This document shows, piece after piece, positions 1 to 8,239 of a stretch of DNA of 8,239 bases (positions are counted from its first letter, which is position 1; every line of letters starts with the position of its first letter). The translations under genes and the position numbers were made by a program. Under the pieces are notes generated by a model, which saw only the letters and a program-made list of their open reading frames with translations, ran no database searches and had not been told where the DNA came from. Where the stretch lies: IMG/VR virus record IMGVR_UViG_3300014921_000099, positions 1 to 8,239 of that record; one strand, written 5' to 3'. This stretch comes from a virus. Its lineage: Duplodnaviria > Heunggongvirae > Uroviricota > Caudoviricetes.

Positions 1-144
1 GTCTCGGAAGTCACGTTTACTCAGGACCAGAACGGCACCCTGACGGAAATCCGTGTCGGCCCGCCTGATGCTTATCTGCCTGAACCCGAAGCCCCCGGCG
101 CGCGGAAAAAGAAAAAAGCCAGAGTACAGGAGGACCCGTTCTGA
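1..144 (+). CDS. 3' end of an upstream phage tail/baseplate gene (partial; start lies outside the window)
   Basis: Frame 1 is open from base 1 to a TGA at 142-144 that overlaps the ATG at 144 of the next gene (TGATG coupling). Composition is GC-rich like the downstream tail genes. Product cannot be assigned from 47 residues. Confidence 0.45.
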   Translation, partial: VSEVTFTQDQNGTLTEIRVGPPDAYLPEPEAPGARKKKKARVQEDPF

Positions 145-692
145 TGAGGACGATTGAAGCCATGCAGCGACAACTTCTCGGCCTGATTGGGCGGGCCGTG
201 GTGAAAAGCATCAGTGCCGCCACGAAATGTCAGACCGTGGATGTGTCCCTGATTGCCGGTGAACCCAAAGCCGGGGTTGAACATCTTGAACCCTACGGTT
301 TTACCGCAAGGGCAAACAGCGGTGCGGAAGCGGTGGTGTTGTTTCCGGATGGCGACCGTTCTCATGCGGTGGTTGTTACGGTGTCGGACCGGCGCTACCG
401 CCTGAAAGGGCTGCAGACGGGTGAGGTGGCTGTCTATGACGATCAGGGGCAGTCTGTGACGCTGACCCGGGAGGGGATCGTGGTGGACGGTGCAGGGAAA
501 ACGATCACGTTTCGCAATGCAACTGAAGCACGTTTTGAAATGGATCTGGAAGTGACCGGACAAGTGAAAGACCTGTGCGACTCCGGCGGCACCACCATGT
601 CAGCGATGCGGCTTGCCTATAACGGGCATCGTCACAGAGAGAACGGTCAGGGCAGTAACACCGACAAACCTGATAAAGCGATGGAGGCATGA
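144..692 (+). CDS. Baseplate central spike protein (P2 gpV / Mu gp45-like)
   Basis: 182-aa ORF with AGGAGG at 128-133 upstream of ATG 144. Translation has the look of the gpV/gp45 spike family, including an HxH motif ('NGHRHRENG') near the C-terminus, typical of the metal-binding spike apex. Followed by the expected baseplate gene order. Assignment by family recognition, not by search. Confidence 0.8.
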   Translation: MRTIEAMQRQLLGLIGRAVVKSISAATKCQTVDVSLIAGEPKAGVEHLEPYGFTARANSGAEAVVLFPDGDRSHAVVVTVSDRRYRLKGLQTGEVAVYDDQGQSVTLTREGIVVDGAGKTITFRNATEARFEMDLEVTGQVKDLCDSGGTTMSAMRLAYNGHRHRENGQGSNTDKPDKAMEA

Positions 693-1117
693 TGGAACTG
701 TGGCTGACGGTGAACGGTAAACGCACCTGCGCCAGCGCACCGCTGGATCCGCTGACCCGCGCCGTGGTGATTTCCCTGTTCACCTGGCGGCGGGCGGAGC
801 CTGATGACAATGCCGACGTCCCGATGGGATGGTGGGGGGATACCTGGCCTGCGGTACAGAATGACCGTTACGGCTCCCGACTGTGGCTGCTTCAGCGCAG
901 CAAACTGACCAATCAGCTGGTGCAGACGGTAAGGGGATATATCCGCGAATGCCTGCAATGGATGACTGATGACGGCGTGGTGTCCCGTATTGATCTGGAT
1001 ATCCGCCGCACCGGGATTAATGAGCTGGGTAACAGTATCACCCTCTGGCGTCGTGATGGACCAGTAATGATTTCTTTTGATGATCTGTGGAGTGCGATAA
1101 CGCATGGCGGACAGTGA
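689..1117 (+). CDS. Phage GP46-family baseplate protein (Mu gp46-like)
   Basis: 142-aa ORF whose start overlaps the stop of the spike gene (ATGA/TGATG at 689-694). Size and position between spike and baseplate J match Mu-like baseplate modules. Confidence 0.75.
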   Translation: MMELWLTVNGKRTCASAPLDPLTRAVVISLFTWRRAEPDDNADVPMGWWGDTWPAVQNDRYGSRLWLLQRSKLTNQLVQTVRGYIRECLQWMTDDGVVSRIDLDIRRTGINELGNSITLWRRDGPVMISFDDLWSAITHGGQ

Positions 1118-2162
1118 ATTTCAGCGCCCGACGCTGGCAGAAAATATCAGTATGCTCCGTAACGATTTATTCGCCAGGCTGGACGTCAGCGACACGCTCC
1201 GGCGCATGGATGAAGACGTGCGGGCAAAGGTGTATGCGGCGGCGCTGCATACGGTCTACGGTTACATCGATTATCTGGCAATGAATATGCTGCCTGACCT
1301 GTGCGATGAGTCCTGGTTGGCGCGACATGCTGCGATGAAACGGTGTCCGCGCAAGGGAGCCACGGTTGCCAGCGGGTATATGCGCTGGGAAGGTGTCAGC
1401 GATGGCCTGAAGGTGACTGCCGGGAGTGTTATTCAGCGCGATGACCTGGTGCAGTACACGACAACTGACGATGCAATCAGCTCCGGTGGTGTCCTGCGCG
1501 TGCCGATCGCCTGCTCAAGTGCAGGTGCGGTCGGTAACGCTGACGACGGTACGGCATTAATCCTGGTCACGCCGGTGAATGGTCTGCCGTCTTCCGGTGT
1601 GGCTGACACCCTGACAGGCGGATTTGATACTGAAGAGCTGGATACGTGGCGCGCCCGCGTCATTGAGCCGTATTACTGGACGCCGCAGGGCGGGGCTGAC
1701 GGGGACTATGTCGTCTGGGCTAAAGAAGTGCCTGGCATTACCCGCGCATGGACATACCGACACTGGATGGGAACGGGGACTGTCGGTGTGATGATTGCCA
1801 GCAGTGACCTGATTAATCCCATTCCGGAAGAATCAACGGAAACGGCGGCAAGACAACATATCGGGCCACTGGCCCCGGTGGCAGGCTCTGATTTGTATGT
1901 GTTCAGGCCGGTGGCACATACGGTGGATTTTCATATCCGTGTGACGCCGGACACACCGGAAATACGGGCTGCCATCACCGCGGAGTTGCGTTCGTTCCTG
2001 CTGCGTGATGGTTATCCGCAGGGAGAACTGAAGGTGTCACGTATCAGTGAAGCGATTTCCGGTGCGAACGGGGAATACAGCCATCAGTTGCTTGCACCGG
2101 CGGACAATATCACCATTGCAAAAAATGAACTGGCGGTTCTGGGGGCGATTTCATGGACGTGA
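1104..2162 (+). CDS. Baseplate J-like protein (Mu gp47 / P2 gpJ family)
   Basis: 352-aa ORF overlapping the previous gene by 14 nt and the next by 10 nt. Size and position are typical of the baseplate J wedge protein. GC-rich codon usage consistent with neighbours. Confidence 0.8.
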
Positions 2163-2737
2163 CAAACGATGATTACATCCGTCTGTTGTCAGCACTGTTG
2201 CCGCCCGGTCCGGCGTGGTCAGCCAGCGATCCGGCGATTGCCGGTGCGGCACCGTCATTAACCCGCGTTCATCAGCGTGCGGATGCCCTGATGCGGGAGC
2301 TGGATCCGCGCACCACCACCGAACTGATAAATCGCTGGGAGCGTCTGTGCGGCCTGCCGGATGAATGTATTCCTACAGGGACACAGACCCTTCGCCAGCG
2401 TCAGCAACGGCTGGATGCGAAGGTGAACCTGGCGGGGGGCCTCAACGAGAATTTTTATCTTGCACAGCTTGCTGCCCTGGGCAGACCGGATGCCAACATC
2501 ACGCGATACGACAAAAGCACGTTCACCTGCTCATCGGCCTGTACTGACGCGGTGAATGCGCCTGAATGGCGGTATTACTGGCGGGTCAACATGCCAGCCG
2601 CCACCAACACCACCTGGATGACATGTGGCGATCCCTGTGATTCCGCGCTGCGCTTCTGGGGGGACACCGTTGTCGAGTGTGTTCTTAACAAACTCTGCCC
2701 GTCGCATACCTATGTGATTTTTAAATATCCGGAGTAA
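2153..2737 (+). CDS. Tail protein, P2 gpI / Mu gp48 / YmfQ-like (DUF2313 family)
   Basis: 194-aa ORF immediately after baseplate J and immediately before the tail fibre gene, the conserved location of the gpI-like protein. N-terminal '[16 protein letters not shown]' region is characteristic of this family as I recall it. Confidence 0.75.
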
Positions 2738-2740
2738 TCC

Positions 2741-3388
2741 ATGCATCGTATAGACACGAAAACCGCGCAGAAGGATAAGTTCGGCGCGGGTAAGAACGGT
2801 TTTACCCGTGGTAACCCCCAGACCGGCACGCCTGCCACCGATCTGGATGATGACTACTTTGACATGTTGCAGGAGGAGCTTTGCAGCGTTGTGGAGGCAT
2901 CCGGTGCCAGCCTGGAGAAGGGGCGGCATGACCAGCTGCTTACCGCGCTTCGTGCGCTGCTGTTAAGCCGCAAGAATCCGTTTGGCGATATCAAATCGGA
3001 TGGCACGGTGAAAACAGCTCTCGAAAACCTTGGTTTGGGAGAAGCGGCAAAGAGGAATGTGGGGACAGGAGAAAATCAGGTTCCGGATATGAACAGCTTT
3101 GGTAACTCATTGACCGCCAATGGATACCAGAAATTACCTGGGGGGATGATTATTCAATGGGGGAGTTTTTCTGTCTCACCAACCGGAGGAAGTGTTGGAA
3201 CAGTTGATATAACATTACCTGTAGCTTTCCCTGCTGCTTGTCGTTCGGTAAACGCTCTTATTTCAACTAATGATCCTTCTGCCCGTTCTGTGGGCTTTGA
3301 TATTGGAAGTACCAACAGAACCAAAATCAGATTTACTTACACTTCTGCTACAACAAATTCAATTTACTGGATGGCTGTGGGGTATTAA
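2741..3388 (+). CDS. Tail fibre protein: constant N-terminal part (codons 1-~93) fused to the variable C-terminal part currently in the expressed orientation
   Basis: 215-aa ORF. N-terminus '[21 protein letters not shown]...' resembles the conserved N-terminal region of enterobacterial e14/Mu-type side tail fibres. The reading frame runs through the crossover site at 3019-3042 ('LENLGLGE'). GC drops sharply downstream of the site, as expected for a swapped variable domain. Confidence 0.85.
3019..3042. repeat. Invertase crossover site (gix/pix/hix-like), left copy, inside the tail fibre ORF
   Basis: TCTCGAAAACC-TT-GGTTTGGGAGA has imperfect dyad symmetry and closely resembles hix/gix sites (hixL recalled as TTCTTGAAAACCAAGGTTTTTGATAA). 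Its reverse complement shares the core TTGGTTTGGGAGAAG exactly with the site at 4877-4900. Confidence 0.7.
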
Positions 3389-3390
3389 CT

Positions 3391-3822
3391 ATGGAAAAGA
3401 CATATTATTTTAATCCCTCTGATTCGGGATTTTATATTTCACCAGATAGCCAAACCATTCCTGAGAACGCTACGAAAATAAACTTTACTATTTATTCTGA
3501 GTTCGCAGGAGTTGCATGGCCTGATGGTAAAATACTTGGTTCAGATAAAAATGGTTTTCCAGCATGGCAGGATGCGCCACCACTTACCAGCGAAGAATTA
3601 ATCTCAATCGCTGAATCAAATAAACAGCGATTAGTTAATCAGGCCAACGAATACATGAACAGTAAACAATGGCCTGGTAAAGCGGCGATTGGTCGTCTGA
3701 AAGGTGAGGAACTGGCGCAATATAATTTGTGGCTGGATTATCTGGACGCACTGGAACTGGTCGATACTTCCAGTGCGCCAGATATTGAATGGCCTACTCC
3801 TCCGGCAGTTCAGGCCAGATGA
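3391..3822 (+). CDS. Tail fibre assembly chaperone (Tfa / Mu U-like), expressed orientation
   Basis: 143-aa ORF starting 2 nt after the fibre stop. C-terminus '...LDYLDALELVDTSSAPDIEWPTPP' is the conserved Tfa C-terminal motif. Confidence 0.85.
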   Translation: MEKTYYFNPSDSGFYISPDSQTIPENATKINFTIYSEFAGVAWPDGKILGSDKNGFPAWQDAPPLTSEELISIAESNKQRLVNQANEYMNSKQWPGKAAIGRLKGEELAQYNLWLDYLDALELVDTSSAPDIEWPTPPAVQAR

Positions 3823-4396
3823 CATCCGGCGCGGTACTGGTATCTGTTGCCGTCACCGCGTCAATGTAATCCAGCACAGTGTTAAGTCGGGTGGTCTCTG
3901 CCTGCATCAGCTTCCGCCCGGCCTGCAATTTCAGTTGAATCAGACTAATGGAAGCCATTGCAGTATCAATCAGTGACTGACGTTGTGCTTCTGCCGCGTC
4001 TACTGCGGCGCTATGCTGTGTCTCAGTATCCGTTACCCATTTCTCACCATCCCATTTATCGTATGGCGTTAACGGGGCGATAGTGGTTGTTTTTTCGGGG
4101 TAATCACCCGGAGTTGTGATTTCTTTGGCGTCTCCCGTTTCGGTGTTATAGACGATTTCACCGCGATGGTCTGGTACATATTCCCATGAGTTAAAATCTG
4201 CAGAGCGGCAGATTGCATAACCAGCTTTGTAGGTGCCTGGAGCATCTAAACAGGAATATGCCGGAATGCCGACACCAACAGCAAGATATTCAGTTGAAGC
4301 TGAAATATACTCCCGACTCATGACGTCAAAGTTATAAACAGTAATTTCTCCTGCCATAGTGGCAATTAATTCACTGTTTAATTCTGCGTTATTCAT
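3794..4396 (-). CDS. Alternate tail fibre assembly chaperone (Tfa' / Mu U'-like), silent orientation
   Basis: 200-aa ORF on the - strand. C-terminus '...LDYIDAVTATDTSTAPDVIWPELPEE' is the same conserved Tfa motif. Start ATG overlaps the stop of the alternate fibre cassette (TAATG at 4394-4398). Its 3' end overlaps the + strand tfa convergently by 29 nt. Confidence 0.8.
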   Translation of the reverse strand: MNNAELNSELIATMAGEITVYNFDVMSREYISASTEYLAVGVGIPAYSCLDAPGTYKAGYAICRSADFNSWEYVPDHRGEIVYNTETGDAKEITTPGDYPEKTTTIAPLTPYDKWDGEKWVTDTETQHSAAVDAAEAQRQSLIDTAMASISLIQLKLQAGRKLMQAETTRLNTVLDYIDAVTATDTSTAPDVIWPELPEE

Positions 4397-4900
4397 TATG
4401 CAGCCCTCACAATATAGTTAAAAGCGACATTTCGTGGGCGTGTTTCATTCGCACCTGCAGGTTTAGTCGTTGCCGCAACAACACCACCCTCTGTAATAGC
4501 CGGGTTGGGAATTGGGTAATTATCGAAGTCAATGGCTGGAGACAGGGGCGTGATTTGTTTTAAAATCGTGGTGCCTGTAAAACTTTCCAGAGTCTGGTCG
4601 TTAGTTCGTGAAGTCCAGATTCCCCAATAGTGGTTATGACTGACAATCGCACCGTCCTGAAGCGTTAATAATCCCCTTCCGTTATCCACTCCACGCCCGT
4701 CATCCCAGCCACGAATAAACTCACCACGTAAATCAGGCAATTTATTTGTCGGATAAGCCTTTGCCAGTTCCGGGTATTCTTCAGCAGAAAAAGCGGCACC
4801 GTTGCATTTCAGCCAGCCTGTTGGCGGAGTGGCGGAAGGCCACGGAACAGGCACACCAACGGGGAATGCAGAACCTTCTCCCAAACCAACGTTTAAGAAA
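4396..4900 (-). CDS. Alternate tail fibre C-terminal (receptor-binding) cassette, promoterless and lacking its own N-terminus; becomes fused to the constant fibre N-terminus after inversion
   Basis: Minus-strand frame is open from the crossover site to the stop at 4396-4398. The frame through the site reads 'FLNVGLGE', matching 'LENLGLGE' at the left site, so inversion gives an in-frame fusion. Contains a typical fibre tip motif 'PVPWP...GWLKCNG...YPEL'. The ORF-track ATG at 4929 is probably not a real start. Confidence 0.75.
4877..4900. repeat. Invertase crossover site, right copy (inverted relative to 3019-3042), just upstream of the invertase remnant
   Basis: TCTCCCAAACCAACGTTTAAGAAA. The first 15 nt are identical to the reverse complement of the left site. 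Position immediately 5' of the invertase start is the canonical arrangement. Confidence 0.7.
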
Positions 4901-4955
4901 ATGCAGAGGTAACAGCTAACTGGCATCATTCCTGCTTTTGTCAGGGGGAGCTACC

Positions 4956-5162
4956 ATGCTTATTGGCTATGTAAGCGTATCAAAAAATGACCAGAACACA
5001 GATCTACAACGTAATACGTTGAACTGTGCAGGATGCGAGTTGATTTTTGAAGATAAGTGGTACAAAGTCCGACAGGCCGGGCTGAAAAAACTGCTCAGGA
5101 CACTATTGGCAGTAGACACTCTGGTTGTCTGGAAGCCGGGTAGCTCAGGAGCAGAACAATAG
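4956..5162 (+). pseudogene. Serine DNA invertase (Pin/Gin/Hin/Cin family), 5'-terminal remnant only; truncated and degenerate
   Basis: Translation from ATG 4956 (GGGGGAG RBS at 4944-4950) gives 'MLIGYVSVSKNDQNTDLQRN..CAGCE.IFEDK', the unmistakable N-terminus of Gin/Pin/Hin invertases. The conserved Arg of the 'GY.RVS' active-site motif is Ser here. Similarity decays after 'DTLVVWK' and the frame stops at 5162 after ~69 codons, where full-length invertases are ~185-190 aa. Downstream DNA is unrelated AT-rich sequence. The ORF-track start at 4938 is a TTG; I prefer ATG 4956. Confidence 0.8.
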
Positions 5163-5345
5163 TAAGCTACTGTGATATGCTGAAGTCTGAGTGTTTTTGC
5201 ACAATATAAGAGTATCCGTGAATTGCACATCGCTATTGATGAGTATATCCATATTACATTAATGAACGTCTGATATACTATAATTTTAGCTATGTCTTTT
5301 ATGATAGAATTAGGAAACAATAAAACATCATTGATGATGTACCTT

Positions 5346-5352
5346 TAAGGAG
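5346..5352 (+). promoter_or_regulatory. Ribosome-binding site of the 377-aa cargo gene
   Basis: TAAGGAG, 5 nt upstream of ATG 5358. Confidence 0.6.
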
Positions 5353-5357
5353 TTTAT

Positions 5358-6491
5358 ATGCTGGAAACAGCTCAAAAGAATGCAGGAAGACCTTATCCTG
5401 ATGCTCTTGTAAATCGCTTCGTTTTAGATATATCTAAGCTAAAGGATGGTGATGTTATCGTAGAGCATGGTTATAGTACTTACAGCCCAACAATTGAAAA
5501 AGTAACTAAGTGTTATTATACGCATGCAATGATTTACCTTGAGGGAACTATTATTGAGGCTACAAGTGACGGTGGCGTGTTTTCTAGAGTTCCCAATAGA
5601 ATAGCTGTTCCATTAGAAAAAGATTTGGTTGTATTAAGATTAAAGAATTCATTAGATCCGTATATTATGAATCTAATAACATCAAGGGCTAGGGAGTTGA
5701 TTGGTTCAAGCTATAGTATAACTGAAGCAGCATCAACACAAATATATAAAAACACTCCTGCTAAAAAAGCAAATATAAAAATCAAACCTAAGAGAAGTCA
5801 ATTCTGTTCTAGACTTGTTGCTCAATGCTATTCTTATGGTGGAGTTAATATAGTCGATAATATAGATTACTGTACGCCGAAGGATATCTTTAACTCTATA
5901 TACTTGCAACCAGTTCATAACGCAATTAAAGAAGGTTCGTCAGAAGAAATCTATCATGCCAATATAGGGGAGTTACATCCTAAACACCTAAAATCTTGTG
6001 TCGCCTGGGTTAAAACTGCAAAAAAAATTCTTGCCAAGCATGATGTTAAAGTTCAAACAATTAATGAAATCATACATGCCGTGGTAAAATTAAATAATAC
6101 CAAAGTCGATAAGGCAGTCTTTAAAGCCATCAATGATAGTGGTTACTTACAAGATTATGTTGATGATCGCATTCAAAATGAATATAGATATAACATAGTA
6201 ATGTTTCTTGATTTTTATAAAAAACAACAAATCTCTATCGAGATGGAAATTGAAAAAGAATTTGGCATTTATAAAACCAGGAAAAGTAATTTTCAAACTT
6301 ATAAGGATATGTATGAAGAACACCCAGCCAGAATAATAAAATGCCATCTTGATCTTGAAAAAAAACTATTAAAAAGCATTCATGAAAGATTAACCATTAT
6401 CCTTACCGTATGTCAGATGTTAGCATTAACCCCGAAAAATATAGCCAAAGCAAAAGAAATATTTATAGATATAAAATTCTTACTTGAATAA
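5358..6491 (+). CDS. Hypothetical two-domain protein: N-terminal permuted NlpC/P60-like (YiiX/DUF830-type) Cys/His hydrolase domain, C-terminal Lys/Glu-rich helical domain of unknown function
   Basis: 377-aa ORF with strong RBS and a rho-independent terminator 10 nt after the stop. About 30% GC against ~60% in the tail genes. N-terminal ~180 aa contain 'DGDVIVEHGY', 'THAMIY', 'IIEATSDGGV' and 'FCSRLV', which I read as the His-before-Cys arrangement of permuted papain-fold enzymes (candidate catalytic H56 and C150). Residues ~190-377 are K/E-rich with no motif I recognise. Domain call is from motif recognition only. Confidence 0.8.
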   Translation: MLETAQKNAGRPYPDALVNRFVLDISKLKDGDVIVEHGYSTYSPTIEKVTKCYYTHAMIYLEGTIIEATSDGGVFSRVPNRIAVPLEKDLVVLRLKNSLDPYIMNLITSRARELIGSSYSITEAASTQIYKNTPAKKANIKIKPKRSQFCSRLVAQCYSYGGVNIVDNIDYCTPKDIFNSIYLQPVHNAIKEGSSEEIYHANIGELHPKHLKSCVAWVKTAKKILAKHDVKVQTINEIIHAVVKLNNTKVDKAVFKAINDSGYLQDYVDDRIQNEYRYNIVMFLDFYKKQQISIEMEIEKEFGIYKTRKSNFQTYKDMYEEHPARIIKCHLDLEKKLLKSIHERLTIILTVCQMLALTPKNIAKAKEIFIDIKFLLE

Positions 6492-6500
6492 TAGATGGTT

Positions 6501-6528
6501 AAAGGCTCGATATTGAGCCTTTTTATTA
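6501..6528 (+). terminator. Rho-independent terminator of the 377-aa gene
   Basis: AAAGGCTC-gatatt-GAGCCTTT perfect 8-bp stem with 6-nt loop, followed by a T-rich run (TTTATT), 10 nt after the TAA stop. Confidence 0.7.
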
Positions 6529-6539
6529 ACAGCGTTTAC

Positions 6540-7020
6540 ATAAGAGATATTACGGAGTGTTTTTGTAAGGAGGGGTTAATAATCACCTTCATTTTTATAT
6601 GGCTCGAACTATGTAGTTGAATGAAATATTACGAGGTCTGACTGTTGCATGGTTAACACCATCGCTAACATATGGATCGGGATAAGGGAATCTGGAAAAT
6701 CCAAAACTGTAATCGACTATACCATCATGATTACTGCATGACCGGAGCCTACGTCAAAGTGCCCAGCATACTGTGTGAAAGATGTTGCTGCTTGAAAACT
6801 AAGTAATGTCATACGATTATCGATTCCTCTTCCATCATCCTAGCCACGAATAAATTCACCACGTGACTCGGGTAATATGCCAGCCGGATAAACCGCGTCT
6901 AATTTTGGATAGATATTTTTATCGAAGGGGCACCGTTATATTTCAGCCAGTCTTCTGGTGGGTTGGGGAGGGGCAACGGCACTGGCAACGCGGAGCCTTC
7001 CTCCAAACCAAAAAATAAAA
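6540..7020 (-). pseudogene. Decayed second copy of the alternate tail fibre C-terminal cassette, with remnant of the tfa' start and of the crossover site
   Basis: Hand alignment shows roughly 65-70% identity between 6590-7012 and 4396-4900, in the same orientation. It includes a crossover-site remnant (CCTTCCTCCAAACCAA at ~6996-7012) and a 'ttcat' junction remnant at 6588-6592. The frame is broken: TGG to TAG in the 'GEFIRGW' region plus indels, and no ORF of 60 aa or more is called here. Upstream of the junction only ~18 codons of a tfa'-like start remain. Confidence 0.6.
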
Positions 7021-7202
7021 ACTAGAAAGCCTGAGTCTGGTGCAATACCGAATTCAGGCTATGGTAACCGCTTACTATCATGTTTGATTTTAAGGAGGCT
7101 GCTTAGAGAAGCGATTTTAACGTTCTTAAGATGAATAACACATAGCTGACGCAAATGTTGTTTGCATTATGCAACATTTATTTATGGGGTATTTCAACCG
7201 AT

Positions 7203-7580
7203 TTAAGCTTTTACTCGGCCTTTAACTCCCGCCATTAGACTATGCTTTCCTTCTAAATCTACGTCAGATGTCCATATTGTGTAATTGCGGCTCTTGCGGC
7301 TAGAGGCAACAATCTTACTCTTAATTTCTCTTGGGGACATGTTCTTTGCTTGAGCTACAAGCACATAGTCTTTGGATGCTTTCTCTACCGCTTTCAATAA
7401 ATTTTCTGTGAGGATTTGTCCGTTGTTACGGCATCTACGAGTATTAAATCGTACAGCAAAATTCAGCGCATCCAGATAATCAGTGCGGATAGTTTCTTCT
7501 TTGAGCATCTGTTGCACGAATTTGCGGGCAGTTTTCGATTTCCCCAATTGTTTCACTACTGCTTGCTTACCGGGCTTCAT
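7203..7580 (-). CDS. Hypothetical small basic protein (125 aa, about a quarter Lys/Arg); possible nucleic-acid-binding protein
   Basis: ORF with a consensus AGGAGG RBS 5 nt upstream of the ATG. Lies 68 nt downstream of, and co-directional with, the 196-aa gene. About 40% GC. No family recognised from the sequence. Confidence 0.65.
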   Translation of the reverse strand: MKPGKQAVVKQLGKSKTARKFVQQMLKEETIRTDYLDALNFAVRFNTRRCRNNGQILTENLLKAVEKASKDYVLVAQAKNMSPREIKSKIVASSRKSRNYTIWTSDVDLEGKHSLMAGVKGRVKA

Positions 7581-7585
7581 ATGTT

Positions 7586-7591
7586 CCTCCT
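7586..7591 (-). promoter_or_regulatory. Ribosome-binding site of the 125-aa gene
   Basis: Minus-strand AGGAGG (plus-strand CCTCCT at 7586-7591) followed by 5 nt and the ATG at 7578-7580. Confidence 0.6.
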
Positions 7592-7648
7592 AACATTCTA
7601 CTAATAAATATTTTATCATAATAGTTCATAAAACACTCAACACAAATA

Positions 7649-8239
7649 TCAGATCAGTTTTGTCAAGAGCTTAGCGCGGGGCAAATTATTTCGCTTCACT
7701 CGAGCTTTGTCTGCAGCATTCAGTGAATAACCAAAAGATTCATATCTTTCAATGAGCTGCTTGTCAGGCCGACTAATATTGACCTGTCTGATACCATATG
7801 CATCAGCGAAACTCTCTGCAATGATTAGCGCAATTGGCATGACGAAACCTTTCAATGGATGATCATATGGATTTCCTTCGAGATATCTAAGTGTTATGCA
7901 GAGCCGTTTTTTAGAACGTCGACCAAGCATCAACCCGCAAAGAAAATCGCGGCATCGAATACTCACATCAATGCGTTTGGTCTGATTACGCCTTTCTTGG
8001 TTCCAGTTGATGTCAATGTAATGCCGTTTTTCTGGAAGACGCCACTCCCTGCTAGCCTCATCTGAGTCTTCATAATAGATGTGACCCAATTTGATTTCAT
8101 TAACCGGCAATCGGTTACCAAACCTTGTAGCAATAGAAAGCATAGCATCTGCGATTGCCTCAGAATAGATTAACTCATGGGTTAGCTCTTCAGTGGGACG
8201 AACTATGCTTGCTTGTACTGACTCCATATCCACTACCAT
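7649..8239 (-). CDS. Hypothetical protein (196 aa or more); N-terminus may extend beyond the window edge
   Basis: Long minus-strand ORF ending at a TGA at 7649-7651. The window ends exactly at the reverse complement of an ATG, so the true start is uncertain. About 40-42% GC. No family recognised with confidence. Confidence 0.6.
   Translation of the reverse strand: MVVDMESVQASIVRPTEELTHELIYSEAIADAMLSIATRFGNRLPVNEIKLGHIYYEDSDEASREWRLPEKRHYIDINWNQERRNQTKRIDVSIRCRDFLCGLMLGRRSKKRLCITLRYLEGNPYDHPLKGFVMPIALIIAESFADAYGIRQVNISRPDKQLIERYESFGYSLNAADKARVKRNNLPRAKLLTKLI

What the first reader, a model, noticed from the sequence alone, without database searches (positions are those of the whole stretch)
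3019..4900. Intact-looking invertible tail-fibre switch with identifiable crossover sites and in-frame alternative C-termini
Two ~24-bp sites in inverted orientation share a 15-nt identical core and show the dyad symmetry of hix/gix/pix sites. The + strand frame through the left site encodes 'LENLGLGE' and the - strand frame through the right site encodes 'FLNVGLGE', so inversion would fuse the constant fibre N-terminus in-frame to the alternate receptor-binding C-terminus (4396-4900) and place the alternate chaperone (3794-4396) downstream. This is a known mechanism of host-range switching, but here it is reconstructed from sequence alone and it frames everything downstream.
Basis: partly seen in the sequence, partly recalled or inferred. 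Interest (0 to 1): 0.45.

Follow-up and report, generated by a model that had tools for sequence, protein, structure and literature searches.

The report
Orphaned e14-type invertible tail-fibre segment
This is a well-known kind of phage DNA switch, the e14 "P segment", that swaps the tip of a tail fibre by flipping 1.86 kb of DNA. This copy has lost its own flipping enzyme, and related E. coli strains carry it in both orientations, which implies that an enzyme encoded elsewhere in the genome flips it.

Summary
Two 26-bp sites (3018-3043 and 4876-4901) lie in inverted orientation and share 15 identical bases. They match the published e14 sites pixL (26/26) and pixR (25/26). A simulated flip of 3032-4887 fuses the constant fibre N-terminus in frame to the collar-type C-terminus, giving 260 aa, and places the 200-aa chaperone directly after it. 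That exact arrangement exists in real genomes.

"Intact-looking" is only half right. The adjacent invertase gene (4956-5162) is a 68-codon stump. It carries R7S, two deletions, and has lost everything after about codon 60. The prophage is a defective e14/SfV-like remnant next to ssrA, not at icd.

Even so, assemblies with this identical stump hold the segment in both orientations, with breakpoints inside the 15-nt core. Both orientations occur in each of two marker-defined sub-lineages. I infer that inversion continued after the invertase died, driven in trans. All six complete genomes carrying the island have a second match attributable to a pinQ-like gene, and published work shows PinQ/PinR/PinE invert the e14 P segment in trans.

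It is a new member of a known kind. Interest is modest.

The parts
2741..3388 (+). Tail-fibre gene in the current orientation (215 aa). The constant N-terminal part is 2741-3031 (aa 1-~97, ending ...ALENL). The variable Gp53-like C-terminal cassette is 3032-3388.
   Evidence: ORF. Pfam Gp53-like_C at aa 131-215, E=3e-18. PHROG tail-fibre N-terminal families match aa 1-102. The constant part is 96% identical in DNA to K-12 stfP, and the variable part has diverged.
3018..3043 (.). Left crossover site, CTCTCGAAAACC|TT|GGTTTGGGAGAA. Its reverse complement equals the published pixL.
   Evidence: (PMC3241671 Table 3, 26/26). Natural recombinant junctions break inside 3030-3044.
3391..3822 (+). Tail-fibre assembly chaperone for the current cassette (TfaP-like, 143 aa).
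   Evidence: Pfam Caudo_TAP, E=4.7e-30.
3794..4396 (-). Alternative chaperone (TfaE-like, 200 aa). After inversion it lies directly downstream of the fibre gene.
   Evidence: Pfam Caudo_TAP, E=4.8e-30. 85.5% aa identity to K-12 TfaE. Flip simulation.
4396..4929 (-). Alternative collar-type fibre C-terminal cassette (inside the segment, 4396-4887), read here as a 177-aa ORF whose first 14 codons (4888-4929) lie outside the segment. This is the stfE equivalent.
   Evidence: Pfam Collar, E=8.9e-16. PHROG matches to the C-terminal parts of tail collar fibre proteins.
4876..4901 (.). Right crossover site, TTCTCCCAAACC|AA|CGTTTAAGAAAA (pixR type, 25/26).
4956..5162 (+). Pin invertase pseudogene stump (68 codons). 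It has R7S and T10K, a 5-bp and a 1-bp deletion, and homology to pinE ends at about 5134. The DRLGR catalytic motif, the rest of the catalytic domain and the HTH domain are absent.
   Evidence: Alignment to pinE. Pfam Resolvase matches aa 3-60 only.
4974..5045 (.). Stretch homologous to the Fis-dependent recombinational enhancer, which is CDS nt 19-90 in cin of P1. It has no indels, 7 substitutions against pinE, and 4 of those fall at positions invariant in pinE, gin and cin.
   Evidence: P1 record annotation. Alignment A2.
6600..7022 (-). Degraded second collar-type cassette ending in a relic half-site at 6996-7021 (TTCCTCCAAACC|AA|AAAATAAAAACT). Probably not a working site.
   Evidence: tblastn matches in three frames, with a stop. 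Repeats D1-D3 and I19. The site does not match the 26-bp consensus at 2 mismatches or fewer.

Best explanation
The region is a Din-family (Hin/Gin/Cin/Pin) invertible segment of the e14 P type, 1856 bp long, inside the tail-fibre operon of a defective e14/SfV-like prophage next to ssrA.

A serine invertase dimer binds each 26-bp site. The two sites and a Fis-bound enhancer form an invertasome. All four strands are cut at the central TT/AA dinucleotide, one pair of subunits rotates 180 degrees, and the strands are rejoined. This swaps the fibre's C-terminal receptor-binding domain (Gp53-like versus collar type) together with its chaperone, while the first ~97-100 codons stay fixed.

What is shown: the sites, the in-frame cassettes, the dead cis invertase, and the natural occurrence of both orientations next to the identical dead invertase.

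What is inferred: flipping is now done in trans by an unlinked invertase of the host, most plausibly PinQ/PinR-type or PinE/Gin/Cin-type from another prophage or plasmid. I also infer that the mutated enhancer remnant still works well enough. In this defective prophage the switch no longer changes a virion's host range. Any present-day role, such as the phage-adsorption blocking published for K-12 StfE2, is speculative.
For: - Sites match published pixL 26/26 and pixR 25/26, with matching non-palindromic core dinucleotides in inverted configuration.
- The architecture is the same as the Mu G segment and K-12 e14 P: Gp48/YmfQ, Sc-Sv, U/Tfa, U'/Tfa', Sv', invertase.
- The flip simulation gives a 260-aa fibre followed by the 200-aa Tfa, and a 132-aa stfE-N-terminus::Gp53-like chimera. 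Exactly these gene sizes are annotated in E. coli Sx181-0-1 with an intact pinE and in loci L022 and L024.
- The predicted flipped fusion gene is contiguous at about 98% identity in 47 complete E. coli genomes. The native fusion is contiguous in 10.
- The same 68-aa Pin stump, with a 2.7-kb right flank that is about 100% identical, is joined to the segment in native orientation (window, L021, L023, L025, L026) and in flipped orientation (L022, L024, L003, L013, L016, L027-L030).
- Junctions switch partner within the 15-nt core.
- A left-flank marker (CA versus GG), an in-segment marker (T versus G) and the upstream architecture (TerL-206aa versus DNA_circ_N) group L021-native with L022-flipped, and L023-native with L024-flipped. 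This requires at least two inversions after the single truncation event.
- Trans inversion of the e14 P segment by PinQ, PinR and PinE is experimentally documented (PMC12529663).
- All 6 complete genomes with this island show a second match once pinQ is added to the query.
Against: - Nothing is known about the rest of the window's own genome, so an invertase may be absent there.
- The enhancer-equivalent has 4 changes at positions invariant in pinE, gin and cin. Wild-type invertases are inactive without a Fis/enhancer (PMC3798978).
- Only 1 of 6 complete genomes with the island has a pinE-like 3' gene part.
- In all six of those complete genomes IS3 deletions have already destroyed the switch, so the pinQ co-occurrence is only a proxy. 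pinQ-like DNA is in 52% of all genomes anyway.
- The A8/A7 marker is a homopolymer and is not fully concordant. Flipped IS3-truncated loci have both ORF sizes.
- Orientation differences between assemblies could in principle come from recombination with a resident e14.
Confidence: 0.8

Rival explanations
1. Frozen relic. The sites and cassettes look intact only because the element is young. Since the invertase was truncated the segment no longer flips in this host, so the window simply records the last orientation.
For: - The invertase is a dead stump.
- The enhancer-equivalent carries substitutions at otherwise invariant positions.
- The orphan lineage is very young, with 2 variable columns in 2.7 kb, so intact ORFs need no selection.
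- Five of six complete genomes with the island lack a pinE-like gene.
Against: Both orientations occur beside the identical stump, and they occur in each of two marker-defined sub-lineages. Trans inversion of pix sites by unlinked invertases has been demonstrated (PMC12529663).
Confidence: 0.12
2. The orientation polymorphism arose by RecA-dependent recombination or gene conversion with a second e14-like prophage carrying the segment in the other orientation, or by recombination between the short inverted repeats, rather than by site-specific inversion.
For: - e14-like DNA is present in more than half of E. coli genomes, often in several places.
- Over 994 bp the flipped L003 segment is as close to an ordinary e14 allele (L017, 3 differences) as to the window (3 differences), so that comparison cannot tell the two apart.
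Against: - The in-segment marker travels with the flank markers in both sub-lineages, which argues against import.
- The repeat identity is only 15-20 bp, which from established knowledge is too short for efficient RecA recombination.
- The junctions are exactly the canonical pix crossover sites.
Confidence: 0.06

Closest known systems
P segment of cryptic prophage e14 of E. coli K-12 (stfP-tfaP / tfaE-stfE, pixL/pixR, pinE)
   Same: - Gene order and both crossover sites (26/26 and 25/26).
- Constant fibre N-terminus, 96% identical in DNA.
- TfaE, 85.5% aa identity.
- A 14-codon stfE N-terminus outside the segment.
- Invertase gene immediately to the right.
   Different: - The segment is 1856 bp here against 1797 bp (PMC12529663).
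- Fibre tips and TfaP are different alleles. StfP, StfE and TfaP are only 61%, 58% and 47% identical overall.
- The invertase is truncated.
- The element lies beside ssrA, followed by an AT-rich island, instead of at icd followed by mcrA.
G segment of phage Mu (Gin, gix) and C segment of P1 (Cin, cix)
   Same: - Same recombinase family and 26-bp site layout, with a 2-bp core.
- Sc/Sv-U/U'-Sv' logic.
- Enhancer in the first ~90 nt of the invertase gene.
   Different: - The segments are larger (about 3 kb and 4.2 kb) and the fibres are longer.
- The core dinucleotide of gix is GA.
- Both belong to viable phages with a working cis invertase.
Escherichia phage SKA5 (OR670062) and the Shigella phages SfIV/SfI/SfII/SfV
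   Same: The Mu-like baseplate and fibre module is 96-97% identical in DNA. SKA5 has the whole switch, with two fibre cassettes, two Tfa genes and a full-length 564-bp invertase gene.
   Different: These are complete phage genome records. For SfI, SfII and SfV the DNA match ends at about 3092, near the left crossover site, and whether they carry an inverted cassette pair was not inspected.
PinQ/PinR-driven trans inversion of e14 P producing StfE2 (Kirigo et al. 2025, PMC12529663)
   Same: A P-type segment is flipped by an invertase encoded in a different prophage. After flipping, a short stfE-N-terminus::StfP-C-terminus chimera is formed (132 aa here).
   Different: In K-12 the cis invertase PinE is also present, whereas here trans action would be obligatory. 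The variable cassettes differ, so the published anti-T2 effect cannot be transferred. No expression or phenotype data exist for this element.

Membership tests
Din-family (Hin/Gin/Cin/Pin) invertible DNA segment | Two 26-bp recombination sites in inverted orientation that fit the family consensus TTCNNNNAAACN-NA-NGTTTNNNNGAA | tested here: met
   Both sites match with 1 mismatch. They are the only matches in the window, and 0.01 are expected. They match pixL 26/26 and pixR 25/26. The consensus spacing was corrected by me from the listed sites, because the 24-nt string as extracted gave no match.
Din-family (Hin/Gin/Cin/Pin) invertible DNA segment | Identical, non-palindromic 2-bp crossover core in the two sites, in inverted configuration | tested here: met
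   The core is TT at 3030-3031 and AA at 4888-4889 on the + strand.
Din-family (Hin/Gin/Cin/Pin) invertible DNA segment | Adjacent gene for a full-length serine invertase (catalytic domain plus C-terminal HTH) | tested here: not met
   Only 68 codons remain. The stump has R7S and two deletions, and homology ends at about codon 60 of 184. Pfam Resolvase covers aa 3-60 only. The segment therefore qualifies as a substrate of the family, not as an autonomous system.
Din-family (Hin/Gin/Cin/Pin) invertible DNA segment | Fis-binding recombinational enhancer in cis | tested here: inconclusive
   The homologous 72 bp (4974-5045) are retained without indels. They carry 7 substitutions against pinE, 4 of them at positions invariant in pinE, gin and cin. 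Fis binding cannot be tested with these tools.
Din-family (Hin/Gin/Cin/Pin) invertible DNA segment | Both orientations occur | tested here: met
   Flipped copies exist beside the identical Pin stump (L022, L024, L003, L013, L016) and beside an intact pinE (L017). The census found 47 flipped-type and 10 native-type fusion genes. Heterogeneity within the window's own culture could not be tested.
Phage tail-fibre host-range switch (Sc + Sv/U versus Sv'/U') | A constant N-terminus joined in frame to either of two C-terminal cassettes, each followed by its own assembly chaperone | tested here: met
   The 215-aa and 260-aa products, with the 143-aa and 200-aa Caudo_TAP chaperones.
Phage tail-fibre host-range switch (Sc + Sv/U versus Sv'/U') | Belongs to a phage able to make virions | tested here: not met
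   In full-length relatives of the window type, TerL is joined almost directly to the baseplate genes and no head, sheath or tube genes are present. No integrase lies at the ssrA end.
Cryptic prophage e14 itself | Integrated in icd, with pinE-mcrA at the right end | tested here: not met
   The element lies next to ssrA/smpB, and the Pin stump is followed by an AT-rich island. Compare true e14.

The most novel reading that the evidence does not exclude
The orphan segment is not just a decaying phage part. It is a host-retained, phase-variable module whose two states are set by unlinked prophage invertases. It would then be a second natural instance, with different fibre tips, of the recombinase-activated surface-masking and anti-phage mechanism reported for K-12 StfE2, in which trans control has become obligatory because the cis invertase is gone.
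Probability: 0.2. Interest if true: 0.5.

Novelty: new member of a known kind. Interest (0 to 1): 0.3.

Why it matters
The kind of switch is textbook, so the switch alone teaches nothing new.

The modest added value is a natural experiment. A P-type segment whose own invertase was destroyed by a single event is still found in both orientations in at least two sub-lineages. This is comparative evidence from genomes that Pin-family invertases of one prophage operate switches in another. It complements the 2025 experimental report on PinQ.

It also warns annotators that orientation, and so the annotated fibre protein (215 aa versus 260 aa), is not a stable strain property even where no invertase gene is nearby.

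Tried and rejected
- **Metagenome scan, right site plus truncation junction:** no match.
- **Truncation junction alone:** no match in GTDB representative genomes. One metagenome contig matched, but it starts inside the stump and so carries no orientation information.
- **SNP comparison of the flipped L003 segment with the window and with ordinary e14 alleles:** too few differences to tell inversion from import. The question was answered instead with flank and in-segment markers in L021-L024.
- **First consensus scan:** it used the 24-nt string as extracted from the paper and found nothing. The listed sites show 12-nt half-sites, and the corrected 26-nt pattern works.
- **Sigma-70 promoter scan of 4700-5400, looking for a promoter of the stfE-like ORF:** none found.
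- **PADLOC on the fibre cassettes and the three island ORFs:** no hits.
- **Third repeat at 6997-7011 as a working third site (a Min-like multiple inversion system):** rejected. Its outer half-site is gone, its cassette is degraded, and no relative shows a rearrangement using it.
- **Johnson's review on invertases:** could not be fetched. The Fis-site positions within the enhancer therefore rest only on the P1 record annotation and on homology.
- **Technical limit:** several fetched loci were not available to scripts, so comparisons were made with DNA alignment.

Full report
**What is there**

Window 1-5134 is the tail end of an e14-like prophage. It is 98% identical to the e14 region of E. 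coli FHI_NMBU_10. The genes, in order, are:
- Mu-type baseplate genes (Gp45, Gp46, J/Gp47, Gp48/YmfQ);
- a 215-aa fibre gene (2741-3388);
- a 143-aa chaperone (3391-3822);
- on the other strand, a 200-aa chaperone (3794-4396) and a 177-aa collar-type fibre ORF (4396-4929);
- the start of a pin invertase gene at 4956.

This is the layout of the Mu G segment and of the K-12 e14 P segment.

**Checking the observation**

The repeat finder reports 3025-3044 / 4875-4894 (19/20) as the longest inverted repeat in the region. The exact 15-mer occurs once on each strand, with a 2-mismatch third copy at 6997-7011. Shuffles give 0.01 matches on average, and none of 200 shuffles reached 3.

Written as 26-bp sites, they are:
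- 3018-3043, CTCTCGAAAACC|TT|GGTTTGGGAGAA;
- 4876-4901, TTCTCCCAAACC|AA|CGTTTAAGAAAA.

Table 3 of PMC3241671 lists pixL as TTCTCCCAAACC AA GGTTTTCGAGAG and pixR as TTCTCCCAAACC AA CGTTTATGAAAA. The left site is the exact reverse complement of pixL, and the right site differs from pixR at one base. K-12 itself has these same sites. With the family consensus, these are the only two matches in the window.

The central dinucleotides are TT and AA on the + strand, which is the same core in inverted configuration. The subunit-rotation mechanism needs this for religation (mechanism from PMC3798978).

**In-frame switching**

Flipping 3032-4887 in silico has three effects:
- The 215-aa fibre (constant part plus Gp53-like_C) becomes a 260-aa fibre (constant part plus collar domain).
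- The 200-aa chaperone starts at that fibre's stop codon.
- The 177-aa ORF becomes a 132-aa chimera.

These exact gene sizes and order are annotated in E. coli Sx181-0-1 next to an intact pinE. The predicted flipped fusion gene is contiguous in 47 complete genomes, and the native one in 10.

The invertase gene is a stump. Compared with pinE, it has:
- R7S next to the catalytic Ser9, and T10K;
- a 5-bp and a 1-bp deletion;
- no homology beyond about 5134, so the DRLGR motif, the rest of the catalytic domain and the DNA-binding domain are gone. Pfam sees only the first 60 residues.

Beyond the stump lies AT-rich DNA with three poorly characterised ORFs and a second, degraded collar-type cassette. 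Then comes ssrA.

The element is therefore not e14 proper, which sits at icd and ends in pinE-mcrA. In full-length relatives of the window type, TerL is joined almost directly to the baseplate genes, so no virion can be made.

**Does it still flip?**

The 68-aa stump protein was used to find other copies. The stump and 2.7 kb to its right are essentially identical in all copies examined, with two variable columns. The truncation therefore happened once. Yet the segment occurs in both orientations:
- as in the window, in L021, L023, L025 and L026;
- flipped, with both sites and all flanks intact, in L022 and L024;
- flipped and then cut by an IS3-associated deletion, in L003, L013 and L027-L030.

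Junction alignments show the partner switch falling inside the 15-nt core, as site-specific exchange predicts.

Three markers pair L021 (native) with L022 (flipped), and L023 (native) with L024 (flipped):
- a CA/GG difference just left of the site;
- a T/G difference inside the segment;
- the upstream architecture (TerL-206aa versus DNA_circ_N).

Orientation is therefore discordant with lineage. At least two inversions followed the death of the invertase. The alternative is recombination between lineages, which the co-travelling in-segment marker argues against. The A8/A7 homopolymer marker is less reliable.

**Source of the enzyme**

This part is inference. PMC12529663 shows experimentally that PinQ, PinR and PinE all invert the e14 P segment, and that PinQ does so from another prophage.

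I used a composite query to bring the six complete genomes that carry the island to the top of the hit list. With pinQ in the query, all six show a second match. With the pinE 3' part in the query, only one of six does. In those six genomes IS3 has already destroyed the switch, and pinQ-like DNA is in 52% of all genomes, so this is plausibility and not proof.

**Enhancer**

Wild-type invertases need a Fis-bound enhancer in cis. The P1 record places it at nt 19-90 of cin. The equivalent stretch here, 4974-5045, has no indels; the 5-bp deletion starts at nt 95. It has 7 substitutions against pinE, 4 of them at positions invariant in pinE, gin and cin. Native and flipped copies share exactly this sequence, so the inversions happened with this enhancer version. 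I take that as indirect evidence that it still suffices.

**Comparison and novelty**

The closest known system is the e14 P segment. The differences are the fibre tips and TfaP (47-61% identity), the segment length, the location and the dead invertase. A complete phage genome record, SKA5, carries the same module with a full-length invertase gene. For the Shigella phages SfI, SfII and SfV the DNA match ends at about window 3092, and for E. coli phage vB_EcoM-689R6 it ends at 3044. The crossover site is therefore also a mosaic boundary.

The finding is a new member of a well-known kind. Its one mildly interesting feature is obligatory trans control.

Noticed in passing
window 6600-7022 (- strand), site relic 6996-7021: This is a second, decayed collar-type fibre C-terminal cassette. 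It matches the 4396-4929 product in three different frames and contains a stop. It ends in a half crossover site that keeps the inner half and the AA core but has lost the outer half. It looks like the fossil of an earlier or duplicated fibre/invertase junction.
   Followed up: partly
window 5135-8239: An AT-rich island lies between the Pin stump and ssrA. Its 377-aa ORF (5358-6491) has only weak similarity: Pfam Peptidase_C92, E=1e-4 and below the curated cutoff, and phrog_1128. Two further ORFs of unknown function (7203-7580 and 7649-8239) lie on the - strand. None hits a PADLOC defence model. The island is 100% conserved in only six complete E. coli genomes.
   Followed up: partly
window ~6358 (A8 run inside ORF 5358-6491); loci L023-L025, L029: A one-base length change in an A8 homopolymer turns the 377-aa ORF into a 337-aa form in some assemblies. 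It could be a real slippage polymorphism or a sequencing error.
   Followed up: no
L002, L004-L006 (break at window 5013); L003, L013, L027-L029 (break inside tfaE): In relatives, an IS3 copy sits to the left and is associated with nested deletions of different depth into the element. One class removes everything up to the middle of the Pin stump. The other stops inside the tfaE-like gene of a flipped segment, which locks that orientation.
   Followed up: partly
window 3044-3092: For the Shigella phages SfI, SfII and SfV the DNA match ends at about 3092, and for E. coli phage vB_EcoM-689R6 it ends at 3044. This is at or just past the left crossover site, so the site coincides with a boundary of fibre-tip mosaicism between phages.
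   Followed up: no
window 4956-5134: Over its first ~140 nt the Pin stump differs from pinE by about 9 substitutions plus 2 indels, roughly 6%. The rest of the e14-like DNA differs from the same genome by about 1.7%. This suggests either long-relaxed constraint or descent from a different pin allele.
   Followed up: partly

What the first reader, a model, noticed from the sequence alone, without database searches (positions are those of the whole stretch)
4956..5162. The invertase that should drive the switch is a dead remnant; the switch may be frozen or dependent on an invertase in trans
The ORF keeps the family N-terminus and the serine nucleophile position, but the conserved Arg of the 'RVS' motif is replaced by Ser, similarity degrades after ~60 residues, and the frame terminates at ~69 codons where full-length family members are ~185-190 aa. 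The remaining gene body has been replaced by the AT-rich cargo. Both crossover sites appear intact, so the segment could still be flipped by a Pin/Gin/Hin-family invertase encoded elsewhere in the genome. The enhancer that normally lies in the 5' part of the invertase gene may survive in the remnant, but I did not identify it.
Basis: seen in the sequence. Interest (0 to 1): 0.55.

Follow-up and report, generated by a model that had tools for sequence, protein, structure and literature searches.

The report
Dead invertase gene; switch still flips
This is the decayed front third of a DNA-invertase gene in an E. coli prophage, and strain comparisons show that the tail-fibre segment it once flipped has still been flipped since, most likely by an invertase made elsewhere in the genome – a known kind of event.

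Summary
Window 4956-5162 is a 68-codon remnant of a pinE/gin-type serine DNA invertase. It is about 90% identical in DNA to intact pin genes up to about 5139, and nothing of the gene remains after that. Its lesions are:
- R7S and T10K;
- a -5 bp and a -1 bp deletion that scramble residues 35-42;
- loss of everything after K62, including two catalytic arginines, the E-helix and the DNA-binding domain.

It is not an assembly error: the identical allele occurs in many independent E. coli assemblies, next to ssrA.

The switch is not frozen. Strains with a 100% identical remnant, junction and cargo carry the 1.8-kb tail-fibre segment in either orientation. The exchange lies inside the 20-nt inverted repeat (3025-3044 / 4875-4894). 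Both orientations occur on both segment haplotypes and within one chromosomal background, so the segment flipped at least twice after the truncation. This points to an invertase acting in trans.

The region homologous to the Fis enhancer (4977-5040) survives, but nothing shows it is selectively retained.

A second, independent E. coli locus shows the same pattern.

Precedents exist (PinQ flips the e14 P segment; Fin/Hin), so this is an ordinary new member of a known kind.

The parts
4956..5162 (+). 68-codon pseudogene remnant of a pinE/gin-type serine DNA invertase. The homologous part is 4956 to about 5139. The last 6-7 codons and the stop come from unrelated sequence.
4974..4985 (+). Active-site motif SVSK in place of RVST. 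Arg7 is changed to Ser (AGC), Ser9 is kept (TCA), and Thr10 is changed to Lys (AAA).
   Evidence: R8 and S10 of Tn3 resolvase are crucial for catalysis (PMC2794168).
5058..5081 (+). Out-of-frame stretch (codons 35-42) between a -5 bp deletion at about 5050 and a -1 bp deletion at 5081/5082. It destroys the conserved ISGTKSERPG motif.
   Evidence: alignments; tblastn
5136..5143 (.). Truncation junction: the end of homology with invertase genes. AT-rich unrelated DNA follows.
   Evidence: all phage matches end at 5139
4977..5040 (.). Candidate recombinational enhancer, assigned by homology to the enhancer-bearing 5' part of gin/pin/hin. 15-bp Fis core I is GTATCAAAAAATGAC (4977-4991). Core II is GTGCAGGATGCGAGT (5026-5040), where the +7 C has changed to T. 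The centres are 49 bp apart, and core I is about 96 bp from the centre of ixR.
   Evidence: alignment; enhancer properties from PMC3798978; Fis core definition from PMC4784862. The assignment is an inference; binding was not tested.
4876..4901 (+). Right crossover site ixR: TTCTCCCAAACC AA CGTTTAAGAAAA.
   Evidence: I1. It contains the e14 repeat CCTTCTCCCAAACCAA (PMC12529663).
3018..3043 (-). Left crossover site ixL. Its reverse complement reads TTCTCCCAAACC AA GGTTTTCGAGAG. It lies inside the tail-fibre gene.
   Evidence: I1: arms 3025-3044 and 4875-4894, 95% complementary
3044..4875 (.). Invertible segment. It holds the fibre C-terminus Sv (gp53-like, to 3388, +), tfa (3391-3822, +), tfa' (3794-4396, -) and the alternative fibre C-terminus S'v (collar domain, 4396-4929, -).
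   Evidence: Pfam. The segment is found flipped at 99.4-100% identity in L001, L010, L013, L015, L019, L020 and L021.
5163..6491 (+). AT-rich replacement DNA. It contains a 377-aa cargo gene (5358-6491) with a weak N-terminal match to permuted papain-like enzymes (YiiX/YaeF).

Best explanation
The ORF is a non-functional pseudogene: the 5' third of a pinE/gin-type DNA invertase gene. It lies at the right end of an e14-like prophage with a Mu-type tail, integrated next to ssrA in E. coli. A deletion or replacement that brought in AT-rich cargo removed everything after codon 62, and the stump has since decayed further.

The tail-fibre switch beside it is structurally intact and has continued to invert after its own invertase was lost. 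The most likely mechanism has three parts:
- a Gin/Pin/Cin/Hin-family invertase encoded elsewhere (another resident prophage or an infecting phage) binds the two 26-bp sites;
- Fis binds the enhancer that still lies in the first ~85 bp of the stump;
- together they flip the 1.8-kb segment.

Shown here: the homology, the lesions, the identity of the allele across strains, both orientations with the exchange inside the inverted repeat, and at least two independent flips.

Inferred: that an invertase acting in trans did the flipping, and that the retained enhancer is used.
For: Remnant and lesions. Mutations of Tn3 resolvase Y6, R8, S10, D36, R68 and R71 greatly reduce catalysis (PMC2794168). Here the R8 equivalent is Ser and the R68/R71 equivalents are deleted.

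The same allele is present in 12 distinct fetched loci.

Orientation:
- As in the window: L005, L011, L016, L017, L018.
- Flipped: L001, L010, L013, L015, L019, L020, L021.
- The remnant and junction are 100% identical and the cargo 99.9-100% in all of them.

Identity to the window starts exactly at 4875 in the flipped strain PEA14-20 (H1). In L015 both junctions lie within 3025-3044 and 4875-4894.

At least two independent flips:
- Segment haplotype 3082T/3322C occurs in both orientations (window, L005, L011 versus L021).
- Haplotype 3082A/3322T/3777T also occurs in both (L016-18 versus L015, L001, L010 and others).
- L021 (flipped) differs from L005/L011 (not flipped) by 1 base in 6500 bp of chromosomal flank.
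- L015 (flipped) shares most of the ~85 left-arm differences from the window, and the 6358 deletion, with L016/L017 (not flipped).

Possible donors of an invertase:
- A pin 3'-part-like sequence is present in 3582 of 5426 complete E. coli genomes (an upper bound, because the query also contained the cargo).
- 5 of the 6 complete chromosomes that carry this cargo have at least one further matching place.
- P2-like and Mu-like phages carry invertases 82-89% identical to the stump.

Precedent: PinQ of the Qin prophage inverts the e14 P segment at the same repeat (PMC12529663).

A second, unrelated E. coli locus with a 64-aa Gin-like stump also shows its segment in both orientations.
Against: - No invertase acting in trans was identified in any genome that still has the complete switch. 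Whole genomes could not be scanned with these tools.
- Enhancer function is untested. The +7 C of the putative Fis core II has mutated to T.
- Substitution density inside the enhancer (5 in 64 bp) is no lower than in the rest of the stump (8 substitutions plus 2 indels in 120 bp; my count on the alignments). Nothing therefore shows the enhancer is under selection.
- Divergence between prophage variants changes sharply at the two crossover sites. Homologous exchange between related prophages has therefore occurred here and could in principle have moved a flipped segment.
- The prophage is defective in some carriers (L005), so flipping may have no consequence.
Confidence: 0.8

Rival explanations
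1. The switch has been frozen since the truncation. On this view the two orientations were already present in related prophages with working invertases, and the dead-pin-plus-cargo block spread into them by homologous recombination. Alternatively, flipped segments were imported from such relatives.
For: Divergence between variants drops from about 85 differences in 1-3016 to 4 in 3044-4875 and none fixed in 4876-8239, with the breaks at the crossover sites. A gene-conversion tract is visible in L020 at 3675-3741.
Against: Each transfer would need a crossover inside the 265 bp between ixR and the truncation point, at least twice. No near-identical prophage with an intact pin exists among 5426 complete genomes; the best pinE matches are about 93% identical. 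L021 differs from L005/L011 by orientation alone, on a chromosomal flank that differs by 1 base in 6500 and on the same segment haplotype.
Confidence: 0.1
2. Inversion happens without any invertase, by rare RecA-dependent or microhomology-mediated recombination between the 20-nt inverted repeats.
For: The repeats are 15 nt perfect and 20 nt with one mismatch. No donor invertase was identified.
Against: The repeats are very short for homologous recombination. Yet at least two flips occurred among lineages whose 3.3-kb right flank differs by 0-2 bases. The repeats are canonical 26-bp Gin/Pin crossover sites. Wild-type e14 flips at the same sequence, and flipping there depends on Pin proteins.
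Confidence: 0.05
3. The 68-aa product is itself functional, for example as a regulator or inhibitor of other invertases.
For: The reading frame stays open through two compensating deletions. Short N-terminal invertase fragments are common in enterobacterial genomes, and a 51-position PHROG profile exists for them.
Against: It lacks the dimerisation helix and the DNA-binding domain. It carries non-conservative changes at invariant residues (R7S, T10K, G55V) and a scrambled stretch. Five replacement changes (R7S, T10K, A21T, S53L, G55V) against four silent ones, by my reading of the alignments, fit neutral decay. RefSeq annotates it as an incomplete pseudogene.
Confidence: 0.03
4. The truncation is a sequencing or assembly artefact.
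For: None found.
Against: The identical junction is present in finished chromosomes and in many independent short-read assemblies from different hosts and countries.
Confidence: 0.01

Closest known systems
e14 prophage P segment with pinE (E. coli K-12), flipped also by PinQ of prophage Qin
   Same: The gene order is the same: baseplate J/I, tail-fibre constant part, two tail-fibre C-termini and two tfa genes in opposite orientation, then the invertase, then variable cargo. The crossover repeat CCTTCTCCCAAACCAA is the same. The stump is about 90% identical to pinE. Inversion by an invertase from a different prophage has been shown experimentally (PMC12529663).
   Different: Here the resident invertase is dead, so every flip must come from elsewhere. 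The element sits at ssrA, not icd. The cargo is a 377-aa AT-rich gene instead of mcrA.
Phage Mu G segment with gin and its internal enhancer
   Same: The layout is S-U / U'-S' followed by the invertase. The 26-bp site aligns with gix. The first ~90 bp of the gene, which in gin/hin carry the enhancer, are nearly identical at the DNA level. From my own knowledge, not checked here: gin-minus Mu is complemented by the e14 pin function (van de Putte et al. 1984).
   Different: Mu Gin is intact (193 aa) and acts on its own segment. The central dinucleotide is GA in gix and AA here.
Salmonella H segment: Hin plus the prophage invertase Fin
   Same: This is a switch that a second, prophage-encoded invertase can drive. 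The only source seen here is the title of Kutsukake et al. 2006 in a reference list. The switch also uses a Fis enhancer, 65 bp long and about 100 bp from one crossover site inside the invertase gene (PMC3798978).
   Different: It controls a promoter, not tail-fibre C-termini, and hin is normally intact.
Second orphan switch found here (64-aa Gin-like stump, P0077, near trpA/ompW in E. coli)
   Same: A truncated invertase N-terminus lies next to an intact gix-like site. The ~3.2-kb Stf/tfa segment occurs in both orientations between strains with 99.8-100% identical flanks.
   Different: It is a different prophage type with a long lambdoid side tail fibre, a different invertase lineage, and a nonsense codon after D64 rather than replacement at K62.

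Membership tests
Gin/Pin/Cin/Hin serine DNA invertase (as a working enzyme) | Sequence homology of the N-terminal catalytic domain | tested here: met
   Pfam PF00239 27.2 bits against a cut-off of 23.3; PHROG invertase E 2e-23; Gin 4m6f E 8e-19. This shows descent from the family, not function.
Gin/Pin/Cin/Hin serine DNA invertase (as a working enzyme) | Nucleophile serine (Gin/Pin S9, Tn3 S10) | tested here: met
   TCA at 4980-4982 aligns with S9.
Gin/Pin/Cin/Hin serine DNA invertase (as a working enzyme) | Catalytic arginine before the serine (Pin R7, Tn3 R8) | tested here: not met
   AGC (Ser) at 4974-4976. R8 is crucial in Tn3 resolvase.
Gin/Pin/Cin/Hin serine DNA invertase (as a working enzyme) | Conserved D-K-x-S-G...R-P-G stretch (Tn3 D36, S39, R45) | tested here: not met
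   D33 is kept, but residues 35-42 are out of frame after the -5 and -1 deletions.
Gin/Pin/Cin/Hin serine DNA invertase (as a working enzyme) | LDRLGR motif with two catalytic arginines (Tn3 R68, R71) | tested here: not met
   Homology ends after K62.
Gin/Pin/Cin/Hin serine DNA invertase (as a working enzyme) | E-helix and C-terminal helix-turn-helix DNA-binding domain; length about 184-193 aa | tested here: not met
   The product is 68 aa. No trace of the 3' two-thirds is found anywhere in the window by tblastn or blastn.
Fis-dependent invertible tail-fibre switch (Mu G / e14 P type) | Two 26-bp crossover sites in inverted orientation with identical central dinucleotide | tested here: met
   3018-3043 and 4876-4901, both with central AA.
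Fis-dependent invertible tail-fibre switch (Mu G / e14 P type) | Alternative tail-fibre C-termini, each with its own assembly protein, in opposite orientation | tested here: met
   Gp53-like_C and Collar fibre ends, plus two Caudo_TAP genes.
Fis-dependent invertible tail-fibre switch (Mu G / e14 P type) | Segment observed in both orientations with exchange at the crossover sites | tested here: met
   Seen between strains, not within a culture.
Fis-dependent invertible tail-fibre switch (Mu G / e14 P type) | Cis enhancer with a Fis site at each end, about 100 bp from one crossover site | tested here: inconclusive
   The homologous 64-bp stretch 4977-5040 is present at the right distance. Core I keeps G-N13-C; core II has lost the +7 C. 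Fis binding cannot be tested with these tools.
Fis-dependent invertible tail-fibre switch (Mu G / e14 P type) | Functional invertase encoded next to the segment | tested here: not met
   See the rows above. The switch is an orphan.

The most novel reading that the evidence does not exclude
Orphan invertible switches may be a recurrent, maintained state. On this reading, the first ~190 bp of dead invertase genes persist because they carry the cis-acting Fis enhancer. The switch then behaves like a non-autonomous element serviced by invertases of other prophages. Its tail-fibre products may have been co-opted by the host, as reported for e14 StfE2, which blocks T2 adsorption.
Probability: 0.15. 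Interest if true: 0.55.

Novelty: new member of a known kind. Interest (0 to 1): 0.3.

Why it matters
The finding shows, from natural variation alone, that a prophage tail-fibre switch can outlive its own recombinase and keep flipping. Orientation at such loci therefore depends on which other invertases the genome holds. This matters for annotation, because 'no invertase nearby' does not mean a locked switch. It also matters for interpreting assembly differences between strains, and for the recent idea that cryptic-prophage inversions affect phage resistance. As biology it confirms classical cross-complementation among Gin/Pin/Cin/Hin enzymes and does not reveal a new mechanism.

Tried and rejected
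- I looked for a displaced 3' part of pin in the window with tblastn (PinE, Gin) and word-7 blastn. None was found. A 21-residue match of the Gin C-terminus to cargo residues 121-141 (E 0.045) is most likely chance.
- Assembly error is rejected.
- I looked for the cargo or junction DNA in phage and plasmid collections. Only the pseudo tail-fibre piece matches, so the origin of 5140-6600 is unknown.
- The three cargo proteins have no PADLOC hit. The 377-aa protein has no PDB hit, only weak matches to permuted papain-like enzymes (YiiX/YaeF), and PHROG 1128.
- Rfam gives nothing at gathering threshold. The promoter and terminator scan shows no excess over shuffles.
- I tried to get printed Fis-site sequences of the hin/gin enhancers from the literature. 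Figures are not held and Hengen 1997 is not in the library. The enhancer is therefore placed by homology and by the G-N13-C core rule only.
- I tested whether the enhancer part of the stump is better conserved than the rest. It is not (5 in 64 bp against 8 in 120 bp plus 2 indels).
- I could not scan whole carrier genomes for intact invertases. A chimeric query gave only counts of extra matching places in six complete genomes, all of which have lost the left half of the switch to IS3.

Full report
**Setting.** The window is the right end of an E. coli prophage that lies next to ssrA/smpB.
- Genes 144-2737 are Mu-type baseplate genes (gp45, gp46, gp47/J, gp48).
- 2741-3388 is a tail-fibre gene whose C-terminus is gp53-like.
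- 3391-3822 (+) and 3794-4396 (-) are two tail-fibre assembly genes.
- 4396-4929 (-) is an alternative fibre C-terminus with a collar domain.
- Downstream of 5163 the DNA is AT-rich (GC about 0.28-0.35, against 0.45-0.6 upstream).

This is the Mu G / e14 P layout. In related strains an intact 184-aa pinE follows the segment, and variable cargo follows that: an RM system in strain A14 and McrA in phage vB_EcoM-689R6.

**The observation.** The ORF runs from 4956 to 5162 (68 codons) and is a genuine invertase relative.

Aligned with intact pinE and Mu gin, it matches from the start codon to about 5139. Every phage invertase match also stops at 5139. After that point the sequence is unrelated, and no 3' part of the gene exists anywhere in the window.

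Within the homologous 184 bp I find these lesions:
- R7S (AGC);
- T10K;
- A21T;
- a 5-bp deletion in an AAGA repeat at about 5050;
- a 1-bp deletion at 5081/5082, which together with the 5-bp deletion puts codons 35-42 out of frame;
- S53L;
- G55V.

In Tn3 resolvase, mutations of Y6, R8, S10, D36, R68 and R71 greatly reduce catalysis (PMC2794168). Here the R8 equivalent is mutated and the R68/R71 equivalents are deleted. The E-helix and the DNA-binding domain are gone as well. The gene cannot make an active enzyme.

The mix of five replacement and four silent changes is my reading of the alignments. It fits neutral decay.

**Not an artefact.** The same 68-aa product is indexed in 74 blocks of public assemblies and the cargo protein in 410. 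The remnant and junction are 100% identical in 12 distinct fetched loci (L014 repeats L005), including finished chromosomes. RefSeq already marks the ORF as an incomplete recombinase pseudogene.

**Is the switch frozen?** No.

Among loci with the identical dead allele:
- L005, L011, L016, L017 and L018 have the segment as in the window.
- L001, L010, L013, L015, L019, L020 and L021 have it reversed, at 99.4-100% identity.

In the flipped strain PEA14-20, identity to the window begins exactly at 4875. In L015 the prophage tail module is complete and the constant fibre part is fused to the collar C-terminus (260 aa). Both of its junctions fall inside the inverted repeat 3025-3044 / 4875-4894.

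The repeats are canonical 26-bp crossover sites:
- 3018-3043 reads, in reverse complement, TTCTCCCAAACC AA GGTTTTCGAGAG.
- 4876-4901 reads TTCTCCCAAACC AA CGTTTAAGAAAA.

They align with gix and contain the e14 repeat.

**More than one flip.**
- Two SNP haplotypes inside the segment each occur in both orientations.
- L021 (flipped) and L005/L011 (not flipped) share the segment haplotype and differ by 1 base in 6.5 kb of chromosomal flank.
- L015 (flipped) shares most of the ~85 left-arm differences from the window, and a 1-bp deletion at 6358, with L016/L017 (not flipped).

Because all of them carry the same truncation, at least two inversions happened after the invertase died. Among the 23 contigs read for the remnant, about 8 are in the window's orientation and 15 are reversed. 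This count assumes the 'similar places' not shown have the same arrangement as the one listed.

**Mechanism.** Wild-type invertases of this family are inactive without a Fis-bound enhancer in cis. That enhancer is 65 bp long, has a Fis site at each end, and normally lies about 100 bp from one crossover site (PMC3798978).

The first ~90 bp of gin, pinE and the stump are almost identical at the DNA level. By homology and the G-N13-C rule for Fis cores, I place the enhancer at 4977-5040. Core I is at 4977-4991 and core II at 5026-5040. Core I is about 96 bp from the centre of ixR. The AT-rich stretches that lie between the two sites in hin (ATTTA, TAATG) correspond here to ATCTA and TAATA.

Core II has lost its +7 C. 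The enhancer stretch is no better conserved than the rest of the stump. Its function is therefore plausible but unproven.

The enzyme must come from elsewhere:
- A pin 3'-part-like sequence is found in up to 3582 of 5426 complete E. coli genomes.
- 5 of the 6 complete chromosomes that carry this cargo have at least one further matching place.
- Invertases 82-89% identical to the stump are carried by P2-like and Mu-like phages.

Trans action has direct precedent: PinQ of the Qin prophage inverts the e14 P segment (PMC12529663).

**Generality.** A protein search with the stump returned many short N-terminal invertase fragments in enterobacteria. One of them is a 64-aa Gin-like stump near trpA/ompW. 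It also sits beside an intact site and a 3.2-kb fibre segment that is inverted between strains with near-identical flanks. Orphan switches that still flip are therefore not unique to this window.

**Limits.**
- No donor invertase was identified in a genome that has the full switch.
- Flipping was inferred between strains, not seen within a culture.
- Homologous exchange between related prophages has clearly occurred at this locus: divergence steps down at both crossover sites. It remains a less parsimonious alternative for the orientation differences.
- In many carriers IS3 has deleted the left half of the switch, and in some the prophage lacks head and tail genes. The flipping may therefore have no present function.

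**Verdict.** The observation and the interpretation both hold. The open alternative is resolved towards trans-driven inversion. This is a well-documented instance of a known phenomenon rather than a new kind of system.

Noticed in passing
window 6600-7022: A decayed third tail-fibre C-terminus lies on the minus strand. It is 71-77% identical to 4658-4889 and carries stops and frameshifts. It ends in a half-degenerate third crossover-like site (6997-7022, TTCCTCCAAACC AA AAAATAAAAACT) in direct orientation to ixR. No invertase sequence follows it. It looks like an older layer of the same kind of loss.
   Followed up: partly
L025:706-3952 (and L024, L026-L029): A second orphan switch in E. coli near trpA/ompW. 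A 64-aa Gin-like invertase stump (P0077) lies beside a gix-like site and a ~3.2-kb Stf/tfa segment. The segment is found in both orientations between strains with 99.8-100% identical flanks.
   Followed up: partly
proteins P0004, P0011, P0061, P0062, P0009: Several independent short invertase fragments lose homology right after ...VVWKLDRLG. P0009 (117 aa, Salmonella) is an in-frame fusion of the N-terminal 68 residues to the C-terminal HTH domain. This may be a deletion hotspot; it is unexplained.
   Followed up: no
window 1-3016 versus 3044-4875 versus 4876-8239: Between window-type and L016-type prophages there are about 85 differences left of ixL, 4 inside the invertible segment and none fixed to the right of ixR. 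The recombination breakpoints therefore coincide with the two crossover sites.
   Followed up: partly
L001, L010, L019 (IS3 abuts window ~4039); L002, L004, L006-L009, L012 (IS3 abuts window 5013): Most carriers of the cargo have lost the prophage left of these points to IS3-adjacent deletions. In the two loci checked for each class (L001 and L002) the left IS3 junction is the same, in an alpha-amylase-like pseudogene. The second class cuts through the stump and its putative enhancer.
   Followed up: partly
window 5358-6491, 7203-7580, 7649-8239: The three cargo genes between the stump and ssrA (377, 125 and 196 aa) have no defence-system, PDB or clear family match; the 377-aa protein has a weak N-terminal match to permuted papain-like enzymes (YiiX/YaeF). 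They occupy the position where related elements carry restriction or modification genes (A14 RM system, McrA, Mu mom).
   Followed up: partly
window 6358: A 1-bp deletion in an A8 run of the cargo gene gives a 337-aa variant in L015, L016 and L017.
   Followed up: no
L004, L008, L012, L013, L016-L018, right of window end: In some strains a P4-like satellite, or a 186/P2-like prophage, is inserted on the ssrA side of this island. The ssrA site is therefore used repeatedly.
   Followed up: no

What the first reader, a model, noticed from the sequence alone, without database searches (positions are those of the whole stretch)
5163..6535. AT-rich single-gene cargo inserted where the 3' part of the tail-fibre invertase gene should be
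Composition changes abruptly at the premature stop of the invertase remnant (5162), from ~60% GC in the phage structural genes to about 30% GC (hand count 28-35% on sampled stretches). The insert holds exactly one gene with its own strong RBS and a clean intrinsic terminator, then ends inside the remnant of a tfa'-like gene. In the related e14 element, the position just beyond pinE is occupied by mcrA, a restriction/defence gene (established knowledge). That precedent makes this slot a plausible place for horizontally acquired defence or lysogenic-conversion cargo. This is the best candidate in the window for an undescribed system.
Basis: partly seen in the sequence, partly recalled or inferred. 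Interest (0 to 1): 0.8.

Follow-up and report, generated by a model that had tools for sequence, protein, structure and literature searches.

The report
Phage-borne lipid-hydrolase-like cargo gene
An AT-rich, self-contained gene in a decayed E. coli prophage encodes an uncharacterised two-domain YiiX-like cysteine hydrolase that recurs in the accessory hotspots of phages and plasmids, which makes it a reasonable but untested candidate for a new single-gene anti-phage or lysogenic-conversion factor.

Summary
The AT-rich single-gene block is real: 32% GC against 58% in the baseplate genes, with a strong RBS, an intact 377-aa ORF and a terminator hairpin. Its borders differ from those given. The e14-like homology ends at 5134, inside a frameshifted pin remnant. 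The imported block is 5265-7011, which is the gene plus a tail-collar fibre pseudogene, not a tfa' remnant. This block is 91% identical to part of the tail-fibre inversion region of a Salmonella P2-like prophage. Both of its ends fall on the central AA of invertase crossover sites.

Relatives are always solo genes in accessory slots of mobile elements. These include the P2 Z/fun slot, prophage ends next to int, the lambdoid P-nin region and IncF plasmids. Several sit beside bSEFIR, CBASS, AbiU, AbiH or PD-T7-1.

No PADLOC model and no paper links the family to defence. A defence or exclusion role through acyl-lipid hydrolysis is inferred, not shown.

The parts
3018..3043 (+). Left crossover site of the e14-like invertible P segment (context)
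   Evidence: It matches the Hin/Gin/Cin/Pin-type consensus with 1 mismatch. Two such sites are found in the window against 0.01 expected. It forms a 20-nt, 95% complementary inverted repeat with 4875-4894.
4876..4901 (+). Right crossover site of the e14-like invertible segment (context)
   Evidence: The segment 3025-4894 is in the opposite orientation in NZ_CP062871.
4938..5162 (+). Decayed N-terminal remnant of a pinE-type serine invertase
   Evidence: Pfam Resolvase matches residues 9-66. It is 89% identical to pinE, has 5-bp and 1-bp deletions, and the homology stops at 5134. The rest of the prophage is 98.3% identical to the same relative.
5135..5264 (.). 130-bp stretch of unknown origin between the pin remnant and the imported block
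   Evidence: It has no match in the phage collection. It occurs only in the same few E. coli genomes. GC is 0.39.
5265..5278 (+). Central AA plus right half of an invertase crossover site; left border of the imported block
   Evidence: Identity with the Salmonella P2-like prophage begins exactly at the central AA of its site 2, TTCTCCCAAACC AA CGTTTGATATAC.
5279..5284 (+). Perfect -10 hexamer TATAAT, conserved in the Salmonella copy; possible promoter element
   Evidence: Read from the sequence. No -35 is present and the consensus scan did not call a promoter. Its function is not shown.
5346..5352 (+). Shine-Dalgarno TAAGGAG, 5 nt before the ATG
   Evidence: Read from the sequence.
5358..6491 (+). 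377-aa cargo gene: a permuted NlpC/P60 (YaeF/YiiX-like) cysteine hydrolase domain (about 20-185) plus an uncharacterised helical domain (about 190-377)
6501..6527 (+). Intrinsic-terminator-like hairpin (9-bp stem) plus a T-rich tail
   Evidence: It is conserved in the Salmonella copy.
6595..7011 (-). Pseudogene of an alternative tail-fibre C-terminal 'collar' segment, co-imported with the cargo gene
   Evidence: It is 91% identical in DNA to an intact 136-aa Collar ORF of L008. In the window it is split over three frames with stops. It has 69-88% nt matches to 'phage tail protein' genes. It is a paralogue of 4658-4889 (repeats D1-D3).
6998..7011 (+). Left half of a crossover site plus central AA; right border of the imported block
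   Evidence: TTCCTCCAAACC AA. Identity with L008 site 3 ends exactly after the central AA. It is in direct orientation with 4875-4889 and inverted relative to 3030-3044 (D3 and I8).

Best explanation
The feature is a mobile single-gene accessory ('moron') cassette from the tail-fibre/invertase/Z-fun hotspot of P2-like phages. It has come to rest in a graveyard of prophage remnants next to ssrA.

Shown: the 1.75-kb block 5265-7011 (gene plus a collar-segment pseudogene) is 91% identical to part of the multi-inversion tail-fibre region of a Salmonella P2-like prophage. It ends on both sides at the central dinucleotide of invertase crossover sites. The gene has stayed intact while the flanking pin and collar genes decayed.

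Inferred: a Hin/Pin-family invertase moved the block. One route is excision between the two directly repeated sites followed by re-insertion at a quasi-site. An equivalent aberrant recombination is also possible.

Shown: the product is a soluble, basic, cytoplasmic two-domain protein. It has a YaeF/YiiX-type permuted papain-like (PPNE) domain with an intact His56/Glu67/Tyr119/Cys150 catalytic set. This domain is permanently coupled to an unannotated helical domain.

Inferred from the family: it forms a thiol acyl-enzyme on a fatty-acyl substrate, such as a phospholipid, a lipoprotein or another lipidated molecule.

Inferred from context: it serves the carrying phage or plasmid in conflicts with other phages. 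The most likely form is a stand-alone abortive-infection or exclusion factor. In that model the helical domain keeps the hydrolase or acyltransferase off until infection, and the enzyme then damages or remodels the inner membrane from the cytoplasmic side.
For: Cassette anatomy.

Origin and borders.

Selection: dN/dS is 0.36, with 26 synonymous and 38 non-synonymous differences. The neighbouring pin and collar genes are frameshifted.

Lipid link in the family: YiiX crystallised with a fatty acid and has a hydrophobic S1 pocket; LRAT/H-Rev107 enzymes are phospholipase and acyltransferase enzymes (PMC3142127). A permuted NlpC/P60 T6SS toxin, Tox-Act1, is related to lipid-targeting enzymes (PMC12994826).

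Fixed architecture: 361 clusters carry the C-domain, and 109 of 113 sampled also have Peptidase_C92.

No signal peptide or TM helix: maximum KD19 is 1.38.

Context: relatives are always solo genes in accessory slots.
- P2 G/FI slot, which holds Fun(Z) in P2
- inside the inversion region
- after ogr at a prophage end
- next to CI and int
- lambdoid region between P and nin
- an ICE-like element
- IncF plasmids next to the yacAB toxin-antitoxin pair and bSEFIR

Known defence genes nearby: type I CBASS 14 bp downstream, AbiU, PD-T7-1, two AbiH, and an Old/AriA-like ATPase.

The Z/fun hotspot is described in the literature as a mixed locus of receptor-binding, invertase and defence-like cargo (10.1101/2024.10.15.618418).
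Against: There is no experimental evidence of any phenotype.

There is no PADLOC v2 hit at E<=0.1, and I found no paper linking YiiX-like proteins to phage defence.

The window protein alone scores below Pfam's gathering threshold (22.6 against 27 bits).

The enrichment of defence genes among near neighbours is modest and was not formally tested. About 6 strong non-RM hits occur in 96 near ORFs, against about 1 strong candidate hit plus methyltransferases in 96 distant ORFs.

The substrate, the trigger and any role of the helical domain are unknown. Its fold matches only generic helical bundles.

No promoter was identified.

No empty target site was found, so the invertase-mediated transfer is inferred from the borders only.

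In this locus the gene sits among pseudogenes and could be inert.
Confidence: 0.5

Rival explanations
1. It is a lysogenic-conversion or host-fitness factor unrelated to phage defence. In this reading the enzyme remodels lipoproteins or membrane lipids of the lysogen or plasmid host, for example for stress tolerance, envelope properties or host interaction. It is kept because it benefits the carrier cell.
For: PPNE enzymes are proposed to be lipid or lipoprotein amidases and acyltransferases (PMC3142127). The PPNE-like LnsA takes part in lipoprotein N-acylation in S. aureus (PMC7387801). Phage hotspots also carry virulence cargo such as CDT. The gene is under purifying selection.
Against: The protein has no signal peptide, lipobox or TM segment, so it cannot reach periplasmic lipoproteins directly. 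Its repeated placement beside dedicated defence genes and in exclusion slots fits a conflict role better.
Confidence: 0.18
2. It is a counter-defence or establishment factor of mobile elements. In this reading the enzyme inactivates a host defence component or signal when the phage or plasmid enters a new cell.
For: Accessory hotspots mix defence and anti-defence genes. The family occurs on both phages and conjugative plasmids. One copy sits directly upstream of a CBASS operon.
Against: On IncF plasmids it lies in the replication and partition region between yacAB and parM, which by my own knowledge of IncF plasmids is not the leading region. In prophages it is oriented and punctuated like a lysogen-expressed moron. 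No known anti-defence family resembles it.
Confidence: 0.12
3. In this particular locus the gene is an inert relic. It would be a recently stranded passenger in a decaying mosaic of e14-like, P2-like and CP4-57-like remnants, whatever the family does elsewhere.
For: Both neighbours (pin and collar) are pseudogenes. IS3 has truncated the region in the complete genomes. No promoter was detected, and the imported block lost the sequence to the left of its -10. Only 6 of 5426 complete genomes carry it.
Against: The ORF is intact and full length relative to the family, and its RBS and terminator are conserved. The protein is 100% identical to its database cluster representative, whose cluster has 50 member sequences, and the DNA is 99.9% identical in the 6 complete genomes. 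Divergence from the Salmonella copy shows purifying selection.
Confidence: 0.1
4. It is an addiction or toxin module that stabilises the carrying element through post-segregational killing.
For: It lies next to the yacAB toxin-antitoxin pair and partition genes on IncF plasmids. Permuted NlpC/P60 domains serve as antibacterial toxins in T6SS.
Against: No conserved small partner or antitoxin gene occurs in any of more than 40 contexts examined.
Confidence: 0.07
5. It is a phage morphogenesis or tail-fibre accessory protein, since it lies within the tail-fibre region.
For: It is located between tail-fibre segments and the sheath gene in P2-like prophages.
Against: It is on the opposite strand to the tail operons and has its own RBS and terminator. 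Its GC3 is 24% against 62% in the structural genes. It is absent from most related prophages. It also occurs on plasmids, next to int/cI, and in the lambdoid early region.
Confidence: 0.03

Closest known systems
E. coli YiiX (PDB 2IF6) and Bacillus cereus BcPPNE (PDB 3KW0), YaeF/YiiX family of permuted NlpC/P60 enzymes (Pfam PF05708, MEROPS C92)
   Different: Sequence identity is only about 20%. Neither structure has the extra roughly 190-residue helical domain, which is fixed in this subfamily. This protein also has a Lys-rich loop before the catalytic Cys. It is carried by mobile elements rather than by the core chromosome. The biological function of YiiX and YaeF is itself unknown.
Phage P2 Fun(Z), the lysogenic-conversion gene between G and FI that blocks T5
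   Same: The genomic slot is the same in P2-like prophages: opposite strand, between the tail-fibre assembly and sheath genes. Like Fun(Z), it is a non-essential single-gene cargo.
   Different: There is no detectable sequence similarity: P2 is not among the tblastn hits at E<=1e-3. Fun(Z) is 528 aa. No T5 phenotype has been tested here.
e14 pinE-mcrA arrangement
   Same: An accessory defence gene lies just beyond the tail-fibre invertase of an e14-like element. The window's prophage is 98% identical to such an element up to pin.
   Different: McrA is an HNH nuclease and this protein is a PPNE. Here pin is truncated and the mcrA-attR end is missing altogether. The cargo came from a P2-like inversion region, not from the e14 slot.
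Lipid-directed effectors in biological conflicts: the T6SS toxin Tox-Act1 (permuted NlpC/P60), eukaryotic LRAT/PLAAT phospholipase-acyltransferases and the CBASS patatin effector CapV
   Same: Tox-Act1 and LRAT/PLAAT share the permuted NlpC/P60 catalytic core. With CapV the shared idea is killing or arresting a cell by attacking membrane lipid. One relative lies 14 bp from a capV-cyclase operon.
   Different: None of its neighbours matched a secretion-system or Rhs Pfam family, and no conserved partner such as an immunity gene was seen. It has no cyclic-nucleotide sensor domain. Lipid activity is not shown for this subfamily.
Multi-inversion tail-fibre regions (Hin/Gin/Cin/Pin systems; Min of p15B) and recombination at quasi-sites
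   Same: The window has 26-bp crossover sites flanking alternative fibre C-termini. The block borders lie at the central dinucleotide where these recombinases cut.
   Different: Here a non-fibre cargo gene occupies one invertible unit, and the block is found outside its original region with only half-sites at its ends. That Cin can use quasi-sites is recalled from the literature and was not checked here.

Membership tests
YaeF/YiiX-like permuted NlpC/P60 enzymes (PPNE; Pfam PF05708) | Circularly permuted order: the catalytic His precedes the catalytic Cys, which sits at the start of a C-terminal helix | tested here: met
   His56 comes before Cys150, and helix 150-160 starts at the Cys. HMM alignment to 3KW0 puts Cys150 on Cys154.
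YaeF/YiiX-like permuted NlpC/P60 enzymes (PPNE; Pfam PF05708) | Catalytic tetrad Cys/His/polar (Glu)/Tyr conserved (PMC3142127) | tested here: met
   H56, Y119 and C150 are invariant in 30 sequences and E67 is mostly conserved. In 113 sequences C150 is invariant and H56 and Y119 are at least 90% conserved. The residues are confirmed in the window protein.
YaeF/YiiX-like permuted NlpC/P60 enzymes (PPNE; Pfam PF05708) | Fold superposes on solved members | tested here: met
YaeF/YiiX-like permuted NlpC/P60 enzymes (PPNE; Pfam PF05708) | Score above Pfam's gathering threshold | tested here: inconclusive
   The window protein scores 22.6 bits against a cut-off of 27. The Klebsiella-phage relative scores 39.4 bits, 109 of 113 relatives match at E<=1e-3, and the family profile hits 3KW0 at 1e-9.
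YaeF/YiiX-like permuted NlpC/P60 enzymes (PPNE; Pfam PF05708) | Hydrophobic S1 pocket or lipid binding; thiol hydrolase or acyltransferase activity | not testable with these tools
Biochemistry is needed.
P2 Z/fun-type hotspot cargo | Lies in the variable slot between the tail-fibre/assembly genes and sheath gene FI of P2-like phages, as a non-essential gene | tested here: met
   This is met for relatives (Citrobacter L010-L013). It is also met for the donor-like Salmonella region, where the gene sits between fibre segments and the invertase next to FI. The window copy is a displaced piece of that region. P2's own slot holds Fun(Z).
P2 Z/fun-type hotspot cargo | Homology to Fun(Z) or a T5-exclusion phenotype | tested here: not met
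   tblastn against 50,697 phage records at E<=1e-3 found only Klebsiella phage Kp4852-2, not P2. The phenotype cannot be tested here.
e14 pinE-mcrA slot cargo | Gene lies between an intact pinE and the icd' attR of an e14-like element | tested here: not met
   pin is truncated at about nt 210 and frameshifted. There is no mcrA or icd' here. The flank is ssrA-island DNA.
Described anti-phage defence systems (PADLOC-DB v2.0.0) | Significant match to a model of a known or candidate defence protein | tested here: not met
   There are no families at E<=0.1. Newer catalogues such as DefenseFinder updates could not be searched. Text searches found no report.
Defence-island gene (guilt by association) | Recurrent proximity to known defence genes in diverse genomes | tested here: inconclusive
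   The near neighbours (2 ORFs on each side, 28 viral loci) include two AbiH, PD-T7-1, CBASS (2 genes) and AbiU. bSEFIR lies next to the gene on IncF plasmids, and an Old/AriA-like ATPase in Salinicola. A distant-ORF control gave mostly methyltransferases and one strong candidate hit. The numbers are small and no statistic was computed.
Hin/Gin/Cin/Pin invertible DNA unit | Flanked by 26-bp crossover sites with a conserved central dinucleotide, next to a serine invertase | tested here: met
   In Salmonella L008, sites lie at 8191-8216, 9896-9921 and about 11647-11672, with an invertase at 11758-12315. In the window only half-sites remain at 5265-5278 and 6998-7011, and the invertase is dead.
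T6SS/polymorphic-toxin permuted NlpC/P60 effectors (Tox-Act1, TseH) | Fusion to, or neighbourhood of, a secretion system, with an adjacent immunity gene | tested here: not met
   No neighbour matched a T6SS, Rhs or PAAR Pfam family, and no conserved adjacent small gene appears in any context.
Type II toxin-antitoxin module | Conserved adjacent antitoxin gene | tested here: not met
   The gene is solo in all contexts and its neighbours differ every time.

The most novel reading that the evidence does not exclude
The two-domain PPNE-helical protein would be the founding member of a new class of single-gene anti-phage immunity. In that class an infection-gated cytoplasmic thiol acyl-hydrolase or acyltransferase attacks membrane lipid or a lipidated target. 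In addition, such cargo would travel between prophages as a cassette cut and pasted by tail-fibre invertases at crossover or quasi-crossover sites, which would be an unrecognised route for moving defence genes.
Probability: 0.25. Interest if true: 0.75.

Novelty: new variant of a known kind. Interest (0 to 1): 0.55.

Why it matters
No biological role has been established for bacterial YaeF/YiiX-type permuted papain-like enzymes, although structures have existed since 2006. This subfamily has at least 361 clusters at 50% identity across Proteobacteria, phages and plasmids. Its consistent placement in exclusion and defence hotspots gives a concrete, cheap hypothesis to test. If it protects against phage, it would add a lipid-directed cysteine hydrolase to the list of defence effectors. 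It would also give the PPNE family its first physiological context. Separately, the block's borders lie exactly at invertase crossover sites. That suggests tail-fibre invertases can mobilise non-fibre cargo, which would help explain why the P2 Z/fun/invertase locus is a mixed hotspot.

Tried and rejected
1. tfa' remnant: rejected. The downstream remnant is a tail-collar fibre segment.

2. Homology to P2 Fun(Z) or McrA: none.

3. Known defence models: PADLOC has no hit for the gene or for the two downstream ORFs.

4. Literature: searches for YiiX, Peptidase_C92, NlpC and permuted together with phage defence found nothing relevant. Neither DefensePredictor nor the domain-centric discovery paper mentions the family. 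Rousset 2022 covers the old/tin locus, not this one.

5. C-terminal domain: there is no Pfam match, there are no meaningful PDB sequence hits (best E 0.007, coiled-coil-like), and structural hits are only generic helical bundles. No alternative N-domains were found fused to it.

6. Obligate partner gene: rejected. The TIR/bSEFIR neighbour on IncF plasmids is absent in p_STEC1575_1 and in all phage contexts.

7. Empty target site (5264 joined to 7012): not found in E. coli complete genomes or in IMG/VR. The single metagenome hit has the same filled arrangement.

8. Origin of 5135-5264: no match.

9. Promoter: the scan found none on the + strand upstream of the gene.

Full report
**1. What is in the window**

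The window is E. coli DNA. Positions 1-5134 are 98.3% identical to the tail end of intact e14-like prophages. This stretch holds baseplate V, gp46, J and YmfQ. It also holds a gp53-like fibre gene, tfa, an inverted tfa'/collar segment, and then pin.

In one such relative the order continues pinE - mcrA - icd' (attR).

The e14-type invertible segment is delimited by crossover sites at 3018-3043 and 4876-4901. Two sites were found against 0.01 expected by chance, and they form a 95% complementary inverted repeat.

**2. The observation**

GC content by segment:

| Segment | GC |
|---|---|
| 1-3017 (constant tail genes) | 0.576 |
| 3018-4901 (invertible segment) | 0.461 |
| pin remnant | 0.451 |
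| 377-aa CDS | 0.320 |

GC3 is 0.24 in the CDS against 0.62 in the baseplate J gene.

The interval holds one real ORF, 5358-6491, on the + strand. TAAGGAG lies 5 nt upstream of its ATG. A 9-bp hairpin with a T-rich tail sits at 6501-6527 (MFE -12 kcal/mol, z -2.5).

Three details are not correct.
- Homology to e14-like phages ends at 5134, not at the stop at 5162. The pin remnant is an old pseudogene: 89% identical to pinE, with 5-bp and 1-bp deletions.
- The remnant after the gene is not tfa'. It is a tail-fibre C-terminal 'collar' segment on the minus strand (about 6595-7011), broken over three frames.
- No sigma-70-like promoter was detected. There is only a perfect TATAAT at 5279-5284.

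**3. Where the block came from**

Window 5265-7011 is 91% identical in DNA to a stretch of a Salmonella enterica P2-like prophage (L008). The layout there is:

H fibre gene > | site 1 | < tfa < Collar167 | site 2 | 373-aa homologue > < Collar136 | site 3 | invertase > sheath FI

The cargo gene therefore sits inside a multi-inversion tail-fibre region. It occupies the place where the chaperone of the third fibre segment would be.

The shared block starts exactly at the central AA of site 2 and ends exactly at the central AA of site 3. The window keeps only the right half-site at 5265-5278 and the left half-site at 6998-7011.

This is the pattern expected if a Hin/Pin-family invertase excised the unit between two directly repeated sites and re-inserted it at a quasi-site. 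Equivalent aberrant events would give the same result. That such recombinases use quasi-sites is my recollection of the Cin literature, and I did not check it here.

I could not find an empty target site. The 130 bp at 5135-5264 match nothing. The mechanism is therefore inferred from the borders alone.

**4. The locus**

Only 6 of 5426 complete E. coli genomes carry the block. In these genomes, and in the draft contigs that encode the identical protein, it lies a few hundred bases from ssrA. Only two hypothetical minus-strand ORFs separate them (7203-7580 and 7649-8239). IS3 truncates the e14-like part in the complete genomes.

A fragment of the 196-aa ORF adjoins CP4-57-like island genes in another strain. 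The region is therefore a junction of several decayed mobile elements at the ssrA hotspot. It is not a clean insertion into pin.

Against this background the cargo ORF is intact. dN/dS against the Salmonella copy is 0.36, from 26 synonymous and 38 non-synonymous differences.

**5. The protein**

Pfam and NCBIfam give sub-threshold hits to the YaeF/YiiX permuted papain-like family. Stronger evidence comes from several directions.
- A profile of 30 relatives matches B. cereus BcPPNE (3KW0) at E 1e-9 and E. coli YiiX (2IF6) at 4e-5.
- In viral structure predictions the same domain matches phage PPNEs and poxvirus and giant-virus G6R/OPG091-like proteins.

The four residues that define the active site in Xu et al. 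2011 are Cys154, His49, Glu64 and Tyr127 in BcPPNE (PMC3142127). They correspond to Cys150, His56, Glu67 and Tyr119 here.
- In the 30-sequence alignment Cys150, His56 and Tyr119 are invariant and Glu67 is mostly conserved.
- Across 113 sequences Cys150 is invariant and His56 and Tyr119 are at least 90% conserved.

Residues about 190-377 form a helical domain that ends in a three-helix bundle. It has its own invariant residues: D251, N274, R277, Y278 and E297, with R344 nearly invariant. It has no Pfam match and no informative structural or sequence match.

A profile of this domain alone finds 361 clusters among 1.84 billion representatives. Almost all are 320-400 aa long, with the domain starting at residue 165-190. 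Of 113 sampled, 109 also carry Peptidase_C92. The two domains are therefore an obligate pair, and I saw no domain shuffling.

The protein has no signal peptide or TM helix. Its pI is 9.0. A loop with 7 Lys/Arg (residues 122-149) lies just before the catalytic Cys.

**6. Context of relatives**

In every context the gene is solo and its neighbours differ.
- Between tfa (G) and sheath FI in Citrobacter P2-like prophages. This is the slot that holds Fun(Z) in P2, annotated 'blocks growth of T5; lysogenic conversion'.
- Inside the inversion region in Salmonella.
- After ogr at the end of a Providencia prophage.
- In a degraded Pantoea prophage.
- Right after cI-int in Klebsiella P2-like phages.
- Between P and the nin/Q region of an Enterobacter lambdoid prophage.
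- Next to an integrase in a Paracidovorax element.
- On more than 75 IncF plasmids, between the yacAB toxin-antitoxin pair and parM.

IMG/VR holds 32 viral loci with relatives. I took the two nearest ORFs on each side in 28 non-redundant loci. Among these, PADLOC finds two AbiH, PD-T7-1, AbiU, and a type I CBASS operon that starts 14 bp downstream. The IncF neighbour is bSEFIR (E 1e-66), and a Salinicola copy abuts an Old/AriA-like ATPase.

A control set of 96 more distant ORFs from the same loci gave mainly methyltransferases and one strong candidate-system hit. The association with defence genes is suggestive. It rests on small numbers, and I computed no statistic.

**7. Mechanism**

Shown:
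- a self-contained cassette
- a catalytically intact PPNE domain fused to a conserved helical domain
- a cytoplasmic location predicted from the sequence
- carriage by mobile elements in exclusion and defence slots

From established knowledge of the family:
- YiiX crystallised with a fatty acid in a hydrophobic S1 pocket, and bacterial PPNEs were proposed to cleave fatty-acyl amide linkages.
- The related LRAT/H-Rev107 enzymes are phospholipase A1/2 and acyltransferase enzymes (PMC3142127).

Inference: the protein is a stand-alone conflict effector expressed by the resident phage or plasmid. Its helical domain gates a thiol acyl-hydrolase or acyltransferase. That enzyme attacks inner-membrane lipid or a lipidated target during infection. 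The outcome would be abortive infection or exclusion.

I put about 0.5 on a defence or exclusion role. The alternatives are a host-fitness conversion factor, a counter-defence factor, an inert relic in this locus, an addiction toxin, and a morphogenesis protein. The last is effectively excluded by the gene's distribution and composition.

**8. Comparison and novelty**

The catalytic domain belongs to the YaeF/YiiX PPNE family: fold, permutation and catalytic tetrad were tested and met. The Pfam threshold is missed by this sequence but passed by relatives.

It is not related to Fun(Z) or McrA. It matches no PADLOC model. I found no paper linking the family to phage defence.

NCBI already names the protein 'YiiX/YebB-like N1pC/P60 family cysteine hydrolase'. 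The P2 Z/fun/invertase locus is already recognised as a mixed hotspot (10.1101/2024.10.15.618418). The finding is therefore a new variant of known kinds, not a new category.

What is new:
- the obligate two-domain architecture
- its consistent hotspot ecology
- the crossover-site-bounded cassette

I score interest at 0.55. The hypothesis is testable with simple experiments and would give an orphan enzyme family a role. Nothing functional has been shown yet.

Noticed in passing
window 3025-4894 vs L001 (NZ_CP062871) 12982-13995: The e14-type invertible tail-fibre segment is in the opposite orientation in strain Res13-Lact-PEA14-20 compared with the window, although the adjacent pin gene is a dead remnant in both. 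Inversion therefore happened in this lineage. Either it predates the decay of pin, or another prophage's invertase catalysed it in trans.
   Followed up: partly
window 4938-5134: The pin remnant is only 89% identical to pinE and carries two frameshifting deletions, while the preceding 4.9 kb are about 98% identical to the same relative. The remnant is much older than, or of different origin from, the tail module it adjoins.
   Followed up: partly
window 7203-7580 (-) and 7649-8239 (-): Two hypothetical ORFs (125 aa, Lys-rich; 196 aa) lie between the cargo block and ssrA. They have no Pfam, NCBIfam, PADLOC or PDB match; the only hit is a weak one to phrog_4350 for the 196-aa ORF. The full stretch occurs in only 6 of 5426 complete genomes. 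In three other genomes a 312-bp fragment survives, and in the one examined (PK8568) it adjoins CP4-57-like island genes (CbtA/YeeU, RadC, antirestriction).
   Followed up: partly
window 1-5134 in relation to L001/L002/L006: An e14-like tail module, normally integrated at icd, here lies at the ssrA island slot between ygaQ' and ssrA. In all complete genomes that carry the locus, an IS3 copy has deleted most of it.
   Followed up: partly
window 5135-5264: These 130 bp (39% GC) lie between the end of pin homology and the crossover half-site. They match nothing in the phage collection and occur only in the same few E. coli genomes. Their origin is unknown.
   Followed up: partly
L008 8191-12315 (Salmonella P2-like prophage): The tail-fibre region has three crossover sites and two alternative collar segments, and the cargo gene occupies the position of the second segment's tfa chaperone. 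Inversion between sites 1 and 3 would therefore fuse a fibre tip that has no adjacent cognate assembly gene. In a second Salmonella contig (L009) no collar ORF is called between the cargo gene and the invertase, only a 53-aa ORF.
   Followed up: no
L047 5983-8951 (IMG/VR contig, 89 kb): A distant family member (28% identity) ends 14 bp before a capV-like phospholipase gene followed by a CD-NTase cyclase (type I CBASS). The arrangement looks like an operon. It is a single instance.
   Followed up: partly
L004 2583-4779 and L025 (IncF plasmids): The plasmid homologue (about 34% identity) is followed 90-100 bp later, on the same strand, by a bSEFIR-type TIR protein (PADLOC E 1e-66). The pair sits between the yacAB toxin-antitoxin genes and parM. 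In p_STEC1575_1 no TIR gene is annotated after the homologue and an IS100 lies downstream.
   Followed up: partly
window 4658-4889 vs 6793-7011: These are direct repeats of 71-77% identity. The intact collar ORF of the e14 segment and the collar pseudogene of the imported block are paralogues in the same orientation, each ending in a crossover (half-)site.
   Followed up: yes

What the first reader, a model, noticed from the sequence alone, without database searches (positions are those of the whole stretch)
5358..6491. 377-aa protein with a putative permuted papain-fold (NlpC/P60, YiiX-like) catalytic domain fused to an unknown K/E-rich helical domain
The N-terminal half contains, in order, a 'GDVIV' strand, 'THAMIY' (candidate His56), 'IIEATSDGGV' and 'QFCSRLV' (candidate Cys150). 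This His-before-Cys order is what I associate with circularly permuted NlpC/P60 enzymes (YaeF/YiiX/poxvirus G6R type). The C-terminal ~190 residues are lysine- and glutamate-rich, predicted helical by eye, and carry no motif I can place. A thiol hydrolase or acyltransferase fused to an uncharacterised partner domain on prophage cargo could be a single-protein abortive-infection effector, a peptidoglycan or protein-modifying toxin, or a secreted virulence effector. The domain assignment is my own pattern recognition and needs confirmation.
Basis: inference. Interest (0 to 1): 0.75.

Follow-up and report, generated by a model that had tools for sequence, protein, structure and literature searches.

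The report
Prophage-borne YiiX-like thiol acyl-hydrolase
A stand-alone prophage cargo gene encodes an apparently active, circularly permuted papain-fold (YiiX-type) enzyme welded to an undescribed helical domain; it sits where related phages carry anti-phage genes, which makes it an untested candidate for a lipid-targeting phage-defence protein.

Summary

The rest appears undescribed. The C-terminal 185 residues form a confidently predicted all-helical domain with no Pfam or PDB counterpart beyond generic three-helix bundles. It was seen only fused behind a C92 domain (369 clusters).

The gene is always a solitary cargo gene of mobile elements. Here it fills the slot that mcrA occupies in e14-like prophages. 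Elsewhere it lies in the P2 Z/fun hotspot, beside bSEFIR on IncF plasmids, beside EcoRII R-M, and alone with an integrase. It has no signal peptide, no partner gene and no secretion-system context.

Best reading, by inference only: a cytoplasmic thiol acyl-hydrolase or acyl-transferase acting in phage exclusion or defence. It is a new variant of a known enzyme kind, of moderate interest.

The parts
5358..6491 (+). Complete CDS, 377 aa: two-domain YiiX-like cysteine hydrolase or acyltransferase
   Evidence: ORF and translation. There are 59 close homologues of 350-400 aa. AlphaFold2 model: pLDDT 89.2, pTM 0.84. dN/dS 0.36 against the Salmonella orthologue.
5347..5352 (+). Ribosome-binding site AAGGAG, 5 nt before the ATG
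   Evidence: Read directly from the sequence.
5415..5933 (+). N-terminal alpha/beta catalytic domain (residues ~20-192), permuted NlpC/P60 of the YaeF/YiiX (Peptidase_C92) type
5523..5525 (+). Codon for His56, the catalytic histidine; it starts strand 56-61 in the model
   Evidence: Invariant and 99% conserved in 179 relatives. Aligns with His49 of 3KW0 and YiiX.
5556..5558 (+). [quoted passage not shown]
   Evidence: Aligns with Glu64 of 3KW0 in 'IMES' vs 'IIEA'. The position is Glu in 51% and His in 47% of 179 relatives.
5712..5714 (+). Codon for Tyr119, the NlpC/P60 signature tyrosine
   Evidence: Aligns with Tyr127 of 3KW0 in 'SGYD' vs 'SSYS'. 99% conserved.
5805..5807 (+). Codon for Cys150, the catalytic nucleophile; first residue of helix 150-160, within the QFCSR motif
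   Evidence: 100% conserved in 179 relatives. Aligns with Cys154 of 3KW0. Helix start taken from the model.
5934..6488 (+). C-terminal all-helical domain (residues 193-377): a pack of short helices (195-290) followed by a long three-helix bundle (294-376). Family-specific and not previously described.
6177..6191 (+). Conserved C-domain motif N274-x-x-R277-Y278 ('NPYRY' in most relatives, 'NEYRY' here)
   Evidence: N274 96%, R277 93% and Y278 97% conserved in 179 relatives; D251 95% and E297 89% as well. Its role is unknown. Conserved polar residues suggest a binding or catalytic accessory site.
6501..6527 (+). Intrinsic-terminator-like hairpin (9-bp stem 6501-6509/6514-6522) followed by a U-run, 10 nt after the stop codon
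   Evidence: Fold energy -12 kcal/mol, z = -3.66, and 0 of 200 shuffles fold as well. It implies a monocistronic unit.
5265..7011 (+). Transferable cargo module: the gene plus a downstream tail-fibre cassette remnant
   Evidence: 91% identical over 1765 bp to L018 6908-8660, part of an intact P2-like Salmonella prophage. G+C is ~29-34% against 56-59% in the baseplate genes.
4938..5162 (+). Truncated pinE-like serine invertase (74 codons of ~184) marking the left junction of the cargo module
   Evidence: Pfam Resolvase N-terminal domain, E=6.5e-6. Annotated as an incomplete recombinase in RefSeq. Intact pinE followed by mcrA occupies this place in e14 and its close relatives.
6590..7012 (-). 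Degenerate tail-fibre 'Collar' cassette (pseudogene with stop codons) flanking the gene on the right
   Evidence: The translation begins 'FGLEEGSALPVPLPLPNPPEDWLKYNGA', like the intact cassette at 4396-4929, and is then broken by stops. Direct repeats link 4658-4853 and 6793-6987. It is homologous to the Collar genes of L018.

Best explanation
The gene encodes a cytoplasmic, catalytically competent enzyme of the circularly permuted NlpC/P60 (YaeF/YiiX, Peptidase_C92) class. Cys150 is activated by His56, which is oriented by Glu67, with Tyr119 as the fourth catalytic residue. Cys150 would attack a fatty-acyl ester or amide bond and form an acyl-thioester intermediate. That intermediate is then resolved by water (lipase or amidase) or by an acceptor (acyltransferase), as in the characterised members of this permuted clade.

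The catalytic domain is permanently fused to a family-specific helical domain with its own conserved polar patch (D251, N274, R277, Y278, E297). That domain most likely selects the substrate or gates the activity.

The protein is made from a self-contained, single-gene cassette that moves between mobile elements and lands in their accessory or defence slots. Its most likely biological role is therefore phage exclusion or anti-phage defence for the lysogen or plasmid host. It would act by attacking membrane phospholipid, or a lipidated or acylated protein, when a competing phage infects.

Shown here: the fold, the catalytic residues, the fixed two-domain architecture, the solitary mobile-element context, the lack of export signals, and purifying selection. 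Inferred: the lipid or acyl substrate (by homology with the clade), the regulatory or recognition role of the C-domain, and the defence function (guilt by association only).
For: Enzyme class:
- PF05708 is the top Pfam hit, and YaeF/YiiX NCBIfam models hit as well.
- The family profile matches 3KW0 at E=2.7e-9 and YiiX at 3.6e-5, with the His and Cys motifs aligned.
- The four catalytic residues defined for this clade by Xu et al. 2011 (PMC3142127) are 99-100% conserved. The third position is Glu or His.
- dN/dS is 0.36.

Substrate class (from papers):
- YiiX crystallised with a bound fatty acid, and the clade has a hydrophobic S1 pocket (PMC3142127).
- Tox-Act1 is a phospholipase acting on PG and PE (PMC12994826).
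- LnsA is required for lipoprotein N-acylation and is the proposed catalytic subunit, and HRASLS enzymes are PLA1/2 acyltransferases (PMC7387801).

Architecture:
- The C-domain profile finds 369 clusters; among the 150 listed, all full-length ones are 285-415 aa with the match behind a ~170-aa N-domain.
- 10 of 10 sampled hit C92 in that N-domain, 7 of them above Pfam's cut-off.

Single-gene unit:
- It has its own RBS and terminator.
- Flanks in homologous loci are too short for a partner gene: 67-198 bp in L005 and 97-105 bp in L018.
- No neighbour is conserved across loci.

Defence-type contexts:
- The window's prophage is e14/SfV-like, and the gene replaces mcrA downstream of pinE.
- The 89% orthologue and the 49-52% homologues lie in the tail-fibre/invertase/sheath slot of P2-like prophages. 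This is the Z/fun hotspot (bioRxiv 10.1101/2024.10.15.618418). Vassallo et al. 2022 found that hotspot to be defence-enriched, with three validated systems (PMC9519451).
- On at least 50 IncF plasmids a 35% homologue lies directly upstream of a bSEFIR defence gene (PADLOC E=1e-66) and next to the YacAB toxin-antitoxin pair.
- One homologue abuts an EcoRII R-M pair.
- One follows O/P in a lambdoid prophage.
- One forms an integrase-plus-gene islet between putA and a sodium:solute symporter gene.

Cytoplasmic location: no signal peptide or transmembrane segment; the highest 19-residue Kyte-Doolittle mean is 1.38.
Against: - There is no experimental evidence of any kind for this family.
- No PADLOC model matches it.
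- No paper in the searchable library links YiiX-like proteins to phage defence.
- The same hotspots also carry non-defence cargo such as cytolethal distending toxin, partition systems and tail-fibre cassettes. Position alone is therefore weak evidence.
- The bSEFIR pairing comes from one near-identical plasmid lineage, so it counts as a single observation.
- The lipid substrate is inferred from relatives with 15-23% identity.
- This single sequence scores below Pfam's gathering threshold (22.6 vs 27 bits).
- How a constitutively encoded lipase would be kept harmless without an antitoxin is unexplained. Gating by the C-domain is conjecture.
Confidence: 0.5

Rival explanations
1. Lysogenic-conversion enzyme. 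It is expressed constitutively from the prophage or plasmid and remodels envelope lipids or lipoproteins, for example by de-acylating or re-acylating lipoproteins, lipid A precursors or phospholipids. That would change surface properties, block superinfection at the adsorption or injection step, or alter recognition by the host immune system. No infection-triggered cell death is involved.
For: In the Sf-type relatives of this prophage, the post-tail-fibre position is the classical site of O-antigen serotype-conversion genes. That point is established knowledge of SfI, SfII, SfIV and SfV; the tail region here is 96% identical to them. A member of the permuted clade, LnsA, is required for lipoprotein N-acylation in S. 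aureus, and that modification changes TLR2 recognition (PMC7387801). The absence of any antitoxin or immunity partner is easier to explain if the enzyme is harmless to its producer.
Against: The protein has no signal peptide, lipobox or membrane segment, so it could reach only cytoplasmic-face substrates. LnsA needs a membrane partner, LnsB, and nothing of the kind is linked here. The family also occurs in free-living marine and plant-associated bacteria (Salinicola, Aurantivibrio, Photobacterium, Paracidovorax), which does not fit an animal-host immune-evasion role.
Confidence: 0.2
2. Counter-defence or element-benefit factor. The enzyme serves the mobile element itself, for example by inactivating a host or rival defence component or a lipidated receptor or exclusion protein. 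It would not be protecting the host from phages.
For: It is carried by very different elements (Mu-tail and P2-like prophages, a lambdoid prophage, conjugative IncF plasmids, integrase islets, an ICE-like locus). That breadth fits a function useful to any incoming element. Single-domain C92 proteins are also common in virulent and giant viruses, including poxvirus OPG091/G6R homologues.
Against: On IncF plasmids it lies next to repA, the toxin-antitoxin pair and bSEFIR, not in a recognisable leading region. It is retained intact in decayed, immobile prophage remnants next to ssrA, where the phage genes themselves are lost. That retention points to benefit for the host. The preprint 10.64898/2026.02.27.708500 describes the same pattern for defence genes in defective P2 and P4 elements.
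Confidence: 0.12
3. Interbacterial or anti-eukaryotic toxin. It would be either a Tox-Act1/TseH-type lipid-targeting effector delivered by a secretion system, or a RID/IcsB-type N-epsilon-fatty-acyltransferase injected into host cells.
For: The catalytic superfamily is the same as Tox-Act1 and TseH (PMC12994826). The RID domain is listed among permuted papain-like enzymes (PMC10924143).
Against: No immunity gene is adjacent in any locus examined. No T6SS, T3SS, T5SS, Rhs or PAAR context was found, and the protein has no signal peptide or N-terminal trafficking domain. Tox-Act1 is toxic only in the periplasm and is always paired with Imm-Act1. The C-domain never occurs with toxin-delivery modules.
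Confidence: 0.05
4. Peptidoglycan hydrolase or lysis accessory of the prophage, which is the canonical NlpC/P60 function.
For: NlpC/P60 enzymes are best known as cell-wall endopeptidases, and some phage endolysins use this fold. Two distant relatives give weak secondary hits to PF00877.
Against: The residue order is the permuted one (His56 before Cys150), and the best structural matches are YiiX and 3KW0, not P60-type enzymes. There is no signal peptide and no cell-wall-binding domain. The gene is not in the lysis cassette; LysA lies upstream of the tail genes in L018. It also occurs on plasmids and integrase islets that have no lysis function.
Confidence: 0.03

Closest known systems
E. coli YiiX (PDB 2IF6) and Bacillus cereus BcPPNE (PDB 3KW0): YaeF/YiiX family, Pfam PF05708 Peptidase_C92, MEROPS C92
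   Different: YiiX and BcPPNE are single-domain proteins of ~190-215 aa. This protein carries an extra 185-residue helical domain that is never seen apart from the C92 domain. It also has family-specific invariant residues: R81, R94, Q148, R152, C172, P174. YiiX is a core chromosomal gene, whereas this family is cargo of mobile elements. The physiological function of YiiX itself is still unknown.
Tox-Act1 and TseH (T6SS effectors with a permuted NlpC/P60 core)
   Same: They share the permuted Cys/His papain-like core and are deployed in biological conflict. Tox-Act1 is a demonstrated phospholipase on PG and PE (PMC12994826). It is the best experimental precedent for what this catalytic domain could do to a cell.
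   Different: Those effectors are exported, act in the periplasm and are paired with an immunity protein. This protein has no export signal, no immunity gene and no secretion-system context. It belongs to the YiiX clade, not the Tox-Act1/DUF4105 clade. That placement rests on its best Pfam and PDB matches, not on a phylogeny made here.
LRAT / HRASLS (PLA-AT) family and S. aureus LnsA
   Same: These are permuted NlpC/P60 enzymes that use a Cys acyl-thioester to hydrolyse or transfer fatty acyl chains (PMC7387801; PMC3142127).
   Different: LRAT and HRASLS enzymes carry a C-terminal membrane anchor and an NCEHF catalytic motif (my own knowledge). Here the motif is QFCSRLV, and no segment reaches transmembrane hydrophobicity. 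LnsA needs the membrane protein LnsB, and no such partner is linked here.
Cargo genes of the same phage slots: mcrA of e14; Z/fun and the PD systems of the P2 Z/fun hotspot
   Same: The genomic position and lifestyle match: a self-contained accessory gene just downstream of the tail-fibre and invertase module, exchanged between phages, and retained in decayed prophages.
   Different: There is no sequence or fold relationship. McrA is an HNH type IV restriction enzyme, whereas this protein is a thiol acyl-hydrolase-type enzyme. A defence phenotype is proven for those genes and untested for this one.

Membership tests
YaeF/YiiX permuted NlpC/P60 enzymes (Pfam PF05708 Peptidase_C92) | Circular permutation: the catalytic His (and polar residue) precede the catalytic Cys in the sequence | tested here: met
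   His56, then Glu67, then Tyr119, then Cys150. The His and Cys motifs align with those of 3KW0 in the profile alignment. The order is as defined in PMC3142127.
YaeF/YiiX permuted NlpC/P60 enzymes (Pfam PF05708 Peptidase_C92) | Four catalytic residues conserved: Cys, His, a polar third residue (Glu) and the signature Tyr | tested here: met
   In 179 full-length relatives, C150 is 100%, H56 99% and Y119 99% conserved. Position 67 is Glu in 51% and His in 47%.
YaeF/YiiX permuted NlpC/P60 enzymes (Pfam PF05708 Peptidase_C92) | Significant sequence-profile similarity to the family | tested here: met
   This sequence alone scores below Pfam's gathering score (22.6 vs 27 bits, E=1.2e-4). The family profile, however, hits 3KW0 at E=2.7e-9 and 2IF6 at 3.6e-5. 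Most homologues carry a precomputed PF05708 hit, and 7 of 10 distant relatives pass the gathering score.
YaeF/YiiX permuted NlpC/P60 enzymes (Pfam PF05708 Peptidase_C92) | Papain-like alpha/beta fold, with the Cys at the N-terminus of a helix packed against an antiparallel sheet that carries the His | tested here: met
YaeF/YiiX permuted NlpC/P60 enzymes (Pfam PF05708 Peptidase_C92) | Hydrophobic S1 pocket that binds a fatty-acyl chain | not testable with these tools
   The feature is described for YiiX, BcPPNE and PPPDE1. The tools return no model coordinates, so pocket lining could not be examined.
Anti-phage defence systems (operational definition) | Encoded in defence islands or mobile-element defence hotspots, next to known defence genes | tested here: met
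   It occupies the mcrA slot of an e14-like prophage and the P2 Z/fun hotspot. Homologues lie adjacent to bSEFIR and to EcoRII R-M. This is association only.
Anti-phage defence systems (operational definition) | Homology to a protein of a known or candidate defence system | tested here: not met
   PADLOC-DB v2 gives no hit for this protein or for its plasmid homologue. Later model libraries were not available.
Anti-phage defence systems (operational definition) | Expression reduces phage replication | not testable with these tools
   This needs plaque and infection assays. No published test was found.
Polymorphic or T6SS lipid-targeting toxins (Tox-Act1 / TseH type) | Adjacent cognate immunity gene, and linkage to a secretion system or trafficking domain | tested here: not met
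   No neighbour is conserved, and intergenic flanks in homologous loci are as short as 67-198 bp. No T6SS, Rhs or PAAR genes occur in the 14 distinct loci examined. No N-terminal extension or signal peptide is present.
Canonical NlpC/P60 peptidoglycan hydrolases (PF00877) | Cys-before-His order, plus export signal and/or cell-wall-binding domains | tested here: not met
   The order is permuted. This protein has no PF00877 hit at E<=1. It has no signal peptide and no SH3b or LysM domains.
LRAT / HRASLS acyltransferases | C-terminal transmembrane anchor and an NCEHF-type catalytic motif | tested here: not met
   The highest 19-residue Kyte-Doolittle mean is 1.38, inside a bundle helix. The catalytic motif is QFCSRLV. 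The best structural and profile matches are YiiX-type, not LRAT-type. The LRAT defining features are taken from my own knowledge.

The most novel reading that the evidence does not exclude
The two-domain YiiX-like family is a previously unrecognised single-protein anti-phage (abortive-infection or exclusion) system. Its family-specific helical domain would sense a phage component and release a permuted-papain acyl-hydrolase that destroys membrane phospholipid or strips or transfers an acyl group on a key lipidated protein. As far as I could find, it would be the first defence effector of the NlpC/P60 superfamily, and a cytoplasmic, self-contained counterpart of the T6SS toxin Tox-Act1.
Probability: 0.35. 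Interest if true: 0.7.

Novelty: new variant of a known kind. Interest (0 to 1): 0.45.

Why it matters
Bacterial YaeF/YiiX-type enzymes are widespread, but their physiological roles are still poorly understood. Here a distinct subfamily is fixed to an undescribed domain and travels as a one-gene cassette through the slots where prophages and plasmids keep anti-phage genes. That yields a directly testable hypothesis about what such enzymes are for. If the family protects against phages, it would add a lipid or acyl-targeting thiol hydrolase to the list of defence effectors. It would give the C92 family its first phenotype in Gram-negative bacteria and explain why decayed prophages next to ssrA keep this gene intact. 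If it does not, the case still shows that the post-tail-fibre hotspot carries non-defence enzymatic cargo, which matters for guilt-by-association screens.

Tried and rejected
1. Known defence families. PADLOC gave no hit for the protein, its plasmid homologue or its two window neighbours.
2. Identity of the C-domain.
   - Pfam and NCBIfam gave only noise (E of 0.017 or worse).
   - The family profile found nothing for the C-half in the PDB.
3. AFDB fold search. The library was unavailable. BFVD gave only single-domain C92 viral proteins.
4. A partner gene.
   - I first suspected a two-gene system when a TIR/bSEFIR gene appeared downstream on IncF plasmids.
   - tblastn found no trace of it in the window or in the other loci fetched by then, L001-L014.
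   - The pairing belongs to one near-identical plasmid lineage, and some plasmids keep the YiiX-like gene with the TIR gene truncated.
   - I therefore treat bSEFIR as a neighbour, not a partner.
5. ORF-free stretch 6492-7200. It has no Rfam family. It turned out to be a decayed tail-fibre cassette.
6. My initial label of 'P2-like prophage' for the window was wrong. The baseplate genes are Mu-type Gp45-48 and the element is e14/SfV-like. Only the cargo module is shared with P2-like phages.
7. PHROG 1128 was the best PHROG hit (E=5e-8). Its label, 'enoyl-CoA hydratase/carnithine racemase-like', is not supported by any other evidence, so I disregarded it.
8. Literature. Searches for YiiX, C92 or NlpC in phage defence found nothing relevant.
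9. Promoter. The consensus scan found no convincing promoter upstream. A TATAAT at 5279-5284 has a poor -35 element (read by eye).
Full report
**1. The observation**

Window 5358-6491 (+) is a clean ATG-to-TAA ORF of 377 codons.
- An AAGGAG ribosome-binding site lies 5 nt upstream of the ATG.
- A 9-bp hairpin followed by a U-run lies 10 nt after the stop (dG -12 kcal/mol, z = -3.7).
- The gene therefore looks like a self-contained, monocistronic unit.
- Its G+C content is 32%, against 56-59% in the phage baseplate genes at the left of the window.

**2. The N-terminal domain**

Against single-sequence libraries the hits are consistent but weak.
- Pfam PF05708 (Peptidase_C92, YaeF/YiiX) gives E=1.2e-4 and 22.6 bits, below the 27-bit cut-off.
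- The NCBIfam YaeF and YiiX equivalog models give E~1e-4.

Family-level evidence is decisive.
- A database search found 59 homologues of 350-400 aa. Most already carry a precomputed PF05708 hit, and several are named by NCBI 'YiiX/YebB-like N1pC/P60 family cysteine hydrolase'.
- A profile of 33 of them hits the two solved C92 structures: 3KW0 at E=2.7e-9 and E. coli YiiX (2IF6) at 3.6e-5. 'SHAMIY' aligns with 'SHTGII', and 'QFCSRLV' with 'YICSEFV'.
- An AlphaFold2 model built from the alignment is confident (pLDDT 89.2, pTM 0.84).
- Against viral models it matches single-domain C92 proteins of phages and giant viruses, including OPG091.

Xu et al. 2011 define four catalytic residues for this permuted clade: Cys, His, Glu and Tyr. 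They are C154/H49/E64/Y127 in 3KW0 and C128/H49/E64/Y115 in YiiX (PMC3142127). The counterparts here are C150, H56, E67 and Y119.
- In 179 full-length relatives, C150 is 100% conserved, H56 99% and Y119 99%.
- Position 67 is Glu (51%) or His (47%). Both are acceptable third residues for a papain-type triad.
- The gene is under purifying selection against its Salmonella orthologue (dN/dS 0.36).

It missed E67 and Y119.

**3. The C-terminal domain**

- Residues 193-377 are all-helical: a pack of short helices (195-290) followed by three long helices (294-321, 325-354, 362-376).
- Modelled alone, the domain is even more confident (pLDDT 93.4, pTM 0.86).
- It has no Pfam, NCBIfam or PADLOC family.
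- A profile of the domain was searched against 1.84 billion cluster representatives and found 369 proteins. Nearly all of the 150 listed are 285-415 aa with the match beginning at residue ~165-190; the shorter ones look like fragments.
- Ten distant members were sampled. All have a Peptidase_C92 hit in front, and seven score above Pfam's cut-off.
- The domain is thus an obligate companion of this C92 subfamily, not a shuffled module.
- It carries its own conserved polar residues: D251 95%, N274 96%, R277 93%, Y278 97%, E297 89%. That argues for a functional surface rather than a mere coiled-coil spacer.

**4. Where the gene lives**

The window comes from E. coli. The right-hand 3.2 kb is found in only 9 of 5426 complete genomes, next to ssrA, at the end of a prophage remnant truncated by IS3.

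The left 5.1 kb is a common e14/SfV-type tail module.
- The baseplate genes belong to the Mu Gp45, Gp46, Gp47 and Gp48 families.
- The DNA is 98% identical to e14-like prophages and 96% identical to Shigella phages SfIV, SfI, SfII and SfV.
- In K-12 e14 and in the closest complete relatives the order is ymfQ-stfP-tfaP-tfaE-stfE-pinE-mcrA-attR.
- In the window the invertase is cut to 74 codons (4938-5162). The place of the type IV restriction gene mcrA is taken by a 1.75-kb module (5265-7011).

That module is 91% identical to part of an intact P2-like Salmonella prophage.
- There the orthologue (89% amino-acid identity) sits between tail-fibre 'Collar' cassettes, just upstream of the invertase and the sheath gene.
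- The ORF-free stretch to the right of the gene in the window (6590-7012, minus strand) is the decayed copy of one such cassette.

Other family members lie in the following places:
- between the tail-fibre assembly gene and the sheath gene of P2-like prophages in Citrobacter;
- in a decayed P2-like prophage in Pantoea;
- in a Klebsiella Peduoviridae phage genome;
- after the O/P replication genes of a lambdoid prophage;
- on 98 plasmids, mostly conjugative E. coli IncF. There the gene follows repA and the YacAB toxin-antitoxin pair and lies directly upstream of a bSEFIR defence gene (PADLOC E=1e-66);
- next to an EcoRII restriction-modification pair;
- as the only cargo of an integrase islet between putA and a sodium:solute symporter gene in Edwardsiella;
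- beside integrase or resolvase genes elsewhere.

No neighbour is conserved across these loci. In several of them the flanks are too short (67-198 bp) to hide a partner gene.

The P2 slot is the Z/fun hotspot.
- It is described as lying behind the baseplate genes, with tail-fibre swapping and frequent invertases (bioRxiv 10.1101/2024.10.15.618418).
- Vassallo et al. 2022 report it as a second defence-enriched P2 locus holding fun and three of their validated systems (PMC9519451).

**5. How it most likely works**

What is shown:
- the permuted papain fold;
- a complete and conserved Cys-His-Glu/His-Tyr catalytic set;
- an obligate helical partner domain;
- no signal peptide or membrane segment (highest 19-residue hydropathy 1.38);
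- a one-gene cassette;
- purifying selection;
- exclusive association with mobile elements, in slots that elsewhere hold defence genes.

What is inferred from the clade:
- Its characterised members act on fatty-acyl linkages through a Cys thioester.
- YiiX crystallised with a bound fatty acid in a hydrophobic S1 pocket.
- Tox-Act1 is a PG/PE phospholipase.
- LnsA is needed for lipoprotein N-acylation, and HRASLS enzymes are PLA1/2 acyltransferases.

I therefore propose a cytoplasmic thiol acyl-hydrolase or acyl-transferase. Its helical domain would select the substrate or gate the activity. Its role would be phage exclusion or defence for the carrier cell. I put about 0.5 on the whole chain. 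The enzyme class is about 0.85-0.9, and the defence role about 0.35-0.45.

**6. Rivals**

- A constitutive lysogenic-conversion enzyme that remodels envelope lipids or lipoproteins (0.2).
- A counter-defence or element-benefit factor (0.12).
- A secreted toxin or effector (0.05). This is disfavoured because there is no immunity gene, no secretion context and no export signal.
- A peptidoglycan hydrolase (0.03). This is disfavoured by the permuted order, the YiiX-type matches, the lack of export signal and the position outside the lysis cassette.

**7. Comparison with what is known, and novelty**

- Membership of the YaeF/YiiX (C92) family is met on every testable criterion: permutation, catalytic residues, profile similarity and fold.
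- It is already reflected in NCBI names, so that part is not new.
- It is not a member of the Tox-Act1/TseH toxin class (no immunity or delivery), of the canonical P60 hydrolases, or of LRAT/HRASLS (no anchor, different motif).
- It matches no PADLOC defence model.
- I found no paper connecting this family, or any NlpC/P60 protein, with phage defence.
- The fixed fusion to an uncharacterised domain and the consistent hotspot-cargo lifestyle appear undescribed.
- I rate it a new variant of a known kind, of moderate interest (0.45). The interest rises to about 0.7 if a defence phenotype is demonstrated.

**8. Limits**

- No experiment exists for this family.
- The AFDB library was unavailable.
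- The bSEFIR adjacency comes from a single plasmid lineage.
- Hotspot position is suggestive but not proof, because these hotspots also carry toxins, partition systems and tail-fibre cassettes.

Noticed in passing
window 3025-3044 and 4875-4894 (segment 3025-4894): A 20-nt inverted repeat (AAACCTTGGTTTGGGAGAAG / CTTCTCCCAAACCAACGTTT, 95% complementary) brackets the tail-fibre and assembly genes, like the crossover sites of Gin/Pin-type invertible segments. In strain Res13-Lact-PEA14-20 (L002) the segment lies in the opposite orientation to the window, so it has inverted in nature. Here, however, the invertase is truncated to 74 codons, so the switch is probably frozen now.
   Followed up: partly
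window 6590-7012 (-), with direct repeats 4658-4853 / 6793-6987: The ORF-free DNA downstream of the gene is a decayed tail-fibre 'Collar' cassette with in-frame stops. It is a second copy of the intact cassette at 4396-4929 and is co-transferred with the cargo gene from a P2-like phage.
   Followed up: yes
window 7203-7580 (-) and 7649-8227 (-): Two hypothetical genes (125 and 192 aa) lie between the cargo module and ssrA. They have no Pfam, NCBIfam or PADLOC family; the larger one has a weak PHROG 4350 hit (E=2.5e-6). Part of the 192-aa gene also occurs next to ssrA in genomes that lack the YiiX-like gene, so the two are not linked to it.
   Followed up: partly
window 1-5134 vs 5265-7011: There is a sharp compositional break, from 56-59% G+C in the Mu-type baseplate genes to 29-34% in the cargo module. 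The e14-type pinE-mcrA end has been replaced, and the element sits at ssrA instead of icd.
   Followed up: partly
L013 2583-4779 (IncF plasmid pWI2-incFII, NZ_LT838203.1): On at least 50 near-identical E. coli IncF plasmids, a 35%-identical family member lies 89 bp upstream of a bSEFIR/TIR defence gene and just after the YacAB toxin-antitoxin pair, forming a small defence islet beside repA. In other plasmids the TIR gene is truncated while the YiiX-like gene stays intact.
   Followed up: partly
L017 5939-8077 (Edwardsiella tarda, GCA_001700615.1): A minimal integrative islet consists only of a tyrosine integrase and a family member (43-44% identity). It is inserted between putA and a sodium:solute symporter gene.
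   Followed up: no
window 5358-6491; PHROG phrog_1128: The best PHROG match (E=5e-8, profile length 381 aa, similar to this protein's length) is labelled 'enoyl-CoA hydratase/carnithine racemase-like'. No other evidence supports that label, and it looks like a mis-annotation of a C92-containing phage family.
   Followed up: no
window 3391-3822 (+) and 3794-4396 (-): The two convergent tail-fibre assembly genes overlap by 29 bp at their 3' ends, as tfaP and tfaE do in e14.
   Followed up: no

What the first reader, a model, noticed from the sequence alone, without database searches (positions are those of the whole stretch)
6540..7020. Cargo gene is bracketed by two diverged direct copies of the crossover-site plus fibre-cassette unit
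The region 6590-7012 is a frameshifted, nonsense-containing duplicate (about 65-70% identity by hand alignment) of the functional alternate fibre cassette and its crossover site at 4396-4900, in the same orientation, and retains ~18 codons of a tfa'-like start. The cargo therefore sits between the invertase remnant and a second, decayed invertible-region end. This fits either a former multi-cassette shufflon (as in P1/p15B Min-type systems) or a recombination between two prophages' fibre/invertase regions that captured the cargo. Either way, recombination at fibre/invertase sites is a plausible route by which cargo enters this locus.
Basis: seen in the sequence. Interest (0 to 1): 0.6.

Follow-up and report, generated by a model that had tools for sequence, protein, structure and literature searches.

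The report
Decayed fibre cassette travelling with cargo
The dead second tail-fibre cassette next to the cargo gene is real, but it is not a local duplicate: it arrived with the cargo as one 1.75 kb module from the switchable tail-fibre region of another phage family, and its ends lie at the two points where a DNA invertase would cut.

Summary
Window 6595-7011 (minus strand) is a pseudogenised tail-collar fibre-tip cassette. It ends in the inner half-site and AA core of a Pin/Gin-type crossover site (6998-7011), in direct orientation to the intact cassette and site at 4396-4901.

It is not a duplicate of that cassette, to which it is only 69% identical over 175 nt. Window 5265-7011 (cargo plus cassette) is 90.9% identical over 1765 nt to a block in a Salmonella P2-like prophage. 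There the block lies between two directly repeated crossover sites of a three-site invertible fibre region, next to an intact invertase, and the cassette is intact.

In the window, homology begins at the core of the first site. It ends within 7 nt of, and including, the core of the second. Both flanks (5140-5264, 7012-7144) match nothing found. The neighbouring pin is an e14-type gene, truncated and frameshifted.

The best reading is that invertase-type strand exchange at the cores moved or isolated the module. The route could be a re-inserted excised circle or two core-anchored deletions of a P2-like prophage; this is unresolved.

This is a new variant of known things, of moderate interest.

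The parts
2741..3388 (+). Expressed tail-fibre gene (215 aa, gp53-like C-terminus) of the e14-type prophage remnant. Its variable end lies inside the invertible P segment.
   Evidence: Pfam PF21882, E = 3e-18. 98.8% identical to e14-type prophages at icd.
3018..3043 (-). Left crossover site ixL (TTCTCCCAAACC AA GGTTTTCGAGAG, read on the minus strand), inside the fibre gene.
   Evidence: (I3). It is the breakpoint of the inversion seen in L001/L013.
3391..3822 (+). Tail-fibre assembly gene tfa, for the expressed fibre tip.
   Evidence: Pfam PF02413, E = 4.7e-30.
3794..4396 (-). Alternate tail-fibre assembly gene tfa'.
   Evidence: Pfam PF02413, E = 4.8e-30.
4396..4929 (-). Intact alternate fibre-tip cassette Sv' (tail-collar domain). 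This is the 'first copy' of the finding.
   Evidence: Pfam PF07484, E = 8.9e-16.
4876..4901 (+). Right crossover site ixR (TTCTCCCAAACC AA CGTTTAAGAAAA), a complete 26-bp site next to pin.
4956..5139 (+). e14-type pin invertase remnant. It has a 5-nt deletion between 5049 and 5050 and a 1-nt deletion between 5081 and 5082. Homology to pinE ends at 5139.
   Evidence: Pfam Resolvase N-terminus, E = 6.5e-6.
5140..5264 (.). Orphan left flank, with no homologue found outside this lineage.
5265..7011 (.). Imported module of cargo plus third cassette. It is 90.9% identical over 1765 nt to L017 7908-9660 and 89.3% to L033 (window 5265-6985). It runs from the ix2 core to the ix3 core.
5265..5278 (+). 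AA core plus outer half-site of the donor's ix2 (AA CGTCTGATATAC). This is the left end of the module.
   Evidence: Base-level alignment with L017 and L033.
5358..6491 (+). Cargo gene, 377 aa and ~30% G+C. It has an N-terminal permuted-papain (YiiX/NlpC-P60) domain and a C-terminal all-helical domain.
6501..6522 (+). Hairpin followed by UUUUUAUU; probable intrinsic terminator of the cargo gene.
   Evidence: Fold -11.4 to -12 kcal/mol, z = -2.8. Conserved in L017 and L033.
6536..6592 (-). 18-codon mini-ORF starting 3 nt after the cassette stop. Only the first ~8 codons are tfa-like. Probably a stub of a tfa displaced when the cargo entered the module.
6595..6997 (-). Pseudogenised third fibre-tip cassette Sv'' (tail-collar type). 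This is the 'second copy' of the finding.
   Evidence: The intact orthologues are L017 9227-9637 and P0078 (PF07484).
6998..7011 (+). Inner half-site plus AA core of the donor's ix3 (TTCCTCCAAACC AA). This is the right end of the module. The outer half is absent.
   Evidence: Every fibre-gene match from other genomes ends at 7011.
7012..7144 (.). Orphan right flank. It holds a minus-strand hairpin (7030-7060) followed by a T-run; probable terminator of the two-gene unit to its right.
7145..8239 (-). Two-gene prophage-end module (125 aa at 7203-7580; 196 aa at 7649-8239, which reaches the last base of the window). It is 87% identical to a Klebsiella prophage-end unit and abuts the ssrA attachment site in E. 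coli.

Best explanation
Window 6595-7011 is a dead tail-collar fibre-tip cassette. It keeps the inner half-site and the AA core of a Pin/Gin/Cin-family crossover site. It belongs to a 1.75 kb module (5265-7011) made of an AT-rich cargo gene with its terminator, an 8-codon tfa stub, and this cassette.

In its native setting the module is the invertase-proximal unit of a multi-site, Min-like invertible tail-fibre region in P2-like prophages. There it is bounded by two directly repeated crossover sites, ix2 and ix3.

In the window the module is ectopic. It lies downstream of a dead e14-type pin, in a decayed prophage next to ssrA. It begins at the ix2 core and ends at or within 7 nt of the ix3 core, and both sides adjoin unrelated DNA.

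The most likely mechanism (inferred) is serine-invertase strand exchange at the 2-bp cores with poor secondary sites. Two routes are possible:
(A) ix2 x ix3 excision as a circle, followed by re-insertion at one secondary site.
(B) Two core-anchored deletions that collapsed a P2-like prophage at ssrA down to its two cargo units.

Once cut off from a fibre gene and an invertase, the cassette decayed.
For: Shown:
- The module is 90.9% identical to L017 over 1765 nt and 89.3% to L033.
- In L017 it lies between ix2 (7896-7921) and ix3 (9647-9672), both direct, with an inverted ixL in fibre gene H and an intact 185-aa invertase next to it. The cassette there is an intact 136-aa ORF.
- Cargo-less relatives L049 (3 sites) and L048 (4 sites) are 97-98% identical in the flanks and carry the same cassette (P0078, 93% aa).
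- Left junction: window CATATTACATTAATG|AA|CGTCTGATATAC against L017 CCTTCTCCCAAACC|AA|CGTTTGATATAC. Right junction: window TTCCTCCAAACC|AA|AAAATAAAAACT against L017 TTCCCCTAAACC|AA|CATTTAGCTAAA.
- The flanks are no more similar to the donor's outer regions than shuffled sequence (p = 0.4-0.9).
- The pin remnant is e14-type, with two frameshifts and a truncation.
- Lesions in the cassette are mapped.

Supporting variant B:
- The 196/125-aa pair lies beside ogr at the end of E. coli P2-like prophages.
- 186/P2-like prophages integrate between this pair and ssrA.
- The cargo family recurs at the P2 tail-fibre/sheath hotspot, which is described as mixed-purpose and often carrying an invertase (bioRxiv 10.1101/2024.10.15.618418).

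Supporting variant A:
- The pair is closer (87% nt) to a Klebsiella prophage end in which it lies ~3 kb downstream of an invertase.

Established knowledge: these enzymes cut at a central dinucleotide of a 26-bp site (table in PMC4134206). Cin uses quasi-sites chosen by the central dinucleotide (Iida & Hiestand-Nauer 1987, cited in PMC4134206).
Against: - No empty target site was found, and no P2-like prophage carrying both the module and the pair.
- The presumed secondary half-sites are poor: about 4/12 and 5/12 matches to the corresponding donor/window half-sites, counted by eye from the and 54 sequences.
- Wild-type Hin-family invertases strongly favour inversion over deletion or fusion (my own knowledge of the enhancer/Fis topological filter).
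- Only two independent native copies of the module are known (Salmonella L017/L018 and the metagenome contig L033).
- The right breakpoint is resolved only to a 7-nt stretch (AAACCAA) that includes the core.
- The L017 prophage is not at ssrA and has no pair after ogr.
Confidence: 0.6

Rival explanations
1. In-situ decayed multi-cassette shufflon. On this view the e14-type prophage once had a third cassette and site downstream of pin, so that pin and the cargo lay inside a larger invertible segment, and the outer parts have since decayed.
For: ixL and the half-site at 6998-7011 are in inverted orientation, as such a design needs. Hin of Salmonella lies inside its own invertible segment (my own knowledge). 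Multi-site systems exist in relatives.
Against: - 208 E. coli genomes carry the e14-type region over at least 80% of window 1-4900. The two closest that were inspected (98.8%) have pinE-mcrA-icdC, and no E. coli match to 4300-7200 extends past pin except in the six cargo-bearing genomes.
- The cassette and cargo are 87-91% identical to a P2-like prophage module in which the invertase lies on the other side.
- The outer half-site is missing and there is no fibre sequence beyond 7011.
- The left end of the module carries its own core and outer half-site (5265-5278), which this model does not explain.
Confidence: 0.07
2. Homologous recombination between the fibre/invertase regions of two prophages captured the cargo. 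The conserved cassette 5' ends and sites would have served as the homology.
For: Cassette 5' ends are 70-87% identical over ~200 nt across phages. Exchange of fibre modules at this locus is reported.
Against: Homologous exchange would leave hybrid but continuous fibre or invertase sequence across the junction. Here both junctions adjoin DNA with no detectable similarity to any fibre, invertase or P2 sequence. The native e14 ixR-pin junction is untouched.
Confidence: 0.08
3. Ordinary illegitimate deletions or insertions unrelated to invertase chemistry, whose ends fall at the crossover cores by chance or because selection kept only the cargo.
For: This decaying prophage shows other unrelated deletions: IS3-linked truncations at different points (window 4039, 5013, 6818) and the pin truncation at 5139. 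The secondary half-sites look random.
Against: The left breakpoint falls within 0-2 nt of the core and the right one within a 7-nt stretch that includes it. If breakpoints were free over several hundred nt on each side, my rough estimate of the joint chance is about 1e-3 or less (reasoning; no formal test was run). Selection for the cargo does not explain why the useless cassette was kept exactly up to its core.
Confidence: 0.2
4. Local tandem duplication of the cassette and site at 4396-4900, followed by divergence.
For: Same orientation, and ~70% identity in the 5' part.
Against: Much closer relatives exist elsewhere: 87% to the Salmonella third cassette, with the whole 1.75 kb block at 90.9%, and 78-79% to E. 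coli P2-like fibres. The central part does not align with 4396-4900 at all.
Confidence: 0.02

Closest known systems
e14 P region with Pin and the downstream cargo mcrA (E. coli K-12 type)
   Same: Window 1-4900 is 98.8% identical to e14-type prophages: Mu-type baseplate, a 215-aa fibre, tfa/tfa', an alternate cassette, 26-bp sites and pin. As in e14, a cargo gene follows pin near the prophage end.
   Different: Here pin is truncated and frameshifted and mcrA is absent. The cargo arrives with a third, foreign cassette and a half-site. The element lies next to ssrA, not icd.
Multiple inversion systems with one invertase and more than two sites (Min of plasmid p15B; P1 Cin / Mu Gin as the two-site forms)
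   Same: The donor arrangement (L017, L048, L049) has 3-4 crossover sites with AA cores, several tail-collar cassettes and one Hin-family invertase.
   Different: In L017 a non-structural cargo gene lies between two cassettes, inside the region that can invert. I know of no description of this for Min, Cin or Gin (own knowledge; not found). In the window itself only two complete sites remain.
P2 Z/fun cargo hotspot between the tail-fibre genes and the sheath gene FI
   Same: Cargo homologues (50-54% identical) occupy exactly this position in Citrobacter-type P2-like prophages. The hotspot is reported to mix receptor-binding modules, defence-like cargo and invertases.
   Different: The window's copy is outside any P2 backbone. 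The point of interest is the core-precise ends of the module, which that work does not describe.
Cin/Gin recombination at secondary (quasi) crossover sites (Iida & Hiestand-Nauer 1987)
   Same: Exchange between a true site and a poorly matching site that shares the central dinucleotide. Here both junctions keep an AA core (reference cited in PMC4134206).
   Different: Those were laboratory inversions and cointegrates. Here the event is only inferred from natural sequence, and the product is a relocated or isolated cargo module.
sopE moron in the tail-fibre region of the P2-like phage SopEPhi, a Fels-2 relative that integrates at ssrA (Mirold/Pelludat/Hardt; from memory, papers not held)
   Same: A cargo cassette lies beside tail-fibre/invertase sequences of a P2-like prophage and moves between unrelated phage families. 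The ssrA locus is shared.
   Different: I could not check the junction details of sopE. Whether its ends lie at crossover cores is unknown to me.

Membership tests
Hin/Gin/Cin/Pin-family 26-bp crossover site | Inner 12-bp half-site plus the central dinucleotide | tested here: met
   6998-7011 TTCCTCCAAACC AA matches 12/14. There are three such matches in the window against 0.07 expected.
Hin/Gin/Cin/Pin-family 26-bp crossover site | Outer half-site forming an imperfect inverted repeat of the inner half | tested here: not met
   7012-7023 AAAATAAAAACT matches about 5/12 of ixR's outer half (CGTTTAAGAAAA), counted by eye. It lacks the conserved (C/G)nTTT motif.
Hin/Gin/Cin/Pin-family 26-bp crossover site | Evidence that the site recombines (alternative orientations among genomes) | tested here: not met
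   ixL x ixR inversion is seen in L001/L013. No rearrangement at 6998-7011 appears in the assemblies inspected.
Tail-collar fibre-tip cassette (PF07484) | Homology to tail-collar fibre C-termini | tested here: met
   tblastn E = 1e-22 to the window's own cassette. Orthologues P0078/P0079 carry PF07484.
Tail-collar fibre-tip cassette (PF07484) | Intact reading frame that can be fused to the fibre gene | tested here: not met
   Two frameshifts, one nonsense codon and a 12-nt deletion.
Tail-collar fibre-tip cassette (PF07484) | Cognate tail-fibre assembly gene downstream | tested here: inconclusive
   Only ~8 tfa-like codons remain, too short for statistics. The cargo-less relative L049 has no tfa after this cassette.
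Multiple-inversion (Min-like) fibre switch | Three or more crossover sites and several cassettes served by one adjacent intact invertase | tested here: not met
   In the window there are two complete sites, one half-site and a dead pin. The feature is met in relatives L017 (3 sites), L049 (3) and L048 (4).
P2 Z/fun-hotspot cargo | Position between tail-fibre genes H/G and sheath gene FI of a P2-like phage | tested here: not met
   No P2 backbone gene lies in or next to the window. The feature is met for the orthologous module in L017 and for homologues in L019-22 and L036.
Site-specifically mobilised gene cassette (integron-like circle) | Excised circular intermediate and an identifiable empty target site | not testable with these tools
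   No read data were available. Searches for an empty site found only filled sites.

The most novel reading that the evidence does not exclude
Crossover sites of tail-fibre DNA invertases act as a cassette-exchange system. A cargo gene embedded between two directly repeated sites of a multi-site fibre switch would be excised by the invertase as a circle, together with a fibre cassette, and re-inserted at weak secondary sites. This would move defence-type cargo between unrelated prophage families (P2-like to e14-like), in a way that resembles integron cassettes.
Probability: 0.25. Interest if true: 0.75.

Novelty: new variant of a known kind. Interest (0 to 1): 0.5.

Why it matters
How accessory ("moron") genes get into and move between phage genomes is largely unexplained. 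The usual answers are illegitimate or relaxed homologous recombination.

Here a cargo gene and a fibre cassette form a unit whose ends lie at or within a few bases of the two cleavage points of a serine invertase. The same unit occurs inside a working-looking multi-site fibre switch in another phage family. This gives a concrete, testable route for cargo movement at the tail-fibre hotspot.

It also shows that a cargo gene can sit inside an invertible fibre region, so its orientation and upstream context may change with the switch.

If the junctions turn out to be coincidental, what remains is ordinary: a decayed fibre cassette in a decaying prophage.

Tried and rejected
- Empty target site. 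I looked at all contexts of the exact 125-aa protein. I scanned metagenome contigs with the right-flank hairpin, which gave one hit, a filled site. I scanned viral contigs with left- and right-flank words and found nothing.
- More copies of the module. A word from the module's left end gave no hit in viral contigs or genome contigs. The search for related loci with the cargo protein in genome contigs found nothing. Phage and plasmid collections hold only distant cassette matches, all ending at window 7011.
- Origin of the orphan flanks 5140-5264 and 7012-7144. Sensitive blastn against every fetched locus, and shuffle-controlled local alignment against the donor's outer regions, the e14 pin region and the P2 ogr intergenic region, all gave chance-level scores.
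- Whether the Salmonella donor prophage sits at ssrA with the 196/125-aa pair after ogr. It does not.
- Extending the locus leftwards through the baseplate J protein.
- PADLOC, NCBIfam and Pfam gave nothing for the 125-aa and 196-aa proteins. tblastn of the 196-aa protein against phage records found nothing.
- Rfam gave no match in the window.
- The simple promoter/terminator scan did not report the two hairpins I treat as terminators, so I folded them separately.
- The paper on SopEPhi and ssrA could not be read.
- Considered and dropped: a path of two invertase inversions with a secondary site. By my own working-through of the site halves it would leave the module inverted relative to pin, which is not what is seen.

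Full report
CONTEXT

The window is the right end of a decayed e14-type prophage. ORFs 144-2737 are Mu-type baseplate proteins (gp45, gp46, baseplate J, gp48/YmfQ). They are followed by a 215-aa fibre gene, two tail-fibre assembly genes and a tail-collar cassette. Window 1-4900 is 98.8% identical to complete e14-type prophages at icd, which continue with pinE, mcrA and the icd remnant.

In the window, pin is a remnant. It is 95% identical to pinE up to 5139, with a 5-nt and a 1-nt deletion inside, and then the homology stops.

To the right lie, in order:
- 125 nt with no homologue (5140-5264);
- an AT-rich cargo gene (5358-6491, about 30% G+C);
- the region of the finding;
- another 133 orphan nt (7012-7144);
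- two minus-strand genes (125 aa and 196 aa).

In E. coli genomes that share this DNA, the tmRNA gene ssrA follows a few hundred bases further on. Only 6 of 5,426 complete E. coli genomes carry the cargo. All have it at ssrA, and all are truncated on the left by IS3. Draft assemblies L008 and L014 have the window's full arrangement.

blastn aligns 4682-4853 with 6817-6987 on the same strand, 69% identical over 175 nt, E = 2e-13. The repeat finder gives the same register.

The intact cassette protein hits 6601-7021 in three minus-strand frames with one in-frame stop, summed E = 1e-22. The half-site motif occurs three times in the window against 0.07 expected. There is no ORF of 60 aa or more in 6540-7020.

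Three details need correcting:
- Only the 5' ~220 nt align as DNA.
- The second site keeps only its inner half and the AA core.
- Of the 18-codon ORF (6536-6592, minus), only about 8 codons look like a tfa start.

IT IS NOT A LOCAL DUPLICATE

The nearest E. coli relatives of 6615-7011 are expressed fibre genes of P2-like prophages, at 78-79%. That is already closer than the window's own cassette.

The cargo protein has an 89%-identical homologue in Salmonella enterica (P0002). Its contig (L017, extended as L052) decides the matter. Window 5265-7011 aligns to L017 7908-9660 at 90.9% over 1765 nt. A metagenome contig, L033, aligns at 89.3%.

L017 is a P2-like prophage with this order:
- fibre gene H(+), with an inverted site ixL;
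- tfa(-);
- a tail-collar cassette(-);
- site ix2;
- the cargo(+);
- a second tail-collar cassette(-), an intact 136-aa ORF;
- site ix3;
- an intact 185-aa invertase(+);
- sheath gene FI.

All three sites have AA cores. ix2 and ix3 are direct repeats. So in its native place the cargo lies inside a three-site invertible fibre region, bracketed by two cassette-plus-site units.

Cargo-less relatives share 97-98% identical flanks and the same third cassette (P0078, 93% aa). L049 has 3 sites and L048 has 4, with different cassette orders. This is what a Min-like multiple inversion system would produce. In L049 the cassettes abut: the stop codon of the third cassette lies inside the outer half of ix2. 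In L017 the ~1.3 kb cargo unit sits between 5 nt past the ix2 core and the last codon of that cassette.

Relative to the intact orthologues, the window's copy has a 12-nt deletion, two frameshifts and a TGG>TAG change. L033's copy has decayed independently, and no site was detected at its ix3.

THE JUNCTIONS

Base-level alignment gives:
- Left: window CATATTACATTAATG|AA|CGTCTGATATAC..., L017 CCTTCTCCCAAACC|AA|CGTTTGATATAC..., L033 ATCTCCTAAACC|AA|CGTTTGATATAC.
- Right: window ...TTCCTCCAAACC|AA|AAAATAAAAACT, L017 ...TTCCCCTAAACC|AA|CATTTAGCTAAA.

Homology therefore starts within 0-2 nt of the ix2 core. It ends within a 7-nt stretch that contains the ix3 core.

The DNA outside is no more similar than shuffled sequence to the donor's outer half-sites, cassettes, invertase leader, the e14 pin region or a P2 ogr intergenic region (p = 0.1-0.9). 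It has no match in any collection searched. Every cassette match from other genomes also stops at 7011.

The module thus has the form [core + outer half of ix2 ... inner half of ix3 + core]. Strand exchange at the central dinucleotides would produce exactly this form. These enzymes cut at the central dinucleotide of a 26-bp site (PMC4134206). That paper also cites the use of quasi-sites chosen by the central dinucleotide for Cin.

TWO ROUTES FIT, AND I CANNOT SEPARATE THEM

Variant A. ix2 x ix3 excision gives a circle, which then fuses with a secondary site ATTACATTAATG AA AAAATAAAAACT downstream of pin. On this view the two orphan flanks were once contiguous, and the 196/125-aa pair was the terminal cargo of the e14-type element. 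In support, the pair is 87% identical to a Klebsiella prophage end where it lies about 3 kb downstream of an invertase.

Variant B. A P2-like prophage sat at ssrA and lost everything except its two cargo units, through two deletions that each end at a crossover core. In support:
- The pair lies between the host junction and ogr in E. coli P2-like prophages, in the same orientation relative to the host junction as in the window.
- 186/P2-like prophages integrate between this pair and ssrA with int distal. That the ogr end is therefore proximal to ssrA is my inference from the standard P2 map.
- The module's native home is the P2 fibre/sheath hotspot.

Against both variants:
- The secondary half-sites are poor.
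- Wild-type invertases of this family favour inversion (own knowledge).
- No empty site or intermediate was found.
- The L017 prophage is neither at ssrA nor followed by the pair.

A path of two inversions would leave the module inverted relative to pin, so I dropped it (own reasoning).

RIVALS

- An in-situ decayed shufflon of the e14-type element is unlikely. The inspected e14-type relatives have no third cassette, the invertase is on the other side in the native module, and the module has its own left-hand core.
- Homologous exchange between fibre regions would leave continuous homology across the junctions, which is absent.
- Local duplication is excluded by the closer orthologues.
- Chance placement of ordinary deletions remains possible. 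My rough estimate of the joint chance is about 1e-3 or less. This prophage has other, unrelated deletions (IS3-linked ends at 4039, 5013 and 6818; pin cut at 5139).

THE CARGO

The 377-aa protein has an N-terminal permuted-papain (YiiX/NlpC-P60) domain:
- profile hit to PDB 3kw0, E = 6.6e-10, and to YiiX 2if6;
- Foldseek probability 1.0 to the same two structures;
- invariant H56 and C150.

Its C-terminal ~190 residues are all-helical and have no structural match. The model has mean pLDDT 89.

Homologues at 50-54% identity lie at the P2 fibre/sheath hotspot and next to an EcoRII restriction system. A role in phage exclusion is a reasonable guess, but nothing here tests it. PADLOC has no match.

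COMPARISON AND VERDICT

The parts are all known kinds: e14 Pin with downstream cargo, Min-type multi-site fibre switches, the P2 Z/fun hotspot, and quasi-site recombination by Cin.

Two things I did not find described:
- a cargo gene embedded between cassettes of a multi-site fibre switch;
- a cargo-plus-cassette unit whose ends lie at the invertase cleavage points in an unrelated prophage.

I rate this a new variant of a known kind, with interest 0.5. The homology and anatomy are firm. The invertase-mediated mechanism is inferred, at about 0.6 confidence.

Noticed in passing
window 3018-4901; L001 8007-9020; L013 8524-9537: In some genomes of this lineage (CP062871, CP055015) the P segment between ixL and ixR is inverted relative to the window. 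They nevertheless share the same truncated, frameshifted pin, with no gaps over 4875-8239. The inversion must therefore have been done in trans by another prophage's invertase, as reported for EC958 Phi4 (PMC4134206).
   Followed up: yes
window 7203-7580(-) and 7649-8239(-); L038-L047: The 125-aa and 196-aa genes form a recurrent two-gene unit at prophage ends. In E. coli it lies between the host gene yegQ and ogr of P2-like prophages. In Klebsiella it follows umuDC next to host yedK. There is no Pfam, NCBIfam or PADLOC match. It is probably an uncharacterised prophage accessory system.
   Followed up: partly
window 5358-6491: The cargo protein has a permuted-papain (YiiX/NlpC-P60) N-terminal domain with invariant H56 and C150, and a C-terminal helical domain with no structural match. 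Homologues are scattered through Enterobacterales, Vibrio, Aeromonas and Pseudomonas. They often lie at the P2 fibre/sheath hotspot, and once next to an EcoRII restriction system.
   Followed up: partly
L033 2770-2800: In the metagenome copy of the module no crossover site was detected next to the invertase. By eye, about 13 nt are missing relative to an e14-type site. Its third cassette has decayed independently. So the module has been locked in place at least twice.
   Followed up: partly
L031 6705-6794 (window ~6818): In assembly UGCL01000001 the IS3-linked deletion reaches into the decayed cassette (window 6818) and has removed the cargo. IS3 sits at different window positions in different genomes (4039, 5013, 6818).
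   Followed up: partly
L007, L011, L015, L016 (right of the 196-aa gene): A 186/P2-like prophage or a P4-like satellite is inserted between the 196-aa gene and ssrA in some genomes. The ssrA attachment site has therefore been used again after this remnant formed.
   Followed up: partly
L008 1-4800 (left of the window): In the fullest copy of the remnant, the HNH, small and large terminase genes are followed almost directly by baseplate genes. The head and most tail genes have been deleted.
   Followed up: no
window 5270-5284: TATACT and TATAAT hexamers lie inside the retained outer half of ix2, about 75 nt upstream of the cargo start codon. If this is the cargo promoter, its -35 region lies across the crossover core and would change with each recombination. 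The simple promoter scan did not call it.
   Followed up: no
L048 and L049 (Salmonella P2-like prophages): These closely related prophages differ in the order and number of tail-collar cassettes (4 sites against 3). This is consistent with an active multi-site inversion system in Fels-2-like phages.
   Followed up: partly

What the first reader, a model, noticed from the sequence alone, without database searches (positions are those of the whole stretch)
7203..8239. Co-directional two-gene module of unknown function (196 aa, then a highly basic 125 aa) adjacent to the decayed fibre cassette
Both genes are on the minus strand, separated by 68 nt. The downstream gene has a consensus AGGAGG RBS, and the pair has intermediate GC (about 40%), distinct from both the phage core and the 377-aa cargo. 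I cannot assign either protein to a family from the sequence. The 125-aa product is rich in Lys/Arg, suggesting nucleic-acid binding. A small basic protein following a mid-sized unknown protein in an accessory location is compatible with a toxin-antitoxin or small defence module, but this is speculative, and the upstream gene may be truncated by the window edge.
Basis: inference. Interest (0 to 1): 0.55.

Follow-up and report, generated by a model that had tools for sequence, protein, structure and literature searches.

The report
Unclassified GNAT enzyme with obligate partner
The two genes are a real, mobile pair: an acetyltransferase-fold enzyme from an undescribed family, always followed by a small basic partner with its own promoter, most likely a new toxin-antidote module carried by prophages, islands and plasmids.

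Summary
Both minus-strand ORFs, the 68-nt spacer, the AGGAGG site, the roughly 40% GC and the Lys/Arg-rich 125-aa product are all present. The upstream gene is not truncated: its homologues start at Met5 of the ORF.

Gene B (125 aa, pI 10.3) is helical and has no detectable relatives by fold.

A and B stay adjacent in about 14 different contexts where A is 42-100% identical. These include ends of three prophage types, islands, plasmids and chromosomal sites. More distant A relatives always have a tightly coupled downstream partner of variable sequence, sometimes with an XRE-type HTH or TPR domain.

B evolves faster than A in every lineage. The spacer keeps an extended -10 promoter in 9 of 9 enterobacterial lineages.

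Best reading, at about 50% confidence: a toxin-first GNAT toxin-antitoxin or abortive-infection module, unrelated in sequence and layout to the known GNAT/DUF1778 systems. Toxicity, target and neutralisation are untested.

The parts
7649..8239 (-). Gene A: GNAT-fold acyltransferase of an unannotated family. The ORF is 196 aa; homologues support a start at Met5 (window 8227), giving 192 aa. Proposed toxin/effector.
7581..7648 (-). A-B intergenic spacer (68 nt) carrying the regulatory elements of B.
   Evidence: The spacer is 54-70 nt in every enterobacterial lineage. Its core is conserved even though synonymous sites are saturated.
7610..7618 (-). TGATAAAAT: an extended -10 promoter element (TGnTAnnnT) 29 nt upstream of the B start codon. 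Proposed B-specific promoter.
   Evidence: Present in 9 of 9 enterobacterial lineages (A identity 42-100%), 27-36 nt before the B ATG. Coordinates verified. Promoter activity is inferred, not measured. The generic -35/-10 scan did not list it because it has no good -35.
7624..7636 (-). Conserved box GTGTTTTATGAAC just upstream of the -10. It could be a -35 substitute or an operator. TTATGA recurs 10 nt later, inside the -10 region.
   Evidence: Alignment of spacers and sequence. Function unknown.
7586..7591 (-). AGGAGG Shine-Dalgarno sequence of gene B, 5 nt before the ATG.
   Evidence: A strong SD-like sequence is present in most lineages.
7203..7580 (-). Gene B: 125-aa basic helical protein (pI 10.3). 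It has a conserved helical core (about residues 30-98) and a conserved C-terminal motif W-x-x-D-x-x-L-E-x-x-x-S-x-M-A-G. Proposed antidote/antitoxin.
   Evidence: ORF. About 10 homologue clusters. AlphaFold model with pLDDT 70 and 4-5 helices. No fold relatives. No family hits. It always lies downstream of A.

Best explanation
The pair is a self-contained, horizontally mobile two-gene module of toxin-antidote type with the toxin gene first.

Gene A encodes a divergent GNAT-fold acyltransferase. It would act as the growth-arresting effector by acylating an essential cellular amine. By analogy with known GNAT toxins the target could be aminoacyl-tRNA or another part of the translation apparatus, but the target is unknown.

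Gene B encodes the cognate neutraliser. It is made in excess because it is transcribed both by read-through from A and from its own conserved extended -10 promoter in the spacer, and it is translated from a consensus Shine-Dalgarno. Its conserved C-terminal segment would hold A inactive. Its N-terminal helical domain is the exchangeable part, replaced by an HTH, a TPR domain or nothing in distant relatives.

When B supply stops, through loss of the element or host shut-off during phage infection, A is freed. The result would be stabilisation of the prophage, island or plasmid, or abortive-infection defence.

Shown here: the GNAT fold, obligate gene linkage, mobility, faster evolution of B, and the conserved promoter and SD. 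Inferred: which protein is the toxin, direct A-B binding, the trigger and the target.

For: 2. Obligate pairing. A and B are adjacent in about 14 different settings where A is 42-100% identical.
- E. coli, ssrA-adjacent decayed prophage
- Klebsiella, lambdoid prophage end after umuDC
- E. coli, P2-like prophage after ogr
- Three islands carrying the Yersinia-type A, near CBASS, MazEF, RES, CbtA or IS elements
- Serratia chromosome
- Two metagenomic lineages, one between fliR and flgL
- Klebsiella sp. and Rouxiella
- Erwinia and Pantoea plasmids, the latter beside parM/parR
- IMG/VR viral contigs, where profile hits to B lie just downstream of A in all three loci

3. Remote A relatives. Members at 30-40% identity always have a co-directional downstream ORF at -25 to +58 nt, of variable size and sequence. 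One partner type carries an XRE-type HTH_37 domain (E 3e-9), typical of antitoxins. Another carries TPR repeats.

4. B evolves faster than A in every lineage. A/B identities are 88/81, 72/61, 66/52, 58/45, 56/36, 53/35 and 42/18. dN/dS is 0.35 for B against 0.18 for A.

5. B has its own conserved extended -10 (9 of 9 lineages) and a consensus SD. This predicts more B than A.

6. In Rouxiella aceris, A carries a stop at the invariant Trp66 codon while B is intact. That is tolerable only if A, not B, is the harmful partner.

7. Distribution is patchy and rare: 6 of 5,426 complete E. coli genomes and 4 of 185,579 species representatives. The module sits on mobile elements.
Against: - No experiment shows toxicity, neutralisation or A-B binding.
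- B is strongly basic (pI 10.3), whereas many antitoxins are acidic.
- B has no recognisable DNA-binding fold.
- Homology between B and the partners of remote A relatives is not statistically established. The partner ORFs rank top among 637 decoys, but only at E = 1.5-2.6.
- The Rouxiella pseudogene is a single case.
- No PADLOC model matches, and none of 50,697 deposited phage genomes carries A.
- The CoA-binding motif is atypical (HPLKG instead of R/Q-x-x-G-x-G/A), and the loop is modelled at only moderate confidence (pLDDT 66 for residues 121-130).
Confidence: 0.5

Rival explanations
1. Enzyme plus substrate or regulator module without toxicity. The GNAT acylates B itself (a Lys-rich protein) or a host or phage protein, and B is its substrate, specificity subunit, chaperone or transcriptional regulator. 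The pair would be a lysogenic-conversion or regulatory 'moron' rather than a poison-antidote system.
Against: No Lys is invariant inside the conserved C-terminal motif. Lys67, Lys87 and Lys89 are invariant only within the close family. The very patchy distribution, the location next to plasmid partition genes, integrases, other toxin-antitoxin systems and defence systems, and the faster-evolving partner are more typical of conflict or addiction modules. A separate strong promoter for a mere substrate is not obviously needed.
Confidence: 0.2
2. Roles reversed. The small basic protein B is the toxin (for example targeting the nucleoid, RNA or membrane), and the GNAT A is the antitoxin, neutralising B by binding or by acetylating it. 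This would resemble E. coli YjhX(TopAI)-YjhQ or type VII systems.
For: There is a precedent: the 85-aa toxin YjhX is neutralised by the 181-aa YjhQ (PMC4666372). YjhQ being annotated as a GNAT acetyltransferase is from my own knowledge. B is small and highly basic.
Against: B, not A, has the extra conserved promoter and the consensus SD, so B should be the more abundant protein. B evolves faster than A. In Rouxiella, A is inactivated while B stays intact, which would be lethal if B were the toxin. The gene order is the opposite of yjhX-yjhQ. B has no match to any Pfam family, including any YjhX toxin model that library holds.
Confidence: 0.1
3. Small-molecule resistance or detoxification cassette. 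The GNAT inactivates an antibiotic, microcin or phage- or competitor-derived aminated compound, and B is an accessory or regulatory protein.
For: GNATs closest by sequence profile or fold include nourseothricin, streptothricin and aminoglycoside acetyltransferases and the tabtoxin resistance protein. The module is carried on plasmids and prophages.
Against: Resistance GNATs normally work as single genes. The obligate, co-evolving, hypervariable partner across the whole family is unexplained. There is no linkage to other resistance genes except by chance (one cat neighbour). The module is extremely rare in E. coli.
Confidence: 0.1

Closest known systems
GNAT/DUF1778 (RHH) type II toxin-antitoxin systems: TacAT, AtaRT, ItaRT, KacAT
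   Same: Both have a GNAT-fold enzyme of about 170-190 aa paired with a small protein in a mobile two-gene operon found on prophages, islands and plasmids. The partner is modular, with a toxin-contacting C-terminal part (inferred here). Literature: GNAT toxins acetylate aminoacyl-tRNA and pair with DUF1778 antitoxins (PMC9177977, PMC6698736, PMC6125619).
   Different: A has no sequence similarity to these toxins or to any Pfam GNAT model. The gene order is reversed, with the enzyme first. The partner is a 125-aa basic helical protein, not a DUF1778/RHH. The partner has its own promoter. The target is unknown.
Toxin-first type II TA operons (HigBA, MqsRA, HicAB, RnlAB)
   Same: The toxin gene lies upstream and the antitoxin downstream. 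Remote relatives of this module have a downstream partner with an XRE-type HTH (HTH_37), as in HigA and MqsA-like antitoxins. An additional antitoxin-specific promoter is known for some of these systems (my own knowledge, not checked here).
   Different: Those toxins are RNases, not acyltransferases. B in the window has no detectable HTH.
YjhX(TopAI)-YjhQ of E. coli K-12
   Same: A small basic protein paired with a GNAT-family protein of about 180 aa as a toxin-antitoxin pair (PMC4666372).
   Different: There the small protein is the toxin and is encoded first. Here the order is reversed, and the expression signals and the Rouxiella pseudogene point the other way. There is no sequence relationship.
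Prophage-end 'moron' or defence cargo downstream of tail-fibre genes and next to att sites
   Same: The position matches: next to ssrA and beyond the fibre/invertase region in E. coli, after umuDC at the end of a Klebsiella lambdoid prophage, and after ogr at the end of a P2-like prophage.
   Different: The module matches none of the 5,027 PADLOC models. It is not restricted to prophages, occurring also on plasmids, in islands and in a flagellar locus.

Membership tests
GNAT (Gcn5-related N-acetyltransferase) superfamily | Mixed alpha/beta GNAT core fold (beta1-alpha1-alpha2-beta2-beta3-beta4-alpha3-beta5-alpha4-beta6-beta7) | tested here: met
GNAT (Gcn5-related N-acetyltransferase) superfamily | Significant sequence match to a curated GNAT model (Pfam Acetyltransf_1 and related models) | tested here: not met
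   No Pfam hit for A (E<=1) or for any of 66 family members (E<=0.01). Only sub-threshold PDB profile hits: nourseothricin acetyltransferase E 0.095 and GNA1 E 1.
GNAT (Gcn5-related N-acetyltransferase) superfamily | Acyl-CoA pyrophosphate-binding loop (R/Q-x-x-G-x-G/A) between beta4 and alpha3, and a catalytic Tyr/Glu | tested here: inconclusive
   A conserved E-G-N-P-x-x-H-P-L-K-G loop precedes helix 133-147, and Tyr166 in helix 160-168 is nearly invariant. The motif is atypical, and no ligand-bound superposition was done.
GNAT (Gcn5-related N-acetyltransferase) superfamily | Acyl-transfer activity | not testable with these tools
   Needs biochemistry.
GNAT/DUF1778 type II TA (TacAT, AtaRT, ItaRT, KacAT) | Antitoxin with a DUF1778 ribbon-helix-helix domain | tested here: not met
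   B has no Pfam or NCBIfam hit. The model is all-helical with long helices.
GNAT/DUF1778 type II TA (TacAT, AtaRT, ItaRT, KacAT) | Antitoxin gene upstream of the toxin gene | tested here: not met
   The GNAT gene is upstream in all loci examined.
GNAT/DUF1778 type II TA (TacAT, AtaRT, ItaRT, KacAT) | Toxin acetylates aminoacyl-tRNA and arrests translation | not testable with these tools
   Needs toxicity assays and tRNA mass spectrometry.
Type II toxin-antitoxin modules (generic) | Two small adjacent co-directional genes inherited as a unit and scattered among mobile elements | tested here: met
   The pair is kept in about 14 unrelated contexts and on plasmids. It is present in only 6 of 5,426 complete E. 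coli genomes.
Type II toxin-antitoxin modules (generic) | One product is toxic and the other neutralises it by direct binding | not testable with these tools
Type II toxin-antitoxin modules (generic) | Antitoxin carries a DNA-binding domain and autoregulates the operon | tested here: inconclusive
   No DNA-binding fold was found for B. A remote partner carries HTH_37. A conserved box next to the -10 could be an operator.
YjhX(TopAI)-YjhQ | YjhX-family small toxin encoded upstream of the GNAT antitoxin | tested here: not met
   The order is reversed, and B matches no Pfam family.
Catalogued anti-phage defence systems (PADLOC-DB 2.0) | Match to a model of a known or candidate defence protein | tested here: not met
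   No hit for A, B or the 377-aa neighbour at E<=1.

The most novel reading that the evidence does not exclude
A and its 382-representative family would be a previously unrecognised clade of GNAT-fold effectors. Together with a hypervariable, modular downstream partner (helical, HTH-fused, TPR-fused or a roughly 65-aa peptide), they would form a new toxin-first toxin-antitoxin or abortive-infection family spread across Proteobacteria on prophages, plasmids and islands. The partner's short conserved C-terminal peptide would plug the acyltransferase, and the target might differ from the aminoacyl-tRNA targets of TacT and AtaT.
Probability: 0.4. Interest if true: 0.65.

Novelty: new variant of a known kind. 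Interest (0 to 1): 0.55.

Why it matters
If confirmed, GNAT toxins would no longer be tied to the single DUF1778/RHH antitoxin architecture. A family invisible to Pfam, NCBIfam and PADLOC would gain an annotation, and the module would become a candidate defence or addiction system at prophage ends and on plasmids of Escherichia, Klebsiella, Serratia, Yersinia, Pantoea and Pseudomonas. The range of partners (helical, HTH, TPR, mini-peptide) around one enzyme core would also be a useful natural experiment in how antidotes, and possibly phage sensors, are swapped. For genome annotation, it replaces two 'hypothetical proteins' with a testable function and corrects a RefSeq start codon.

Tried and rejected
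- Sequence-family searches gave nothing usable for A or B: Pfam, NCBIfam, PADLOC and PHROGs. The only results were PHROG 4350 (unknown function, E 2.9e-6) on the C-terminal half of A, and a sub-threshold Fcf1/PIN hit on B (E 0.007, 17.1 bits against a cut-off of 21.4), which I reject.
- PDB sequence and profile searches gave nothing significant.
- I tested whether B is homologous to the partners of remote A relatives. A B-family HMM ranks those partner ORFs first among 637 decoy ORFs, but only at E 1.5-2.6. Homology is therefore not claimed; only a positional and motif resemblance.
- An RNA element in the spacer is unlikely. There is no Rfam match (the only hit is a chance SgrS hit at E 0.33 inside gene A). 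The predicted hairpin is marginal (z = -2.1), and the conserved bases fit a promoter better.
- There is no intrinsic terminator after B in the window.
- The search for related loci failed with broad alignments because they lacked a conserved 7-mer. It worked with narrower ones.
- Literature searches by accession number and by topic found no description of this module.
- Linkage with the 377-aa neighbour is rejected. That gene is absent from the Klebsiella, P2-like, Yersinia, Serratia and plasmid contexts.

Full report
**1. The observation.**
The window's right end carries two minus-strand ORFs, at 7649-8239 (196 aa) and 7203-7580 (125 aa). They are separated by 68 nt. AGGAGG lies at 7586-7591, 5 nt before the second ATG. 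GC is 0.39-0.435 here, against 0.28-0.34 in the neighbouring 377-aa gene and 0.53-0.61 in the baseplate genes. The 125-aa product has 27 Lys+Arg and a pI of 10.3. Both genes are under purifying selection: E. coli versus Klebsiella dN/dS is 0.18 for A and 0.35 for B, and synonymous sites are saturated in deeper comparisons.

The concern about truncation is resolved. The 16 homologues aligned start at or near Met5 of the ORF (MESVQ...), so the gene (192-196 aa) is complete in the window. RefSeq's TTG start 18 codons upstream is not supported by homologues.

**2. Setting in the window.**
Window 1-~5135 is the tail end of an e14/Mu-type prophage. It runs through baseplate gp45/46/J/48, fibre, two assembly proteins, an inverted fibre segment, and a pin invertase truncated after about 68 codons. 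This stretch is shared at 94-98% identity with thousands of E. coli prophages, and that homology stops at 5134-5139. The order after that point is:
- an AT-rich 377-aa gene;
- a decayed tail-fibre remnant at ~6615-7011, 78-79% identical to phage tail protein genes with no ORF;
- gene B, then gene A;
- about 360 nt further on, outside the window, the 3' end of ssrA.

In other E. coli strains, P2/186-like prophages, a P4-like satellite or a lambdoid prophage have integrated between ssrA and A. They leave the same ~355-390 nt upstream of A. Only 6 of 5,426 complete E. coli genomes carry the pair, and 3 more carry an IS3-truncated stub of A.

**3. What the proteins are.**
Neither protein matches Pfam, NCBIfam or PADLOC. 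A has one hit to PHROG 4350, a family of unknown function. PDB sequence searches are empty.

An exhaustive profile search of 1.84 billion representatives finds 382 relatives at E<=1e-3, 68 of them at E<=1e-10, about 170-210 aa long. They share the pattern W..W.W...(A/S)IW...LCGLxLG..S...EG.P..HPLKG...P...Y. None of the 66 members scanned hits Pfam. A is therefore a member of an unannotated GNAT-fold family. Its conserved HPLKG loop and Tyr166 sit where GNATs bind CoA and carry the catalytic acid. That placement is inferred from the secondary-structure register, not from a superposition.

B is predicted at moderate confidence (pLDDT 70, pTM 0.51) as 4-5 helices. It has no specific fold relatives in the PDB or BFVD.

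**4. The pair is a unit.**
Wherever A occurs, B follows it. The contexts seen are:
- E. coli at ssrA;
- the end of a Klebsiella lambdoid prophage after umuDC;
- the end of an E. coli P2-like prophage after ogr;
- three different islands carrying the Yersinia-type A, next to CBASS, MazEF, RES, CbtA or IS elements;
- the Serratia chromosome;
- two metagenomic lineages, one inserted between fliR and flgL;
- Klebsiella sp. BIGb0407 and Rouxiella;
- the Erwinia IncN plasmid pEB102 and a Pantoea plasmid, the latter next to parM/parR;
- IMG/VR viral contigs.

The spacer stays at 51-70 nt. B diverges faster than A in every lineage, with A/B identities running from 88/81 down to 42/18.

For more remote A relatives (30-40% identity), every locus with enough downstream sequence has a co-directional ORF starting -25 to +58 nt from the A stop, but its sequence varies. 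It can be a 64-82-aa peptide, a 122-aa protein, a 177-184-aa protein with an XRE-type HTH_37 domain (E 3e-9), or a 363-370-aa protein with TPR repeats.

The short partners end in a segment that resembles B's conserved C-terminus. For example, the Pseudomonas-type partner ends KWFSDNDGFVYTGPLAGSKKRKSV, against B's IWTSDVDLEGKHSLMAGVKGRVKA. Statistically this is only suggestive (E 1.5-2.6 among 637 ORFs).

**5. Expression signals.**
The spacer core TATGaTAnAnTA is conserved in all enterobacterial lineages even though synonymous sites are saturated. It reads as an extended -10 (TGnTAnnnT) 27-36 nt upstream of the B start, in 9 of 9 lineages. In the window it is TGATAAAAT at 7610-7618. A second conserved box, GTGTTTTATGAAC (7624-7636), lies where a -35 or an operator would be.

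With the consensus SD, this predicts that B is produced from two promoters and translated efficiently, so it should outnumber A. No terminator separates the genes, and none follows B in the window. The promoter is inferred from conservation, not measured.

**6. Mechanism proposed.**
The best-supported reading is a toxin-first toxin-antidote module. A is a GNAT-fold acyltransferase effector. B is its neutraliser, with a conserved A-binding C-terminal segment and an exchangeable N-terminal domain. Release of A, when B synthesis stops, would arrest growth.

The arguments for this assignment of roles are:
- B has the extra promoter and the strong SD.
- B evolves faster than A.
- The partner carries an antitoxin-type HTH in a remote branch.
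- In Rouxiella aceris, A has a stop at the invariant Trp66 codon while B is intact.
- The module sits among other toxin-antitoxin and defence genes and next to plasmid partition genes.

The target is unknown. Aminoacyl-tRNA is proposed only by analogy with TacT, AtaT and ItaT (PMC9177977, PMC6125619). I put this reading at about 0.5.

The rivals are:
- an enzyme-substrate or regulator pair without toxicity (0.2);
- reversed roles, as in YjhX-YjhQ (0.1; PMC4666372);
- a small-molecule resistance GNAT with an accessory protein (0.1).

**7. Comparison with known systems.**
At fold level A is a GNAT, but it fails sequence membership in every curated GNAT model. The module is not a member of the GNAT/DUF1778 toxin-antitoxin family. 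The partner is not a DUF1778/RHH protein, the gene order is reversed, and by my reading of the hit names no known GNAT toxin is among the closest structures. It is not YjhX-YjhQ, and it is not in PADLOC. Literature searches found no description of it. It works most like a toxin-first type II system whose toxin happens to be a GNAT.

**8. Verdict.**
It gains substance from the GNAT fold, the obligate pairing, the internal promoter and the wider family. I rate it a new variant of a known kind, with moderate interest (0.55). It is an unannotated enzyme family with an unusual, modular partner on mobile elements of clinically relevant Enterobacterales, but all functional claims still rest on inference.

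Noticed in passing
window 5358-6491 (+): AT-rich (GC 0.28-0.34) 377-aa cargo gene. Its N-terminal ~160 residues weakly resemble permuted papain-like YiiX/YaeF (Peptidase_C92) enzymes (Pfam E 1.2e-4, NCBIfam E ~1e-4, both below cut-off) and PHROG 1128 (E 4.8e-8). The C-terminal ~200 residues are unassigned. It travels with the A-B pair only in the E. coli ssrA context.
   Followed up: partly
window ~6615-7011: This ORF-free stretch between the 377-aa gene and gene B is 78-79% identical to phage tail-protein and tail-collar fibre genes in about 500 E. coli genomes. It is a decayed fibre gene from an older prophage end.
   Followed up: partly
window 4938-5162 (+), junction at ~5134-5139: The pin/resolvase gene is truncated after about 68 codons. 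Homology to the common e14-like prophages ends exactly here, so the right end of the phage was replaced or deleted by a recombination event.
   Followed up: partly
L005, L007, L010, L011 (upstream of gene A, beyond window position 8239): ssrA is a stacked integration hotspot. P2/186-like prophages, a P4-like satellite (Psu, Ogr/Delta, AlpA, primase) and a lambdoid prophage are each inserted between ssrA and gene A in different strains. All leave the same ~355-390 nt upstream of A.
   Followed up: partly
L002 7998-8300 (E. coli PK8568); also H8 and H9: In three complete genomes an IS3 element has removed gene B and the C-terminal half of A. The remaining 100-aa stub is annotated as a hypothetical protein, and it abuts a CP4-57-like island (CbtA/CbeA, RadC, antirestriction, YfjI) instead of ssrA.
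   Followed up: no
L030 3932-4525 and 4596-5015 (Rouxiella aceris): The A homologue has an in-frame stop replacing the family-invariant Trp66 codon, while the downstream B-like gene (139 aa) is intact.
   Followed up: yes
L001 13192-13194 versus window 8239 and 8227: RefSeq/PGAP calls gene A from a TTG 18 codons upstream of the window ORF (214 aa). Homologues indicate a start at Met5 of the window ORF (192 aa). In Klebsiella, but not in E. coli, a GGGAG Shine-Dalgarno precedes that ATG.
   Followed up: partly
window 7611-7636 (-); L003 ~9960-9985: TTATGA occurs twice, 10 nt apart, in the spacer (TTATGAAC..TTATGATA). A similar TTATGGTAATAAT lies just upstream of gene A in E. coli. This could be a shared operator or promoter design. 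It is not conserved upstream of A in other genera.
   Followed up: no
L042-L044, L047 (metagenomic loci): In one remote branch the GNAT-like gene is followed by a 363-370-aa partner. Its N-terminus resembles the short partners (…PSLAQVRKRL…) and it is fused to four or more TPR repeats (TPR_12, E 1.6e-43). This could be a sensor-type partner.
   Followed up: partly
L003 17548-20591: In one E. coli carrier the baseplate genes are followed directly by a 206-aa ORF and the large terminase. The tape-measure and DNA-circulation genes seen in L006 are missing, so the prophage carrying the window region is internally deleted in at least some strains.
   Followed up: no
L012-L016 (Klebsiella): In Klebsiella the pair follows umuD/umuC at the end of a lambdoid prophage with an invertible tail-fibre region. 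One strain (L014) has two tandem reverse-transcriptase genes (RVT_1, 494 aa each) just upstream.
   Followed up: no
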